DNA from: Eledone cirrhosa
Lineage: Eukaryota
Length of the DNA stretch: 64,000 bases
Assembly: GCA_964016885.1 (NCBI GenBank)
Contig: OZ024745.1
Location: 80,414,001-80,478,000, forward strand
Reading direction: 5' to 3'
The translations under genes were made by a program, and so were the position numbers. Positions 1 through 64,000 of the stretch are shown piece after piece. The notes beneath the pieces are model-generated. The model saw only the letters and a program-made list of their open reading frames with translations. It searched no databases and was not told the DNA's origin. How positions within the stretch are numbered: the first letter of the stretch is position 1; every line of letters starts with the position of its first letter.

Positions 1-895
1 GGAAGCGTTGAACCTCGTCTTTCACCTCTTCGTTGGAGCAGAATCGCCTTCCGGCCAAATGTTCTTTCAACTTAGGGAACAGGTGGTAGTCACTGGGTAC
101 CAAGTCCGGACTATAGGGTGGGTGGGTGATGATTTCCCAACCAAAGTTTTGCAGGAGAGCGACGGTTTGACGGGCGACGTGTGGGCGAGCGTTGTCGTGG
201 AGAATGCTTACGCCCTTGCTCAACATTCCTCTTCTCCGGTTCTGAATTGCCCATCTGAGTTTTTTCAGTGTTTCACAGTACCTGTCAGCGTTTATTGTGG
301 TCCCAGCAGGCATAAAGTCGACCAACAAAACCCCCTTCCGGTCCCAAAACACATTCGCCATGACTTTACCGGCAGACTGTGTAAAGTGGAATGCCCAGGT
401 TTCGTCACCCGTGACAATCGAGTCCAAGAAGTTGTCCTTTTCGTCTTCATAGCGGCGAAAAAATTCGCGGGAAGAATCAACTCGTTGCCGTTTGTGGTCT
501 TCTGTCAGCATTCGTGGAACCCATCTTGCGCACACCTTCCGATATTGCAACTTTTCCGTTAAAATCCTGTGGATGGTGCTTCGGGAAACTTCAGGAACCA
601 AAATGCAGAGAGCACCCAGAGTGATCCGCCGATCTTTACGCATGTTTTCCTCAACCTTTGCGACTGTCTCGTCGGAAATTGACGGTCTCCCGCTCCTTTG
701 TTCGTCGTGAATTTCAGTACGACCGGCTGTAAACTCTCTACACCACTTGCGAACGTTTTTGACATCCATGCACGACTGTCCGTACACTTCCGTCAATTGG
801 CGATGAATTTCAATCGGTTCAACGCCTTTTGCGTTCAAAAACCGAATAACTGCGCGAACTTCGCACTTGGCGGTAGCGTTCAACGGGAGCTCCAT
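1..895 (-). CDS. Mariner transposase, open to the window edge, with an internal in-frame deletion
   Basis: ATG at 895: MELPLNATAKCEVRAVIRFL...RSGRP...ARWVPRMLT...IVTGDETW...LHDNARPH...HPPYSPDLVPSDYHLFPKLKEHL. These are the mariner WVPxxL, DET, HDNA and YSPDL motifs. Absent from the ORF track because no stop lies inside the window. Confidence 0.93.
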   Translation of the reverse strand, partial: MELPLNATAKCEVRAVIRFLNAKGVEPIEIHRQLTEVYGQSCMDVKNVRKWCREFTAGRTEIHDEQRSGRPSISDETVAKVEENMRKDRRITLGALCILVPEVSRSTIHRILTEKLQYRKVCARWVPRMLTEDHKRQRVDSSREFFRRYEDEKDNFLDSIVTGDETWAFHFTQSAGKVMANVFWDRKGVLLVDFMPAGTTINADRYCETLKKLRWAIQNRRRGMLSKGVSILHDNARPHVARQTVALLQNFGWEIITHPPYSPDLVPSDYHLFPKLKEHLAGRRFCSNEEVKDEVQRF

Positions 896-1059
896 TCTCA
901 ACGGCTGCCAAGCCAAGATTGAGCATCCCAGCGAAGCGCGCGCATGCTTGTTTGGGAGTGAAGGAAGCACCAATCACAACAGTGTTGCCAACAGCCGTAC
1001 GAACAGTTTTTCTGCGTCCCCATCGCTTTGGAGACCTTACTTTTGGGATTACCCTCGTA
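1..1059 (-). mobile_element. Mariner (Tc1/mariner) DNA transposon, 5' part; runs off the left edge of the window
   Basis: Minus-strand terminus TACGAGGGTAATCCCAAAAGTAAGGTCTCC (1030-1059) next to TA, followed by a transposase reading frame. Confidence 0.95.
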
Positions 1060-1062
1060 TAT

Positions 1063-1330
1063 GCACGGTGTGTGGCTCAGTGGTTAGGGTGTTCGGCTCG
1101 CAATCGTGATTTAGATTCTCGTTCCATGCGGTGCGTTGTGTCTTTGAGAAAGACACTTTATTTTACGTTGCCCCAGTTCACTCAGCTGGTAAAAGTGAGT
1201 TGTATCTGTCACTCTGAATTTCCCTGAGAACTATGTTATAGGTGCACACACGTGGAATGCTCAGCCACTTACACATTGATTTCATAAACAGGCAGTTCCG
1301 TTGACTGAAGCACTCGTCGTCGGAATACGT
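1063..1330 (+). mobile_element. tRNA-derived SINE, degenerate
   Basis: A-box-like TGGCTCAGTGGTTAG head, then TTGTGTCTTTGAGAAAGACACTTTA body shared with the copy at 39322. Confidence 0.7.
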
Positions 1331-2291
1331 GTGTGTATATATATGTATGTATATATCTATATATGTATATATCTAGAACTACAGATATTTCTTTCCTTTT
1401 CCAAAATAGTAGGGTGTGTGTTTGGGCCTCTAGGTTGCGGCTTCTGTTGTAATTCCTTACATATTTATATCCCTCTACTAAATTTATAAATTAATTATAC
1501 TATAAAAAAATTAAAAAAAAACACAACGGCGTCATCCAGTTGTCCGAAAGTTCATATATAAATCTACTTTACAATTTCGTTTTTTTTTTCAGTTAATGCT
1601 TATTATTTTTATATAATTAAAAACACATCCATCTGTCTATCTATCTGTCTTTTCTCAAAGCTGAGTCTGGGTGGGTCATCAGGTGATTTATTTTATTCAT
1701 CATCACCATTGGGTTAGATGGTCAGCATGTCACAGGAAAGAATCTCGGGACAGATAGGAGACTCAGGGGTAGACTCCGTGCAAATAACATCCATGGCCTC
1801 GCTTGGGACAGGACCTAGAAGGTGTGTTTGAGGACTCTTCCTCCATGACCCTCCCAGTAATAAGAGAGCAAAAAAGTACTGGGATTAGACAAGTCAGGTG
1901 ACCATGTCTTTAGCATGCAATCTATTTTGGCATGATTTCTACAGTTGGATGCCCTAGCTATTGCCAACCACTTTACAGCATTTATTGGGTGCACCAACTC
2001 CTCTACCACCTGGGTGTTTTTATCATGACACTAGCACCATCGATTGAATCTATTAAGATCATATTGAAAAATTGTTTATACATTATTGTATGAAACCAGT
2101 AACTCAAACCAAGCTGTGTGAAAGAATAAGACTGAGATTGTAACATTGGCTTGCATATAGGGATAAAGAGTTAAGCTGGAGTAGAAGAAATAAGAGTAAG
2201 TAAGCAATAGAAAGAAAGGGAAAACATAGCTGAAAATAAGACAACTGTTGTTTGCTCTAACCAGTAAACAAAACACTCAGAAAATTCCATT

Positions 2292-2440
2292 AAACCAACT
2301 CCTGACCTACACTCATAACTCCCACTAAACTAACCCCAGACCTACGCTCATAACTCCCACTAAACCAACCCCTAACTTACACTCATAAGTCCCACTAAAC
2401 CAACCCCCGACCTATATTCATAACTCCCACAAAACCAATC
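2292..2440. repeat. Minisatellite, ~34 bp unit x ~4
   Basis: Repeated AAACCAACCCC(T/A/C)GACCTACACTCATAACTCCCACT. Confidence 0.9.
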
Positions 2441-5400
2441 ACAGACAACCATTTTGGGGAAGACAGATGCTATCAAGCTGCAGCTACCATATTACATAGT
2501 TTCTGTATAATAAAACTATTATTGCCTGTAAGTTCAGTAAGTAAGGTGAACAACTGATTTGGAAAAGAATAATTAGTCAGAATGAGATGTAGTTATGACA
2601 GTGAAGAGTTAATACCAAATACTCATTTCTTAGTAAGACAATTGCTGCTGCTGTTGATTCTTTTCTTCAACATCTACACATCTGTTACTGGTGTCATGAC
2701 AAGGTTCCTCCTCCAGCTCACACTGTCCAGCAATGCCATGTGAAATTCCCTTGCTTCTAACTCAGTGTCATCTTCAACTTGTCTGCATAGATCTGGTTTC
2801 CAGAGAATAATTCTGTCAGCAGGTTCATTGTGATGTGTCAGACGTCCAGCTCCATTACTTTATGATGTCAGAACAGTGAGGATGTGAGCCATAGAGAGAT
2901 TTATTTGTTACATATGCTTTCTAAGACAATTAATTGTAGAAGAAATATATAGTTAAGATTAAGCCACTCTATTGAGTATTTGTTAACCCAGAAGAGGGAC
3001 TATGATAGAATACCACACTGTAGACTTGATCACTAAGGAAACTATGGGTAGCATAACTATCGTTTAGGAGTTTTGTTAGCACATGTACAAATGTGCAACC
3101 AGTAAGATGACAGTTGGTAATGGGTTCAGTGAGAAATTTATCATGCTGGTGGGTGGGTTCCATCAGGGTTCAATTCTCAGCCCCTCTTGTTTATTCTAGT
3201 CCTTCAAGCAATAACGGAGAGATTAAGACTGGTTTTCCGTAAAAAAAAACTCCCGTAGAAAATTTAGAGGAGAAATTCTGAAAGTCAAAACTTAGAATTG
3301 AGATGCCTCAAAGTAAACTTAACAAAATCTTCTTTCTTTGTTTTCTTTCCTACTTGTATGTATAGACCCTTGACTCTTGATGGAGTTGTAGGGGCTCTTC
3401 ATATAAACAACAAGAATAGGCATGAATTCAATACAGAGTACTCTGTGTAAACAATGGATGTGCCAGAAATAGAGTTGGTTAACAGAGAAGGTAATTTCTG
3501 TATGTAACAAATACACAGGAGCAGTATGAGTTCGCATTAAATAAGTTATTTCAAATGTTTGGATGCTTCTTTAGAAATAGTTTATAGCTTTTATTAACCT
3601 TGGTGACCTAATTAGTAATTGATGTAGATATTCTAAAAGCACAATAGCTAGGTTAAGAACGGTGTAAAAAAAGTTCACTTACCTTAATTTTGTTGGCAAC
3701 AAAAGGTTTCTCTCTGAGAATAATGGAAAGGTTATAAAATGTTTGTGTTTAAGTGCCATGCTGCATGATAGCAAGACTTTGGTCCTGAATGCAGAGGATG
3801 TACAAAGGCTGGACACAAATAAAGCAAGCATGTGACATGTGTAATGCTAGTGTGTATCAATAATGAAGTACATATGAGCTGAGAGAAAAATTAGAGAGAC
3901 AACTAAGTTGGTATATTTAGAGAAGATGTAAATTGTACAAAGAAGTGCCCAATGCTCAAAGTTCATTGAACCTTTGGTAGATGGAGACATCTAATGGAAT
4001 GAAAACTGATTTTCTTCTCCTCCTTTTCCTAAGATCCTCAAACACTTCTTCCAGCGGGTCCTGTCAGAAGCAACCGCCTCCAACTGATCTGGCTGGATCC
4101 CCAAGCGAGACCAGCCAAGCTCAGGGATGTTATCAAACCATTTTGATCAGGGTCTACTCTTGCCAGTTGGTTTTGCTCATAAAATCTAACCAACAATTCT
4201 TTCCTGAGACATGCTAACTATATGTCCATAGTATTGGAGCTGTGTTCTCTCAATTTGGAGAACTAGCAGCTCTACACGGAGTGACTCTCTGACCTACATA
4301 CTCTATGGAGTAACATTATTCTAAGGAATTCGGCTGCTTGTATTCATGATTGTATTATTTCAGTCATTACCCAAGATTCATAACAATAGGTAATAGTTGG
4401 TAAAAACACCAAATTGTAGATATTACACCTGCCCCCTTCTTCTGATGACTAAATGCTGAAGCTGGCACATTACATCACCAGCTCCTGCAATTCTTGCACT
4501 TAATTCAGCCTCCTGCCTTCCATCACTCATGAAAACAGCCTGTTTTAGGTATTTTCTGCTAAATCATTACAAGATGTTAAGAGTTGATTCAGATTTTGTC
4601 CAGTTTATCTGATATCAGAGCTGATAAAATAAAATACCAATAAAGAACTAGGATTGACATAATCGGCTTTTCCCTTCCCCTGTTTGTGGTTGTTTGGATG
4701 GCATATATACCTTCTGAGCAACCTCATCATAGTTACTACATTCCACATTTGGCATGGTCTCTACAGTGGGACACTTTTCCTAACACCATCCATTTTACAA
4801 GTTGTACTGGGTGCATATTTTGTAGCACCTGTCTGGGTGTATTTTATTGTGCCACCAACACTACCATTACATGGTGTATTTTATCATGGCACTAGCCCTA
4901 CCTTTTTACAGAATGGATTTGGTGCATTTTATCAAGCCCTCGTCATTACACTACAGTGTGTACTGGGTGTATTTTATTATGGCACTAGTCCTAGAGAGGT
5001 TGTCACATGCTCAGCCAGACTAAAGAGCTCTCTCAAATCCTGTCTCTGATTTTCAAACAATAAAGCAGAAAAATGCTGATTACTTAGCTCAAAATTGATT
5101 AAAGACTTGTTTCACTGTTAGTTGAAGTATATTTTGTGTGAGGGTGAACATATGAAATGTTTGTAGTTTTATGAGGCTGAATTTTTGAATTTTCAGTTTG
5201 AAATATATGCTTAAAAAAAAACAAAATTAAATGGACAATAACAATACAGATGAATCATATTTCCTTACTTAAACGCAACAGCAGAAAGTACTAGGATTTC
5301 CTCTAAAAATGTTTGAGGCTACCCAAAACAACATTACTGCAAATGAGACCAATGAGGAAAGTTGAGTTGGTGGAGTAACCAATCACCCTTACAAATAACA

Positions 5401-5509
5401 AATATCACCTGGTACTTCAGTAAAATGAACCAACAACAATGACACTTTTTTTTTTTTTTTTACAAATATACACTTTTTTTTTTCTTAATTTAGATGTTAA
5501 CATCTAAAC

Positions 5510-6060
5510 ATTTCTTTCTTCTTTTTACCTCATCATATTTGATGATCGGTAAATATGTGATGAATAATTCCTCTCCATTCTTTTCTATCCTTAGCCATAT
5601 CTCCAAGCTCGATGAATTTATTGCTGACCATTTTTGTGCAATCAAACTAAGTGATTCATTTGCAGTTTGGTCCAGTCTTCTTTTCAGTCACTTCAAATAC
5701 ATCCCAGCAGAATTGTGTAGTATATGTCCAAGATATTACAATTGTCATCTCCTGATGTCTCATATTAGTAGTATCAGGCCATCCAGTTGTATCTTGTCTA
5801 CTACTTGAGAATTACACCCTTTCTAAGGAAGTTTCTATATCCGGTGGTAGTCCCACATTTCAAAATATATTTTTTACATTTGTTTTCCTTGACATTAATG
5901 ACTCCTCTTTATTAAGTTCTCTCCTGTTATTTCTTCTATTGACAGGTGCAGCCACAATTTGATGTTGAAAGTCCATCTTACTACTTACTTCTCTTCCCAG
6001 CGTCTCTCGTAGTTGTTGTTATATGCTTGTTCCTCAACTGGTTTGGACTGAAACTTTTTC
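5510..6060 (-). mobile_element. Old RTE-type LINE 3' fragment
   Basis: Broken frames resembling RTE C-termini (RNKHITTTTR; ELGDMAKDRKEWRGII). Confidence 0.45.
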
Positions 6061-6315
6061 AACACAACTGAAATCATTAGTGAAAAATTTCTATTTCTAA
6101 TGAAATCAGAGATGAAAGGTTTTAATACTTTCTAATTTTTTTTTTTAATACTTAATATAGAAACTTAGAAGATTTATGAATTCAAAAAAAAAAGTCCGGA
6201 TAAATGAAAATAAATTTTGTTTGTAATGTTTAATCACAGAGATGTAGTTATTTTTTTTATTTTTGCATGAAAAGTAGCAATTAGAAAAGTTGGTTTATGT
6301 ATTCATTATATTTGA

Positions 6316-6459
6316 AGCATAGAGTTACGTCCCTTTATGATCTGAGTTCAAATCCCGCCGAGGTTAACTTTGCCTTTCATCCTTACGGGGTCGATAAAAT
6401 AAAGTACCAGTAATGTACTGGGTAATTGCTGGCCTTGTGCCTAAAATAGAAACAATTAT
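6316..6459 (+). mobile_element. SINE family A, 5'-truncated
   Basis: CTGAGTTCAAATCCCGCCGAGGTTAACTTTGCCTTTCATCCTTACGGGGTCGATAAAATAAAGTACCAG...GCTGGCCTTGTGCC. Confidence 0.9.
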
Positions 6460-6837
6460 ATTTTAGGTACAAGCTTTGCTTTATAGTTTGCTTCTTAACT
6501 TCATGATTTCTGGTTCTATCCCACTGCCTGATACCTTCAATATCAATGATTTCTTACAAATGAAACTGTTCTCTTCCCGTAGAAGTCACTTCTATACATA
6601 TAGTAGATTATTTTCTTTTTTGTTAAAAAGGAGCTTCTAACCTTCAAACATAATGAAATATAAGGTAAAATTGTTTTGTTTTGTTCTTCTTACTCTACCT
6701 TACTTTAATTTTCACACCTATATTTCCAATTTGCTTTGTTCCGGCTTTCACAAACCAAAGTTTCTTGACTTGTGAAAAAAATAACATTACCAGAGAGCAA
6801 GTTAAATACAAGAAAGTCTTGGAGTAAAAAATGTAAT

Positions 6838-7315
6838 GACAACAAAAGGTTTCTCCCTACAATCGAAAGGTCGGCTGTATGAGGCCTGTGTGCAATGTGC
6901 AAAGCTGCATGGTAGTGGAACATGGGAAGTTGCTGCAGAGGATAAGTGAAGGCTGGAGAGAAATAAAGAGAGCATGCTTCAATGGATGTGCATTGTTAAT
7001 GTGTGTGAAAAACATGGATGAACTGAGAGAAACTGAGTATAAGAGAAATCAGTTGTGTGCAGGAGAGAAGACTGTGCCGGTATGGACATGTGATGCTCAT
7101 GGATGAGGATCGCAGAGTGAAGAAGTGCCAAGAAATCCCGGTGGAAGGATACCACAGTGGAGGAAGACCTGGGCAGAAGTCGTGAGGGCTGATCTCAAAT
7201 TGCTGAAGGTAGAGATGACAAAGGATTTTGATGAGTGGAGAGATGCTGTGCTGAAAAGGACTTGTCCAGCCCATACAAGCGTAGAAAAGCAGATGGAAAA
7301 TTATGATGATGGTGG
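6838..7315 (+). mobile_element. RTE-type LINE 3' fragment
   Basis: KGRLYEACV..., ERRLCRYGHVMLM, RKTWAEVVRADLK; (GAT)n-like tail; same family as 37030-37583. Confidence 0.85.
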
Positions 7316-8308
7316 GTGATATATATGTTCTTGATATTCTGTGCCTCCTCTTTGTTTTATTTCACTCTATCTTGTCTTTTTGAAGTGAGTTCCTGGTCTG
7401 TGCATGTGTGTGTGTATCTGTGAGTTGCTACATCTACAAACTTCAGTATTTAAAATGTATGTATGATTTTATGTCTCATTTCTTTCGCAAGTCTTTATGC
7501 ATATGTGTGTCTTTTCCTCTTGTCTCTAGATAGTTGTTATTCTGTGTGTGTGTGGGGGAGCACAGTCTGTGTATTCTATTAAATTTGTTCTTGTGTGTCC
7601 TTATGTTAACCTCAGATGCTATGTTGTGGGGTTGTTGTTCTTCCACTCATGCTTTCTATTTAGCTTTGGTTTGTATTCAGTTATATCTGTCGCTTTCGTA
7701 ATTTGTCTGAGCTTTACATTTTTGTTCAGTGTGCAGATACAATTTTTATTTCAATGTTTACTAGTGAGATCCCATGTTCTAGTTTGGCATGTTGGTATAT
7801 TCTCGTCTTGATGTTCTTGTCACTACTCCTTCATCCTTTCCCCCTATACTGCGAGCTGTCTCAACTATATAAGTTGTGGTCCTATTTCTATATTGTCCCG
7901 CTCTGTGCATCTTATGCTATAAACAGCATTTATAGTTTTACAGTTTATCTGTGAGCTTAGTTTATAAACTATACAGTTTTTATTGGCACACAGGCTTTTT
8001 TTTAAAGGGTAGATCTTTCTGATCAGGGCTTTTGGGCTACTTCGAAAAGCAAACTAGTATATAGATTCAGAAGGGCTTTAGAATAATTACAATTAAAAAT
8101 TAAGATAGTAAAGACAAGTAATTCCATAAAAGCCCTGATCAGCAACACTAACCCGTTTATGAAAACCCTATGTTACTAAATTATTGATGAATGGGTTGAT
8201 TCATTATGTGCATGTATATGTGTTTCTTACCTGTATAGAAACAATTGTCGAATTTGAAGACGGATTTGATTTTAAAATCTTGGTTTTCTTCAATTTGAAT
8301 ATATATAT

Positions 8309-8725
8309 ATATTGTTATATTTGAGGAGAGTCATATTGTTATAATATTGCCAGAAAAAATAATAAAACACACTCACTGTTTGGTTTGGGTTGGTTTTTGC
8401 TTCTGTATATTTTATATCCCTATAGACAATACAACGGGAGGAAACATAACAGTACCACTGATGATGTCACAGATGTGTGATGAAAGAACTTTGATAGAAT
8501 ATATTTATATCTGTATTTTTAACTGTTGGTCAATCAATGATAAACATTGATTGCCAGCTAAATTAACTATAGGTATATAAAATATATGGAAGCGAAAACC
8601 AACCCAACCCAAACCAAACAGTGAATGTGTCTTACTATTTCTGGTAATATTATAACAATATGACCCTTCCTATATATAACAATATTTGTTTCAACACACA
8701 ATTTCATATCAAAAACCTTGCAAAA
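8309..8725. mobile_element. Fold-back hammerhead element, family A
   Basis: Inverted arms ~8309-8425 / ~8568-8685, homologous to 50503-51003; hammerhead motif in the spacer. Confidence 0.75.
8453..8496 (+). ncRNA. Minimal type I hammerhead ribozyme motif, degenerate
   Basis: TACCA-CTGATGA-T-GTCACA gatg TGTGAT-GAAA-GAAC-TT-TGATA. Confidence 0.65.
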
Positions 8726-8905
8726 TAAATATATATATAAATTCCCCAAAATGGCTAAATGAACACACTTTTTTTTTTCTTTAAAAAATGTTTTCCTGTT
8801 TCTTCCTCTTCTCATATTAAACTAATATATATCTTCATTGTAAGATATCGTTCACTGTGTTGTTTTCTGTTTACTTTTCCTCATACACACACACATTATA
8901 TATAT

Positions 8906-9097
8906 GGGCGGTGGATTGGCAGTATCGGTAGAGGGTCGGACGCCATGCTTTGCAGCAAAGAGTTACGGCCCTTTATGGTCTGAGTTCAAATCCCGCCGAG
9001 GTTAACTTTGCTTTTCATCCTTACGGGGTCGATAAAATAAAGTACCAGTAATACACTGGGATAATTGCTGGCCTTGTGCCAAAAGTAGAAACAATTA
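8906..9097 (+). mobile_element. SINE family A, full length
   Basis: GGCGGTGGATTGGCAGTATCGGTAGAG head, B-box GAGTTCAAATCC, tail AAAGTAGAAACAATTAT. Confidence 0.93.
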
Positions 9098-9105
9098 TAT
9101 ATATA

Positions 9106-10484
9106 TCTATACTATAAAGCTGACGGCCGTATGTAGGTAACAAATTTTCCACCAAACGGTTGGACCAAACAGCACCAAATTTGCACCATAGATGTAACTT
9201 TTTCCAAGTAAAAATGTGAGGGTATTTTTGTTAAAAGATTAAAGACATTATTTAAATATTCACTTCTTTAAAATTTCAAATGTCAACACTTCCGGTTATA
9301 CGTCATTCCTCATTTTTTCTTATGACGTCGCACAACATTGCCCTCTTTTTCTTAGTCTGTCTTTTTAGATAGATACATAGCTATAACGTAGCGCCCTTTT
9401 AATATGTCTCTGTATGGCTGGCTGCCTGCATTAGATAACATTTTTCGAAATATTTACTTCTGCGTTCACAGACGGATTTTTTTAGTTTCAGAAGATCCCG
9501 TTAAGGGTGAAAGCAGCAATTCTTTGCTTAAACTTTAATCTGTTATTTTAATATATATATTCGTGTACAGATACTTTTGCATACACAAAAACAAAAACCT
9601 ATTTATTTCACGAAAGCACAGACGGCTTATCGTCATTGTTACTGTTTGAGGTTAGAGGACCACAGTCTTTCCAAGATCTGAGAACCATCAATGGCCCACT
9701 TACCGTTTGGCTTGCCAGATGCGTGGTATGTTACACGATGACAGCCATTGGCACCTCACCCTGCAAGAAGCAGCAACTGCTAAAGTCCCTTCTCAGCTGC
9801 GAAAATTTTTTGCTATTATGCTGCACAACTGCGATCTCACCGACCCTCTCGCACTGCGGAAGTCTAGCTGAGGACATCCTCCACCGCACATGCAGACACA
9901 ATCCAAACGTAACATACGATGTCGTTTTCAACGAGGCGCTCATTTGTCTAGAAAACAGTGTCTCCTGGAGATTGGTGGTCGGCCTCTAAGTCACTACAGC
10001 TGACCTGCTCCTGACAAGAGTGTCCAGAGGTCAACGTCTACAGAGCTTCTCCGCAAGACGAGCTATGAAATCAGTGATTCTCCCATGGTCAATTGTAAGT
10101 AGGATGTTCTAGAATGAGCTCGCCAAACAATCTCTTCATCTTTGCTCCGGAGGGCCGAACAAAAGATATTGAATACTCTGAGGTTCTAACAATGTAATTT
10201 AAATATTTTCTGTTACTTTGAATTTCCATTATGGTTGTATAAATTATTGTTTGTTAAAAAATTTGTTCCCTGTTCAGTCTTTATTGTTGTAACTATCAAT
10301 TTTCTTTAATGTATTTGCTTGATGAACAGGGGAATCCTAAAAACTATTCAAACCCAACATCAGAGCACGTTAAACACTCCCACCCCATTGATTTGAGAAG
10401 GCGTGCAGTATCTTTGCACTAGAGTGTAGGGGGGATTCCTGAAAAGATAAAATGCCGGTATACCTAGCCGGACGGACCAGCTAG
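9106..10484 (+). mobile_element. Internally deleted Helitron with Rep/helicase remnants
   Basis: 5' A|TC at 9106; 3' CCGG..CCGG hairpin then CTAG|T at 10481-10484. Remnants LLLFEVRGPQSFQDLRTING, GMLHDDSHWHLTLQEAA..PSQLRKFFAIML, and PIF1 motif FSHGQL*VGCSR...TKDIEYSEVL. Confidence 0.88.
9484..9534 (+). ncRNA. Hammerhead-like motif with variant core CAGAAGA (family E)
   Basis: AGTTT-CAGAAGA-TCCC gttaa GGGT-GAAA-GCA..TGC-TT-AAACT; second copy at 39569-39619. Confidence 0.5.
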
Positions 10485-11419
10485 TATATATATATAAAGT
10501 TGTAGTTCCTGTCTGTTTGTTCACAAACTCCTCCTATGGTTTTGGAGATAGACCCCCATCATCATCATCATCACCATCATTTTACGTCCGCTTTTCCCTG
10601 CTTGCAAGGGTGGGACGGGAACTGATTCTGGCTTGATTTCTACAGCTGGATGCCGTTCCTAACACCAACATCATTTACAGTGAGTGCTGGGTGCTTTTTT
10701 TCCATGGCGCCTACACGTCCACTTTATAGTGTGGGCTGGATGCTTTTCTGCCATGGCACCTCCGCGACCACTTTGCAGTGGAATGATAGGGACCCCATCC
10801 CTATCATCTCATTTCTACCGCTGAGTAAACTGGAGCCATGTGAAATAGAGTATCTTGCAGTCTGAGAATTGAACTCACAACCTTTCGATTGCAAGGCCAA
10901 TGCTCTAATCACTAAGCCATGTGCCTCCATAACCATATATATTCTGAAACTACATTGCCCAGGCTACTTGCATAATTATATTTCATTTTAATCAAAGGGC
11001 ACAAACACCCGCTGAAATTTATATGAAATTTAAATCATAGGTAAATGACAAAATATGATGCCTATTCAGAAAATTTCAGCAAATTTCAATAATATTAAGA
11101 CACTTTAATGGGGGTTACCCCCCCCCCCCCCCCTCCTATAGTGAACATTTTGGAAGCCCATCCATAACTTGAGTATTCGAACTTTGAATTTTTAATTTCT
11201 AAAAATGTTTTGAATTGATATTTTGAAAAAATTATTTACAAGAAACAAAATAAGAATAAGATTTAATAATGTCATTTTGATTTGATATATTACAAAGAAT
11301 AATGTTTTCCAATTTTTCATGCATTACATTTTACATTGAGTAATATCGAAATGCAGTTTTTCACCATAAATTATATCAAAAAATTGTGAGACGCAGCAAG
11401 GTGCGGGTAATTCGGCTAG
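10485..11419 (+). mobile_element. Non-autonomous Helitron-like element, interrupted by a SINE
   Basis: TATATAAAGTTGTAG..CTGTCTGTTTG start; CGCA-GCAAGG-TGCG hairpin then CTAG|T at 11416-11419. Confidence 0.65.
10557..10932 (-). mobile_element. SINE family B (tRNA head, RTE-LINE-derived tail)
   Basis: Minus-strand head TGGCTTAGTGATTAGAGC..GAGTTCAATTCTC; tail CCCACCCTTGCAAGCAGGGAAAAGCGGACGTAAAATGATG matches the RTE tail at 37533-37583. Confidence 0.88.
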
Positions 11420-11424
11420 TAGTG

Positions 11425-11479
<55 letters not shown>

Positions 11480-11596
11480 TCTCAGGTCTTGAATTACCCC
11501 CTCTCTATTATTTGGAACCCTAGTGTATATATATATATATATATAATGTATGTGTGTGTGTGTGCATACCATAACTTTTTACATAGACTGACACAT

Positions 11597-11730
11597 TCCC
11601 GCCGAGGTTAACTTCGTCTTTCATCCTTACGAAGTCGATAAAATAAAGCACCAGTAATGCAGAGGGTTGATTTAATCGACTGTCCCCCTCCCTCAAAACT
11701 GCTGGTCCTGTGCCTATAGTAATAATCATT
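11597..11730 (+). mobile_element. SINE family A variant, truncated
   Basis: CCCGCCGAGGTTAACTTCGTCTTTCATCCTTACG...GCTGGTCCTGTGCC. Confidence 0.8.
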
Positions 11731-11990
11731 ATGTATATATATATATATATATCCAAAATTAATTTAATTAAATTAAATTAAAGGAGTCATGTCCGAGACA
11801 AGCGCCATATCCACCGTAGAATAAGCTCAAAGATTCCAGTGAATAGATCTGATCATTTTATATCAACTAGAAATTGATTGACATATATATATATATTTAA
11901 AATAAACAAACACATGAAACAATCACAGGGGATAATTTGTAAAGTGTGTAATCACACATAGCTAGGTAGGTAACTAATTAAAGTTTTATG

Positions 11991-12027
<37 letters not shown>

Positions 12028-12029
12028 CA

Positions 12030-12170
12030 AAGAGGGTGTCGAAAGATACCAGGTAGACCATAACGCGCCAGAGTACTCGATACTTGGCGTAGTAGAGTGG
12101 GTAATATTAAAAGATTCAGGACCCCAACAGCTGAGCTCCGGCCGTTTTGACAGCTAGATCCGAGTTCATA
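12030..12170 (-). mobile_element. Hammerhead family D fragment
   Basis: Reverse complement aligns with 44556-44663 (CCCACTCTACTAC..GAGTACTCTGG.GCGTTATGGTC); flanked by (TA)n. Confidence 0.65.
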
Positions 12171-12477
12171 TATATATATAAGAACTGGAAAAGTCTTATT
12201 TTCTTTGGTGAATGAATGCTTTAAATATAGTCCACTATTCAATTAAATTTTCACTTAAAAACGTGTTTTAGGACTGTAATCAATTAAATTACAGATTTGA
12301 AGTATGAAGTCGTACGACAAATTCATAAACTTCATAAATTACTTACAAAATTATAACGTAACTCGTGTAAATTATTATAACAATTAACTTTTATTTCATT
12401 TGGAAAAAGAAGGAATAAAAAGTAACTACCGGTGTTTTTATGTTAGAAATGATCAAGTTTGAATATTGACTAAGCTA

Positions 12478-12745
12478 AATGTGTCGGACGAAATGTGCGG
12501 CAGTATTTAGTTACCATCAAATCCCGCCGAGGTTAACTTTGCCTTTCATCCTTACGGGGTCGATAAAATAAAGTACCAGTAATACACTAGGATAATGCTG
12601 GCCTTGTGCCAAAAAATAGAAACAAATATTTAGTTACGAAGTTCACCGCGGTCAACTTTGCCTTTTATCTTTCTGATAAAGTACCAGTAATGCACTGGTG
12701 TAATTGCTGGCCCTGTGCCAAAAGTAGAAAATTATTATTATTATT
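12478..12745 (+). mobile_element. Two partial tandem SINE A copies
   Basis: Two AACTTTGCCTTT..AAAGTACCAGTAAT..GCTGGCC.TGTGCCAAAA bodies. Confidence 0.8.
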
Positions 12746-13173
12746 TAAATCCTTTATCCTTTATACTAAATAATCGCGATTGAGGATATGTGATGTTTCA
12801 TTTCTAAAATATATTACATTGCCTTTCAATCCGTTGAAATTCTTTTGCTTTTGACACTAAAACTATTTTATTTACCGGTAAATAACTAGCAGAGATGAAG
12901 GTTTCGATTACCCGTTTTTCCGTGGACATCGTTCAGTCTTATACATTCCTATAAATCGTTTAAATCATCAATAGTGTCAATATGCACTATATCTCCAACA
13001 TTAGGTTCACGCTTGATATATACACACACACACACAGGTTTGGTGAACACCAGCCGAAACCGCTCGGCCTCGCGGTTGGTTTTATATCTTCCTCTCTCTA
13101 TACACATATATACAATATAATATATATATATATAAATATCATATATATATATATATTATATATATATATATAT

Positions 13174-13227
<54 letters not shown>

Positions 13228-13313
13228 TATATATATATATAAATATCATATATATATATATATATCATATATATATATATATAATATCATATATATATCA
13301 TATATATATAGAT

Positions 13314-13361
<48 letters not shown>

Positions 13362-14748
13362 CACACACATTACATTTGTATTATTTTAGAGAAAAAAGAA
13401 TAATCCGAACTATTATTTTCAAACCGTTGTTTATTTGTTTATAATTTTGTTTAGTTATATCTTATGAGACCATTAAATAAACAAAGAATATCCTGAGTTA
13501 ATTAAATACTGACAAAGAATTTGAATGTTATTTACTAAGTTTCACAATCATCAAATTTTAACACAAAATTATGTACATTTTTCACACATCCATACGAATG
13601 AATTTGGCTATTTATTTACCTTTTAAAAATGTTTTGGTGAATTAGGAATTCGGATATAATAAAAAAAAATTTATCATTCAGAATATTATATAAGGAAAGA
13701 GATTAATCATCAATATTATTTAATTAAAATGTTCCTTTATTTTTAATTTTTATTTTCCTTTCCTTCTGTTTTAATAATTCTATAAATAGGTCAACCCCCA
13801 GTGAATCAAAATATATCTATAACCACCCCCTAAAGTTAGTTTAGGCAGCTGCCTTCTCAATCACGCCAGCTTTGCGAGTTAGAATAAATAAACTACACAC
13901 ACACACATATGTATATCTCCTAATTTTTCATGGCTGGGTCATTATTTGAAAGCTATCTAGCTCCCTTCACGATGACCCATAATTTAGCTGTTATCAACAG
14001 CTGCAACAAGGGATCAACCAAGGAGTGAGTGAGTGGCTCAATCTAAAATGTCAGTCTGATTGTGTTGCTTACTATCTTTTATCACTTTACCACTCACTAC
14101 ATGTCCACAAAACACCCCTTGTTAAAATTATTTCCTCTCGTGTCCCTAATATTTGAAGAAGACGTAGGATTTCGTCAGCCCCAACTGTCATATAGTTTTA
14201 AGACCCAAACCAGAAAATCACCATTATTAGCTTTGTTAGTCAAGTAAAATTTAACATGATTTATCTATAAATAATTTTTAATTTGATAATCAAATAAATA
14301 TTTTCGTTTTTATGAACACAAATCCTAGGAAAAGAGTAATTTGAATGAAATTAAATAAAAAACAAAACATTAAAAAAAATTCTCAATTTTTATTCAAATT
14401 ATATTTTACTTTTTAAATTTTTATTCATATTGTATTTTTTTTAATTTCAATTTTTATTCAAATTTCTCGACTAAATTATGAAGATCCCTCAATTTTATTA
14501 ATCAAAACCCCCAACTAAAATAAAATCTAAAAAACATTAAAAAATAAAACAAAAAAAGCCCCCAACCAAAAGTGAATGATAGCTTCAATGTTACAGGGTT
14601 CATCAATAGTTTAATTATATCTGCCGCCCAACTCATGTTTATCTTTGTGTGTGGCTGATGTAATAGTTGTAAACATCTTTCAAAGTTTTATGTATCATGT
14701 CTTTGTGTTCCTTCCTCGTTGTGGTGAATATTTTCTCTCTAGAAATTT

Positions 14749-14999
14749 TTTACAAAATGTAGGAATCCTAAACATAAAAAATAGCTGTAACAGACGATTA
14801 CTATAAATGATAGTTTAGAAAAATCAGGTAAAATACCCATAAAGATCATTTTTTTTAAAATGGCCAGGGGCTGCTATGGAGCTGGCCACTTTTTTTTTCG
14901 TCTATATGACTGTTTTACCCGATTTTCGAAACTATTATTTATGGCAATCGACTGTTGTTACAGTTATTTTCTTTGTTTGGGATTCTCATATTTTGTAAA
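14749..14999. mobile_element. MITE-like imperfect palindrome
   Basis: TTTACAAAATGTAGGAATCCTAAACA...TGGCCAG / CTGGCCA...TGTTTGGGATTCTCATATTTTGTAAA. Confidence 0.65.
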
Positions 15000-15976
15000 T
15001 AATTTTAGTTTATATAGAAAATTATTTATCTATAAACTACCCGTCTCCTTGTGTGTCGTATTCTTTTCTTTCTGGAAAGAAACCACACTTCACTTCTTTT
15101 CCTTTTTATATATTTTCTCTAAATTTTTTCTTCCTCTCTCCATCTTTGTCTTGTATCTGTGTATATACATCGTTGTTTAACCCTAGGTCATTACGAATTC
15201 AACAAACCTCTTCACAGAGATTTCCATCCATGACCATCCCATTTATTTTTTGTTTGGTAAATTTATAGAACACCTCTATCGATTTCAGTGGGAAATAATT
15301 ATTTTTCCTCTTTCTTTTTCGTGTTAGCAATTAAACTTACCTCTGAATATACTGCAAAAAGTTTCCCCCCGTAAAACGGATCGGAGAGAGGGTCGGAGTT
15401 TTCTTTACCGTATTTTTCCCTCGTTTTTTTTTTCGTGTGTTACCAACTAATCTTACGTCCTGACATGCTGCAAAGGACTTTCTCCTCGAAAGGCGGATCC
15501 TCGGACCTTCCCCCTGTCGGAGTTTTATACCCCCTAACCTTAACCCAAACAAATCAATAGAGGTGTTATATAATAATATGGTTTGTTTTTGCAGAGATGT
15601 AAAGTATCAAGAACTACATTATCCTTATCCTTTGATTTTTAGTTGAAGATTGGCTGCTATTTTTAGCAGATAGGGCGACTTTGTATGTGTTGTTAGTATG
15701 GATGTATATATCTGTGTGTGTATGTATATATGTATGTGTGTATGTATGTATTTATGTTTGTACTGTGTGTTTGCTTGTTTATGTGAAGGTTTGTGAGTTT
15801 ACATTGATAACTATCCAAGATGATTGGATAACATCCATGGGCTTGGCAGATCTCTATTGATGATCCAACCGGATCAGTTGGAGACGGTTGCTTCTGGCAG
15901 GACCCGCTGGAAGGAGTGTTTGAGGACTCGTCCCCCACGACCCCACCAGGAATATGTGGGCGAAGAAGAACTAGTT

Positions 15977-16091
<115 letters not shown>

Positions 16092-16249
16092 CGTACAGTA
16101 GTATGTATATACATACATACATATATGTACGTATGGGTTTACCGAACATTTATTATAATGTTCGGTTTGTTTGTAAACAAACAGCCCTAATTAAGCCGTA
16201 CAGTGTTCGGCAACCATCGTTGCCATTTTGTTCAACACTGACAAAGGAA

Positions 16250-16290
16250 GATGAACTAGTTTCTAGCTTATTAGCTGTCATCAGCACTGT
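16250..16290 (-). ncRNA. Minimal type I hammerhead ribozyme motif
   Basis: Minus strand: CAGTG-CTGATGA-CAGCT aata AGCTA-GAAA-CTAG-TT-CATC. Confidence 0.65.
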
Positions 16291-16747
16291 ATACCTTCCT
16301 ACCAGTCGATTGAACGTTTGAAAGTATATACTTTCCTTATGCATATTAACGGCTGAGCAGCCTAATTTGTATATCGAGTGAGTTAGTTGGCCGGGCGTAC
16401 CGAAAACGATAAATGGAAAAAATGAAATTTCATTTCTCACTCAAACAAACCGAACATTATAATAAATGTTCGGTGAACCCATACGTAAATATACATATGT
16501 GTGCATGTATGTATGTATATACATACTACTGTACGTCTGTATACATATATGTATGTACGTATACATACTTATATTTAAGTATCAGCCGTACTAAGAGTGA
16601 GAAATGAAATTTCAGTTTTTCCATTTATCGTTGTCGGTACGCCCGGCCGACTAACCCACTCGATATGCAAATTAGGCTGCTCAGCCGTTAATATGCATAA
16701 GGAAAGTATATACTTTCAAACGTTCAATCGACTGATAGGAAGGTATA

Positions 16748-16788
16748 CAGTGCTGATGACAGTTAATAAGCTAGAAACTAGTTCATCG
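16748..16788 (+). ncRNA. Minimal type I hammerhead ribozyme motif
   Basis: CAGTG-CTGATGA-CAGTT aata AGCTA-GAAA-CTAG-TT-CATCG; palindromic CTAG in stem III. Confidence 0.65.
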
Positions 16789-17099
16789 TTCCTTTGTCAG
16801 TGTTGAACAAAAGGGCAACGATGGTTGCCGAACACTGTACGGCTTAATTCTGGCTGTTTGTTTACAAACAAACCAAACATTATAATAAATGTTCGGTAAA
16901 CCCATCCGTACATATATATATATGTGTGCATGTATGTATGTATATACATACTACTGTACGTCTGTAAACATATATGTATGTACGTATACATACTTATATT
17001 TAAGTATCAGCCGCATTAAGAGTGAGAAATGAAATTTCACTTTTTCCATATATATATATATATATATATATATAGAAGTGGTATTTAATTTGTTGGAAG

Positions 17100-17520
17100 T
17101 CCGACAAATATAAATGTTATAACTGATTTAGAGCACTCAACAAATTACTGGAGTATATATTCAATGATATTAAATAAATGGAAACTATATTTATAAAACC
17201 ATATTTATTTTATTATATATATTTCAAGGGCAACTATTTCAATTCACTATCCAGTGAATTTCCAACCGATAAGGTATGATTTTCTTGGGTATGTCTCTAT
17301 TTATAAAATAAACTTTGTATTTTATCTGATGAAAGCGTACCAATGTTGTCTTGGTTGCCCTTGAAATATATATAATAAAATAAATATGGTTTTATAAATA
17401 TAGTTTTCATTGTTGGTAATTCAACAAATATAAATGTTTATAACTGATTCAGAGCACTCGACAAATTTTCTGGAGTATAATATTCAATGATATTAAATAA
17501 ATGGAAACTATATTTATATA
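17100..17520. mobile_element. Hammerhead element family C with inverted and direct duplications
   Basis: ~17182-17234 is the reverse complement of ~17354-17406; ~17105-17195 recurs at ~17424-17518. Confidence 0.75.
17318..17382 (+). ncRNA. Type I hammerhead ribozyme motif
   Basis: TATTTTAT-CTGATGA-AAGCGTACCAA tgttgtc TTGGTTGCCCTT-GAAA-TATATA-TA-ATAAAATA; 8-bp stem I. Confidence 0.75.
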
Positions 17521-17656
17521 TATTCCAGAAAATTGAATTATTTACCCCATATCTTACGTTAAAATGTTTTCCTCTTGATGTTATAGTCACTTATGTCTGA
17601 ATTATTGTCGGCTTTTTGCTTACATTAATTTCTCTATTTTCATATATATATATATA

Positions 17657-17900
17657 TGTGAAAAAATGGGGAGAAGAATACTGCATGGTTGCACATGGAT
17701 AACATGTTATAAAATGAGTCCCTCATCAGTGATTTACCAACGGTCATAGGTATTTCATTGCATTAAAAATCATATACCCCACGTTGGCGCAATAATAACT
17801 AAAATAAGTTATTAGGACAATTAAAACGCGTAAAGCGAGTGAGACAAGTAAACAACATAGAGGAAAGCTAACCGAAGATAGGAAAAGACACAAGCTACAT
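17657..17900 (-). repeat. Unclassified (TA)n-flanked interspersed repeat
   Basis: Reverse complement of 49823-50053. Confidence 0.8.
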
Positions 17901-18284
17901 AGTTATTCTATCAGTATAAGCTGGGTGAATATATGAGCGAATATATATATATATATATCCTAAATTACATTATTTAAATACAAGAACGTTGTCCATAGCC
18001 ATTTAAATATCAATTTAGACAGAAAAAAACTCACAGGCTGTGTACTAAATCGTATTCAAAGATTATATTGGCACCAGTCTTACCTAATATCTTAAAATTT
18101 CAATATATATTTTTTTCTATTATAGAATTTGATTGTAAATGTAAAACAATGATAAAAAAATTTTGTTTTGGGTTTTGTTCATCGTTATTATTGAAATTAT
18201 ATTACGTAAATTCATTCACAAATTCTACTACTTAATAACAATGTATAATAGTAATTTCACAAGTTATATACCACCTAAAACAAT

Positions 18285-18705
18285 ATGATCTGCCCGTGGC
18301 CAACATGAGAGGTCTACTCTGTCTAGGTGAACTCCACAATACCATTGTACTCAGAGTAGGAGCCGATGTATGTGGGAAACTGAACTGTCACTGTGGTAGG
18401 CCCCGTGATTCCACAGGTCTTCGTGGATTGTCTTGCTGTCTGAATGCAGGTCGCTTCGCTCGCCACATCGAGCTAAACTTTTATTATTAACCGGGCCCTA
18501 GCTCGGGTAAATATCCTTTCAATCCCGGAGCTGGCTAGACGATCCAGAGTTGAGAAGAAAACAGAAGGTTTTATCATTTGTCCCTGGGTAAGAGGTAGAT
18601 GTCTCACTTGGGATATCACAGTCAGTGACTCTATTGCTTCTTCCCACATTCTGAATACTGCGGTAAAAGTGATGGTCACTGCTTCCGTAGCCGAACAGCA
18701 ATATT
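18285..18705 (+). mobile_element. CRE-like non-LTR retrotransposon C-terminal fragment (zinc knuckle + restriction-like endonuclease)
   Basis: CHCGRPRDSTGLRGLSCCLNAGRFARHIELN; after a frameshift IINRALAR...EGFIICPWVRGRCLTWDITVSDSIASSHI. Confidence 0.7.
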
Positions 18706-19317
18706 CCTATTCGGATATTGAAGGTGGGATTTACGTTCATGATGTTGTGGTTCACGAACGGAACTTTGTAGATCCTGCGGACCCTGATGTGCACACACAG
18801 CTCATAGAGAACACATGGAGCCGTGCAAAGAAGAAGCTTCGTCGCCAGCATGTTTCGTTTAAACACACACACAAAATGTAAACACGACGTTCGAAAATGA
18901 AAATAAATATACTTTCATTATTGCGACCGCTAAAAGGAAGGAACGCCGATATATGCTTTATTACACAAACGCGTGTACATAGAGATTTGCTCCTTTATAC
19001 ACACGTTGAAATACATATATATTTCTGTACATATCATTACTCTCCCAATACATCATTCTAACAGACTTAAGCACACAGTTATCTATTCTTATGAGAACTG
19101 ATTAAATAAAGGGAAATAACCGATATATCCAGTGCAGATGGTAACTTCCCTTGTTTCAATTTAGTTGATCCATTTAATAAAATATCAAAATTCCCAGAAA
19201 GAGAATATTTTTATTCTTAATTTAATTGATTAAACTTTGCCAATGATTTTCCCGAGATTGATAACACAATTACATTTAATAGTAAATTGGACGTGATCCC
19301 AAAATTGGACTTTTACC
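18706..19317 (+). mobile_element. Merlin (IS1016/ISXO2-like) transposon 3' fragment
   Basis: GGIYVHDVVVHERNFVDPADPDVHTQLIENTWSRAKKKLRRQ; candidate terminus ...GGACTTTTACC (GGTAA on the minus strand) at 19317. Confidence 0.7.
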
Positions 19318-19448
19318 TACATATATATTTATCGATATCATCATCATCATCAACGGTTAACGTCTATTTTCCATGTTTGAATGGATTAGATAGTTCTCGC
19401 GTGCTGAGGCCTGACCTTTCAGGTGACTAGGTCCTGCTCGTACACTAA

Positions 19449-19730
19449 GTTTCTGCGGATGGATGTCCTTCCTGAAACCAACCACTTTACAGTGTTCTGG
19501 GAGCGTGGTTTCTATAGCTGGTTGCACTTCCTAACACAAACCATTTTACAGTGTATTGGGAGCATGGTTTCTACATCTGGATCCCCTTCCTAACACCAAC
19601 CACTTTATAGTGTTTATTGAGAACATGGTTTCTATGGCTGGATGCCTTTCCTGACACCAACTACTTTACAGCGTATACTGGGAGTATGTTATTGTTACTT
19701 TGGCACTAACACCTTACAGTGTGGACTGGG
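19449..19730. repeat. ~60 bp tandem expansion of a SINE/LINE body segment, ~4 copies
   Basis: GTTTCTA..GCTGGATGCCCTTCCTAACACCAACCACTTTACAGTGT..TGGGAGC repeated. Confidence 0.8.
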
Positions 19731-20963
19731 TTCTTTTCTACATGGTGGATTGAATGCTTTTTTTTGTAGCACCAGCATTACCTCGCTATCACGCAGCCTT
19801 ACCAATGTGTCAGGTGATGCTCCTGGAGAAGATGCTTGGTTGTTCCAGTGTCTTAACCCTCTATCACCCATGGTAATACTGCCAGTGTGTTGGCTTGCCG
19901 CAAAAAGTATTAGAGGGAGGCTCCAGCACCCCTTGTGGTGTGTGATTGATTGACACAGTGTTTAATTAATGTTTTCTTTTGTTTTGATTCTATATTGTTG
20001 TGTGAAATAATTATGTGATTAAGTAATATATATATATATATATATAACAGGTTCCAGCAGCAGACCTGGTCGAACAGTGGGTGCTATTTACAACTGCAGT
20101 GACTGAAGCAATGCATGAGGCTGTGGGAAGAAGGTGCGGAATGAAGAGAGAGTAGTAGCTTCGTGAACCAACATGAGAACTGATCGATGAATGGAAAAAG
20201 GCAAAGAGTGAAAGGGTCACCACCAAAACAGAGGAAGAAAAGAAGAAAATAGACGCTGTATATCACCAGCTTGAATGACAGGTGAGGAAAAGCTGCATAT
20301 GGGACAAATGAGCTTGGCTAGAAAAGAAAGAAGAGGCAGAAAAAGCAGCCGGTTGAAACAACACGAGAACCCTATACTGCATTGTGAAAGAGATGATTAG
20401 AACAGGAAGCAATCCAGGTATGCCAGTGAAAGACAAAAATGGCAAGACAATGAAAGCAGAAAAAAACAATTAAAAAATGGACAGTCTTATCTCCTAAATC
20501 AATTCCTGGAAATCACTAGTTTTGAAGCTTTAAGGTTGACCAGTTCAATCCAGTGAATATTGGGATGCAACTAAGTAGGTGAAAACAAAGACAGGACAGT
20601 TTTGGTGAATTACACAAATAAAGACAAAAACAAAAAAATAAAATAAACAAATTCTACAAACCAAAGTGCACCAACTGAAAAGGAAGAGAAAAACGAAAGA
20701 AAATAATGTGCAAATGCTTAGCCAAAGGAGAAAAAAATATTTTGAAAATATAGCGATCTACAGGAGTTGACTGAGGAGATGGAACTGTTGTCTTTTCCAA
20801 TTTTTTGCTATTGTCTTTATCCTGTAAACCCCACTATTTTGAAAAAAAAAAATGTCTGTATATATGTATATAAATCATCATCGTTATTTAACATCCACTT
20901 TGCCATGCTAGCATAAGTTGGAAGGAGCCGCTGTTCTCACAGATGGACATGAAGCCTCATTAA

Positions 20964-21720
20964 AATAATAATAATAATGAAATTATTGTGTAAAGTGCTC
21001 AGGTGCACTACAATTTGTCAAAGGTGCATGTATAGTACATAGAATAATATACAAATGTCAGGGAAGTGAATAGTGTATGAGTCATGATATACATGTGTGT
21101 ATGTGTATGGAGGGGGAACATTAGGTGTAGTGTTGGCGAATCTCGGGAAGCATGGAGGTTTTAAAGGATGCAGTGTCTCGACAGCTAACAACTGATGCAG
21201 GTAGTTTGTTCCATGCTTCAGCAACTCTGAGCGTGAAAAAAGTTTCCGAAAGTCATGGGAACTGTGCTGTTTTCTGACTTTGTGGGGGCATGTCCACGTG
21301 TGTTAGACACATGGAAATCAAAAAGGTACTCAGGGTTGTTGTTGGCAAGATGGTTAATAATTTTGTGGGTGTTTACCAAGTCAGTTGCCAGGCGTTGGAG
21401 CTTCAATGTATCTATGCCCAGGGAAGCAAGGCGTTCAGAGTATGGTAGATGCCTGATGGAGGGTATTCGCTTGGTTGCACGTCTCTGAGCAGTTTCCAAG
21501 TGGTCAATATTCTGAGCAAGATAGGGGTTCCAGACTGGTGATGCAAATTCTAAGTGTAGCCGCACCATAGCCATGTACAGCCTTAAATAGATAGCTGGAG
21601 AGCGGCTGACAAAGGTCTTGCTGAGTGATGCTAAGACACCCTCGGCCCTCTTTAGAGAGGGGAAGAACTGGGTGCATTGTATCAAAGTACAAGCATTAGA
21701 GAGGCTATCAGTCATCGACT
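20964..21720 (-). mobile_element. CR1-type LINE 3' end
   Basis: LRLYMAMVRLHLEFASPVWNPY..LETAQRRATKRIP..LPYSERLASLG; (TTA)n tail at ~20964-20978. Confidence 0.92.
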
Positions 21721-22839
21721 CAACTTGTGGCCAAGTTTGTCGACCTTCTCACGGCAGGCCTTGGAAAGTAATCACTGATCTCTGGTCTCAAGTGAACAAC
21801 AATCAGGGATCAACTCATACAACTCATATGCAAGAAGAAGGTTAACTTAATTAAAAAGCCCTCTTTACCCCATGGGGAAGAAGGGGAAGTAAGATGCTTT
21901 GTTTCAAGGCAGCTGGTTTGGGGGTAAGAAGGGAGGCTAGTATGATTTAATATAGCATCTCAACATAGCATCAGCATCCTTTTTTAATCAGGATTGTCTC
22001 CTCACATAGAATATTGAATTGTTTACAAAGTTTATACAGTAGACAAGGAGTGGCATTTATTGAAGTGAAGTTTAGAAAAATTGATAGAAAACAGGATAGA
22101 CAGATGGTTATGAAGGCTAAGTCTTTATTCCAGAGAAGATGCTCCCACTGTCCTCAACATAAGTTACTTATTAGTGAAGTCAGAATAAGAACCAGACTAA
22201 ATCAGAAATGCAGGAAAATGTATGTGTGTGTATATGTGTGTGTGTGAAACACTTGGTTTAGTCAGAACAAGTACAAGGGGATTTGGATGCACTTACATTC
22301 ACGTCATTGGCATATCATTGACTATGTGATTGTAAGACATAATGATTTGCAGGATATCAGATCTATATGTTGTATGAGAGGGGGCAGAGCAGAGTGTTGA
22401 ATGGATAACCGTCTCCTAAGAGCAGCACTCCATGTTTGTGTTTGGAAGATGAAACATGGTAATGTTACGGTGTAGAGACATATAAATGTCTCACAATTGG
22501 CTTGCCTAGAAAAACAAAATAATTTTCAAGAAGCGCCTTACATTATTTGAACACTTTCACCCACTGAGATTTTTCTGCACCTTCCTTCGAGCATGACAAA
22601 AACTTATCCAGACATGTTTTCTTTTCCCTTAGAAGGCTTTCCACGAGTGGTTTGTTTGCGGTAAATCAGTCCTGATGTTTTTGCTCTGCATAACCCTTTG
22701 GAGAATTCTCTTGTAACTGGGTTGCCCTGAGAAATTTACGGGGCTTGTATGTTCATTGTATGGTGACCTGAGATCATGGGTTTACATCAATGGTGAGCTC
22801 CTAGAATCTTTCTCAGTTGAGACAGATGGGAAAAGAGTG

Positions 22840-24300
22840 ACCTACTTGCTCCAACTTTGTTTGCCATTTTCTCTGCAGTTGTTTTGTTAAAAGAATACTC
22901 CAACTTAGATGTTGGCAAATATATATGTAATCATACAACAGGAAGGCTCTGTAACATCCAAGGATTCCTTGCTGCATCAAAAACATATAATACATTTATA
23001 CATGATCTTTATGCAGATGACTGTGATCTTGTTAGCCACATGGAAGAAGACCATAAAATTCTGATGGATTCTCGACAACGTGTGATGAGTTTGGGCTGAC
23101 AATCAACCTGAAAAAGACAGTGATTATGAACCAGCATGCACCCGGAAATCCATATATTGCACCATCTATATCTGTCAAAGGGAAAATATTGAAGATTGTG
23201 GATAAGTTTGTCTACCTGGGTAGTACTCTCTCCAGAACCAGCACCCTTGATGAAGAGGTAAGTTACCGGCTGTCTAAAGTTTCTGGTGCTTTTAGTAAGC
23301 TAGAGAAGCACCTGTGGTCACAGTTAGATATCAGTGTGCACATGAAAATTGAAGTCTATCAAGCTTGTACTTACAAACTTGCTGTATGGATGTGAGACAT
23401 GGACATATACTGTGGGTATATCCAGTGCCTCAAATGTTTTCACCAACAATGCTTGTGCTCCAACATTAAGATCTCAAGATGGTCTCATATACCAGACACT
23501 GATGTGCTGCAGTGGACCTCTCTGCCAAACATTGAGACCAAGATTATGAAACAGCATCTCTGGTGGTCAGGTCACATAGTACACTTTGAGAACAGCAGAT
23601 TCCCACAAAAGTATTGTATGGAGAACTGTTGAAAGGCAAACACCTGCAGTGCAAGCCAACAATTGCTTTAAAGACTGCCTGAAAGATACCCTAAAGAAGG
23701 TCAACATTAACATGGGAAAATTTGGCAACAGACAGAGTTCAGTGGCAAAATCTGATTGCTACCATTGTTGAGGAGTTTGAAAAGAGGATGACGGCCTATG
23801 CTGTAGTGAAGCAAGCAGCTAAATATATGGGGGATATTAGTCCAATCCCAGAACAAAGTTTTAAAGAAATTCTTACGTGTGAGGTATGTGGACATGTATG
23901 TATGTCAAAAGCTGGACAACTAATCCATAGCAGACATCATACTCATGGAAATAAAACATTTGAGTACCCCACAAACTTTGATGTTGCAAGTGGCATCTGT
24001 ACCAAAGTGTGTCACTCTGCAAGTGGGCTAACACAGCATCACAAAGCATGCTATGCCAATCAAACTCAAGCAGGCAGGATACTTACCTGCATACTGTGTG
24101 GTATGACATGTAAGTCACATCCTGGTTCCATAAGCCATCTAAGGATGCATTAATAACACATTTTTGCCAATGTTTTTTTTTTTGTTCAAAGAAGTGGTTG
24201 TACTCGAACACGAGTTGGCTTCCATTGTGTATGAATGTATGTTCTCTCTTTCTCATAATTTGGCCAGGATTGGCCTCATCAGCCACCTCTGGACACACAA
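22840..24300 (+). mobile_element. RTE (BovB-like) LINE 3' half with C-terminal C2H2 fingers, frameshifted
   Basis: [37 protein letters not shown], then CEVCGHVCMSKAGQLIHSRHH / CTKVCHSASGLTQHHKAC / CILCGMTCKSHPGSISHLRMH. Confidence 0.9.
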
Positions 24301-24331
24301 CCACAGATTGTATGTATGTATGTATCTTTGT

Positions 24332-24492
24332 AAGGTGGCGAATTGGCAGAGTCATTAGAACATTGGATAGAATGCTTTATGGTATTTGTTCCAGCTCTCT
24401 GTTCTCTGAGTTCAAATCCCTCCAAGGTAAACTTTGCCTTTCATCCTTTTAAGATTGATAAAAAAACGTCACAGTTTAGTACTGGGGTCAAT
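24332..24492 (+). mobile_element. SINE family A, old variant
   Basis: GGTGGCGAATTGGCAGAGTC..GAGTTCAAATCCC..CTTTGCCTTTCATCCTT. Confidence 0.75.
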
Positions 24493-24616
24493 TCTTCCTC
24501 TTTCTGGAAGAAATCTGCTGTACTCCACCAGGGTTAAAATGTCCAAGACACGGTATGTCAATATGATGCCCTTACGACTCTGTCAGGAGTTACTGGATCA
24601 TACATACATACAAATA

Positions 24617-25362
24617 AAGTTTAAAACAAATTGTATTTTCAAAGATTAATCTCCAAAGTTAAATCTATCCAAGAATGGATTCAACATAAGAGCTACATGT
24701 ATAACGTCTTACATTATATCATATCATCATAATTGTTTATATATCATCATCATCGTTTAACGTCCATCTTCGACGCTAACATGGGTTAGACAGTTTTGTT
24801 CCATTTGATGCGGGAATGGTCGGGAGACCATGTCTCACTCACATGGGAGGGTCCCTGGCAGGTTTTTTATAGCTGGATGCCCTTCCTAACACCGACCACA
24901 TTTACAGTTTGGACTGGGAGCTTTTTCACCTACACAGCTACCTTACAGTGTGGACTGTTGTGTCATCGACACAGTAGGGTGTATATTGAGTTAAGAGGTG
25001 CCTATTGACTGTAGATTTGTATACCATGGTAGTTGGGTCTTCTGTACAACTACATGGTGCCAAAGGTCTCGATCGAGTGTCATTGTCTTAGAGAGGTGTA
25101 GTTGAGCAAGGTCAGTTTTTATCACCTCGTCCCAGGGTTTTCTTGGTCTACCCACTCCGCAGCTTCCATCAATTTATATATACATACACATATGTACACA
25201 TATACATACATGCATGTATACATATATACATACACATATGTACACATATATATACATACATGCATGCATACATACATGCACACATACCTACATTCATACA
25301 TGTATGTATGCATATAGGTATGTGTCTATGTATGTATGCATGTATGTATATATATGTACATA

Positions 25363-25412
<50 letters not shown>

Positions 25413-25531
25413 CAATTATGATGATATGATATAATGTAAGACGTTATACATGTAGCTCTTATGTTGAATCCATTCTTGGATAGATTTAACTTTGGTGATT
25501 AATTTTTGAAAATAGAATTTGTTTTAAACTT
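24617..25531. repeat. ~120 bp inverted repeats flanking a retroposon fragment and microsatellite
   Basis: 24617-24737 vs reverse complement of 25412-25531 (TATCCAAGAATGGATTCAACATAAGAGCTACATGTATAACGTCTTAC). Confidence 0.85.
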
Positions 25532-25571
25532 TACTTTGTGCCTTTTTTATGTACTAAAGGTCATTATATAC

Positions 25572-25762
25572 CAGCAGTGGATTGGCAGTATCAGTAGAGG
25601 GTCGGACGCCATGCTTTGACGCATAGAGTTACGGCCCTTGCCATTCTGAGTTCAAATCCCGCCAAGGTTAACTTTGCCTTTCATCCTTACGGGGTTGATA
25701 AAATAAAGTACCAGTAATGCACTGGGTAATTGCTGGCCTTGTGCCAAAAGTAGAAACAATTA
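25572..25762 (+). mobile_element. SINE family A
   Basis: Near full-length match to 8906-9097. Confidence 0.92.
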
Positions 25763-27243
25763 TATAGCAAGGTTTTAAAGCCACTCAAGGTTATGGGTTA
25801 TGATGGACGTGGATGAAAGGATGGACGTGGAGAAAAGGATGATAAAGGGGAAATGGAAAAGTGATTGCTATAAGTGTGAAAATGCTTGAGAGTGGCTGAT
25901 CTTTTTATATAATAGGCTGGTTAAAACACCATCATAATGTTTATCAATGGCTACCTTTGTATGTACATAAGAGACTTTGCTCTTTTTCTAGTCTTTGTTC
26001 TGACAACTCCCATTGTTACATCAAACATTTAGTTCCATGCCTTAACATAAATGGAACTCAGTATAATTTAATACTGTATATTATTTTCAGAAGTTTTTCT
26101 GAATGCAAAGATATTTAATATAGGGTATATATAGTACTGGAGAGTGGTTGGTTATAGGGAGGGCATCTGGTCATAAAAAGCTTGCCAAGCAAAAGGTTTG
26201 GAGGACTCTTCAATTGTGTCATAACATGACAACCTCCCTAGTGCTGGTGCCATGATAAAATTCACTTGGTAAAACATGGGACTGTATGTAAGCAAGATAT
26301 GGAGCTCTTGGCCTGTCTAGGAAGTTAATAGCTTCGCTTATATGTTAGTTTTAGTATGGCTAGGAAGACATTAAAAACATGAATGCAACAGAGATTATTT
26401 CTGGTTCATCAGAGTTAATTGTAGAAAGATGATGCTGGTATTATGTTAGTTAATCAGGCGGTACAGGAACATCCCCAATGATGTTGAAGAAGTATCATTG
26501 CCAATTGTTATAAGAGTAAAGCAAATGCACAGAAGATAGGTGATTATAGCAGATTGAAACTGTTGAACCAAGTTTTAAAACTGGCCAAGAGAATCATAGC
26601 AGAGTGGATTAGATTGTCACTGGGATCTGGAACCATGACCTGTAACCAGGTTGATGTTTATCAGAACAATTCAAGCCATGTACAAGGGTGCTACAAGCAT
26701 AATCATGATTGGTAGCAAATTCAGTAAATAATTTAATATATCTAAGGTTCTGATTTTATCATTTGGGCAAATAAGGAAGAGCAGTGTTCCAAAACTTTCT
26801 AATAAATGGAAATTAGGAAGTTATTCTCAAACTAGATACCTTGTATGTATGTTTGCAGCAGGGACTACTTAATTAAAGGCACTGGATAGCCAGAGGGCTA
26901 ACCCTTTGATTAATATATTTCTAATGACAAACTATTTTTCAAATAATTAATTAAATATTTGGAAGGACTTAAATTATCTAGTATTTCATTACTAAGTAAC
27001 TTAACTTATGCTTCTTATACAAAATTATGTTAGAAGATTATAATTTAAATAAGAATTCCTTAAAATGGGTTTTCATAGTGCCAGGAGCAATTTTGACCAG
27101 GTTAGTATTAAAAGTGTTAAACTGGGTGATGGATTAATTCTACTAACCCCAAGGTTAAATCTGAAAGTGTAACAATTAAAAAAGAGGCATCTCAATATAG
27201 AGTTTCCTGTTCCATACAAAAGACAAACTTCATGAAGGCGTGC

Positions 27244-27408
27244 AATACTATGTGATATTAAGACAGGGATATTGAATAAGGTAGATCTATGGAGTCTAAT
27301 ACTATGTGATATTAAGGCAGGGATATTGAACGAAGTAGGCATAAGTAATGAAATATTATGTGATATTAAGACAGATATTAAATGAGGTAGATCTATGTAA
27401 CTGGAGTC
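27244..27408. repeat. Minisatellite, ~54 bp x 3
   Basis: AATACTATGTGATATTAAG.CAG(G)GATATT repeated. Confidence 0.8.
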
Positions 27409-27837
27409 ATTGGATGTGTAATATCAATGAATCCATCAAGTTCCTGCATCATAGTATTTCAATGGGCCTTAGAAATGCTTTGCAGTTTCCATCTTCTCTC
27501 CCAGCATCCAGTCCCTCACTAAGTTTAGCCTGCCAGCAGAAGCAGTTACTGGGTGTGGCTGAAAAATGTCCTAGAACCATAAATGTGAATCAGTGTACCC
27601 ATCCATTACTAAATGTAATATCTGTTATATTTGTTTTGGTTCATTAAACTCTGTCAAAATTTCCTAGAGAAAACTAGGATGTGCAAACAGTTTATGTTAT
27701 TAAAACAGACTTTTGATTGATTTTCATTCTGGTTCACAAAATCTACAAAATATCTAAGATAAAGCTCAAACCTTTCTTTTGTAAATCATAAAACCCCCCA
27801 GCAAAAACCCATTCAATTTCAGGAAATATCTCTTTAA

Positions 27838-28263
27838 CCCTTTTGGTACCAAAACCACCTGAAACCACTTCTGTTTCTATGATACAAAATATTTATCTAA
27901 AAATTGCCCTATAATTTGCCATAATATATGTAGGAATTTTTGTGAAATTATGTTCTAAATACTAGCTTAATGTTGAGAAAGTTTGTTATATTACTAAATC
28001 TCTTTAGATTTTCAATTATCAAAATTAGTTGAAAACCATAGGCATTAGAAATATGGTAACAAATGTGTTAAAGTGTTTGCATTTATCTAAAAACCTTCCA
28101 TCAGAATTTTATGTAAGAATTTTTGTTAAGTTATGTTCCAAACATCAGCTTAATAATGAGAAAGTTAATTATATTACTAAATCTCTCCACATTCTTGATT
28201 ATTTTCAAAATTATTTGAAGATCAGAGGCAGTGTCTATCATCAGAAATGTGTGAACGAAAGGG
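27838..28263. mobile_element. piggyBac-type MITE
   Basis: TTAA|CCCTTT ... AAAGGG|TTAA termini; internal duplication of a ~170 bp segment. Confidence 0.7.
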
Positions 28264-28918
28264 TTAAATGAAAGGAAAAGCAATGAATACTTTTTTAGCC
28301 TGATAAAATCAATAAGAATGACGATGATTTATAATAGAAGGAAAATTATTGTGTTCACAGTAAAGATATTTTATGAAAAAATATACAGTGTTTTGTTTGC
28401 TGCAAGAGATATTAATCAATAACTTGGATTGTAAATGTATATTAGAAACATATGGTGCAGATATTGTAGGCTAGATTCACATTGGATTTAAAAAATGGGA
28501 ACAAATTGACTTAAAGCAGAGTGGGCTGCCAATCAATGGGAAATATTCATGTCAAGTTGTTATTTGTATTCTGTAATGGATAGAAACAAATTGTGTATTT
28601 AACTGTGTAGCTGAGTTGTAATTATGTTGGATTGTTGAACAAAATGAGCACTGCTTCATATTCATTGTTAAGATTAAGACATTGGTGACTTAATTCTTTA
28701 ATTACCAAATTTCTAATAGGATACTGCTTATGGTTTTCAAATCATTTTGAAGATAACCAAACATTTTGAAGGATAAAGTAATATAACTAACTTCCTCATT
28801 ATTAAGCCACTATTTGGAACAAAACTTAATAAAAGTTTTTATATGAAATTATGATAAAAGGTTTCTTAAATAAATATAAACACTTTAAAACAAACTGTTG
28901 TGTATTATTATAGAACCA

Positions 28919-29110
28919 GGGCGGTGGATTGGCAGTATCGGTAGAGCGTCAGACACCATGCTTTGCAGCATAGAGTTACGTCCCTTTATGATCTGAGTTC
29001 AAATCCCGCCGAGGTCAACTTTGCCTTTCATCCTTACGGGGGCCGATAATAAAGTACCAGTAATGTACTAGGATAATTGCTGGCCTTGTGCCAAAAGTAG
29101 AAACAATTAT
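28919..29110 (+). mobile_element. SINE family A with imperfect TSD
   Basis: Full length; ATTATTATAGAA(C/T)CA on both sides. Confidence 0.92.
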
Positions 29111-30478
29111 TATAGAATCAAGGGATGGAGTTTCAGGCGATTTGATATCAAAACGATTAAAACCATTTATCTCCTGACATGACAAAAAGCACCCAGTCTA
29201 CCCTGTCAGATCGTTGTTTACGTGCCCCAATAAAAAGCATCTAGTCCACACTGTAATGTGTTTGGCATTAAGGAGGGCATCCAGCCATAGAAACCAAGCT
29301 ATCCAAACATGGAAAGTGGATGTTAAATGGTAGTGATGGTGATGATGATATATCTCAACTATTATGTGAAAATAAGTTTTTGTTGGCTTGAAAGATTTAA
29401 ATGAACCCAGATCACCTTGTTTTAAAAACATGTATCAGGTTCAGGGCAGCTCATTTTTGGAAACTGTAGGGATATAACTGTTAATGGTAAGTGTTTTTTT
29501 TTTTCAGCTTGTAGTGGTGAGTTCTAGTCATTATCATTATGTCATACCAGGAGAAGGAGGAATTTTGTTTGGGTGAATTCTCATAGATACACTTCATGAA
29601 AACAATAGACTCCAGTATTTTTCTATAATCCAATGAAAATTTTAAAAATATATATTATAAACATTTGATTCTAGAACTTACATTAATGTCCATTAAAGAG
29701 TCAATATCCTTTTCTTGACTGTTTATCTACTTATCACTGCTGTAAATAAGCCCCTGACGAGACGGCTTATTTACAGCAGGGAATTATATTCTTAGTCTGG
29801 GTTTTGCTGTCAAGCAGCAAGAGCTCAGCCGTTGGGCTCTGACTTTCTAATTATATATATATATATATAAACATGAAGGTCAGTTGACAGTTGCAATGTT
29901 AAGATTGAGAAACATAGCACATTGTACACGTTCTGATCAGTGCTAATAGAAAAAACAAAAAAGCAAAAAAAAAACAATGGCTGAAACAGAAACAATAGGC
30001 TTTGAAACACTGAAATGCTGATGGTAATTTGTGATGGATCCAAGGCTGGAAACGACAGTTGAAGTTTGAATATTAACGCCTAAGTTTTGAATTATAATTT
30101 TTTTCTTGTTTTACTTCCATTTATGTATTTGAGAGTATGTATGGGATGGTTTATGTATATGAACAATTGTTTATACAACTTGATACGTATTCTACTGATA
30201 ACAATCCAAAAATGAAATAGGAGTGGCGCCTCTTGTTTATATTCAGTCAATTAATTTGGAGGATTTGCAATTACTGAACAGGATGCATGGTTTATTTCAT
30301 CCTCCCCAAAACAATGTTGATAAGCTGTACTTATTGAGAAAAAAATAAAAAATGGAAGTAATCTGATAGGTTGTGAAGGTTGTTTAAGTTCAAAGGAAAA
30401 TAGTCTTGGATGGCACATAAAACATGCAACAGAAACACTCTTGATTGAAGTTAAAAAGTCTGATATTATTGGCACATA

Positions 30479-31045
30479 TGTAGTGACCTACATTCCGCGG
30501 GCTCATATACATTCTCCGTGCGTTATTTGGCTCAGCCCAGCCAATGACCACCAGCGGAGGAGAATGTATTTCTACGCGCCCTGAGGGAAAAATTCCTGCG
30601 TCGATTCGAGAAATCTCTCTCTTGCTGCTTGAACGGCGAAAGACCAACACAAACAATGTAACGGTGAGATTTGCACTTTGGCCTGTCGGCCTTCTTTGGG
30701 CCAGCCTGGCACAATGCCACATTCCTTTTGTAACCCTTTTATGTTTAACTTCAACCATACAATTTAACAAACATTACTTTGTGCTACAACAGGGCGGTGG
30801 ATTGGCAGTATTGGTAGAGGGTCGGACGCCTTGCTTTGACGCATAGAGTTACGGCCCTTGCCATTCTGAGTTCAAATCCCGCCGAGGTTAACTTTGCCTT
30901 TCATCCTTACGGGGTCGATAAAATAAAGTACCAGTAATACACTGGGTAATTGTTGGCCTTGTGCCTAAAGTAGAAATAATTACTTTGTGCTACAACAAAT
31001 AAACATTCATTTCATCTCTTATTTCTCTTGTTGACATTCATCATA
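30479..31045 (+). mobile_element. Possible solo LTR interrupted by a SINE
   Basis: Starts TGTAGTGA, GC-richer than flanks, CCAAT and AATAAA present; no clean TSD seen. Confidence 0.35.
30792..30978 (+). mobile_element. SINE family A with perfect 19-bp TSD
   Basis: ATTACTTTGTGCTACAACA at 30773-30791 and 30979-30997. Confidence 0.95.
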
Positions 31046-31443
31046 ATTATCCGTGCTGATATTCCTATCAAAATTATATACCTCACTGCTAAACATACTG
31101 TAATGTGGAAAAGGAGAGATTCAAAAGAAGAAAGAGTGAGGAACATGAAAGTAGATGGAAAGAAAAGGAGATGCATGGTCAATTTACAAAAGATGTTGGC
31201 AGAAAAACTGATGAGATTGGGAAGTGAAAGTTGCTGATAAAGTGTGACTTGAAACCAGAAACTGAAGCAAACACTCAGGACAAACTAGGAGAAGTATAAA
31301 ACAGAAGAAAGGAGGTAGATGTAAAAGCTAAACTTGCTATCTTCAATTCAGTATTCATGCCAACCTTTACCTATGGTCATGAATCTTGGGTAATGACTGA
31401 AAGGATATGATTGCGAATACAAATGGTGTTTCTCTGAAGGGTC

Positions 31444-33641
31444 TGTAGCAAGAGTTGCCTCCCTTGTTGTGACGATGACATCACCAATAGAGTAACGCTC
31501 TCTAGACAGGAAGTAGCTGGAGTTGCTTCCTGTTGGGGTGGCAGAGCCCTTTTTGTCACTTCCGCTCCAGGACCTATAAAGGGAATAACTTTCTCTCTCT
31601 CTCATTTGCCTTTCAGCTCCTGGCCTTCTAACCTGCCTGGCCCTTCGGCCAGGCGCGTTCGTCTGGCAACCCTAACATGGCCTCTTGCGAGCTAACAACA
31701 GAACGGTAACAAATAACTTTACTTCATTCTTTCATCTACTTTCATTGACTTGTCAACTATACTATTTTACATAACTGCAAATTGTTAATTAAACTTTATA
31801 TACACAAACCACGTCTCTTGTTATATTCATACAATCCAGTATTTTGTTATAAGTGGTGACCCCGAATAGAAAAGAAAAAAATAACAGAATCTGGTGTTGT
31901 GTGAGTATGGAAAAAAGAAAATTAATTGGCAGTACCCCATTTTCGTTGGAATGTGTCGACCAACATTTCGAATACGCAGCAAACTTTATTAACAAACTAG
32001 GAAAATACGCAGACACAGAAACGAACACATGCACATGTGAAATTCTCATTCAGACAGACTCTTTTTCTCTTACGCACGTGTCGTACATCAACTAAGTGTC
32101 GCATTTCACTGGATGTATATATATGTTTTTCGTTTCTTACAATGAACATTTAAAAAAAAAAAAAAAAAAAATTTGATATTTTTTTTTTTACACATTTCAA
32201 CATATTTATTTTCGCTGAATCTCAACTATTGCTTGTTCTTTCCGCCAAGCATTTTTCATCGTTCACAAAAAAGTTGAACTCGCTATATTTGTTATACCAA
32301 GTGAAGCCTTTCTTTCTTTTTCATCATATTATCACGTTCACACACAAATTTTTCAAAAAGGCTGCTAACGACCTGCTGCACTATCATTTTCGCGCCATTT
32401 TCTCGCGCAATAGAAATATATATATATTTTTTTCAACTTAACTTTGTTTCGGCACGTGTAGGCAGCACACATCTCGACTCACTGAGATAACCACACGCCA
32501 GGGATAATGTTTCTCGCCAAGGATTCTCTAGCCTTAAGCTATATTCTCCTATTTGCCGTTTTAAAAATTTACCACGTAAATTTGCCATTGAAAACTGCGC
32601 ATTTATTCAGAATGCTTATTTCTTTGGTCGCTGGCCTCTTGACCCTTCCAGGTCAACGCATTCTCAACATCGACCATCAACTTCGGCTGTTATTTCTAGC
32701 ACTTTGCGCAACTCATTTTTCTTCTGGGAAAATTTTTACTGTGAATTTAAACATCGAATACGCTCACTCCGCGAGACAACAACATCAACAACAACACAGC
32801 TTCATCAACAATCAAAACCAGCAGAACAAGCCAGAGAATTTATGTTTGCAGCACTCTTCTTGTGAGAAAATCCCTTCGGGGGTTGGAAATTTCACGTTAT
32901 ACCACATACCAGAAACCACCTGCATTCATTCTCTGGAACACACTTTCTTTCCTGCTGTCATGTGATTGCACACATGTGAACTGTATTTTGAACATTTGAA
33001 CTTTGACCGCTTCTTTTACTTTGATTACATTGTATCTTTGAATAATGGATAGATAGTTCTCTGGCCAAGAGCGGTTGGCTACCTTGATATCTATCATTGA
33101 TTTTTCCATGCATATATTTTGCTGTTTTCCTTTTATTGCAAACATTTTTTTTTCGTAATTTTCATGCCTGTTACATGCTCGCCATCTTACTCCATACATA
33201 TTTCATTCGATTTTTATGTTTTAAAAATCTGGCGGGGGATAACGTAGCAAGAGTTGCCTCCCTTGTTATGACGATGACATCACCAATAGAGTAACGCTCT
33301 CTAGACAGGAAGTAGCTGGAGTTGCTTCCCGTTGGGGTGGCAGAGCCCTTTTTGTCACTTCCGCTCCAGGACCTATAAAGGGAATAACTTTCTCTCTCTC
33401 TCATTTGCCTTTCGGCTCCTGGCCTTCTAACCTGGCCTTCTAACGCGTTCGTCTGGCAACCCTAACATGGCCTCTTGCGAGCTAACAACAGAACGGTAAC
33501 AAATAACTTTACTTCATTCTTTCATCTACTTTCATTGACTTGTCAACTATACTATTTTACATAACTGCAAATTGTTAATTAAACTTTATATACACAAACC
33601 ACGTCTCTTGTTATATTCATACAATCCAGTATTTTGTTATA
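31444..33641 (+). mobile_element. Complete non-autonomous LTR retroelement (Gypsy-like signals)
   Basis: LTRs 31444-31851 and 33243-33641; PBS TGGTGACCCCGA at 31854-31865 (complementary to the tRNA-Trp 3' end); purine-rich GGCGGGGGATAA before the 3' LTR; 4-bp TSD GGTC; inserted in an RTE remnant. Confidence 0.93.
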
Positions 33642-36244
33642 GGTCTTTTGATTAACATTACTTGATATAGTGCATAGCTTGGAGATCAAAGAGTTGCTCT
33701 AGGTAGAGCTGCTACTACTCTGAATTGAGAGATTATAGATCTGATATTTCAGAAATGTGGTTAGAATGTTTCAGGAAAGAATTGCTGGACAGATTTTAAG
33801 GTCAAAACTAACTGGTAGGAGACCTAGGGGTAGACACTGAGCAAGATGGTTGGGTAACATCCATGAGCTTGGCTGGTCGTTTGGGGACCTGGCTGGTTCA
33901 TTTGGAGATGGTTGCTTTTGACAGGTCCTGGAAATCATATCTGAGGACTTTGGCCCCATGACCCTCCCAGAAATAAGTGGGTGAAGAAGAAGAAGAAAAC
34001 TGCCACTTTGAAAGGATGAAAGAAAGACATAAAGAGGCAGAATAAATATCACAAGACCGTCTTATCTGATCCTCTAATTCTGCCAATCTACCACCCTGGA
34101 GTGAGCTTCAAACTCAGAATGCAGAGAACTGAAACAAACACTGCTAGATATTTTGTTCTATGCTCTAATGACTTTGCCCACTGTCTTACAAGTGGTATTG
34201 TGAAATGAGAAATGTAAATTTGCTTACTTGCCAATCCTGCTCTAATCGTCACTCTAAAATAAATCTGTAAAAATTCTACCTACCCAGACTCTGATAAGCA
34301 ATCAACAAGTCTACCTGTAGCCTACGCACAGATGTGTCTATACTCTACTTCACATAGTGAGAATGAGAGCCAATCTGTCCAAGAAGCAGGCCCTGTCACT
34401 AATCCCCTTCCATATATGTAACATCACCACCCCATAACTCCACTGGTAAACTGTGTCACTTAGTGAAATAGTACTTTTCCTGTCTTCATCTGGAGAGAAA
34501 AGAAAATGACTACATGTAATGCTTTACTACTAAGATTTCATTGTCCTTAATAAATGAGTCCTGTTTGTATTAATTTGTATTAGGTAGTAATAATAATGAA
34601 AATTATTGTGTACAGTGCTCAGGTGCACTACAAGTATGAGTCTGTAGAAGACAACAAGAATTATTCTCTTCATATCAACTCAACTTTGATGTAGTGGTGA
34701 TGACACTGAAACAAAATTGTATGACTTTATCTAATCAAGGTACAGATGGAAGTGAACTCCACACTTTTACAAGTTAAAAACGCACCTGCTGATTTATGAG
34801 GCACCAGCTGATTACAACAGTAACCTGGATCAACTCTTTCTAACTTGCCAGATTACGAACCTTCAGAATGGTAGTCAAGACATATGAACTTAATTGGCTT
34901 CAACTCAACAGCAAGAGAGAAACTTTAAAATATATGTTTATACTTTGTTTTTTAAGATAGGTTTCAAGTAATAAGGGAAATAGAATGTTGTTTTTTTAAA
35001 TGAGGGAGATAGGCAGTGATCTGACCCTTTTCATGGATACTGAGACATGTAAGAAAAAGTGAGGAAGTTATTCTCAGACTGGCTCTGGTCTAAATATTAG
35101 CAACAAACATTGCTAATGGCATCCAAAGGTTAGGTTGGTGATGTTAAACTTGGCAAGGAAGTAAGTCTACTACTCAAGAATAAGAATAGTGTTTTTAGTG
35201 GGCTTCTGCACAGTTTCCATTTCATTCACATGATTTTGGCAAACCCAAAGCCATGGTAGGAGACATTTGTCGAAGGTGCCACAAAATGGGATCAATCTTA
35301 GAACTAAGAGATTCCAGAGACTTCTTAATCACATAGTTATGTCTGTACAATCCTCTTCAGCACAACTGTTTGACCAAAATAGGTGTGTAAGATAAAGTCA
35401 CATTACTACCCATTTTTCTTTTTCTTCTAATTCCACACTGCACATACAGACTAAACACCAATGCAGTTCCTGTAACGTTAGATTTGTCAGAGATTTGTTC
35501 TCATGTGTCATACATTGAGAACATTAGGAAATACAGTGTTTGTTCGTTTGATATCAGCAAACAGTGGCATAAAAACTTCTTCAGGCTTCTATATGTTTTT
35601 CATCTCTAAGATCAATCATTTCTTGTCAGACCTTTTCAAAGTAGCTTGTGTTGATGAAATTTTCTGTCTAACATTATATCAACTATAATATGCCTCAGGG
35701 TTTGATTATGTCTAACACAATCTTCCGTTTATATGTCTTTAATGATCATACAATTACTTCTATTAACTGACATGCACCTATGGAGATAATACCATCCTTC
35801 ATTCCTCCTTAAATCTTTCATAAAAGGTGCCGTCTCCACACAACCTAGACTTGTGTTACATCCACAAACTCAAATCTTAAAACTTCAAAAACATCCTTAA
35901 CTGCAAATGAGGACATGACAACTTACTCTTCCTGACTACACATATCAAGGAAACCATCTTGCAACATAACATCCTTCTTACTCAATACATGACTAAAGCT
36001 CTCAAACTTGCTACAGAGCACAAATGTAAACCTACATAAGAGTCAGTATGAAGATGATCATCATCACTATTTAATGCCTAGTTTTCCATGCTTGCAACTA
36101 CTTACATATACTAAATGTTTTAAGGCAGTAAGTTATGAGATCAGGGAATTTGGCTTTTATTTCTACCAGCTTGAATGACTGCAGTGAGACTCCTGGGTTT
36201 TACTTACAGAAGTTTAAAACACAAGTTTGGGAGAACCTGCATAT

Positions 36245-36970
36245 ATATAGTTATGAACTCATAGGTTGCATTTGGAATAGAGGATGGAATTTCTACCTAC
36301 ACACTGAGCAAGGCCATTTCCACAAGGGGATCAGGGCTCTGTTTTCTCTTCTACTTACTAGGGCCTTAGTCTTTGTTAGGTTGACTTTAAGACTCTTTGT
36401 TTCTTGGTCATGCTTCGAGATTTGGAATTTCTTCTCTAGTTTCACCATAGACTCAGCTATGAGTGTAAGATCACCAGGAGTACCCATGGGCAGCCGGTCT
36501 TAAATTCCTCTGTTATCATCTGCAGTACAATAATAAACAGGAGAGGGATAAGAACAGAGCCCTGGTGGATGCCAACCTACATGCAAAAATTCCTCGCTAT
36601 AGTTGTTGTTAATTGATAATCCTAACTTTGCCACAGCTCCCCTATACATGGCTTGTACAGTCTTCACAAGCCACTCATTTACTTCTAGTTTTCTAAGCGC
36701 CCACAAGATTATGGCATGGGGGGGACTCTGTCAATAGCTTTCTCCAGATCAACAAATGCCAGGTAGAGCAGCTTACATTTCGCTAGGTACTTTTCCTGTA
36801 GCTGCTTCACCAGGAAGAGAGCATTTGTGGTGCCTTTACCTGGTACAAATCCAAACTGCATCTCATCTAGATTTACCCAGTCCCTAATCAACTGTGCTAT
36901 AACTCTTTCTGTTACTTTCATGACAGGGTCCATCAACTATAGTTTCCTCTATCTAGTGCATCTCCTTTAC
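36245..36970 (-). mobile_element. RTE-type LINE RT fragment
   Basis: MQFGFVPGKGTTNALFLVKQLQEKY..LYLAFVDLEKAIDRVP. Confidence 0.9.
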
Positions 36971-37029
36971 CCTTGTATCATCATCATCATCATTTTATGT
37001 CCACTTTTCCCTGCTTGTATATATATATA

Positions 37030-37583
37030 TCTAGAATAAGTACAGGTTGGAAGAAGTTTAGGGAGCTGCTTCCTTTGCTGACAAAGAAGGGTTTCTCCCT
37101 GCATACGAAAGGCTGGTTATATGATGCCTGTGTGAGGTGTGCGATGCTGCATGGTAGTGAGACATGGGTAGCAACTGCAGAGGATATGTGACGGCTGGAG
37201 AGAAATGAAGCAAGCATGCTCTGTTGGATGTGCAATATCAATGTGCATGAGCGACCGAGCATGGATGTGTTGAAAGAGAAGCTGTGTTTAAGAGGGATAA
37301 GTTATAGCGTGCGGGAGAGAAGACTACAATGGTATGGACATGTGATGCGCATGGAAGATGACCGCTGGGTGAAGAAGTGCCGAGAAATGCCAGTAGAAGG
37401 AAGACGCAGTAGAGGATGACCATGAAAAACATGGGCGGAGGTGGTGAGAGCAGACCTCAGATAGCTGAAACTCACGGAGGAGATGACGACGGACTGTGAC
37501 AAGTGGAGAGATGCTGTGCTGAATATGATCCGTCCCACCCTTGCAAGCAGGGAAAAGTGGACGTAAAATGATGATGATGATGA
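37030..37583 (+). mobile_element. RTE-type LINE 3' end with (GAT)n tail
   Basis: GWKKFRELLPLL..AMLHGSETW..ERRLQWYGHVMRM; tail AAAAGTGGACGTAAAATGATGATG. Confidence 0.92.
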
Positions 37584-37607
37584 TATATATATATATATAT
37601 ATAATCA

Positions 37608-37821
37608 GTCGATCGACTTTCGTCAAATCGGACCGAGGAAACAATGTTTCCGTTGGTCTTTCCAATTGCTAATACTATCTATCGGGCGCAACTCCAGGTA
37701 GAAGGAGTAACGTGAAATAAAGTGTCTTGCCCAAGGACATAACACATCGCCTGGTCCGGGAATCGAACTCACAACCTCATGATTGCGAATCCAATTCTCT
37801 AACCACTCAGCCACGCGCCTT

Positions 37822-37822
<1 letters not shown>
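37608..37822 (-). mobile_element. tRNA-derived SINE family C
   Basis: Reverse complement of 39322-39537; GGCGCGTGGCTGAGTGGTTAG head, GAGTTCGATTCC B-box. Confidence 0.9.
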
Positions 37823-37864
<42 letters not shown>

Positions 37865-37904
37865 ATATATTTACATATATATATATATTTACATATATAT
37901 ATAT

Positions 37905-38470
37905 TTACATATAAGTATGTATACGTACATACATATATGTATACAGATGTACAGTAGTATGTATATACATACATACATGCACATATATATATAGGTTTAT
38001 CGAACATTTATTATAATTGTTTCTACTTTAGGCACAAGGCCAGCAATTAACCAGTACATTACTGGTACTTTATTTTATCGACCCCGTAAGGATGAAAGGC
38101 AAAGTTAACCTCGGCGGGATTTGAACTCATACTGTAAAGGGACGTAACTATGCTAGACAGCATGGCGTCCGACCCTCTACCGAACATTTATTATAATGCT
38201 AGCTAATAAGCTAGAAGCTAGCTCATCGTTCCTTTGTCAGTGTTGAACAAAATGGCAACGATGGTTGCTGAACACTGTACGGCTAATAATTCGGGCTGTT
38301 TGTTTACAAACAAACCGAGCATTATAATAAATGTTCGGTAAACCCATACGTACATATATATATGTGTGCATATACTGTAAGTTGTATACATATATGAATG
38401 TACGTATACATACTTATATTTAAGTATCAGCCGTACTAAGAGTGAGAAATGAAATGTCATTTTTTCGATT
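37905..38470. mobile_element. Hammerhead family B fold-back with a SINE A near its centre
   Basis: Arms match 16084-17048; right arm starts at stem II (TAGCTAATAAGCTAGAAGCTAG) at ~38200. Confidence 0.8.
38013..38182 (-). mobile_element. SINE family A
   Basis: Reverse-complement match; flanked by repeated CGAACATTTATTATAAT. Confidence 0.9.
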
Positions 38471-38667
38471 TATATATTTACATATATATATATATTTACA
38501 AGCAGGGAAAAGTGGATGTAAAATGATGATGATGATATATATATGAATGTATGTATAGTATATTTGGGAATATATACCATATGTTTAATTAAAAACATTT
38601 AGAAGACCATATGCTATCAGTTTTAAAGTACTGACTATGTCACTTCTTTTTGGCGAAAGAAGGGAGA

Positions 38668-38713
38668 GAAGCTGGAAGTCTGTTTCACGCTGGTTGGCGT
38701 TCATCAGAGCCAC
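38668..38713 (-). ncRNA. Hammerhead-like motif (family F) with altered cleavage site
   Basis: Minus strand: GGCT-CTGATGA-ACGC caacca GCGT-GAAA-CAGACTTCC-AGCT. Confidence 0.55.
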
Positions 38714-38745
38714 GCACTCCCCTGCTTACATATATATATATATTT

Positions 38746-38777
<32 letters not shown>

Positions 38778-39240
38778 CATGGTCGGGTCGTCGGCAACTA
38801 AACCAGCAACCCCACCAAGCTTTCTTGGTGAGGAGGGTGATATTTGGACACTCTGTGGGATGAAATACAAGAGCTGGCAAAGGGCGGAGGAACTCAGCAG
38901 AGTCAATGGCTATCCAAATAGTACCTTTTTTAAAACTTTTTACCTGGGAGTGAAAGGCCTCCAGTTGTTGTCACAACACCTTCTAGGAGAGGGAAACTCT
39001 GAAAAGAAAACCTGCGGCTTTGGAAGCATCCGATGATGTTGACCAGTTCTCCTTTTCGGTAGTGTTTTTGATGCTCAGAGAGTGGTCAAGTGCAAGACCT
39101 TTCCCCACTTAAAAAACCTTCAAAGCACAGGCATTGCTTGTTCAGGATCTGTTACAGGTTTGTGTGGTTGGCTGTAGCCTAAAATGGCACTAAACTCTGT
39201 AATCTGACAAATGATTGCAATACTCTTAGCAGAGATTGCA

Positions 39241-39278
<38 letters not shown>

Positions 39279-39321
39279 TGCAATCTTTTATTATTTTTAC
39301 TATATATATATATATATATTT

Positions 39322-39537
39322 GTGAAGGCGTGTGGCTGTGTGGTTAGAGAATTGGATTCGCAATCGTAAGGTTGTGAGTTCGATTCCTGGACCAGGTGAT
39401 GCGTTATGTCCTTGAGCAAGACACTTTATTTCACGTTGCTCCTTCTACCTGGAGTTGCGACCGATAGATAGTATTAGCAATTGGAAAGACCAACGGAAAC
39501 ATTGTTCCCTCGGTCCGATTTGACGAAAGTCGATCGT
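39322..39537 (+). mobile_element. tRNA-derived SINE family C
   Basis: GTGGCTGTGTGGTTAG..GAGTTCGATTCC..TGTCCTTGAGCAAGACACTTTA. Confidence 0.9.
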
Positions 39538-39568
39538 TCCTATATATATAGTAAAAATAATAAATTTG

Positions 39569-39619
39569 AGTTTCAGAAGATCCCGTTAAGGGTGAAAGCA
39601 GCGATTCTTTGCTTAAACT
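39569..39619 (+). ncRNA. Hammerhead-like motif with variant core CAGAAGA (family E, copy 2)
   Basis: Identical to 9484-9534 except one stem III loop base. Confidence 0.5.
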
Positions 39620-40189
39620 TTAATCTGTTATTTTAATAAATATATATATATAAAGAAAAAAATCTGAAGTCTATCTCAAGCCCAGATGCTCATCAGGCCT
39701 GTGCTAACCCCAGTTTCCGTGCCATGAAGCAACTAGAGTATAAGGACTTCGCCCTGGACATGATGCTAGTCCATCACAGGGTTAAACCCCCAGCTATTAC
39801 TGGTACTTGTTTTAGCTGAGTATACTGAAGCAGCCTGAGATGAAGTGTTTTGCCCAAGAACAAAACATCCAACCCATAACACCCTTACCATTTGGTCACG
39901 AACCGCCACTATACATATACACATACATAAATATACTTACATATTAAATAGAATATATTTTTACATGACTCACTGGAAGAAGTGTTTGAGGATTCTACCC
40001 CAATGACCCTCTCAAGAATAAATGGGTGAAGAAGAAGAAATATGTAGTAGGGTCGCAGGAAGTTTAGCCAAGAATGTAGGTTGTTTATGTAGCCGTTGCA
40101 CTGGAGCAATAAGCAGCAAACGCCCACAGGAAAAACACGTGCTATCAAATACTGGGAAGGCTCAGTAGAAAGAGTAGACAGCTTCTGCA

Positions 40190-40740
40190 ACCTGAGTGAT
40201 CAAATTAGCAGCACAAGTGGGTGTTCTGTAGGTACAGTAGCAAGAGTGAGAACAAGATGAAAGAAGTTCAAGGAGCTACTACCACTGCTAGCTACAAAAA
40301 GCTTTTCCCTCAAAATGAAAGGCAGACTGTATGATGCGAGCATATGAACAGCAATGTTGCATGCTAGTGAGACATGGGTAGTGTAAGCAGAAGACTTGTG
40401 AAGATTGGAAAGAAATGAGGCTCGCATGATTCGATGGATGTGTAATAGTAATGTACGGGAATGACAAAGCATAAACAAACAGAGAAACTAGGCATAAGAG
40501 GAATCAGATGCAGTGTGCAGGAGAGGAGATTGCATTGGTATGGGCATGTGATGCATATGAAGGATGACAGTTGTAGAAAAAGGTGCAGAGCATTCAAAGT
40601 CAATGGAAGCCTTGGAGTGGGGAGACCCAGAAAGACTTGGGATGAAGTGATAAAAGCTGACCTTGCTCAAAGATGACACAGGACCAAGATCTCTGGAGTT
40701 ATGCAGTAAAACAGAAGACCTGCCTTCCCATGAGCACAGG
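40190..40740 (+). mobile_element. RTE-type LINE fragment
   Basis: KLGIRGIRCSVQERRLHWYGHVMHM..GRPRKTWDEVIKADL. Confidence 0.88.
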
Positions 40741-41007
40741 CTGAAGTTGAAGCATATATATAGTATGCACCCTTCCATACATCTCCCATGAGGACAGGCT
40801 GAAGCATACATCTAGTGAAGCCTCCAGTTCACACTGTAAAGTGGTTGTGTAGGTGTCATGACAAAAAGCACCCATCTCACATTGTAAAGTGGTTGTGTAG
40901 ATGTCACGACAAAAAGCATCCAGTACTCACTGTAAATGTGGTTGGCATTAGGAAGGGCATCCAGAAACCAAGCCAAAATCAGTTCTGTAAGAGCAAGACA
41001 TGATCAC

Positions 41008-41300
41008 CTTATCGTGTCCACAAGAGTATCAGTTACAGAGCTTGGCTAGATGTGGTTCCGCCACAGCTGAACACATTACTGTCTTTTCTCATTAAACTCC
41101 GTCAAGTCCAATGCCGCACAGGGGTGTTCCAGCAGGGGGAATATCAGAAGGTGCTGCGTAGCCTGTGGTTCGATGCCGCAGTCACACACAACGTCCCCAT
41201 CCTTTAAATATCCCCATTTTGCAAGATTGACTTTTGCAGGTTCAACACCAGATCTTAGTCTGTTGAGGCATTTCTACACTGCATAATTTGCATCTGCTCC
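41008..41300 (-). mobile_element. Vingi/Ingi-like LINE 3' end
   Basis: KCLNRLRSGVEPAKVNLAKWGYLKDGDVVCDCGIEPQATQHLL; 3' end GGACACGATAA. Confidence 0.75.
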
Positions 41301-41375
41301 ATTGTTGTTACAGATAGGGAGGTCACCTAACCTGGCATTTCTCACAATAGGACAACTAGTCTAACCCATGCTATT

Positions 41376-41686
41376 GCGTCCGCTTTTTCCCTGCTTGTAA
41401 GGGTGGGACGGGAACTGATTCTGGCTTGATTTCTACAGCTGGATGCCCTTCCTAACACCAACCTCATTTACAGTGAGTGCTGGGTGCTTTTTTTCCGTGG
41501 CACCTGCACGACCACTTTGCAGTGGAATGATATGGACCCCAGTCCCTATCATCTCATTTCTACAGCTGAATAAACTGGAGCAATGTGAAATAAAGTGTCT
41601 TGCTCAAGGAAACAACACATCACCCGGTCTGAGAATTGAACTCACAACCTTTCGATTGCTCTAACCACTAAGCCATGTGCCTCCAT
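41376..41686 (-). mobile_element. SINE family B
   Basis: Matches 10557-10932. Confidence 0.88.
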
Positions 41687-41940
41687 AAATATGTATACAC
41701 ACATCTTTCTAGCTCTCTATATATATATCAAATGTAAAATATATATATGTAGATATATATAGAGAAAAAGAACCACATATCGTAGAGAATACACAATATA
41801 TTGTATATATACTAAATATATATATTTCAGACCCTCTCCTTCAACTAAATTAAAAGTAACAAACTTTGTCCCAAAGAATTTATCGGAATAATGACTTAAC
41901 TAATCAAATGCAACGTAACAATAGTTATAAAGACGAGAAT

Positions 41941-42035
41941 GTGATTGGCTAAATATGTAATTAGTTGTAAAATCAACCAATAAAATGCTGTCTTTAATAT
42001 ATCACACCACATGACAAAATAATAATGGCTGACAA
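41941..42035 (+). promoter_or_regulatory. Candidate CLEC16A promoter: two CCAAT boxes and a YY1-like motif
   Basis: GATTGG at ~41943 and ACCAAT at ~41976 (~32 bp apart); TAATGGCTGAC at ~42023; unique sequence just upstream of exon 1. Confidence 0.55.
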
Positions 42036-42118
42036 CTGCAATGTCGGCTGGCGATCACAAACAATTGACAAAAACAGATCCATGGTTTTATTCTGACACA
42101 GATTTCGATTCGATCAGG

Positions 42119-42195
42119 ATGCTTAGGAGGTCTAAAAATTGGTTACCTGGAGCTCTGTGGAAGCCCAAAAACCCTCATTCTCTGGAACACCTCAA
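42119..42195 (+). CDS. CLEC16A: First coding exon of CLEC16A (ema/gop-1 family)
   Basis: ATG(42119) MLRRSKNWLPGALWKPKNPHSLEHL + AA|GTAAGT donor at 42196. KPKNPHSLEHLK matches my recollection of the CLEC16A/Ema N-terminus (human ..NIHSLDHLK), with a phase-2 intron at the Lys. Confidence 0.85.
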
Positions 42196-42305
42196 GTAAG
42201 TAATGTTATGTGCAAGTTGTTGATTAGCAGACTGGTTGGTTGATGTATACGTTGTAAATCACCAGACATACGGAGAAACTACAAACACACGTACTGATAT
42301 AGACA

Positions 42306-42350
<45 letters not shown>

Positions 42351-42827
42351 TGTCATAATTATATGTATATAAATATATATAAGTATTGAAGTTTCCGTTG
42401 AAAATTGAAAAAGTCATAGGAGTGAAGAGTGCTCTATGTAAGTTACAGAGCTAAATTTAATGTATAATAAACAATACAATATAATTACCTCATTACCAGA
42501 GGTTTCCCGAATAAATATATTGTATTGTTTATTATACATTATAAATATATATATACATATATTGTACTTATGTATGTGTGTATAAGTATATATATATGTA
42601 CTTACGTATATCTATATAGATGTCCCACACTGTAGATGTGGTTGCTGTTAGGAAGGGCATCCAGCTGGAAAAACCCCGACCAAATTTACAGTTCTGTCAG
42701 CAGGGTACGGCGTGACCAATCCCGGCCAGACTTGTCTTTCGACGCGAACGACTTGTCTGACCCATGCAAGCATGGAAAAATGGACGTTAAACAACGATGA
42801 TGATGGTGTACTATCATTGATGATGTG

Positions 42828-42889
<62 letters not shown>

Positions 42890-42898
<9 letters not shown>

Positions 42899-43065
42899 AT
42901 ATATATAGATGTCTGTATATATATATGTATATATAGATGTGTGTATATAGATATAGATGTGTGTATATAGATATAGATGTGTGTATATATATAGATGTGT
43001 GTATATATAGATGTGTGTATATAGATGTGTGTATATAGATGTGTGTATATATATAGATGTCTGTG

Positions 43066-43096
<31 letters not shown>

Positions 43097-43614
43097 ATAT
43101 ATGTATATATAGATGTGTGTGTATATATATATATATAGATGTGTGTGTATATATATATATATATAGATGTGCGTGTATATATATATATGTATATATAGAT
43201 GTGTGTGTGTGTGTATATAGATGTGTGTGTATAAATATATATATGTATATATAAATGTGTGCGTATATTTATATATGTATATATAGATGTGTGTATATAT
43301 ATGTATATATAGATGTGTATATATATATGTATATATAGATGTGTATATATATATGTATATATAGATGTGTATATATATATGTATATATAGATGTGTATAT
43401 ATATATGTATATATAGATGTGTATATATATATGTATATATAGATGTGTATATATATATGTATATATAGATGTGTATATATATATGTATATATAGATGTGT
43501 AATATATAGATGTGTATATATATATGTATATATAGATGTGTATATATATATGTATATATAGATGTGTATATATATATGTATATATAGATGTGTATATATA
43601 TATGTATATATAAA

Positions 43615-43654
<40 letters not shown>

Positions 43655-43750
43655 GATGTGTGTGTAAACTTATGTATATATAGATGTGTGTCTGTATACA
43701 TATGTATATGTATATATAGATCTGTGTATATGTATATATAGGTGTGTATA
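42890..43750. repeat. Compound micro/minisatellite (ATATAGATGTGT...), ~26 bp higher-order unit
   Basis: Regular ATATAGATGTGTATATATATATGTAT units at ~43290-43610. Confidence 0.9.
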
Positions 43751-44487
43751 TGTGTAATTATATATATATACTCACTAAAGTTAAAAGGAGAAAAATACTT
43801 CACATATTTGAGAGAGAAAAAAATACTCGAATCTAAACTATAATAAAGGTATATTTAATAAGAAATATTGTCAAATGACGAGCAGTGTTAATTAATCTTC
43901 AACCAATTTCTTTAGAAAAATAAATAAGAGAAAAAAAATTGAAGCTAATCAAACGGGGAATTTACAAATTCGAAAATCTATAAAATTAGAAATCAATTAA
44001 AAAAAATAGTTTCTTTTGAAGACCCTAAATTAAAAAAAAGACAAAAAAGAAAAAACACACAGAAAAAAAAAAACTAGAAGTGATGTTTATGCTCTTCGTA
44101 ATGGCTTTAGCAGCGATAAACATTATGAATTGATCATATATAGATTAGAAAAAAATATGTTATATATATTTTTGAAGAGGCGGTGATAGAAAATTGTATT
44201 TCATTTATACAGCTAGCGTTGTTCACGTAAGATACATTTCCTGTTATTTTATTTAATTGTTATCAACTGAGTTGATAGTTAAACCATGTTTTTCCCCCCC
44301 ATCCTCCTCCTGTTAACAATTTGTATACGTGTTTATACATTTTATATAATTCTGCCATTTCAGTTTTCCGCACGCATTCCGCACGCACATCCGCATATAT
44401 ATATATATATATATCCTGATGATTTCATACGAATAAAACACTTTTAGTCCTATAGAATTCATTTCTTTCTTTATATATAATATATAT

Positions 44488-44663
44488 ATAGGAAAAGTAT
44501 GACCCCGACGGCAGAGCTCAAGCCGTTTCGATGGCTATTTCTGGACTCAGAAATAGCCGTCGAAACGGCTTGAGCACTGCCGTCGGGGTCATACTTTTTC
44601 CTATTTCCCACTCTACTACCCTAAGTATTGAGTACTCTGGTGCGTTATGGTCCATCTAGTTCA
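44488..44663. mobile_element. Hammerhead family D fold-back: near-perfect hairpin centred on stem II
   Basis: Palindrome 44488-44604 with loop GACT (44544-44547); right arm reads GAAAC-GGC-ttgagcact-GCC-GTC-GGGGTC. Confidence 0.8.
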
Positions 44664-44685
44664 TATATATATAATATTATATATA

Positions 44686-44808
44686 TGATCTGAGTTCAAA
44701 TTCCGCCGAGGTTAATTTTGCCTTTCATCCTTACGGGGTCGCTAAAATAAAGTACCAGTAATGCACTGGGATAATTGCAGGCCTTGTGCCAAAAGTAGAA
44801 ACAATTAT
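44686..44808 (+). mobile_element. SINE family A, truncated
   Basis: B-box to tail match. Confidence 0.9.
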
Positions 44809-44896
44809 ATATATATATAATATATATATATATATAATATATATATATATATAATATATAATATATATATATATATAATATATATATATATATAAT

Positions 44897-44949
<53 letters not shown>

Positions 44950-44986
44950 ATATATATATAATATATATATATATATAATATATATA

Positions 44987-45017
<31 letters not shown>

Positions 45018-45102
45018 ATATAATATATATATATATATATAATATATATATATATAATATATATATATATAATATATATATATATAATATATATATATAT
45101 AT

Positions 45103-45133
<31 letters not shown>

Positions 45134-45148
45134 ATATTTATATATATA

Positions 45149-45179
<31 letters not shown>

Positions 45180-45190
45180 ATATATAATAT

Positions 45191-45276
<86 letters not shown>

Positions 45277-45485
45277 AATATATATATATATTTCGTTTCT
45301 GAATTTGTTTAGCAAGATTCTTTATCTGAAATCGTGTGTTGAAACCGATATTGTTCGTGTGTTTCTTATTGGCAACATGACCCTCCCAAAGTATAACAAT
45401 ATATATATATATTATATATATATATTATATATATATATAATATATATATATATATATTATATATATATATATATATATAATATAT

Positions 45486-45529
<44 letters not shown>

Positions 45530-45534
45530 AATAT

Positions 45535-45567
<33 letters not shown>

Positions 45568-45592
45568 TATATAATATATATATATATAATAT

Positions 45593-45643
<51 letters not shown>

Positions 45644-45647
45644 ATAT

Positions 45648-45701
<54 letters not shown>

Positions 45702-45712
45702 ATATATAACAT

Positions 45713-45757
<45 letters not shown>

Positions 45758-45768
45758 ATATATAACAT

Positions 45769-45819
<51 letters not shown>

Positions 45820-45872
45820 ATATATAACATTATATATATAATATATATATATATATTATATATATATAATAT

Positions 45873-45914
<42 letters not shown>

Positions 45915-45962
45915 AAAATTATATATATAACATTATATATATATATTATATATATATAATAT

Positions 45963-46004
<42 letters not shown>

Positions 46005-46705
46005 AAAATTATATATATAACATTATATATATATAACATTATATATATATAACATTATATATATATAACATTATATATATATAACATTATATATATATAT
46101 ATATATAACATTATATATATATATATAACTTATATATATATATAACATTATATATATATATAACATTATATATATATATAACATTATATATATATATAAC
46201 ATTATATATATATATAACATTATATATATATATATAACATTATATATATATATAACATTATATATATATATATAACATTATATATATATATAACATTATA
46301 TATATATATAACATTATATATATATATATAACATTATATATATATATATAACATTATATATATATATAACATTATATATATATATATAACATTATATATA
46401 TATATATAACATTTTATATATATATATAACATTTTATATATATATATAACATTATATATATATATATAACATTATATATATATATATAACATTATATATA
46501 TATATATAACATTATATATATATATATAACATTATATATATATATATAACATTATATATATATAACATTATATATATATATATAACATTATATATATATA
46601 ACATTATATATATATATATATAACATATATATATATATATTATATATATATAATATTATATATATATATATATAGCATATATATATATATATAATATTAT
46701 ATATA
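44809..46705. repeat. (TA)n-derived array with TATAACATTA variant units
   Basis: Direct reading; a family A fragment interrupts it at ~45291-45400. Confidence 0.95.
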
Positions 46706-47490
46706 TTCTATTCTAAGGCGGGTAAAATTCCCGAGATCCATGGACGAGTTCTCTCCAGCGGTCTTTGTCCCTCATTATCGCTGCCATGTCCTGCGTCTCC
46801 AATAGACCAGTGTCTGTCCTTAGGGCATCAACATACGTTAACCTTGGTCTTCCACTTCTAGTGTGTCCATGTAGGGGCTCCCAAAGGAGCACTGAGTGCA
46901 ATGTCAACTCTGGATGTCGGTGAGCATGTCCAGCTAACCTCAGTCTCCTCTGTGTCACTTTTGAGCTGACTTTTGGGATGCTCCCATACAGCTCTTTTTA
47001 TCATCGTAGTGGACTATTGTATGCGCTTTGCACTGGAGAAACACCAGGACTCTGGCTTTACTGTGGCAGAGGATTTGATGCGGGAGGTTGAGACTGTGTC
47101 GATGAGTGTGGGGCTGAGAATGAATGAGACTAAAACAAAATATCCGGTAGAGAATGTTGAGAAGCCAGAGGGGATCACTAATGTAAGCGGGAAGCCGCTA
47201 GAATTGGTTGAGGGCTTCCTGTATTTGGGAGCAAAGATTGGGAATACGGAAGATGATGTGGTTGAGAGGAAGAGCAAGGCCTGGGCGGCGTGCCACAGCT
47301 TGAGATCGGTGTGGAAGTCGGACCTTCGTAGAGACCTGAAAATCCGCCTCTTCATGCTGTAGTGGAGTCTGTGCTGCTGTATGGGTCTGAGACTTGGACA
47401 CTGACCAAGAAACTCACTCAGATGGTGGATGGGTGCTACACGAGAATGCTGAGGATGGCTCTGAACATTAATCAGTATACACTGAGGATT
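46706..47490 (-). mobile_element. RTE-type LINE with 5' inversion
   Basis: 46713-46970 (-) is the ORF C-terminus QRRLRLAGHAHRHPE..GRP..DRWRELV; 46973-47488 (+) is the upstream RT segment ..FLYLGAKI..YGSETWTLT..RMLRMAL. Confidence 0.88.
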
Positions 47491-47689
47491 ATATATATAT
47501 ATATATAATATTATATATATATATATAATGGTGTGTGTGTTTGTATGCATGAATGAGTGTTGGTATGTGAGTGGCGTGTGTGTGGTTGTGGTTTGTATGC
47601 AGGAGTGTTGTGTGTGAGTGTGTGCGTCGTGTCAATAAGTTTTTTTTTTTTTTAATGACCATGCTGTAAAATGGAGGGGTAGAGAGGGC

Positions 47690-49630
47690 CCTTGAGTCTA
47701 GTAAGACATCCTCTCTAGTGCTGGTGGCACAAATAAAAGCACCCAGTCCATGCTGTAAAGTGGCCCTGGTGTTAGGAAGGGCATCCAACCAGTATATCAA
47801 TGCCAAAACGCTTGTCAGCACAGCAACAAATAGGAACAACAACAAAATATGAAAACGTCACATCTCAGAATTGCAACACTTAATGTTGGCACTCTCAGAG
47901 GTAGATCTGCTGAAATAGTGGAGATGCTGGAGAGAAGGCAGGTGGATGTGTGCTGCAAGAGGTGAGATGGAGAGGTGCTTCTGCAAGACTAGTCGTAGGC
48001 AAACGTCTTAGCTATAAGCTATTCTGGGTAGGTAAGGATGATGGGTTAGGAGGAGTAGGCATTTTCCTGGCTGAGAAATGGATCAATAAGACAATAGAGG
48101 TAGTTCGAGTTAGTAATTGAATAATTAAGCTTAGATTAGTTGTAGGAAGGAGACTACTGACAATCATCTCGGCCTATGCTCCCCAGCAGGCTTAGGCAAA
48201 GATGAGAAAGACTGCTATTATGAGCAACTTTTACAAACAACCGCAATGACAGAGGACGGAGACATCGTTATGCTAGCAGGGGACTTCAATGGTCATGTTG
48301 GACAGCTCCAGGAAGGTTACACTGGGGTACATGGTGGGCACGGTTACAGTTCAAGAAATGAAGGAGTGAGACTTCTTGAATTTTGTGATGCAGGTACATT
48401 GACTATTTGCAACACAAATTCCAGGAACCTGCCAATCACTTAATAACCTACAAATCTGGTGAGCACATAAGCCAGATTGACTTCTTACTAGTTAGGCAGC
48501 GGGACAGGCAGATAGTGTCTAATACCAAGGCATACCCTGGGGAAGAATGTACCCCACAGCATAGGTTAGTTGTTAGTGATATCTCAGTAAGCAAGAGATG
48601 GAATGAGACATATAGGAAGGTGTGGAGAAGAAAGGTCTGGAAGCTAAAAGACCTTTCACTAAAATACAAATTTAGGAAAGCCCTTTAAGATGTATATGAC
48701 GAAAAAGAAGACGATTTAGAGACGTATGACATAGATAATAACTGGAATTTCTTACGTGTCAACTTGCTGCAGGCTACTGATGAAACTTGTGGCTGGAGCA
48801 GAGCTCCAACCAGACAGAGAGTGACCTGGTGGTGGAACAGCACAGTAGATAAGGCGATTAGAGACTAAAGACTAGCATGGAAGGCTTGGAAAAAGGGTGG
48901 GAGTGGGGAAGAATATACAGCCACTAAGAGAGAAGCTAAACGTCAGGTGTACTTAGCACGCAGGGAGGCAGAGAGTAGGAGGTTTGCCAATGTTCTGCGA
49001 CGGGAAGATCAGAGGCGTGCGGTGTTCCACATTGCAAGGCAGTGTGTCAATGCAAATCAGGATGTTGTTGGAGATAAATGTGTCCGGGATGATGCCGGTG
49101 TACTTAGTGTCACGAATGATCAGAAAAGGAAGGCCTGAAATGTCATTATGAGAGACTGATGAATGTGGAGAACAAATGGGAGAGAGAGAAATTACCCTTG
49201 GTAGATCCGACAGAGGGACCAGCTATTGAGATTGACGAATATAGGGTCCAAGAGGCGATTAGGGAAATGAAAAATGGTAAGGCTGCCGGACCATCGGGAA
49301 TAGTTGCTGAGATGCTGAAGGCGTCAGGGGGACGTAGGCACTAAATTGGTTGCACGCATCATCAATCAGGCTATATATGGTGGTGTCATACCCAAAGACT
49401 GGTGCAGCAGTATTCTCATAAATTGCTACAAAGGTAAAGGGGATGCTCTGGAGAGGAGCAATTATAGGGGTATGAAACTGATAGATCAGGTTATGAAAGT
49501 TGCAGAAAGGATTTTAGCACAATTAATTAGAGAAAGGGTCAAACTAGATGAGATGCAGTTTGGTTTTATGCCTGGGAAGAGTACAACAGATGGCCTCTTC
49601 TTGGTGAGACATTTGCAAGAGAGGTTCTCC
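47690..49630 (+). mobile_element. RTE-type LINE 5' part (APE endonuclease and start of RT), decayed
   Basis: LRIATLNVGTL, AGDFNGHVG, SQIDFLLVR, QHRLVV, NYRGMKLI, MQFGFMPGKSTTD; several stops and frameshifts. Confidence 0.93.
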
Positions 49631-49634
49631 AGGA

Positions 49635-49823
49635 AACTGGAGCACTGTGAAATAAAGTGTCTTGCTCAAGGAAACAACACATCGCCCGGTCTGAGAATTG
49701 AACTCACAACCTTTCGATTGCAAGGCCAATGCTCTAACCACTCAGTCATATATATATATATATATATGCAATCGAAAAGTTGTGAGTTCAATTCTCAGAC
49801 CGGGCGATGTGTTGTTTCCTTGA
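49635..49823. mobile_element. SINE B head with local inverted duplication around (TA)n
   Basis: ~49666-49722 is mirrored at ~49767-49824. Confidence 0.8.
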
Positions 49824-50278
49824 CCCTTTCTCTACGGTTAGCTCTCCTCTTTGTTGTTATCTTGTCTCACTCGCTTTACGCGTTTTAATTGTCCTAATAA
49901 CTTAATTTAGTTATTATTGCACCGACGTGAGGTATATGATTTTTAATGCAATGAAATATCTATGATCGTCGGCAAATCACTGATGAGGGACTCATTTTAT
50001 TACATATTATCCATGTGCAACCTGCAGTATTCTTCTCCCCATTTTTTTCACATATATATATATATATAATATTATATTATATATTATATATATATATATA
50101 CTATATATATATATATATATAATATTATATTATATATATATATAATATTATATATTATATATATATATAATATTATATATTATATATATATTATATATAT
50201 ATATTATATTATATATATTATATTATATATATTATATTATATATTATATATATATATAATATTATATTATATTATATA

Positions 50279-50469
50279 GGCGGTGGATTGGCAGTATCGG
50301 TAGAGGGTCGGACGCCATGCTTTGTCGCATAGAGTTACGGCCCTTGCCATTCTGAGTTCAAATCCCACCGAGGTTAACTTTGCATTTCATCCTTAAGGGG
50401 TCGATAAAATAAAGTACCAGTAATACACTGGGTAATTGCTGGCCTTGTGCCTCACGTAGAAACAATTAT
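50279..50469 (+). mobile_element. SINE family A
   Basis: Full length, inside an AT array. Confidence 0.92.
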
Positions 50470-50502
50470 ATTATATATTATATATATATATAATATTATA
50501 TA

Positions 50503-51003
50503 GTTTTGCGAGGTTTTCTATATGAAATCATGTGTCGAAACAAATATTGTTATACTTGGGGAGGGTCATATTTGTGTAATATTGCCAGAATTAATAACAG
50601 AACACACTCACTGTTTGGTTGGTTTTCGCTTTTCGCTTCTGTGTCTTTTATATCGGTAACCTAATTTACTCGGTCCTCAATGCGGTCAAAAATAATGCAG
50701 ATACAATATGAACACAAACACATATATATAGTTTATCATAAATCTTTCGTTGCACATCTAACAATGTTGCAGACGTGCAACGAAAGATTTATGATAAACT
50801 ATATATATGTGTTTGTGTCCATATTGTATCTGTATTATTTTTGACCGTCGGTCAATCAATGGCAACATTGAGGACCGAGTAAATTAGGTTACCGATATAA
50901 AAGACACAGAAGCGAAAAGCGAAAACCAACCAAACAGTGAGTGTGTTCTGTTATTAATTCTGGCAATATTACACAAATATGACCCTCCCCAAGTATAACA
51001 ATA
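50503..51003. mobile_element. Hammerhead family A fold-back, ~210-230 bp near-perfect arms
   Basis: Palindrome 50545-51003; centre GTTGCA gacg TGCAAC-GAAA-GATT-TA-TGATA at 50766-50796. Confidence 0.88.
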
Positions 51004-51566
51004 ATATTATATATATATGTAATATTATATATAATATTATATATATATGTAATATTATATATAATATTATATATATATGTAATATTATATATAATATAAT
51101 ATATATATATGTAATATTATATATAATATAATATATATATATGTAATATTATATATAATATAATATATATATATGTAATATTATATATAATATAATATAT
51201 ATATATGTAATATTATATATAATATAATATATATATATGTAATATTATATATAATATTATATATATATGTAATATTATATATAATATTATATATATATGT
51301 AATATTATATATAATATTATATATATATGTAATATTATATATAATATTATATATATATGTAATATTATATATAATATTATATATATATGTAATATTATAT
51401 ATAATATTATATATATATGTAATATTATATATAATATTATATATATATGTAATATTATATATAATATTATATATAATATATATATATATAATATTATATA
51501 TATATTATATATATATATAATATATATATATAATATTATATATATAATATATATATATATATAATA

Positions 51567-52457
51567 CTAGCAGTAAAGCTAGCTGTGTTAAAGTTACAAT
51601 GTTAAGTTTCTTTCTTGGCTTAAAACTGTAGTGTCTACTGTGCAGACTTGCATGTGGTGTTTTTGATTAATATTCCCTCAACCAACAATATGCCTTATGA
51701 AGTTAAGAAAACATAACGATAACCCGAATGTTATAACAAAAGAGGATGCTGGGGATAGAAACTGCACTGGTTATTTATTAACAAAGATCGAAAATGTAAA
51801 CACTGCAACGCAGAGAAAAACATTAGCGTAACCAAATTATCAGTTATGTCTGTCTGCACGCCTATATCACCTCTCTGCACGACTGTCTGTCTGCACGACT
51901 GTCTGTCTGCACGACTGTCTGTCTGCACGCCTATATCACCTCTCTGCACGACTGTCTGTCTGCACGCGTATATCACCTCTCTGCACGACTGTCTGTCTGG
52001 ACGACTGTCTGTCTGCACGCCTAACGACGAAATATTTGCTTGTTTTACGTAGTCTTTAAATAGACTTGTTTTCAAGTAAAAATATTGTTTTAAAATGCTT
52101 TTAAATGGAAATGTGAAGCAAAACGGAAGCTTAGTGTTCGAACTGATGAATTTTGCAGGTCAATATTTTGCTGGCTCAACAACTGTTAAAGCCAGCGTAA
52201 TTTATTACGTAAGACGCTCAATGTAAACAGAACAAAGGGAAATAACTGATAACTTACGCTCAAAAATCGATACATTATATTCGATTTCGTCACATAGGGT
52301 GGGTCAATTTGAAATTTTTTTTTTTCCGATGTCTTCGCTAGGGCTCAATGTACAAGTATAGCAATCTCGGTGCAATTCCGTGAGAGATTCTAAGAGGAGA
52401 TGTGTGCCAAAAATCGATAGACAGACAGACAACCACAGTTTTATATATATATATAGA
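51567..52457 (-). mobile_element. Non-autonomous Helitron-like element with internal minisatellite
   Basis: Minus-strand 5' TCTATATATATATATAAAACTGTGGTTGTCTGTCTG; CTAG terminus at 51567-51570; CTGTCTGCACGA repeats at ~51847-52020. Confidence 0.7.
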
Positions 52458-52517
52458 TAATATATATTTAAATATAATATATATATATATATATATTTGT
52501 AAAACTGTTATATATTG

Positions 52518-52582
52518 TATTTTGTCTGATGAAGGCATACCATAATTTAATGTGGTATCCCTGAAATATGTATAATGAAATA
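52518..52582 (+). ncRNA. Type I hammerhead ribozyme motif (family C)
   Basis: TATTTTGT-CTGATGA-AGGCATACCATA atttaa TGTGGTATCCCT-GAAA-TATGTA-TA-ATGAAATA. Confidence 0.78.
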
Positions 52583-52621
52583 AATATGGTTTTATAAATA
52601 TAGTTTCCATTTATTAATATC

Positions 52622-52624
<3 letters not shown>

Positions 52625-52667
<43 letters not shown>

Positions 52668-52756
52668 ATATTATATATAATATAATATTATATATATATA
52701 TAATATAATATTATATATATATATAATATATATATAATATAATATTATATATAATA

Positions 52757-52798
<42 letters not shown>

Positions 52799-52859
52799 TA
52801 TATATATATATATATAATATATTATATATATATATATTATATATATAATATATTATATA

Positions 52860-52899
<40 letters not shown>

Positions 52900-53012
52900 T
52901 ATATATATATATATATATATAATATATTATATAATATATTATATATATATATAATATATTATATATATTATATATATTATATATATATTATATATATATA
53001 TATATATAATAT

Positions 53013-53057
<45 letters not shown>

Positions 53058-53181
53058 TATATTATATATATATTATATATATATATATATATATAATATT
53101 ATATATATATATATATAATATATTATATATATATAATATATTATATATATATAATATATTATATATATAATATATTATATA

Positions 53182-53219
<38 letters not shown>

Positions 53220-53223
53220 TATA

Positions 53224-53263
<40 letters not shown>

Positions 53264-53334
53264 TATATATATATATATATATAATATATTATATAATATA
53301 TTATATATATATTATATATATATATAATATATTA

Positions 53335-53379
<45 letters not shown>

Positions 53380-53415
53380 TATATATATTATATATATATA
53401 TATATATATAATATT

Positions 53416-53446
<31 letters not shown>

Positions 53447-53943
53447 TATATAATATATTATATATATATATATATATATATAATATATTATATATATATA
53501 ATATATATTATATATAATATAATATATATATATATATATTATATATATTATGTATATATAATATAATATATATATATATATTATATGTATATATAATATA
53601 ATATATATATATATATTATATGTATATATATAATATATATATATATATTATATATATGTATATATATAATATATATATATATATTATATATATACATATA
53701 TATAATATAATATATATATATATATTATATATATACATATATATAATATATTATATATATATAATATATTATATATATATATATAATATAATATATTATA
53801 TATATATATTATATATATATATATAATATAATATATTATATATATATAATATATTATATATATATATATAATATAATATAATATATATAATATAATATAT
53901 ATATATATAATATAATATTATATATATATATAATATATATATA

Positions 53944-54019
<76 letters not shown>

Positions 54020-54180
54020 TAATATATATATATATATATAATATATATAATATATATATATATATATAATATATTATATATATATATATATATATAATAT
54101 ATATATATATAATATATATATATATATATAATATATTATATATATATATATATATAATATATTATATATATATATATATA

Positions 54181-54222
<42 letters not shown>

Positions 54223-54381
54223 TATATATATATATATATATTATATATATATATATAATATATTATATATATATATATATATTATATATATATATATAAT
54301 ATATTATATATATATATATATATTATATATATATATATAATATATTATATATATATATATATATTATATATATATATATAT

Positions 54382-54434
<53 letters not shown>

Positions 54435-55441
54435 GTAATATATATATATATAATATATATAATATTATATATATATATGTAATATATATATATATATATA
54501 ATATATATAATATTATATATATATATGTAATATATATATATATATATAATATATATAATATAATATTATATATATATGTAATATATATATATATATATAA
54601 TATATATAATATAATATTATATATATATATAATATATTATATATAATATATTATATATATATATATAATATAATATATATATATATATAATATATTATAT
54701 ATATATAATATATTATATATAATATAATATATTATATTATATATATATATAATATATTATATATATATATATAATATAATATATATATATATATAATATA
54801 TTATATATATATAATATATTATATATAATATAATATATTATATTATATATATATATAATATATTATATATATATAATATAATATTATATATATATATATA
54901 ACATAATATAATATAATATTATATATATATATAATATAATATAATATTATATATAATATAATATAATATTATATATAATATAATATTATATATATATATA
55001 ATATAATATTATATATAATATAATATAATATTATATATAATATAATATATATATATATAATATAATATTATATATATATATAATATAATATAATATTATA
55101 TATAATATAATATTATATATATAATATAATATAATATTATATATAATATAATATTATATATATATATAATATATAATATTATATATAATATAATATTATA
55201 TATATATATAATATATAACATTATATTATATATATATATATATATAATATATTATATATATATATATATATATAATATATTATATATATAATATAATATA
55301 ATATATATAATATAATATATTATATTATATATTATATATATATATATATATATAATATATTATATATATAATATAATATATATAATATAATATATTATAT
55401 TATATATAATATAATATAATATTATATATATAATATAATAT

Positions 55442-55477
<36 letters not shown>

Positions 55478-55480
55478 ATA

Positions 55481-55527
<47 letters not shown>

Positions 55528-57176
55528 ATATAATTGTGTCTACTTTAGACACAGGGCCAGCAATTACCCAGTGCATTACTGGTACTTTATTTTATCGACC
55601 CCGTAAGGATGAAAGGCAAAGTCAACCTCGGCGGGATTTGAACTCAGATCGTAAAGGGACGTAACTATGCTGGAAAGCATGGCGTCCGACCCTCTACCGA
55701 TACTATAATATAATATTATATATATATATAATATATATATATATATATAATATAATATATATATATATATATATAAAATATAATATTATATATATATATA
55801 TATATAATATTATATATATATATATATATAATATTATATATATACTATAATATATATATAATGTAATATTATATATATATAATATAATATATATATAATA
55901 TAATATTATATATATATAATATAATATTATATATATATAATATAATATTATATATATAATATAATATATATATAATATAATATTATATATATATAATATA
56001 ATATTATATATATATAATATAATATATATATAATATAATATTATATATATATAATATAATATTATATATATAATATAATATATATATAATATAATATTAT
56101 ATATATATAATATAATATTATATATATATAATATAATATATATATAATATAATATTATATATATATAATATAATATTATATATATATAATATAATATTAT
56201 ATATATAATATAATATATATATAATATAATATTATATATATATAATATAATATTATATATATATAATATAATATATATATAATATAATATTATATATATA
56301 TAATATAATATTATATATATATAATATAATATTATATATATAATATAATATTATATATATATATATAATTATATATATATAATATAATATTATATATATA
56401 TAATATATTATATATATATAATATATTATATATATATAATATATTATATATATATAATATATTATATATATTATATATATAATATAATATATATATAATA
56501 TAATATATATATAATATATTATATATAATATATATATATAATATTATATATATATATATATATATAATATAATATATATATAATATATATATATAATATT
56601 ATATATATATATAATATATTATATACATATTATAATATATATATATAATATAATATTATATATATAATATTTATATGTATAATATATATGTATAATATAT
56701 ATATATAATATATTATATATATATATATATATATAATATAGAATAGAATATAATATAATATAATATAATATAATATAATATAATATAATATTATATATAT
56801 ATATATATATAATATATTATATATATAATATTATATATATATATATATATAATATATTATATATATAATATTATATATATATATATATATATAATATATT
56901 ATATATATAATATTATATATATATATATAATATATTATATATATAATATTATATATATATATATATAATATAATATATATATATTATATATATATATATA
57001 TATATAATATTATATATATAATATATTATATATATAATATTATATATATAATATAATATATATAATATAATATATATAATATAATATATATAATATAATA
57101 TATATAATATAATATTATATATATAATATTATATATATATATAATATAATATAATATTATATATATAATATAATAT

Positions 57177-57207
<31 letters not shown>

Positions 57208-57426
57208 ATATAACATTATATATATATATAATATAACATTATATATATATATAATATAACATTATATATATATATAATATAACATTATATATATATATAA
57301 TATAACATTATATATATATATAATATAATATTATATATATATAATATAATATATATATATATATAATATATATACATATAATATAATATTATATATATAT
57401 ATAATATATTATATATAATATAATAT

Positions 57427-57458
<32 letters not shown>

Positions 57459-57928
57459 ATAATATTATATATATATATAATATATTATATATATATATAT
57501 AATATATTATATATATATATATAATATATTATATATACATTTAATATAATATTATGTATATATATAATATATTATATATACATATAATATAATATAATAT
57601 TATATATATTTAATATAATATTATATATACATATAATATTATATAATATATATATAATATAATATAATATACATATAATATAATATATATATATATATAA
57701 TATAATATTATATATACATATAATATAATATATATATATATATATATAATATATATTATATATATAATATAATATTATATATACATATAATATAATATAA
57801 TATATATATATAATATAATATTATATATACATATAATATATATATTATATATATATATATATATATAATATTATATATAATATAATATAATATATATATA
57901 TAAATATAATATTATATATATATATATA

Positions 57929-58015
<87 letters not shown>

Positions 58016-58230
58016 AATATATATATATTATATATATATATATAAAGTATATATATAATATATATATAAATATATATATATTATATATATATATATAAAG
58101 TTATATATATAATATATATATATATATATTATATATATATATATATATATAATATATATATATATAATATTATATATATATATATATAATATATATATAA
58201 TATTATATATATATATATATATAATATATA

Positions 58231-58273
<43 letters not shown>

Positions 58274-58401
58274 TATATATATAATATATATATATATAAT
58301 ATATATATATATTATATATATATATAATATATATATATATATATTATATATATTATATATATATTATATATATATATAATATTATATATATATTATAATA
58401 T
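52625..58401. repeat. Very long (TA)n-derived array
   Basis: Almost pure A/T; one SINE inside. Confidence 0.97.
55531..55704 (-). mobile_element. SINE family A
   Basis: Reverse-complement match. Confidence 0.92.
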
Positions 58402-58601
58402 NNNNNNNNNNNNNNNNNNNNNNNNNNNNNNNNNNNNNNNNNNNNNNNNNNNNNNNNNNNNNNNNNNNNNNNNNNNNNNNNNNNNNNNNNNNNNNNNNNN
58501 NNNNNNNNNNNNNNNNNNNNNNNNNNNNNNNNNNNNNNNNNNNNNNNNNNNNNNNNNNNNNNNNNNNNNNNNNNNNNNNNNNNNNNNNNNNNNNNNNNNN
58601 N
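58402..58601. other. Assembly gap (200 N)
   Basis: Run of N. Confidence 1.
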
Positions 58602-59443
58602 ACACTGTTTCAATGTAGAAATATTAGTTCATATAAAAACAGGCACTATAATGTAAATATCAGTATTCTTGAATGAGATACGTATCTATAATGTGTGAAA
58701 AGTAATGATCATATGTCTAGTTTTAAAAATTCATATGTTTATATCATAACTATAAACATCGATGTGAATTTACGTGATCAGCTCTGCAAACTCCTATTTC
58801 ACACGGAAAACATTCTCATTGTGCTATAAAAATTCAAGTATACATATATGTGTATATATACACATATATATAGAGTCTATATTAATTTTAACAATACTAT
58901 TCATGTCTTTACTCTACATGATTATCGATCAAGCAGAAATAGAGAACAGATTTCAATATATTAATAAAAATATCAGAAACAAAAAACAAAAATAATAATA
59001 AATAAATAAAACAGAAAACTAAAAAATATTAAATATTAAGAATAAAAATATTAAAAATATTAAAAAATATTAAAATAATAAAAATAAAAACATAGTATGC
59101 CACGCAAATCGACCACAAAGATCAACCCTTCAAAGTTAATTGACAATATATTGCCAAGTTCATTATAAGCATCAGAGTCAAAAACAGATAAAACCAAAAA
59201 TTATTTACCAAATCCTGTCTAGCAGAAATCATTTCAAAAGTTTAGGATACCCATTTGGTCTACATATGTTCTTATATTTAATATAGAAGTTTATCTAGTG
59301 TAACATTTATTCGATATATTTGGAGCATCAACTTTTAGGGTAGTTTAATTATTCATGAAGAATGTTTAAAATAAAAATAAAAAGAAGAAATCGAAAGATT
59401 TATCGGCTAGTTTCATAAATAATTACAAATCAAACTAAATATA

Positions 59444-60031
59444 CTACATTTTAAATTTAAATTTATATTTAAAAGTTGAGTTCAATCTATGTCTGCAGCA
59501 ACTGAATAAATTTGTCCGTAGATTAAGGGAATTTTTAGATTTTAGTATAAAGAATATCTCCTCCGCGCAGAGGTCACATGTCTCAGAGGATGAATTAAAA
59601 GGAATCCCTCTTGAGACTATATTCCAAGCCGTCGAATATCTAACGTTATCATGCCTAAGTTGCCAGAGTACGCCTGATAGTGCTGTTGAAGATTTTTTGC
59701 TTGGATCTGTGAAAGAATTCTTGTGGTTATTATAGCGAAGTTTAAATTCCGTCGATGTGGAACCAACGTAGTTAAAAGAATTAAAGTCCGTTTTAACATT
59801 ACAGTTGTATATTATATTTTTAACTAAGCAGTTGTTATTTAACGGACATTTAGATCTATCTCTACAGTTACATTTGTTAACTTGGATATTATTTATGCTA
59901 TTATCGCTAGGTTTTAAGTTCCTATTATTTATTCTATTAATATTTTGTGCTAAATTTTTGGTGGATGAGTAGGTTAATTTTATAGTATGTCTATTGAAAA
60001 TTGAGTGATACCTATGTGTTCTAGGGAATTT
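59444..60031 (-). mobile_element. Penelope-like element (Naiad-type) C-terminal GIY-YIG endonuclease, 5'-truncated at (TA)n
   Basis: Stop-free 195 codons: KFPRTHRYHSIFNRHTIKLTYS..CNCRDRSKCPLNNNCLVKNIIY..YVGSTSTEFKLRYNNHKNSF..TALSGVLWQL..CDLCAEE..LNLRTNLFSCCRH..*; no upstream start codon, so missing from the ORF track. Confidence 0.92.
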
Positions 60032-63095
<3,064 letters not shown>

Positions 63096-63163
63096 TATTT
63101 ATTTATATACACGCTTACACACACACACATATTTATATGTGCGTGGTTTTGTTTACCTATGGT

Positions 63164-63623
63164 AATAAAGCAATGCAGATATCGGATAAGAAGCACTCTA
63201 CAGTTTGTAGGACTGGAGTATACATCATATATAAGAACGAAAGATGGTTAAAAGAGGTCCATGTATTTTATTATGCGCATTTGAAAAACAAATATCATCA
63301 TGCAATAATATGTGTTTTCATCAGATAAAACAGGAAGACATAATATGAAGGTTAAAAAACACTTGTGGATAGTGCAGTTTTAAATCAACATAAATATGTT
63401 GATTTAAAACTGCACTATCCACAAGTGTTTTTTAACCCTCATATCATGTCTTCCTGTTTTATCTGATGAAAACAAATATTATTGCATGATGATATTTGTT
63501 TATGAAATGCGCATAATAAAATACATGGACCTCTTTTAACCATCTTTTGTTCTTATATATTATGTATACTCCAGTCCTACAAACTGTAGAGTGCTTCTTA
63601 TCCGATATCTGCATTGCTTTATT
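63164..63623. mobile_element. Hammerhead family C fold-back, ~228 bp arms
   Basis: Palindrome centred on AAAT (63392-63395); one hammerhead motif per arm. Confidence 0.9.
63455..63523 (+). ncRNA. Type I hammerhead ribozyme motif
   Basis: TGTTTTAT-CTGATGA-AAACAAATATTATT gcat GATGATATTTGTTT-AT-GAAA-TGCGCA-TA-ATAAAATA. Confidence 0.75.
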
Positions 63624-63663
63624 GTACTACAATAAAACTCACCTCCTACATATATATTATATG

Positions 63664-63708
<45 letters not shown>

Positions 63709-63942
63709 GTCATTTAACATCTGTTTTCCCTATTAGCAAGGGTTGGACATGTCATCACAGAACCTTTGTCCTCCAGGTGGGCCGGGGCCTGACATACGAT
63801 CCTGCACTCAACTGAATGCAAAGCCTTAAATCGCTTAAAAAAAGCTTCAGGCACTGCTTGATATGTGACATTTTTTGTGATGTGATGTGTGTGTGTGTGT
63901 ATATATTTATGTATATATATATATATAATATATATACATATA

Positions 63943-64000
63943 CTAGCTAAACTACCCGTCCTTTGGACGGTACAAGTAGCTTTCGATGTAGCTCATTAAA
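63943..64000 (-). mobile_element. Helitron 3' terminus; element runs off the right edge
   Basis: A|CTAG at 63943-63946, then hairpin CCGTCC-ttt-GGACGG about 10 bp inside. Confidence 0.7.

Follow-up and report, generated by a model that had tools for sequence, protein, structure and literature searches.

The window analysed here, 64,000 nucleotides of the Eledone cirrhosa genome (contig OZ024745.1), holds four copies of a hammerhead motif that we call family C, together with half of a further copy at 17206-17235 (-). Copy 1 lies at 17318..17382 (+; H17 = A17374), copy 2 at 52518..52582 (+; H17 = A52574), copy 3 at 63455..63523 (+; H17 = A63515), and copy 4, which mirrors copy 3, at 63264..63332 (-). 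A preliminary description of this DNA had placed the three plus-strand motifs correctly and had also recognised what they conserve: CUGAUGA, GAAA, a 6-nt insert, UA, and stem I. Copy 4, in which GAAA reads CAAA (G12 to C), was not among its motifs and is predicted to be inactive. Stem I has 8 bp in all copies, three helices surround the core, which is open at helix I, and core positions C3-A9, G12-A14, A15.1-U16.1, and H17 are complete in copies 1-3. Judged from the sequence, these three are type I hammerhead motifs with predicted cleavage, and the modelled structure puts the cut at the H17 residues given above, in agreement with the earlier proposal. The family has its own peculiarities, namely pair A10.1-U11.1, pair U15.2-A16.2, and the 6-nt insert. 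None of the 40 substitutions listed, out of 132 in the reads and contigs placed on 17075-17630, changes the core.

The copies occur in different arrangements. Copy 1 is preceded by the upstream part of its terminal repeat (17236..17317, +), which begins at an inversion junction, and is flanked by an inverted arm (17080..17235, -) and a second downstream/tail segment (17410..17518, -). The arm contains the 3' half hammerhead mentioned above, a downstream segment, a hairpin, and a tail, and ends near (TA)n; the second segment is 91% identical to 17090-17195 and has its own hairpin at 17456-17476. The whole of copy 2 (52495..52625, +) is a solo fragment about 130 nt long with (TA)n runs on both sides; it passes into (TA)n at +51, a little short of where the hairpin would be. 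Copies 3 and 4 together make up a head-to-head foldback (63164..63623; arms 63164-63392 and 63395-63623, 229 nt, 97% complementary). Further long foldbacks at 50465-51083, 8309-8685, and 49666-49823 show that head-to-head inversions are common in the window. Solo, inverted, and foldback forms are thus the states of family C copies within (TA)n microsatellites, and no head-to-tail hammerhead array was found in the window, which has solo or inverted copies only.

The same window carries the 5'-truncated end of an open reading frame of a Hydra-clade Penelope-like element (PLE) at 59444..60028 (-), with a CxCX5C linker, an endonuclease, and CxxC and CxH motifs. A SINE-like repeat about 190 nt long is also abundant, with copies that mostly share 86-95% identity, at 6311-6465, 8895-9116, 25563-25767, 28907-29115, 30790-30982, 37984-38183, 50266-50502, 55495-55714, and 61735-61966. 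Decayed fragments resembling an IS1595-like transposase, an endonuclease, and a reverse transcriptase (RT) occur at 18477-18881, 48135-48443, and 49319-49750, all below the Pfam cut-offs.

Hammerhead motifs, chance, and Rfam

On both strands the window contains 30 CTGANGA cores, four of which fit a loose type I pattern. The fourth of these matches, at 44416, was rejected as a hammerhead, being sprawling with a 69-nt stem II region. For a null expectation we used 200 local dinucleotide shuffles in 1-kb blocks. When stem I was required to have at least 6 pairs, stem II at least 7 of 10, and helix III to be palindromic, three motifs were observed against a shuffle mean of 0.005 and a maximum of 1. 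One of the 200 shuffles reached three at the loosest pattern setting, and at the strictest setting copy 1 is lost and two motifs are observed. The three motifs are beyond chance.

Evidence from outside the window points the same way. Model R2 is a covariance model built from 34 hammerheads beside Hydra-clade ORFs, none of them from the window. It gave 19 matches here, and copies 1-4 take ranks 1-4, with 32.7, 24.2, 19.8, and 15.0 bits respectively (the next match has 13.4). Rfam hammerhead families are absent from the 150 of 166 window matches listed and from two local Rfam scans with five matches each. We read this as a gap in Rfam coverage because the clade-specific model does find the copies.

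The composition of the region, at 10-30% GC, could suggest chance pairing in AT-rich, low-complexity DNA, as could the lack of a listed Rfam hammerhead, and a SECIS-like element might be invoked, as copy 2 reaches 14.8 bits on SECIS_1. That score is far below the 35-bit cut-off, which leaves copy 2 outside the SECIS family, and a SECIS would leave CUGA, stem I, and the palindromic helix III unexplained. Tandem G.A pairs, common to both kinds of structure, explain the likeness between hammerheads and SECIS elements. Both the shuffle test and the top four ranks with the outside model refute these explanations, to which we give practically no chance.

More decayed sequences of similar type were observed elsewhere in the window. 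The motif at 38646-38716 (-) resembles a type I hammerhead but is degenerate, has a stem II of 4 bp, and adjoins (TA)n (10.5 bits on R2); near 24282 (-) is another, further decayed. The arms of a foldback of some 950 nt (16050-17002, 85%) each hold a CTGATGA core (16284 -, 16753 +) with weak hammerhead scores of 12.0 and 9.7 bits, and related pieces occur at 38201-38494. The CTGATGA cores at 38707, 24282, and 16753/16284 all have at most 12 bits on R2 or are absent from the matches listed.

Stem II, helix III, and predicted folds

The preliminary description held that stem II had been rewritten from copy to copy. This fits copies 3 and 4, whose stem II is unrelated to that of the others, and fails for copies 1 and 2. 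The latter are 84% identical over 98 nt, and 8 of the 12 letters in their stem II 5' arms match. On alignment the two are homologous, and the differences in stem II read as ordinary compensated drift, not rewriting, because they share a C.C mismatch at pair 4 and show two-sided changes at pairs 2 and 5. A third stem II variant that keeps the pairs and the C.C was read by eye from a loose end with 13,395 reads of run X8. Copies 3 and 4 are a separate subfamily: blastn gave no match between copy 3 and copy 1, and the downstream segment of copy 3 aligns to that of copy 1 better than 1000 of 1000 shuffles.

The stems also differ in quality. Copy 2 has the cleanest stem II, with 11 pairs and the one C.C, and copy 3 has 14 bp, with two unpaired nucleotides (AU) between the stem II arm quoted earlier and GAAA. 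The stem of copy 1 is imperfect, and ViennaRNA favours a slipped register that leaves its base open. A cleaner form of the copy 1 stem II was considered as the consensus and rejected as a minority form; a 1-nt deletion in this stem is present in 457 of 1681 reads in X8 and at about 1% of depth in run X1. As monomers, the copies do not fold clearly better than their shuffles (z of 0.02, -1.66, -1.44, and -0.23 for copies 1-4), and copy 1 folds no better at all.

Helix III is self-complementary, as had been noted of its palindromic or nearly palindromic insert. It reads AUAUAUAU in copy 1, AUAUGUAU in copy 2, and AUGCGCAU in copy 3, where AUAUGUAU is self-complementary only if tandem U.G wobbles are allowed; an A-to-G change at 17370, within helix III of copy 1, is common in reads. 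The helix has 2-3 bp in a monomer and 8 bp in a dimer. The proposed requirement for dimers finds support in predicted folding energies, which favour dimers: in all four copies the double hammerhead gains 11.6-19.9 kcal/mol over a pair of constrained monomers. For copy 3 it is also the unconstrained minimum of the dimer (-36.3 kcal/mol), and for copies 1, 2, and 4 it is surpassed in stability by an alternative dimer fold, by 2.5-4.9 kcal/mol.

The probable host element

The ORF fragment at 59444-60028 is open and begins out of (TA)n. It has 5,437 relatives and matches the C-terminus of RT-endonuclease ORFs of about 700 aa (E 2e-40). Pfam has no family for the fragment and gave nothing useful for seven homologues, a word-index search of the longer proteins had no match, the cluster members bear no informative names, and no clade relatives were found in viral contigs. 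The ORFs of this clade have DKT, RW(K/x), CxCX5C, CxxC, and CxH motifs. DKT, an RWK-type motif, CxCX5C, CxxC, and CxH define the Hydra clade in the published classification (PMC8557442), and by these motifs the ORFs are assigned to it. The Nematis clade was considered and ruled out: its CX2-5CxxC linker is absent, the window ORF carrying CxCX5C instead, and DKT and CxxC/CxH are present in the clade of these ORFs.

We collected 92 loci of this clade, in which a pattern scan found 65 hammerhead rows; most of these lie in the upstream repeat or 80-470 nt beyond the ORF. Leaving out duplicates and minus-strand, distant, or different-build rows, 34 distinct hammerheads remained, which are those of model R2. 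Their alignment has 92% pairing, a covariation that is partly circular because its members were picked from the 65 rows by pairing pattern. The clade build has no bulge after A9, and GAAA is followed by a self-complementary insert of 6-8 nt and UH. H17 is A in 28 of the 34, the insert has 8 nt in 21, 7 nt in 10, and 6 nt in 3, and pair 10.1-11.1 is G-C in 18, U.U in 9, G.U in 4, A-U in 2, and C.A in 1. Family C shares this build and departs from the clade majority in its A10.1-U11.1 (2/34), its U15.2-A16.2 (1/34), and its 6-nt insert (3/34). The stem I 5' strand TATTTTAT is common to copy 1 and three clade loci (L015, L017, and L066), and locus L083 has a pair of hammerheads on opposite strands, 169 nt apart.

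Two further observations concern these loci. An AATAAA-like run occurs no more than 25 nt after stem I in 24 of the 34 clade hammerheads, and in copy 1 it overlaps H17 (17374-17384). Loci L078-L092 are of animal PLE type and lie in records titled as bacterial genomes or metagenome-assembled genomes, titles that most likely reflect contamination by host DNA.

Insertion into (TA)n targets, tails, and head-to-head inverted terminal repeats (pLTRs) are published PLE traits (PMC3846280, PMC8557442). Family C has (TA)n insertion, 5' truncation, head-to-head inverted copies, and an optional tail, and its hammerhead has the build found in Hydra-clade terminal repeats. We conclude, with a probability of roughly 85%, that family C is the pLTR segment of a Hydra-clade PLE family, present here as fragments in (TA)n. 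The ORF fragment sits in the same window, and the attempt to link it with family C failed: its 3' flank, about 840 nt up to an N gap at 58402-58601, has neither a recognisable hammerhead nor any likeness to family C, and no family C copy joined to an ORF was seen in the window.

Abundance and mode of multiplication

Four of the ten listed runs were placed on 17075-17630 at 80% likeness. This gave 9,067 contigs in run X1 and 28,027 reads in run X8, as well as 57 contigs of organism B and 2 of organism C, depths that are not copy numbers. Family C is a high-copy repeat, and its read depth declines toward the 5' side of the region. The exact family C pattern had no match in viral or metagenome contigs.

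A very high copy number with no linked ORF in sight might instead indicate a free-standing, non-autonomous element of about 200-290 nt, retrozyme- or SINE-like and derived from a Hydra pLTR. Such an element would have its own transcription, and a Hydra-clade protein would mobilise it in trans through the same hairpin, so that the two readings differ only in how family C multiplies. Animal retrozymes have been argued to derive from pLTRs (available part of bioRxiv 10.64898/2026.07.22.740005), and copies 1 and 3 begin 10-22 nt before a similar short motif. However, the likeness between the upstream parts of these copies is weak (27 of 1000 shuffles were as good for 17236..17317), the 5' ends are inversion junctions or truncations, the window has no head-to-tail hammerhead array, and depth drops toward the 5' side as it does under 5' truncation. 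A free-standing element is in our view unlikely, and we retain the pLTR reading.

A conserved hairpin downstream of the hammerhead

The clade loci share a second structure, a hairpin of the form RCTC-stem-UH-GAGY located about 37-62 nt after H17. We searched for it as RCTC-stem-TN-GAGY-RCT in the 29 flanks of at least 100 nt, with five shorter ones set aside. It was found in 19 of them, against 4 of 5,800 shuffled flanks. The pattern is strand-biased, 125 to 11, and 69 of the 92 loci carry it. It is usually present twice per element, at a spacing of about 60-70 nt: 36 neighbouring pairs lie 55-83 nt apart, and in seven of nine upstream repeats two hairpins stand between hammerhead and ORF. The outer four pairs are nearly invariant and a 2-nt bulge is always on the 3' side. 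Among the inner pairs, pair 1 is paired in 95 of 101 (shuffled 73.6, maximum 82), pair 2 in 69 of 101 (41.7, maximum 55), pair 3 in 54 of 85 (32.8, maximum 46), and pair 4 in 35 of 56, which only equals the shuffled maximum; these counts are not probabilities because the sequences are related.

In family C the hairpin takes the form ACTC-stem-TT-GAGT at 17135..17154 (-), 60 nt after H17, and ACTC-stem-TA-GAGT at 63568..63592 (+), 53 nt after H17 of copy 3, with a mirror at 63195-63219 (-). The outer G-C pair is replaced by A-U in a compensated swap. The first hairpin pattern had been written after family C was seen. With a relaxed pattern and a zone of 30-70 nt, hairpins as placed at +60 and +53 arose by chance in 0 and 3 of 5,000 trials, so that family C has the hairpin where the clade has it, 34-62 nt after H17, for a feature defined in this analysis. 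A profile made from 96 G-C hairpins ranks those of family C 2, 3, 11, and 12 in the window, ranks that lie within the best shuffled range and, position aside, are not significant window-wide. Model R3, which had a misregistered structure string, did not match them. The family C hairpin is supported by its position together with its structure, and not by the sequence score by itself.

TATA or ATAT occurs within 12 nt before 58 of 109 hairpins (shuffles 29.6, maximum 43), and in the next two zones the counts are 12 and 5. Some of these tracts may be target remnants and not element sequence.

Hairpins of this kind were also observed away from family C. One at 42431-42451 (-) has a G-C outer pair, the best score in the window, and (TA)n on both sides; no hammerhead was seen upstream of it, and it is likely a remnant of a second Hydra family. 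A repeat family at 44488-44640 (+) and 12040-12174 (-) carries an ACTC-stem-TY-GAGT hairpin at 44610 and 12098, includes a 118-nt foldback (44488-44604), and has the CTGATGA core of 44416 nearby; it is possibly a third PLE family.

Copy ends and the tail

The loci contain 114 hammerhead-like copies; for 56 of them the end could be set against a hairpin-bearing relative. Among these, 26 pass through the hairpin, 4 reach the contig end, and 26 stop. Eighteen of the 26 stops fall at -6..0 of the hairpin start, where about 4 would be expected if stops were even; the detectable range is about -31..+11, the method sees only ends near hairpins, and some rows belong to the same family. Stops away from the hairpin start occur at +31 in L009 and +36 in L014. 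At the cut site the 5' ends of clade loci show no pile-up (one start at +1).

In run X1, loose TA-rich ends of family C occur at 17154 (+60), 17165 (+49), and 17173 (+41), with 54, 4, and 79 contigs. At least five single-contig joints in this run fall at 17374-17378, the predicted cut site; they are AT-rich and ambiguous by up to 6 nt, and we regard them as suggestive and give them no weight as evidence. Copies in two clade loci (L080:2856 and L072:981) follow a (TA)n run and have their start, not their end, at hairpin 1 or immediately upstream of it; the published Hydra-1_Ajap consensus likewise begins there, as judged by eye from the available part of the source (PMC8557442).

With copy ends clustered at its start, the hairpin probably sets the start of reverse transcription and, with it, the optional tail. 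More broadly, we tentatively propose, at somewhat less than even odds, an RNA signal used across the Hydra clade, in which two hairpins, often after a UA-rich tract, would be bound by the RT while the nicked (TA)n target anneals to that tract. The hairpin could also act as DNA, as an endonuclease site or promoter element, and the copy ends would then stem from cleavage of donor DNA instead of RT starts. The nearly invariant outer four pairs are what a protein-read DNA motif would show, and the PLE tail was once ascribed to endonuclease resolution and is required for recognition by the Penelope endonuclease (PMC11167929, PMC8557442, available parts). Against this, the inner pairs covary freely, as the counts for pairs 1 and 2 indicate, the 2-nt bulge keeps to the 3' side, and the tail of a Poseidon PLE has been mapped between two RT starts in an RNA stem-loop (PMC11167929, available part). 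We consider a role as DNA improbable and keep to the RNA signal as our working proposal.

Proposed mechanism and state of the window copies

The proposed cycle starts from the predicted fold of family C RNA as a type I hammerhead in which helix III is an 8-nt self-complementary run. A monomer would be too weak; the cut after UA17 would come about once two copies, such as those of a tandem transcript, exchange helix III, a step suggested by the folding energies and published work; the element's protein probably assists this dimer cleavage. The RT-endonuclease would then bind the hairpin and nick (TA)n DNA. If cDNA synthesis began on the short UA-rich tract that immediately precedes hairpin 1, copies would lack the tail, and if on the one preceding hairpin 2, they would have it; early termination with foldback of the template during synthesis could produce truncated head-to-head arms.

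The four copies in the window are most likely inert fossils, because copy 4 lacks G12, copy 2 is solo, and copies 3 and 4 form a foldback, whose read-through would give a duplex of 229 bp. The claim that the motifs represent a real ribozyme stands at the level of the family, by homology and structure and as predicted activity; the genomic copies themselves are probably fossils. One could see them instead as ribozymes that the host retains for cutting its own transcripts in situ: three of the four copies have an undamaged core and stem I, and the substitutions listed spare the core. Helix III requires a partner, however, the monomer folds do no better than shuffles, copy 4 has lost G12, and the copies are truncated repeat fragments in microsatellites, so that we find a host function very unlikely and return to the reading as fossils.

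If the hairpin signal is real, one motif would account for microsatellite targeting, for 3' ends that are fixed, and for a tail that is optional, and family C would have kept the signal with a compensatory swap in a high-copy form to which no ORF was seen attached. Penelope-like RTs are the closest mobile relatives of telomerase, and in vitro mapping of where they begin to copy exists for a single element, which belongs to a different clade (PMC11167929, available part). A covarying hairpin with copy ends stacked at it names the bases to mutate, and makes both the tail and (TA)n targeting testable. It would also be a practical tag for ORF-less remnants of the Hydra clade, which the Rfam scans made here did not flag.

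Comparison with known systems

Hammerheads of this build are published. Among the available material of Craig et al. (2021), File S2 lists them for the Hydra clade, including Hydra-1_Obim and Penelope-n_HM/NV/SK (PMC8557442). Family C resembles them in its type I form, its CUGANGA core, and its GAAA followed by a self-complementary insert and UH; the published ones likewise sit close to the 3' end of elements with (TA)n insertion sites. That file does not list family C, which by eye also differs from the Hydra-1_Obim hammerhead. Family C is set apart from the published group by A10.1-U11.1, U15.2-A16.2, the 6-nt insert, a stem II that is longer, at 11-14 pairs, and has a C.C or two extra nucleotides, and the A-U outer pair of its hairpin.

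In lying in a pLTR and having a palindromic helix III, family C is also like the minimal PLE hammerheads of Cervera and de la Pena (2014), which, in the part of that work available, act as dimers with low activity and rate and occur as pairs on opposite strands, 100-700 bp apart (PMC4209133). The motif of Marsupenaeus japonicus in that source has A10.1-U11.1 and H17 = A, as family C does. The minimal consensus has a bulge after A9, G10.1-C11.1, and a short stem I, whereas family C lacks the bulge and its stem I has 8 bp. With animal non-LTR retrozymes it shares a non-coding sequence, a type I hammerhead, and a relation to pLTRs (bioRxiv 10.64898/2026.07.22.740005 and PMC7229834, available parts). 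Those elements form tandem arrays with one hammerhead per unit, whereas family C has no tandem units within this window. A study of a squid genome, in its available part, gives no more than hammerhead counts (PMC6962438).

As for the hairpin, the literature found does not describe it, Repbase notes, Lunse et al., and subscription papers being outside its scope. The text and supplement of PMC8557442, figures excluded, do not mention a hairpin or stem-loop here, nor do the available parts of PMC3846280 and bioRxiv 10.64898/2026.07.22.740005 mention a hairpin. The consensus sequences of Hydra-2_Amil, Hydra-2_Ajap, and Hydra-1_Ajap in PMC8557442 nonetheless carry a GCTC..TH-GAGC hairpin by eye, unremarked in the available parts of that source.

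The nearest functional parallel is the Poseidon element PAc of Anolis (Frangieh et al. 2024, PMC11167929, available part), which has a hammerhead in its pLTR and, downstream of it, two internal RT starts in a stem-loop, the stretch between them forming the tail. For a Poseidon element, cleavage is protein-assisted, insertion in vitro does not require the hammerhead, and RNA-seq showed no ends at the hammerhead site (same source). PAc has one AC-rich stem-loop inside the ORF, a tail of 30-40 nt, and no homology to the cut DNA, whereas the Hydra clade has two sequence-conserved hairpins before the ORF, 55-83 nt apart and often after a TA-rich tract. In the role proposed here, hairpin and UA tract together could be likened to the template boundary and alignment region of telomerase. 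The hammerhead type is already published and family C is a new family of that type; its hammerheads add one AU-shifted family to the published set, and the hairpin weighs more.

Follow-up and report, generated by a model that had tools for sequence, protein, structure and literature searches.

The window analysed here, a stretch of 64,000 nucleotides of Eledone cirrhosa DNA, carries on its minus strand at 60031-59444 an open frame of 195 codons followed by a TAG stop. The stop-free frame given in the initial annotation is therefore real on the minus strand; the plus strand of 59444-60031 is riddled with stops. At the same base composition an open frame of 194 codons would arise by chance with P = 2.5e-7, about 0.002 being expected in the window. 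Measured from stop to stop, the frame is 10 codons longer and reaches into the flanking TA array. It contains no ATG, GTG or TTG start that yields at least 20 aa and its sole Met is the final codon; the ORF caller, which had overlooked the frame, skips it because no usable start codon is present.

The frame with its stop (59444..60031, minus strand) is the startless 3' quarter of the ORF of a Hydra-clade Penelope-like element (PLE), and it was aligned with the C-terminal ~185 residues of 12 near-full-length proteins that combine a reverse transcriptase (RT) and an endonuclease (EN). Residues 2-53 (59873..60028, minus strand) are a remnant of the segment between the RT and the EN linker, as judged from alignment with the pre-linker segment of full-length relatives and, by eye, with the published Hydra alignment. 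The linker itself (59846..59872, minus strand; cysteines at 59872-59846) has the CxCx5C arrangement that is the Hydra form of a putative Zn-binding linker, with C54, C56 and C62, then P63 and C68. It had been written as CxC-x4-CP-x4-C; the cysteines and the CP are present but the spacing is x5, i.e. CxC-x5-CP-x4-C, and this one-residue difference matters because CxCX5C is the published Hydra signature.

The GIY-YIG nuclease core (59489..59815, minus strand), supported by the predicted fold and conserved columns, carries the CxxC and CxH of Hydra elements and is without a CCHH finger. The IIY..YVG, R..NH, CxxC..E, N and CxH motifs reported earlier were all located in the translated frame, with IIY at 59815-59807, YVG at 59770-59762, CxxC at 59578-59567 and CxH at 59497-59489. 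All GIY-YIG catalytic-position residues (Y, G, R, H, E and N) are present, including R99, H103, E158 and N170; the CxxC is formed by C152/C155 before E158 and the CxH by C179/H181 after N170. Between IIY and YVG there is a single Cys, at a column that is Ala in 93 of the 102 aligned relatives; the two Cys of a CCHH finger at this place were found in none of these 102 and are absent from the query too. The last residues of the ORF are encoded by a 26-nt AT-rich near-palindrome (59449-59474) that may mark a rearranged 3' junction.

The structure was predicted from an alignment of the query and 102 relatives, and the endonuclease model had a mean pLDDT of 88.7. Its top structural match among 48,161 chains was I-TevI (PDB 1ln0; Z 9.8, rmsd 2.1 over 88 residues), and T4 EndoII (Z 7.9) and UvrC (Z 6.6), also GIY-YIG nucleases, were among the four best. 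Foldseek likewise ranked I-TevI first at E 0.29, with nothing at E <= 0.001. A Pfam search with the protein returned no GIY-YIG match and a chance hit alone (E 0.31); Pfam GIY-YIG was detected at E <= 0.1 in 23 of the 103 alignment members, the query not being among these. A PDB sequence search with the 103-sequence profile gave 0 matches and nothing matched in a tblastn search of a phage collection. An Atlas search returned unnamed or GIY-YIG clusters at 0.95-0.97, in which the few recorded taxa were molluscan or cnidarian. The frame thus encodes a GIY-YIG endonuclease, and its earlier identification as that of a PLE is supported.

Relatives, domain order and clade

At E <= 0.001, a search of cluster representatives matched 5449 proteins; the 150 best of these, together with further searches, provided 154 distinct relatives. 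The query is 31-45% identical to the listed relatives, 45% being the highest value for any of them, and the alignment with the query took in 102 of the 154, mainly shorter ones. The YRDD motif of the RT lies upstream of the EN in all 12 listed relatives of at least 640 aa, which also have RW[K/R] (10/12) and DKT (11/12). Twelve of the 154 were dropped from the count of RT order as they had no locatable EN anchor; among the 142 listed relatives with such an anchor, YRDD was found upstream of the EN in 25 and Y/FxDD downstream of it in none. The tail after the EN match is short (median 11 aa in the 154 listed relatives). In the fragment, too, RT-side sequence precedes the EN, since the part ahead of the linker matches the RT side of full-length relatives in alignment. 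The CxCx5C linker occurs in 110 of the 154 listed relatives, CX2-5CxxC in 6, CxxC..E in 146 and CxH in 133.

The clades of PLEs are defined here as by Craig et al. 2021 (PMC8557442). Naiad elements are there given an N-terminal EN, CX2-5CxxC and CCHH fingers and no canonical hammerhead, while Hydra elements are given a C-terminal EN, RWK and DKT, a CxCX5C linker, no CCHH, and CxxC/CxH around the conserved E and N. The same source ascribes to the Hydra clade hammerheads, which it calls universal, as well as (TA)n insertion and no IFD, with a (TA)n preference in 26 of the 27 Hydra families listed. In Penelope/Poseidon, Neptune and Nematis a CCHH finger is present, two Cys lying between GIY and YIG (PMC8557442, in part). 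In the fragment the EN is C-terminal with a stop directly behind it, the linker is CxCX5C, there is no CCHH, and CxxC precedes E and CxH follows N. An N-terminal EN, a CX2-5CxxC linker finger and a CCHH finger, the EN features of Naiads, are absent from it, and so are the two Cys between GIY and YIG of Penelope/Poseidon, Neptune and Nematis. By eye, the query fits the Hydra rows of Fig. S7 and not the Naiad rows of Fig. S2 (PMC8557442, in part).

Judged by its EN motifs and by relatives at 31-45% identity, as opposed to an RT tree, the fragment is a Hydra-clade PLE. The label "Naiad-type" in the initial annotation has to be given up, for every long relative has its EN at the C-terminus and neither Naiad finger is present, which corresponds to the Hydra clade. 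With a best identity of 45%, the family is probably an uncurated Hydra family. Our literature search, which left most subscription journals outside its scope, found no paper on this particular family, and Repbase or Dfam may already list it.

The truncation point and the TA array

Compared with the 12 listed relatives of at least 640 aa, about 510 residues (445-557) are missing upstream of the fragment, including the entire RT core. A profile of 15 long relatives found no other RT piece of the family and no tandem second copy in the window (next-best E 1.1). Frames at 21218-21748 (minus strand) and at 23057-23395, 46970-47362 and 49319-49888 (all plus strand) may be fragments of LINE-type reverse transcriptases, which they resemble.

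The truncation point abuts an impure (TA) array at 60032..61760, the likely insertion target, which has 1729 nt with one G/C base and 48 AATTT units. The earlier statement that the 5' end stops directly at (TA)n holds insofar as the fragment abuts a TA array, but this array is an impure one of 1.7 kb and not pure (TA)n. A further 20 AATTT units lie in the TA array at 61951-63060, and none were found in the 5776 nt of the array beyond the assembly gap (52626-58401). The pentamer at the junction, AATTT, is the repeated unit of the array itself. The first codon (Lys) is probably array sequence, because His is the commonest residue at this position (41/68 relatives) and the junction AATTT equals the array unit; a 2-nt TT microhomology at the junction is possible. 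The TA adjacency is seen at the 5' junction of one copy, in a window of which TA tracts cover 14%. A SINE-like repeat of ~180 nt is abundant in the window (61770-61950 and 13 further matches, 78-98% identity), one copy being embedded in the TA array beside the fragment. Together with the TA richness, this repeat gives the sequence something of the look of an octopus genome.

Hammerheads downstream of the fragment and elsewhere in the window

Downstream of the frame, 842 nt of unique or T-rich DNA (58602..59443, minus strand) extend to a 200-N assembly gap at 58402-58601 and represent 3' UTR and/or unrelated DNA. This DNA includes a T-rich repeat (58988-59090) as well as a few nucleotides resembling a TA tract (about 58840-58875). 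One plus-strand frame, 59096-59446, resembles a decayed ORF (9 stops in 117 codons) and is possibly an older inserted element displacing the 3' UTR.

Five kinds of search, including Rfam and a descriptor scan, found no hammerhead in 58602-59446, confirming what had been noted for the 840 nt downstream. A model of the window's own hammerheads gave a best E of 5.1 in the downstream region and a covariance model of Hydra-type hammerheads a best score of 6.3 bits (E 0.52). Rfam returned 0 hits in the window at gathering thresholds and, at E <= 5, 150 listed matches out of 166 that included no hammerhead family; it is a weak test here because it missed the real hammerheads of the window too. Candidates for a decayed hammerhead near 59175, 58976, 58930 and 59332 and a GAAAC at the edge of the gap were rejected, the best fuzzy match having 2 edits and being equalled by 21 of 60 shuffles. 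Two folded downstream stretches had z values of -1.2 and +0.2; folding energy does not discriminate, since three real hammerheads fold as weakly (z +0.2 to -1.8).

As a positive control, genome contigs were scanned and 8 loci with related RT-EN ORFs (L001-L008) were obtained. A hammerhead follows the EN by 107-224 nt in 7 of these 8, and in 5 of the 7 a (TA)4 or longer lies 64-438 nt beyond it. Ten hammerheads picked from these control loci covary on the expected structure (95% paired, with a compensatory change in 8 of 12 pairs). The loci are PLEs of the Hydra type, flanked by TA and showing pseudo-LTR hammerheads and inverted copies, situated in assemblies labelled bacterial, and we infer that they are most likely eukaryotic contamination; the same kind of contamination has been described for Naiads (PMC8557442, in part). 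The eight are not independent because five come from one assembly. Set against 7 of 8 related loci, then, stands the lack of a hammerhead within 840 nt of a single copy that is possibly rearranged and ends at a gap. Its absence would be most simply explained by loss in this copy through deletion, insertion or decay. We consider it improbable that a recently active Hydra lineage is truly hammerhead-free and that separate hammerhead families, sharing its TA arrays, use PLE machinery in trans. Such a lineage would represent an independent loss, as in Naiads, and would offer a natural test of whether PLEs are served or parasitised by hammerheads.

A descriptor scan for type I hammerheads over the whole window found three with an exact core, at 17326, 52526 and 63463, all on the plus strand. 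Two of them (17318-17386 and 52518-52586, plus strand) belong to one family, being 79% identical over 127 nt, and each is part of a short element that terminates at (TA)n; the copy at 17070-17520 has inverted and direct pieces nested in the manner typical of PLE ends. The third lies in an inverted repeat of 460 nt (63164-63623), whose arms are 96.5% identical and each carry, 70 nt away from the centre, a type I hammerhead, that at 63463 (plus strand) intact and that at 63324 (minus strand) with one core change. This structure has the appearance of two 5'-truncated PLE 3' ends, from a second family, placed head to head. As a pseudo-LTR of the fragment it was rejected, no sequence being shared.

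An 81-nt repeat with a hammerhead-like layout occurs at 9480-9560 and 39565-39645 (plus strand; 96% identical), with the variant core CAGAAGA in both copies; these are the variant pair of the descriptor scan at 9489 and 39574. About 25 nt further on it ends at a short run of TA, and the copy at 39574 is TA-flanked on both sides. Its matches to the Hydra-type hammerhead model are weak (E 0.05 and 0.34). The stop-to-stop frame at 9552-9989 (plus strand), directly after the 9489 repeat, may be a piece of a Helitron helicase, which its translation resembles.

The initial annotation had proposed the fragment as the candidate autonomous driver of these hammerhead elements. This is contradicted by the loss of ~510 residues including the RT core, the missing start codon and the want of any sequence shared with the hammerhead elements; the complete RT-EN ORF with a start codon that autonomy calls for is absent. 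The Naiad label also clashes with the idea of a driver, Naiads having no canonical hammerheads (PMC8557442, in part).

A different proposal is that the fragment's family, rather than the copy itself, mobilises the hammerhead elements in trans as their autonomous partner. In its favour, the hammerheads of Hydra elements are of type I, a Hydra-like layout, if weak in the model, is seen in the 81-nt repeat (9480 and 39565), and animal retrozymes have been derived from PLEs in a preprint that proposes them to be non-autonomous PLE derivatives (10.64898/2026.07.22.740005, in part). Both the family's copy and the hammerhead elements lie in TA arrays, and this shared target says little because TA tracts are so widespread in the window. 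Against the proposal, blastn detected no similarity between the hammerhead elements of the window and the fragment, and local alignment of 5 hammerhead units with the downstream region on both strands scored no better than shuffles in 8 of 10 tests. The remaining two alignments, equalled in 6 and 10 of 200 shuffles, had low scores and fell on opposite strands for two near-identical copies, and are thus inconsistent. Stem III is a palindromic AT...AT in the three exact-core hammerheads of the window, as opposed to AC...GT in all 10 control-locus hammerheads aligned and in all 26 Hydra rows of File S2 (PMC8557442, in part). Type I PLE hammerheads with a palindromic helix III are thought to act as dimers (PMC4209133, in part). 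With no shared sequence and a different stem III, nothing ties the hammerheads of the window to the family of the fragment, and we regard mobilisation in trans by this family as unlikely.

Age, origin and comparison with known elements

Of the 28 columns conserved at 90%, the copy keeps 27, which is the family median; it matches 57 of 88 majority columns, a value in the lowest 1% of the relatives that may reflect lineage divergence or decay. Under simulated neutral decay with indels at one-tenth of substitutions, P for an open frame fell from 0.25 at 2% divergence to 0.03 at 5% and 0.006 at 8%. Simulated without indels, it survived 10% divergence with P 0.14, so the age estimate hinges on the assumed indel rate. 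The copy is probably fairly young. The "recent insertion" deduced earlier from the open frame can be retained as far as limited decay is argued for, but the word "recent" would need sister copies in its support.

A frame that has stayed open and kept every catalytic-position residue and 27 of 28 strongly conserved columns would also be expected of a domesticated, expressed host exon held open by selection. However, the frame has no start codon and begins within the TA array, truncation of the 5' end at TA is usual in PLEs, and a young copy accounts for the open frame without selection, so that we judge domestication very improbable. A Naiad element, with an N-terminal EN and an RT lost downstream or hidden in the gap, would suit the missing downstream hammerhead, as Naiads, which are found in cephalopods, have a (TA)n preference and no canonical hammerheads (PMC8557442, in part), but this reading is refuted by domain order and motifs: the stop directly behind the EN, the lack of a CX2-5CxxC finger as well as of a CCHH finger, pre-linker residues that align to the RT side of Hydra-type ORFs, and an RT motif after the EN in 0 of 142 listed relatives.

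The locus is thus very probably a 5'-truncated, non-autonomous fragment of a Hydra-clade PLE in a TA array. Its identity, domain order, truncation and TA adjacency are shown by the analysis; the following origin may be proposed. A full-length master elsewhere in the genome would have made an RT-EN protein of ~700 residues. Its C-terminal GIY-YIG domain would have nicked AT-rich DNA in the TA array, and the RT, primed on the nick, would have copied the element RNA from its 3' side by target-primed reverse transcription, both steps by analogy with other PLE clades. Synthesis would have ended ~190 codons into the ORF, and the cDNA end would have been joined to the array, possibly via the 2-nt TT microhomology; the copy would have lost its hammerhead through a deletion, an insertion or decay. 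In vitro, AT-rich DNA is cleaved by a Poseidon element, which favours 5'-ATT-3' and extends both strands (PMC11167929, in part). The AATTT units at the junction fit this cleavage preference, which, Poseidon being of a different clade, is only suggestive. Having no start codon and no RT, the fragment cannot move by itself and most likely does nothing now.

The significance of the fragment is mainly one of annotation, in that Hydra-clade endonucleases slip past Pfam and ORF callers. The Hydra family that it represents, in a TA-rich animal genome, is probably uncurated and fairly young. No model is changed by the fragment, which would bear on the role of hammerheads in PLEs only if full-length copies lack a hammerhead too. 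In the literature examined, no study of a Hydra-clade endonuclease in vitro was found. Whether the CxCx5C linker directs TA targeting could be examined with this family, but any Hydra element would be equally suitable.

Among known systems, the closest solved fold is the catalytic domain of I-TevI (PDB 1ln0), which at ~20% identity differs from the fragment in being a phage intron endonuclease that lacks the Cys motifs and is not fused to an RT. Naiad elements such as Naiad_Obim and Naiad_Ovul share the PLE GIY-YIG EN and have a (TA)n preference and no canonical hammerhead, to be compared with the TA adjacency and the hammerhead-free downstream DNA of this one copy, but differ in an N-terminal EN, the CX2-5CxxC and CCHH fingers, DKA, an IFD and the CxC features (PMC8557442, in part). 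Hydra-1_Obim, a consensus of 2507 bp from Octopus bimaculoides, is of the same clade and has what is also the likely target of the fragment; with 26 of 76 EN-core residues identical (counted by eye) and an insertion between GIY and YIG, it represents a different family (PMC8557442, in part). The fragment most resembles the Hydra clade at large (e.g. Hydra-1_Amil, Hydra-2_Amil, Hydra-1_Ajap, Penelope-1_NV and Penelope-2_HM; PMC8557442, in part). It differs from these in having no RT, no hammerhead within 840 nt and at most 45% identity to any listed protein, and shares with them the C-terminal GIY-YIG EN, CxCx5C, the lack of CCHH, CxxC/CxH, the likely TA target and 5' truncation, and, in its relatives, RWK/RWR, DKT and YRDD.
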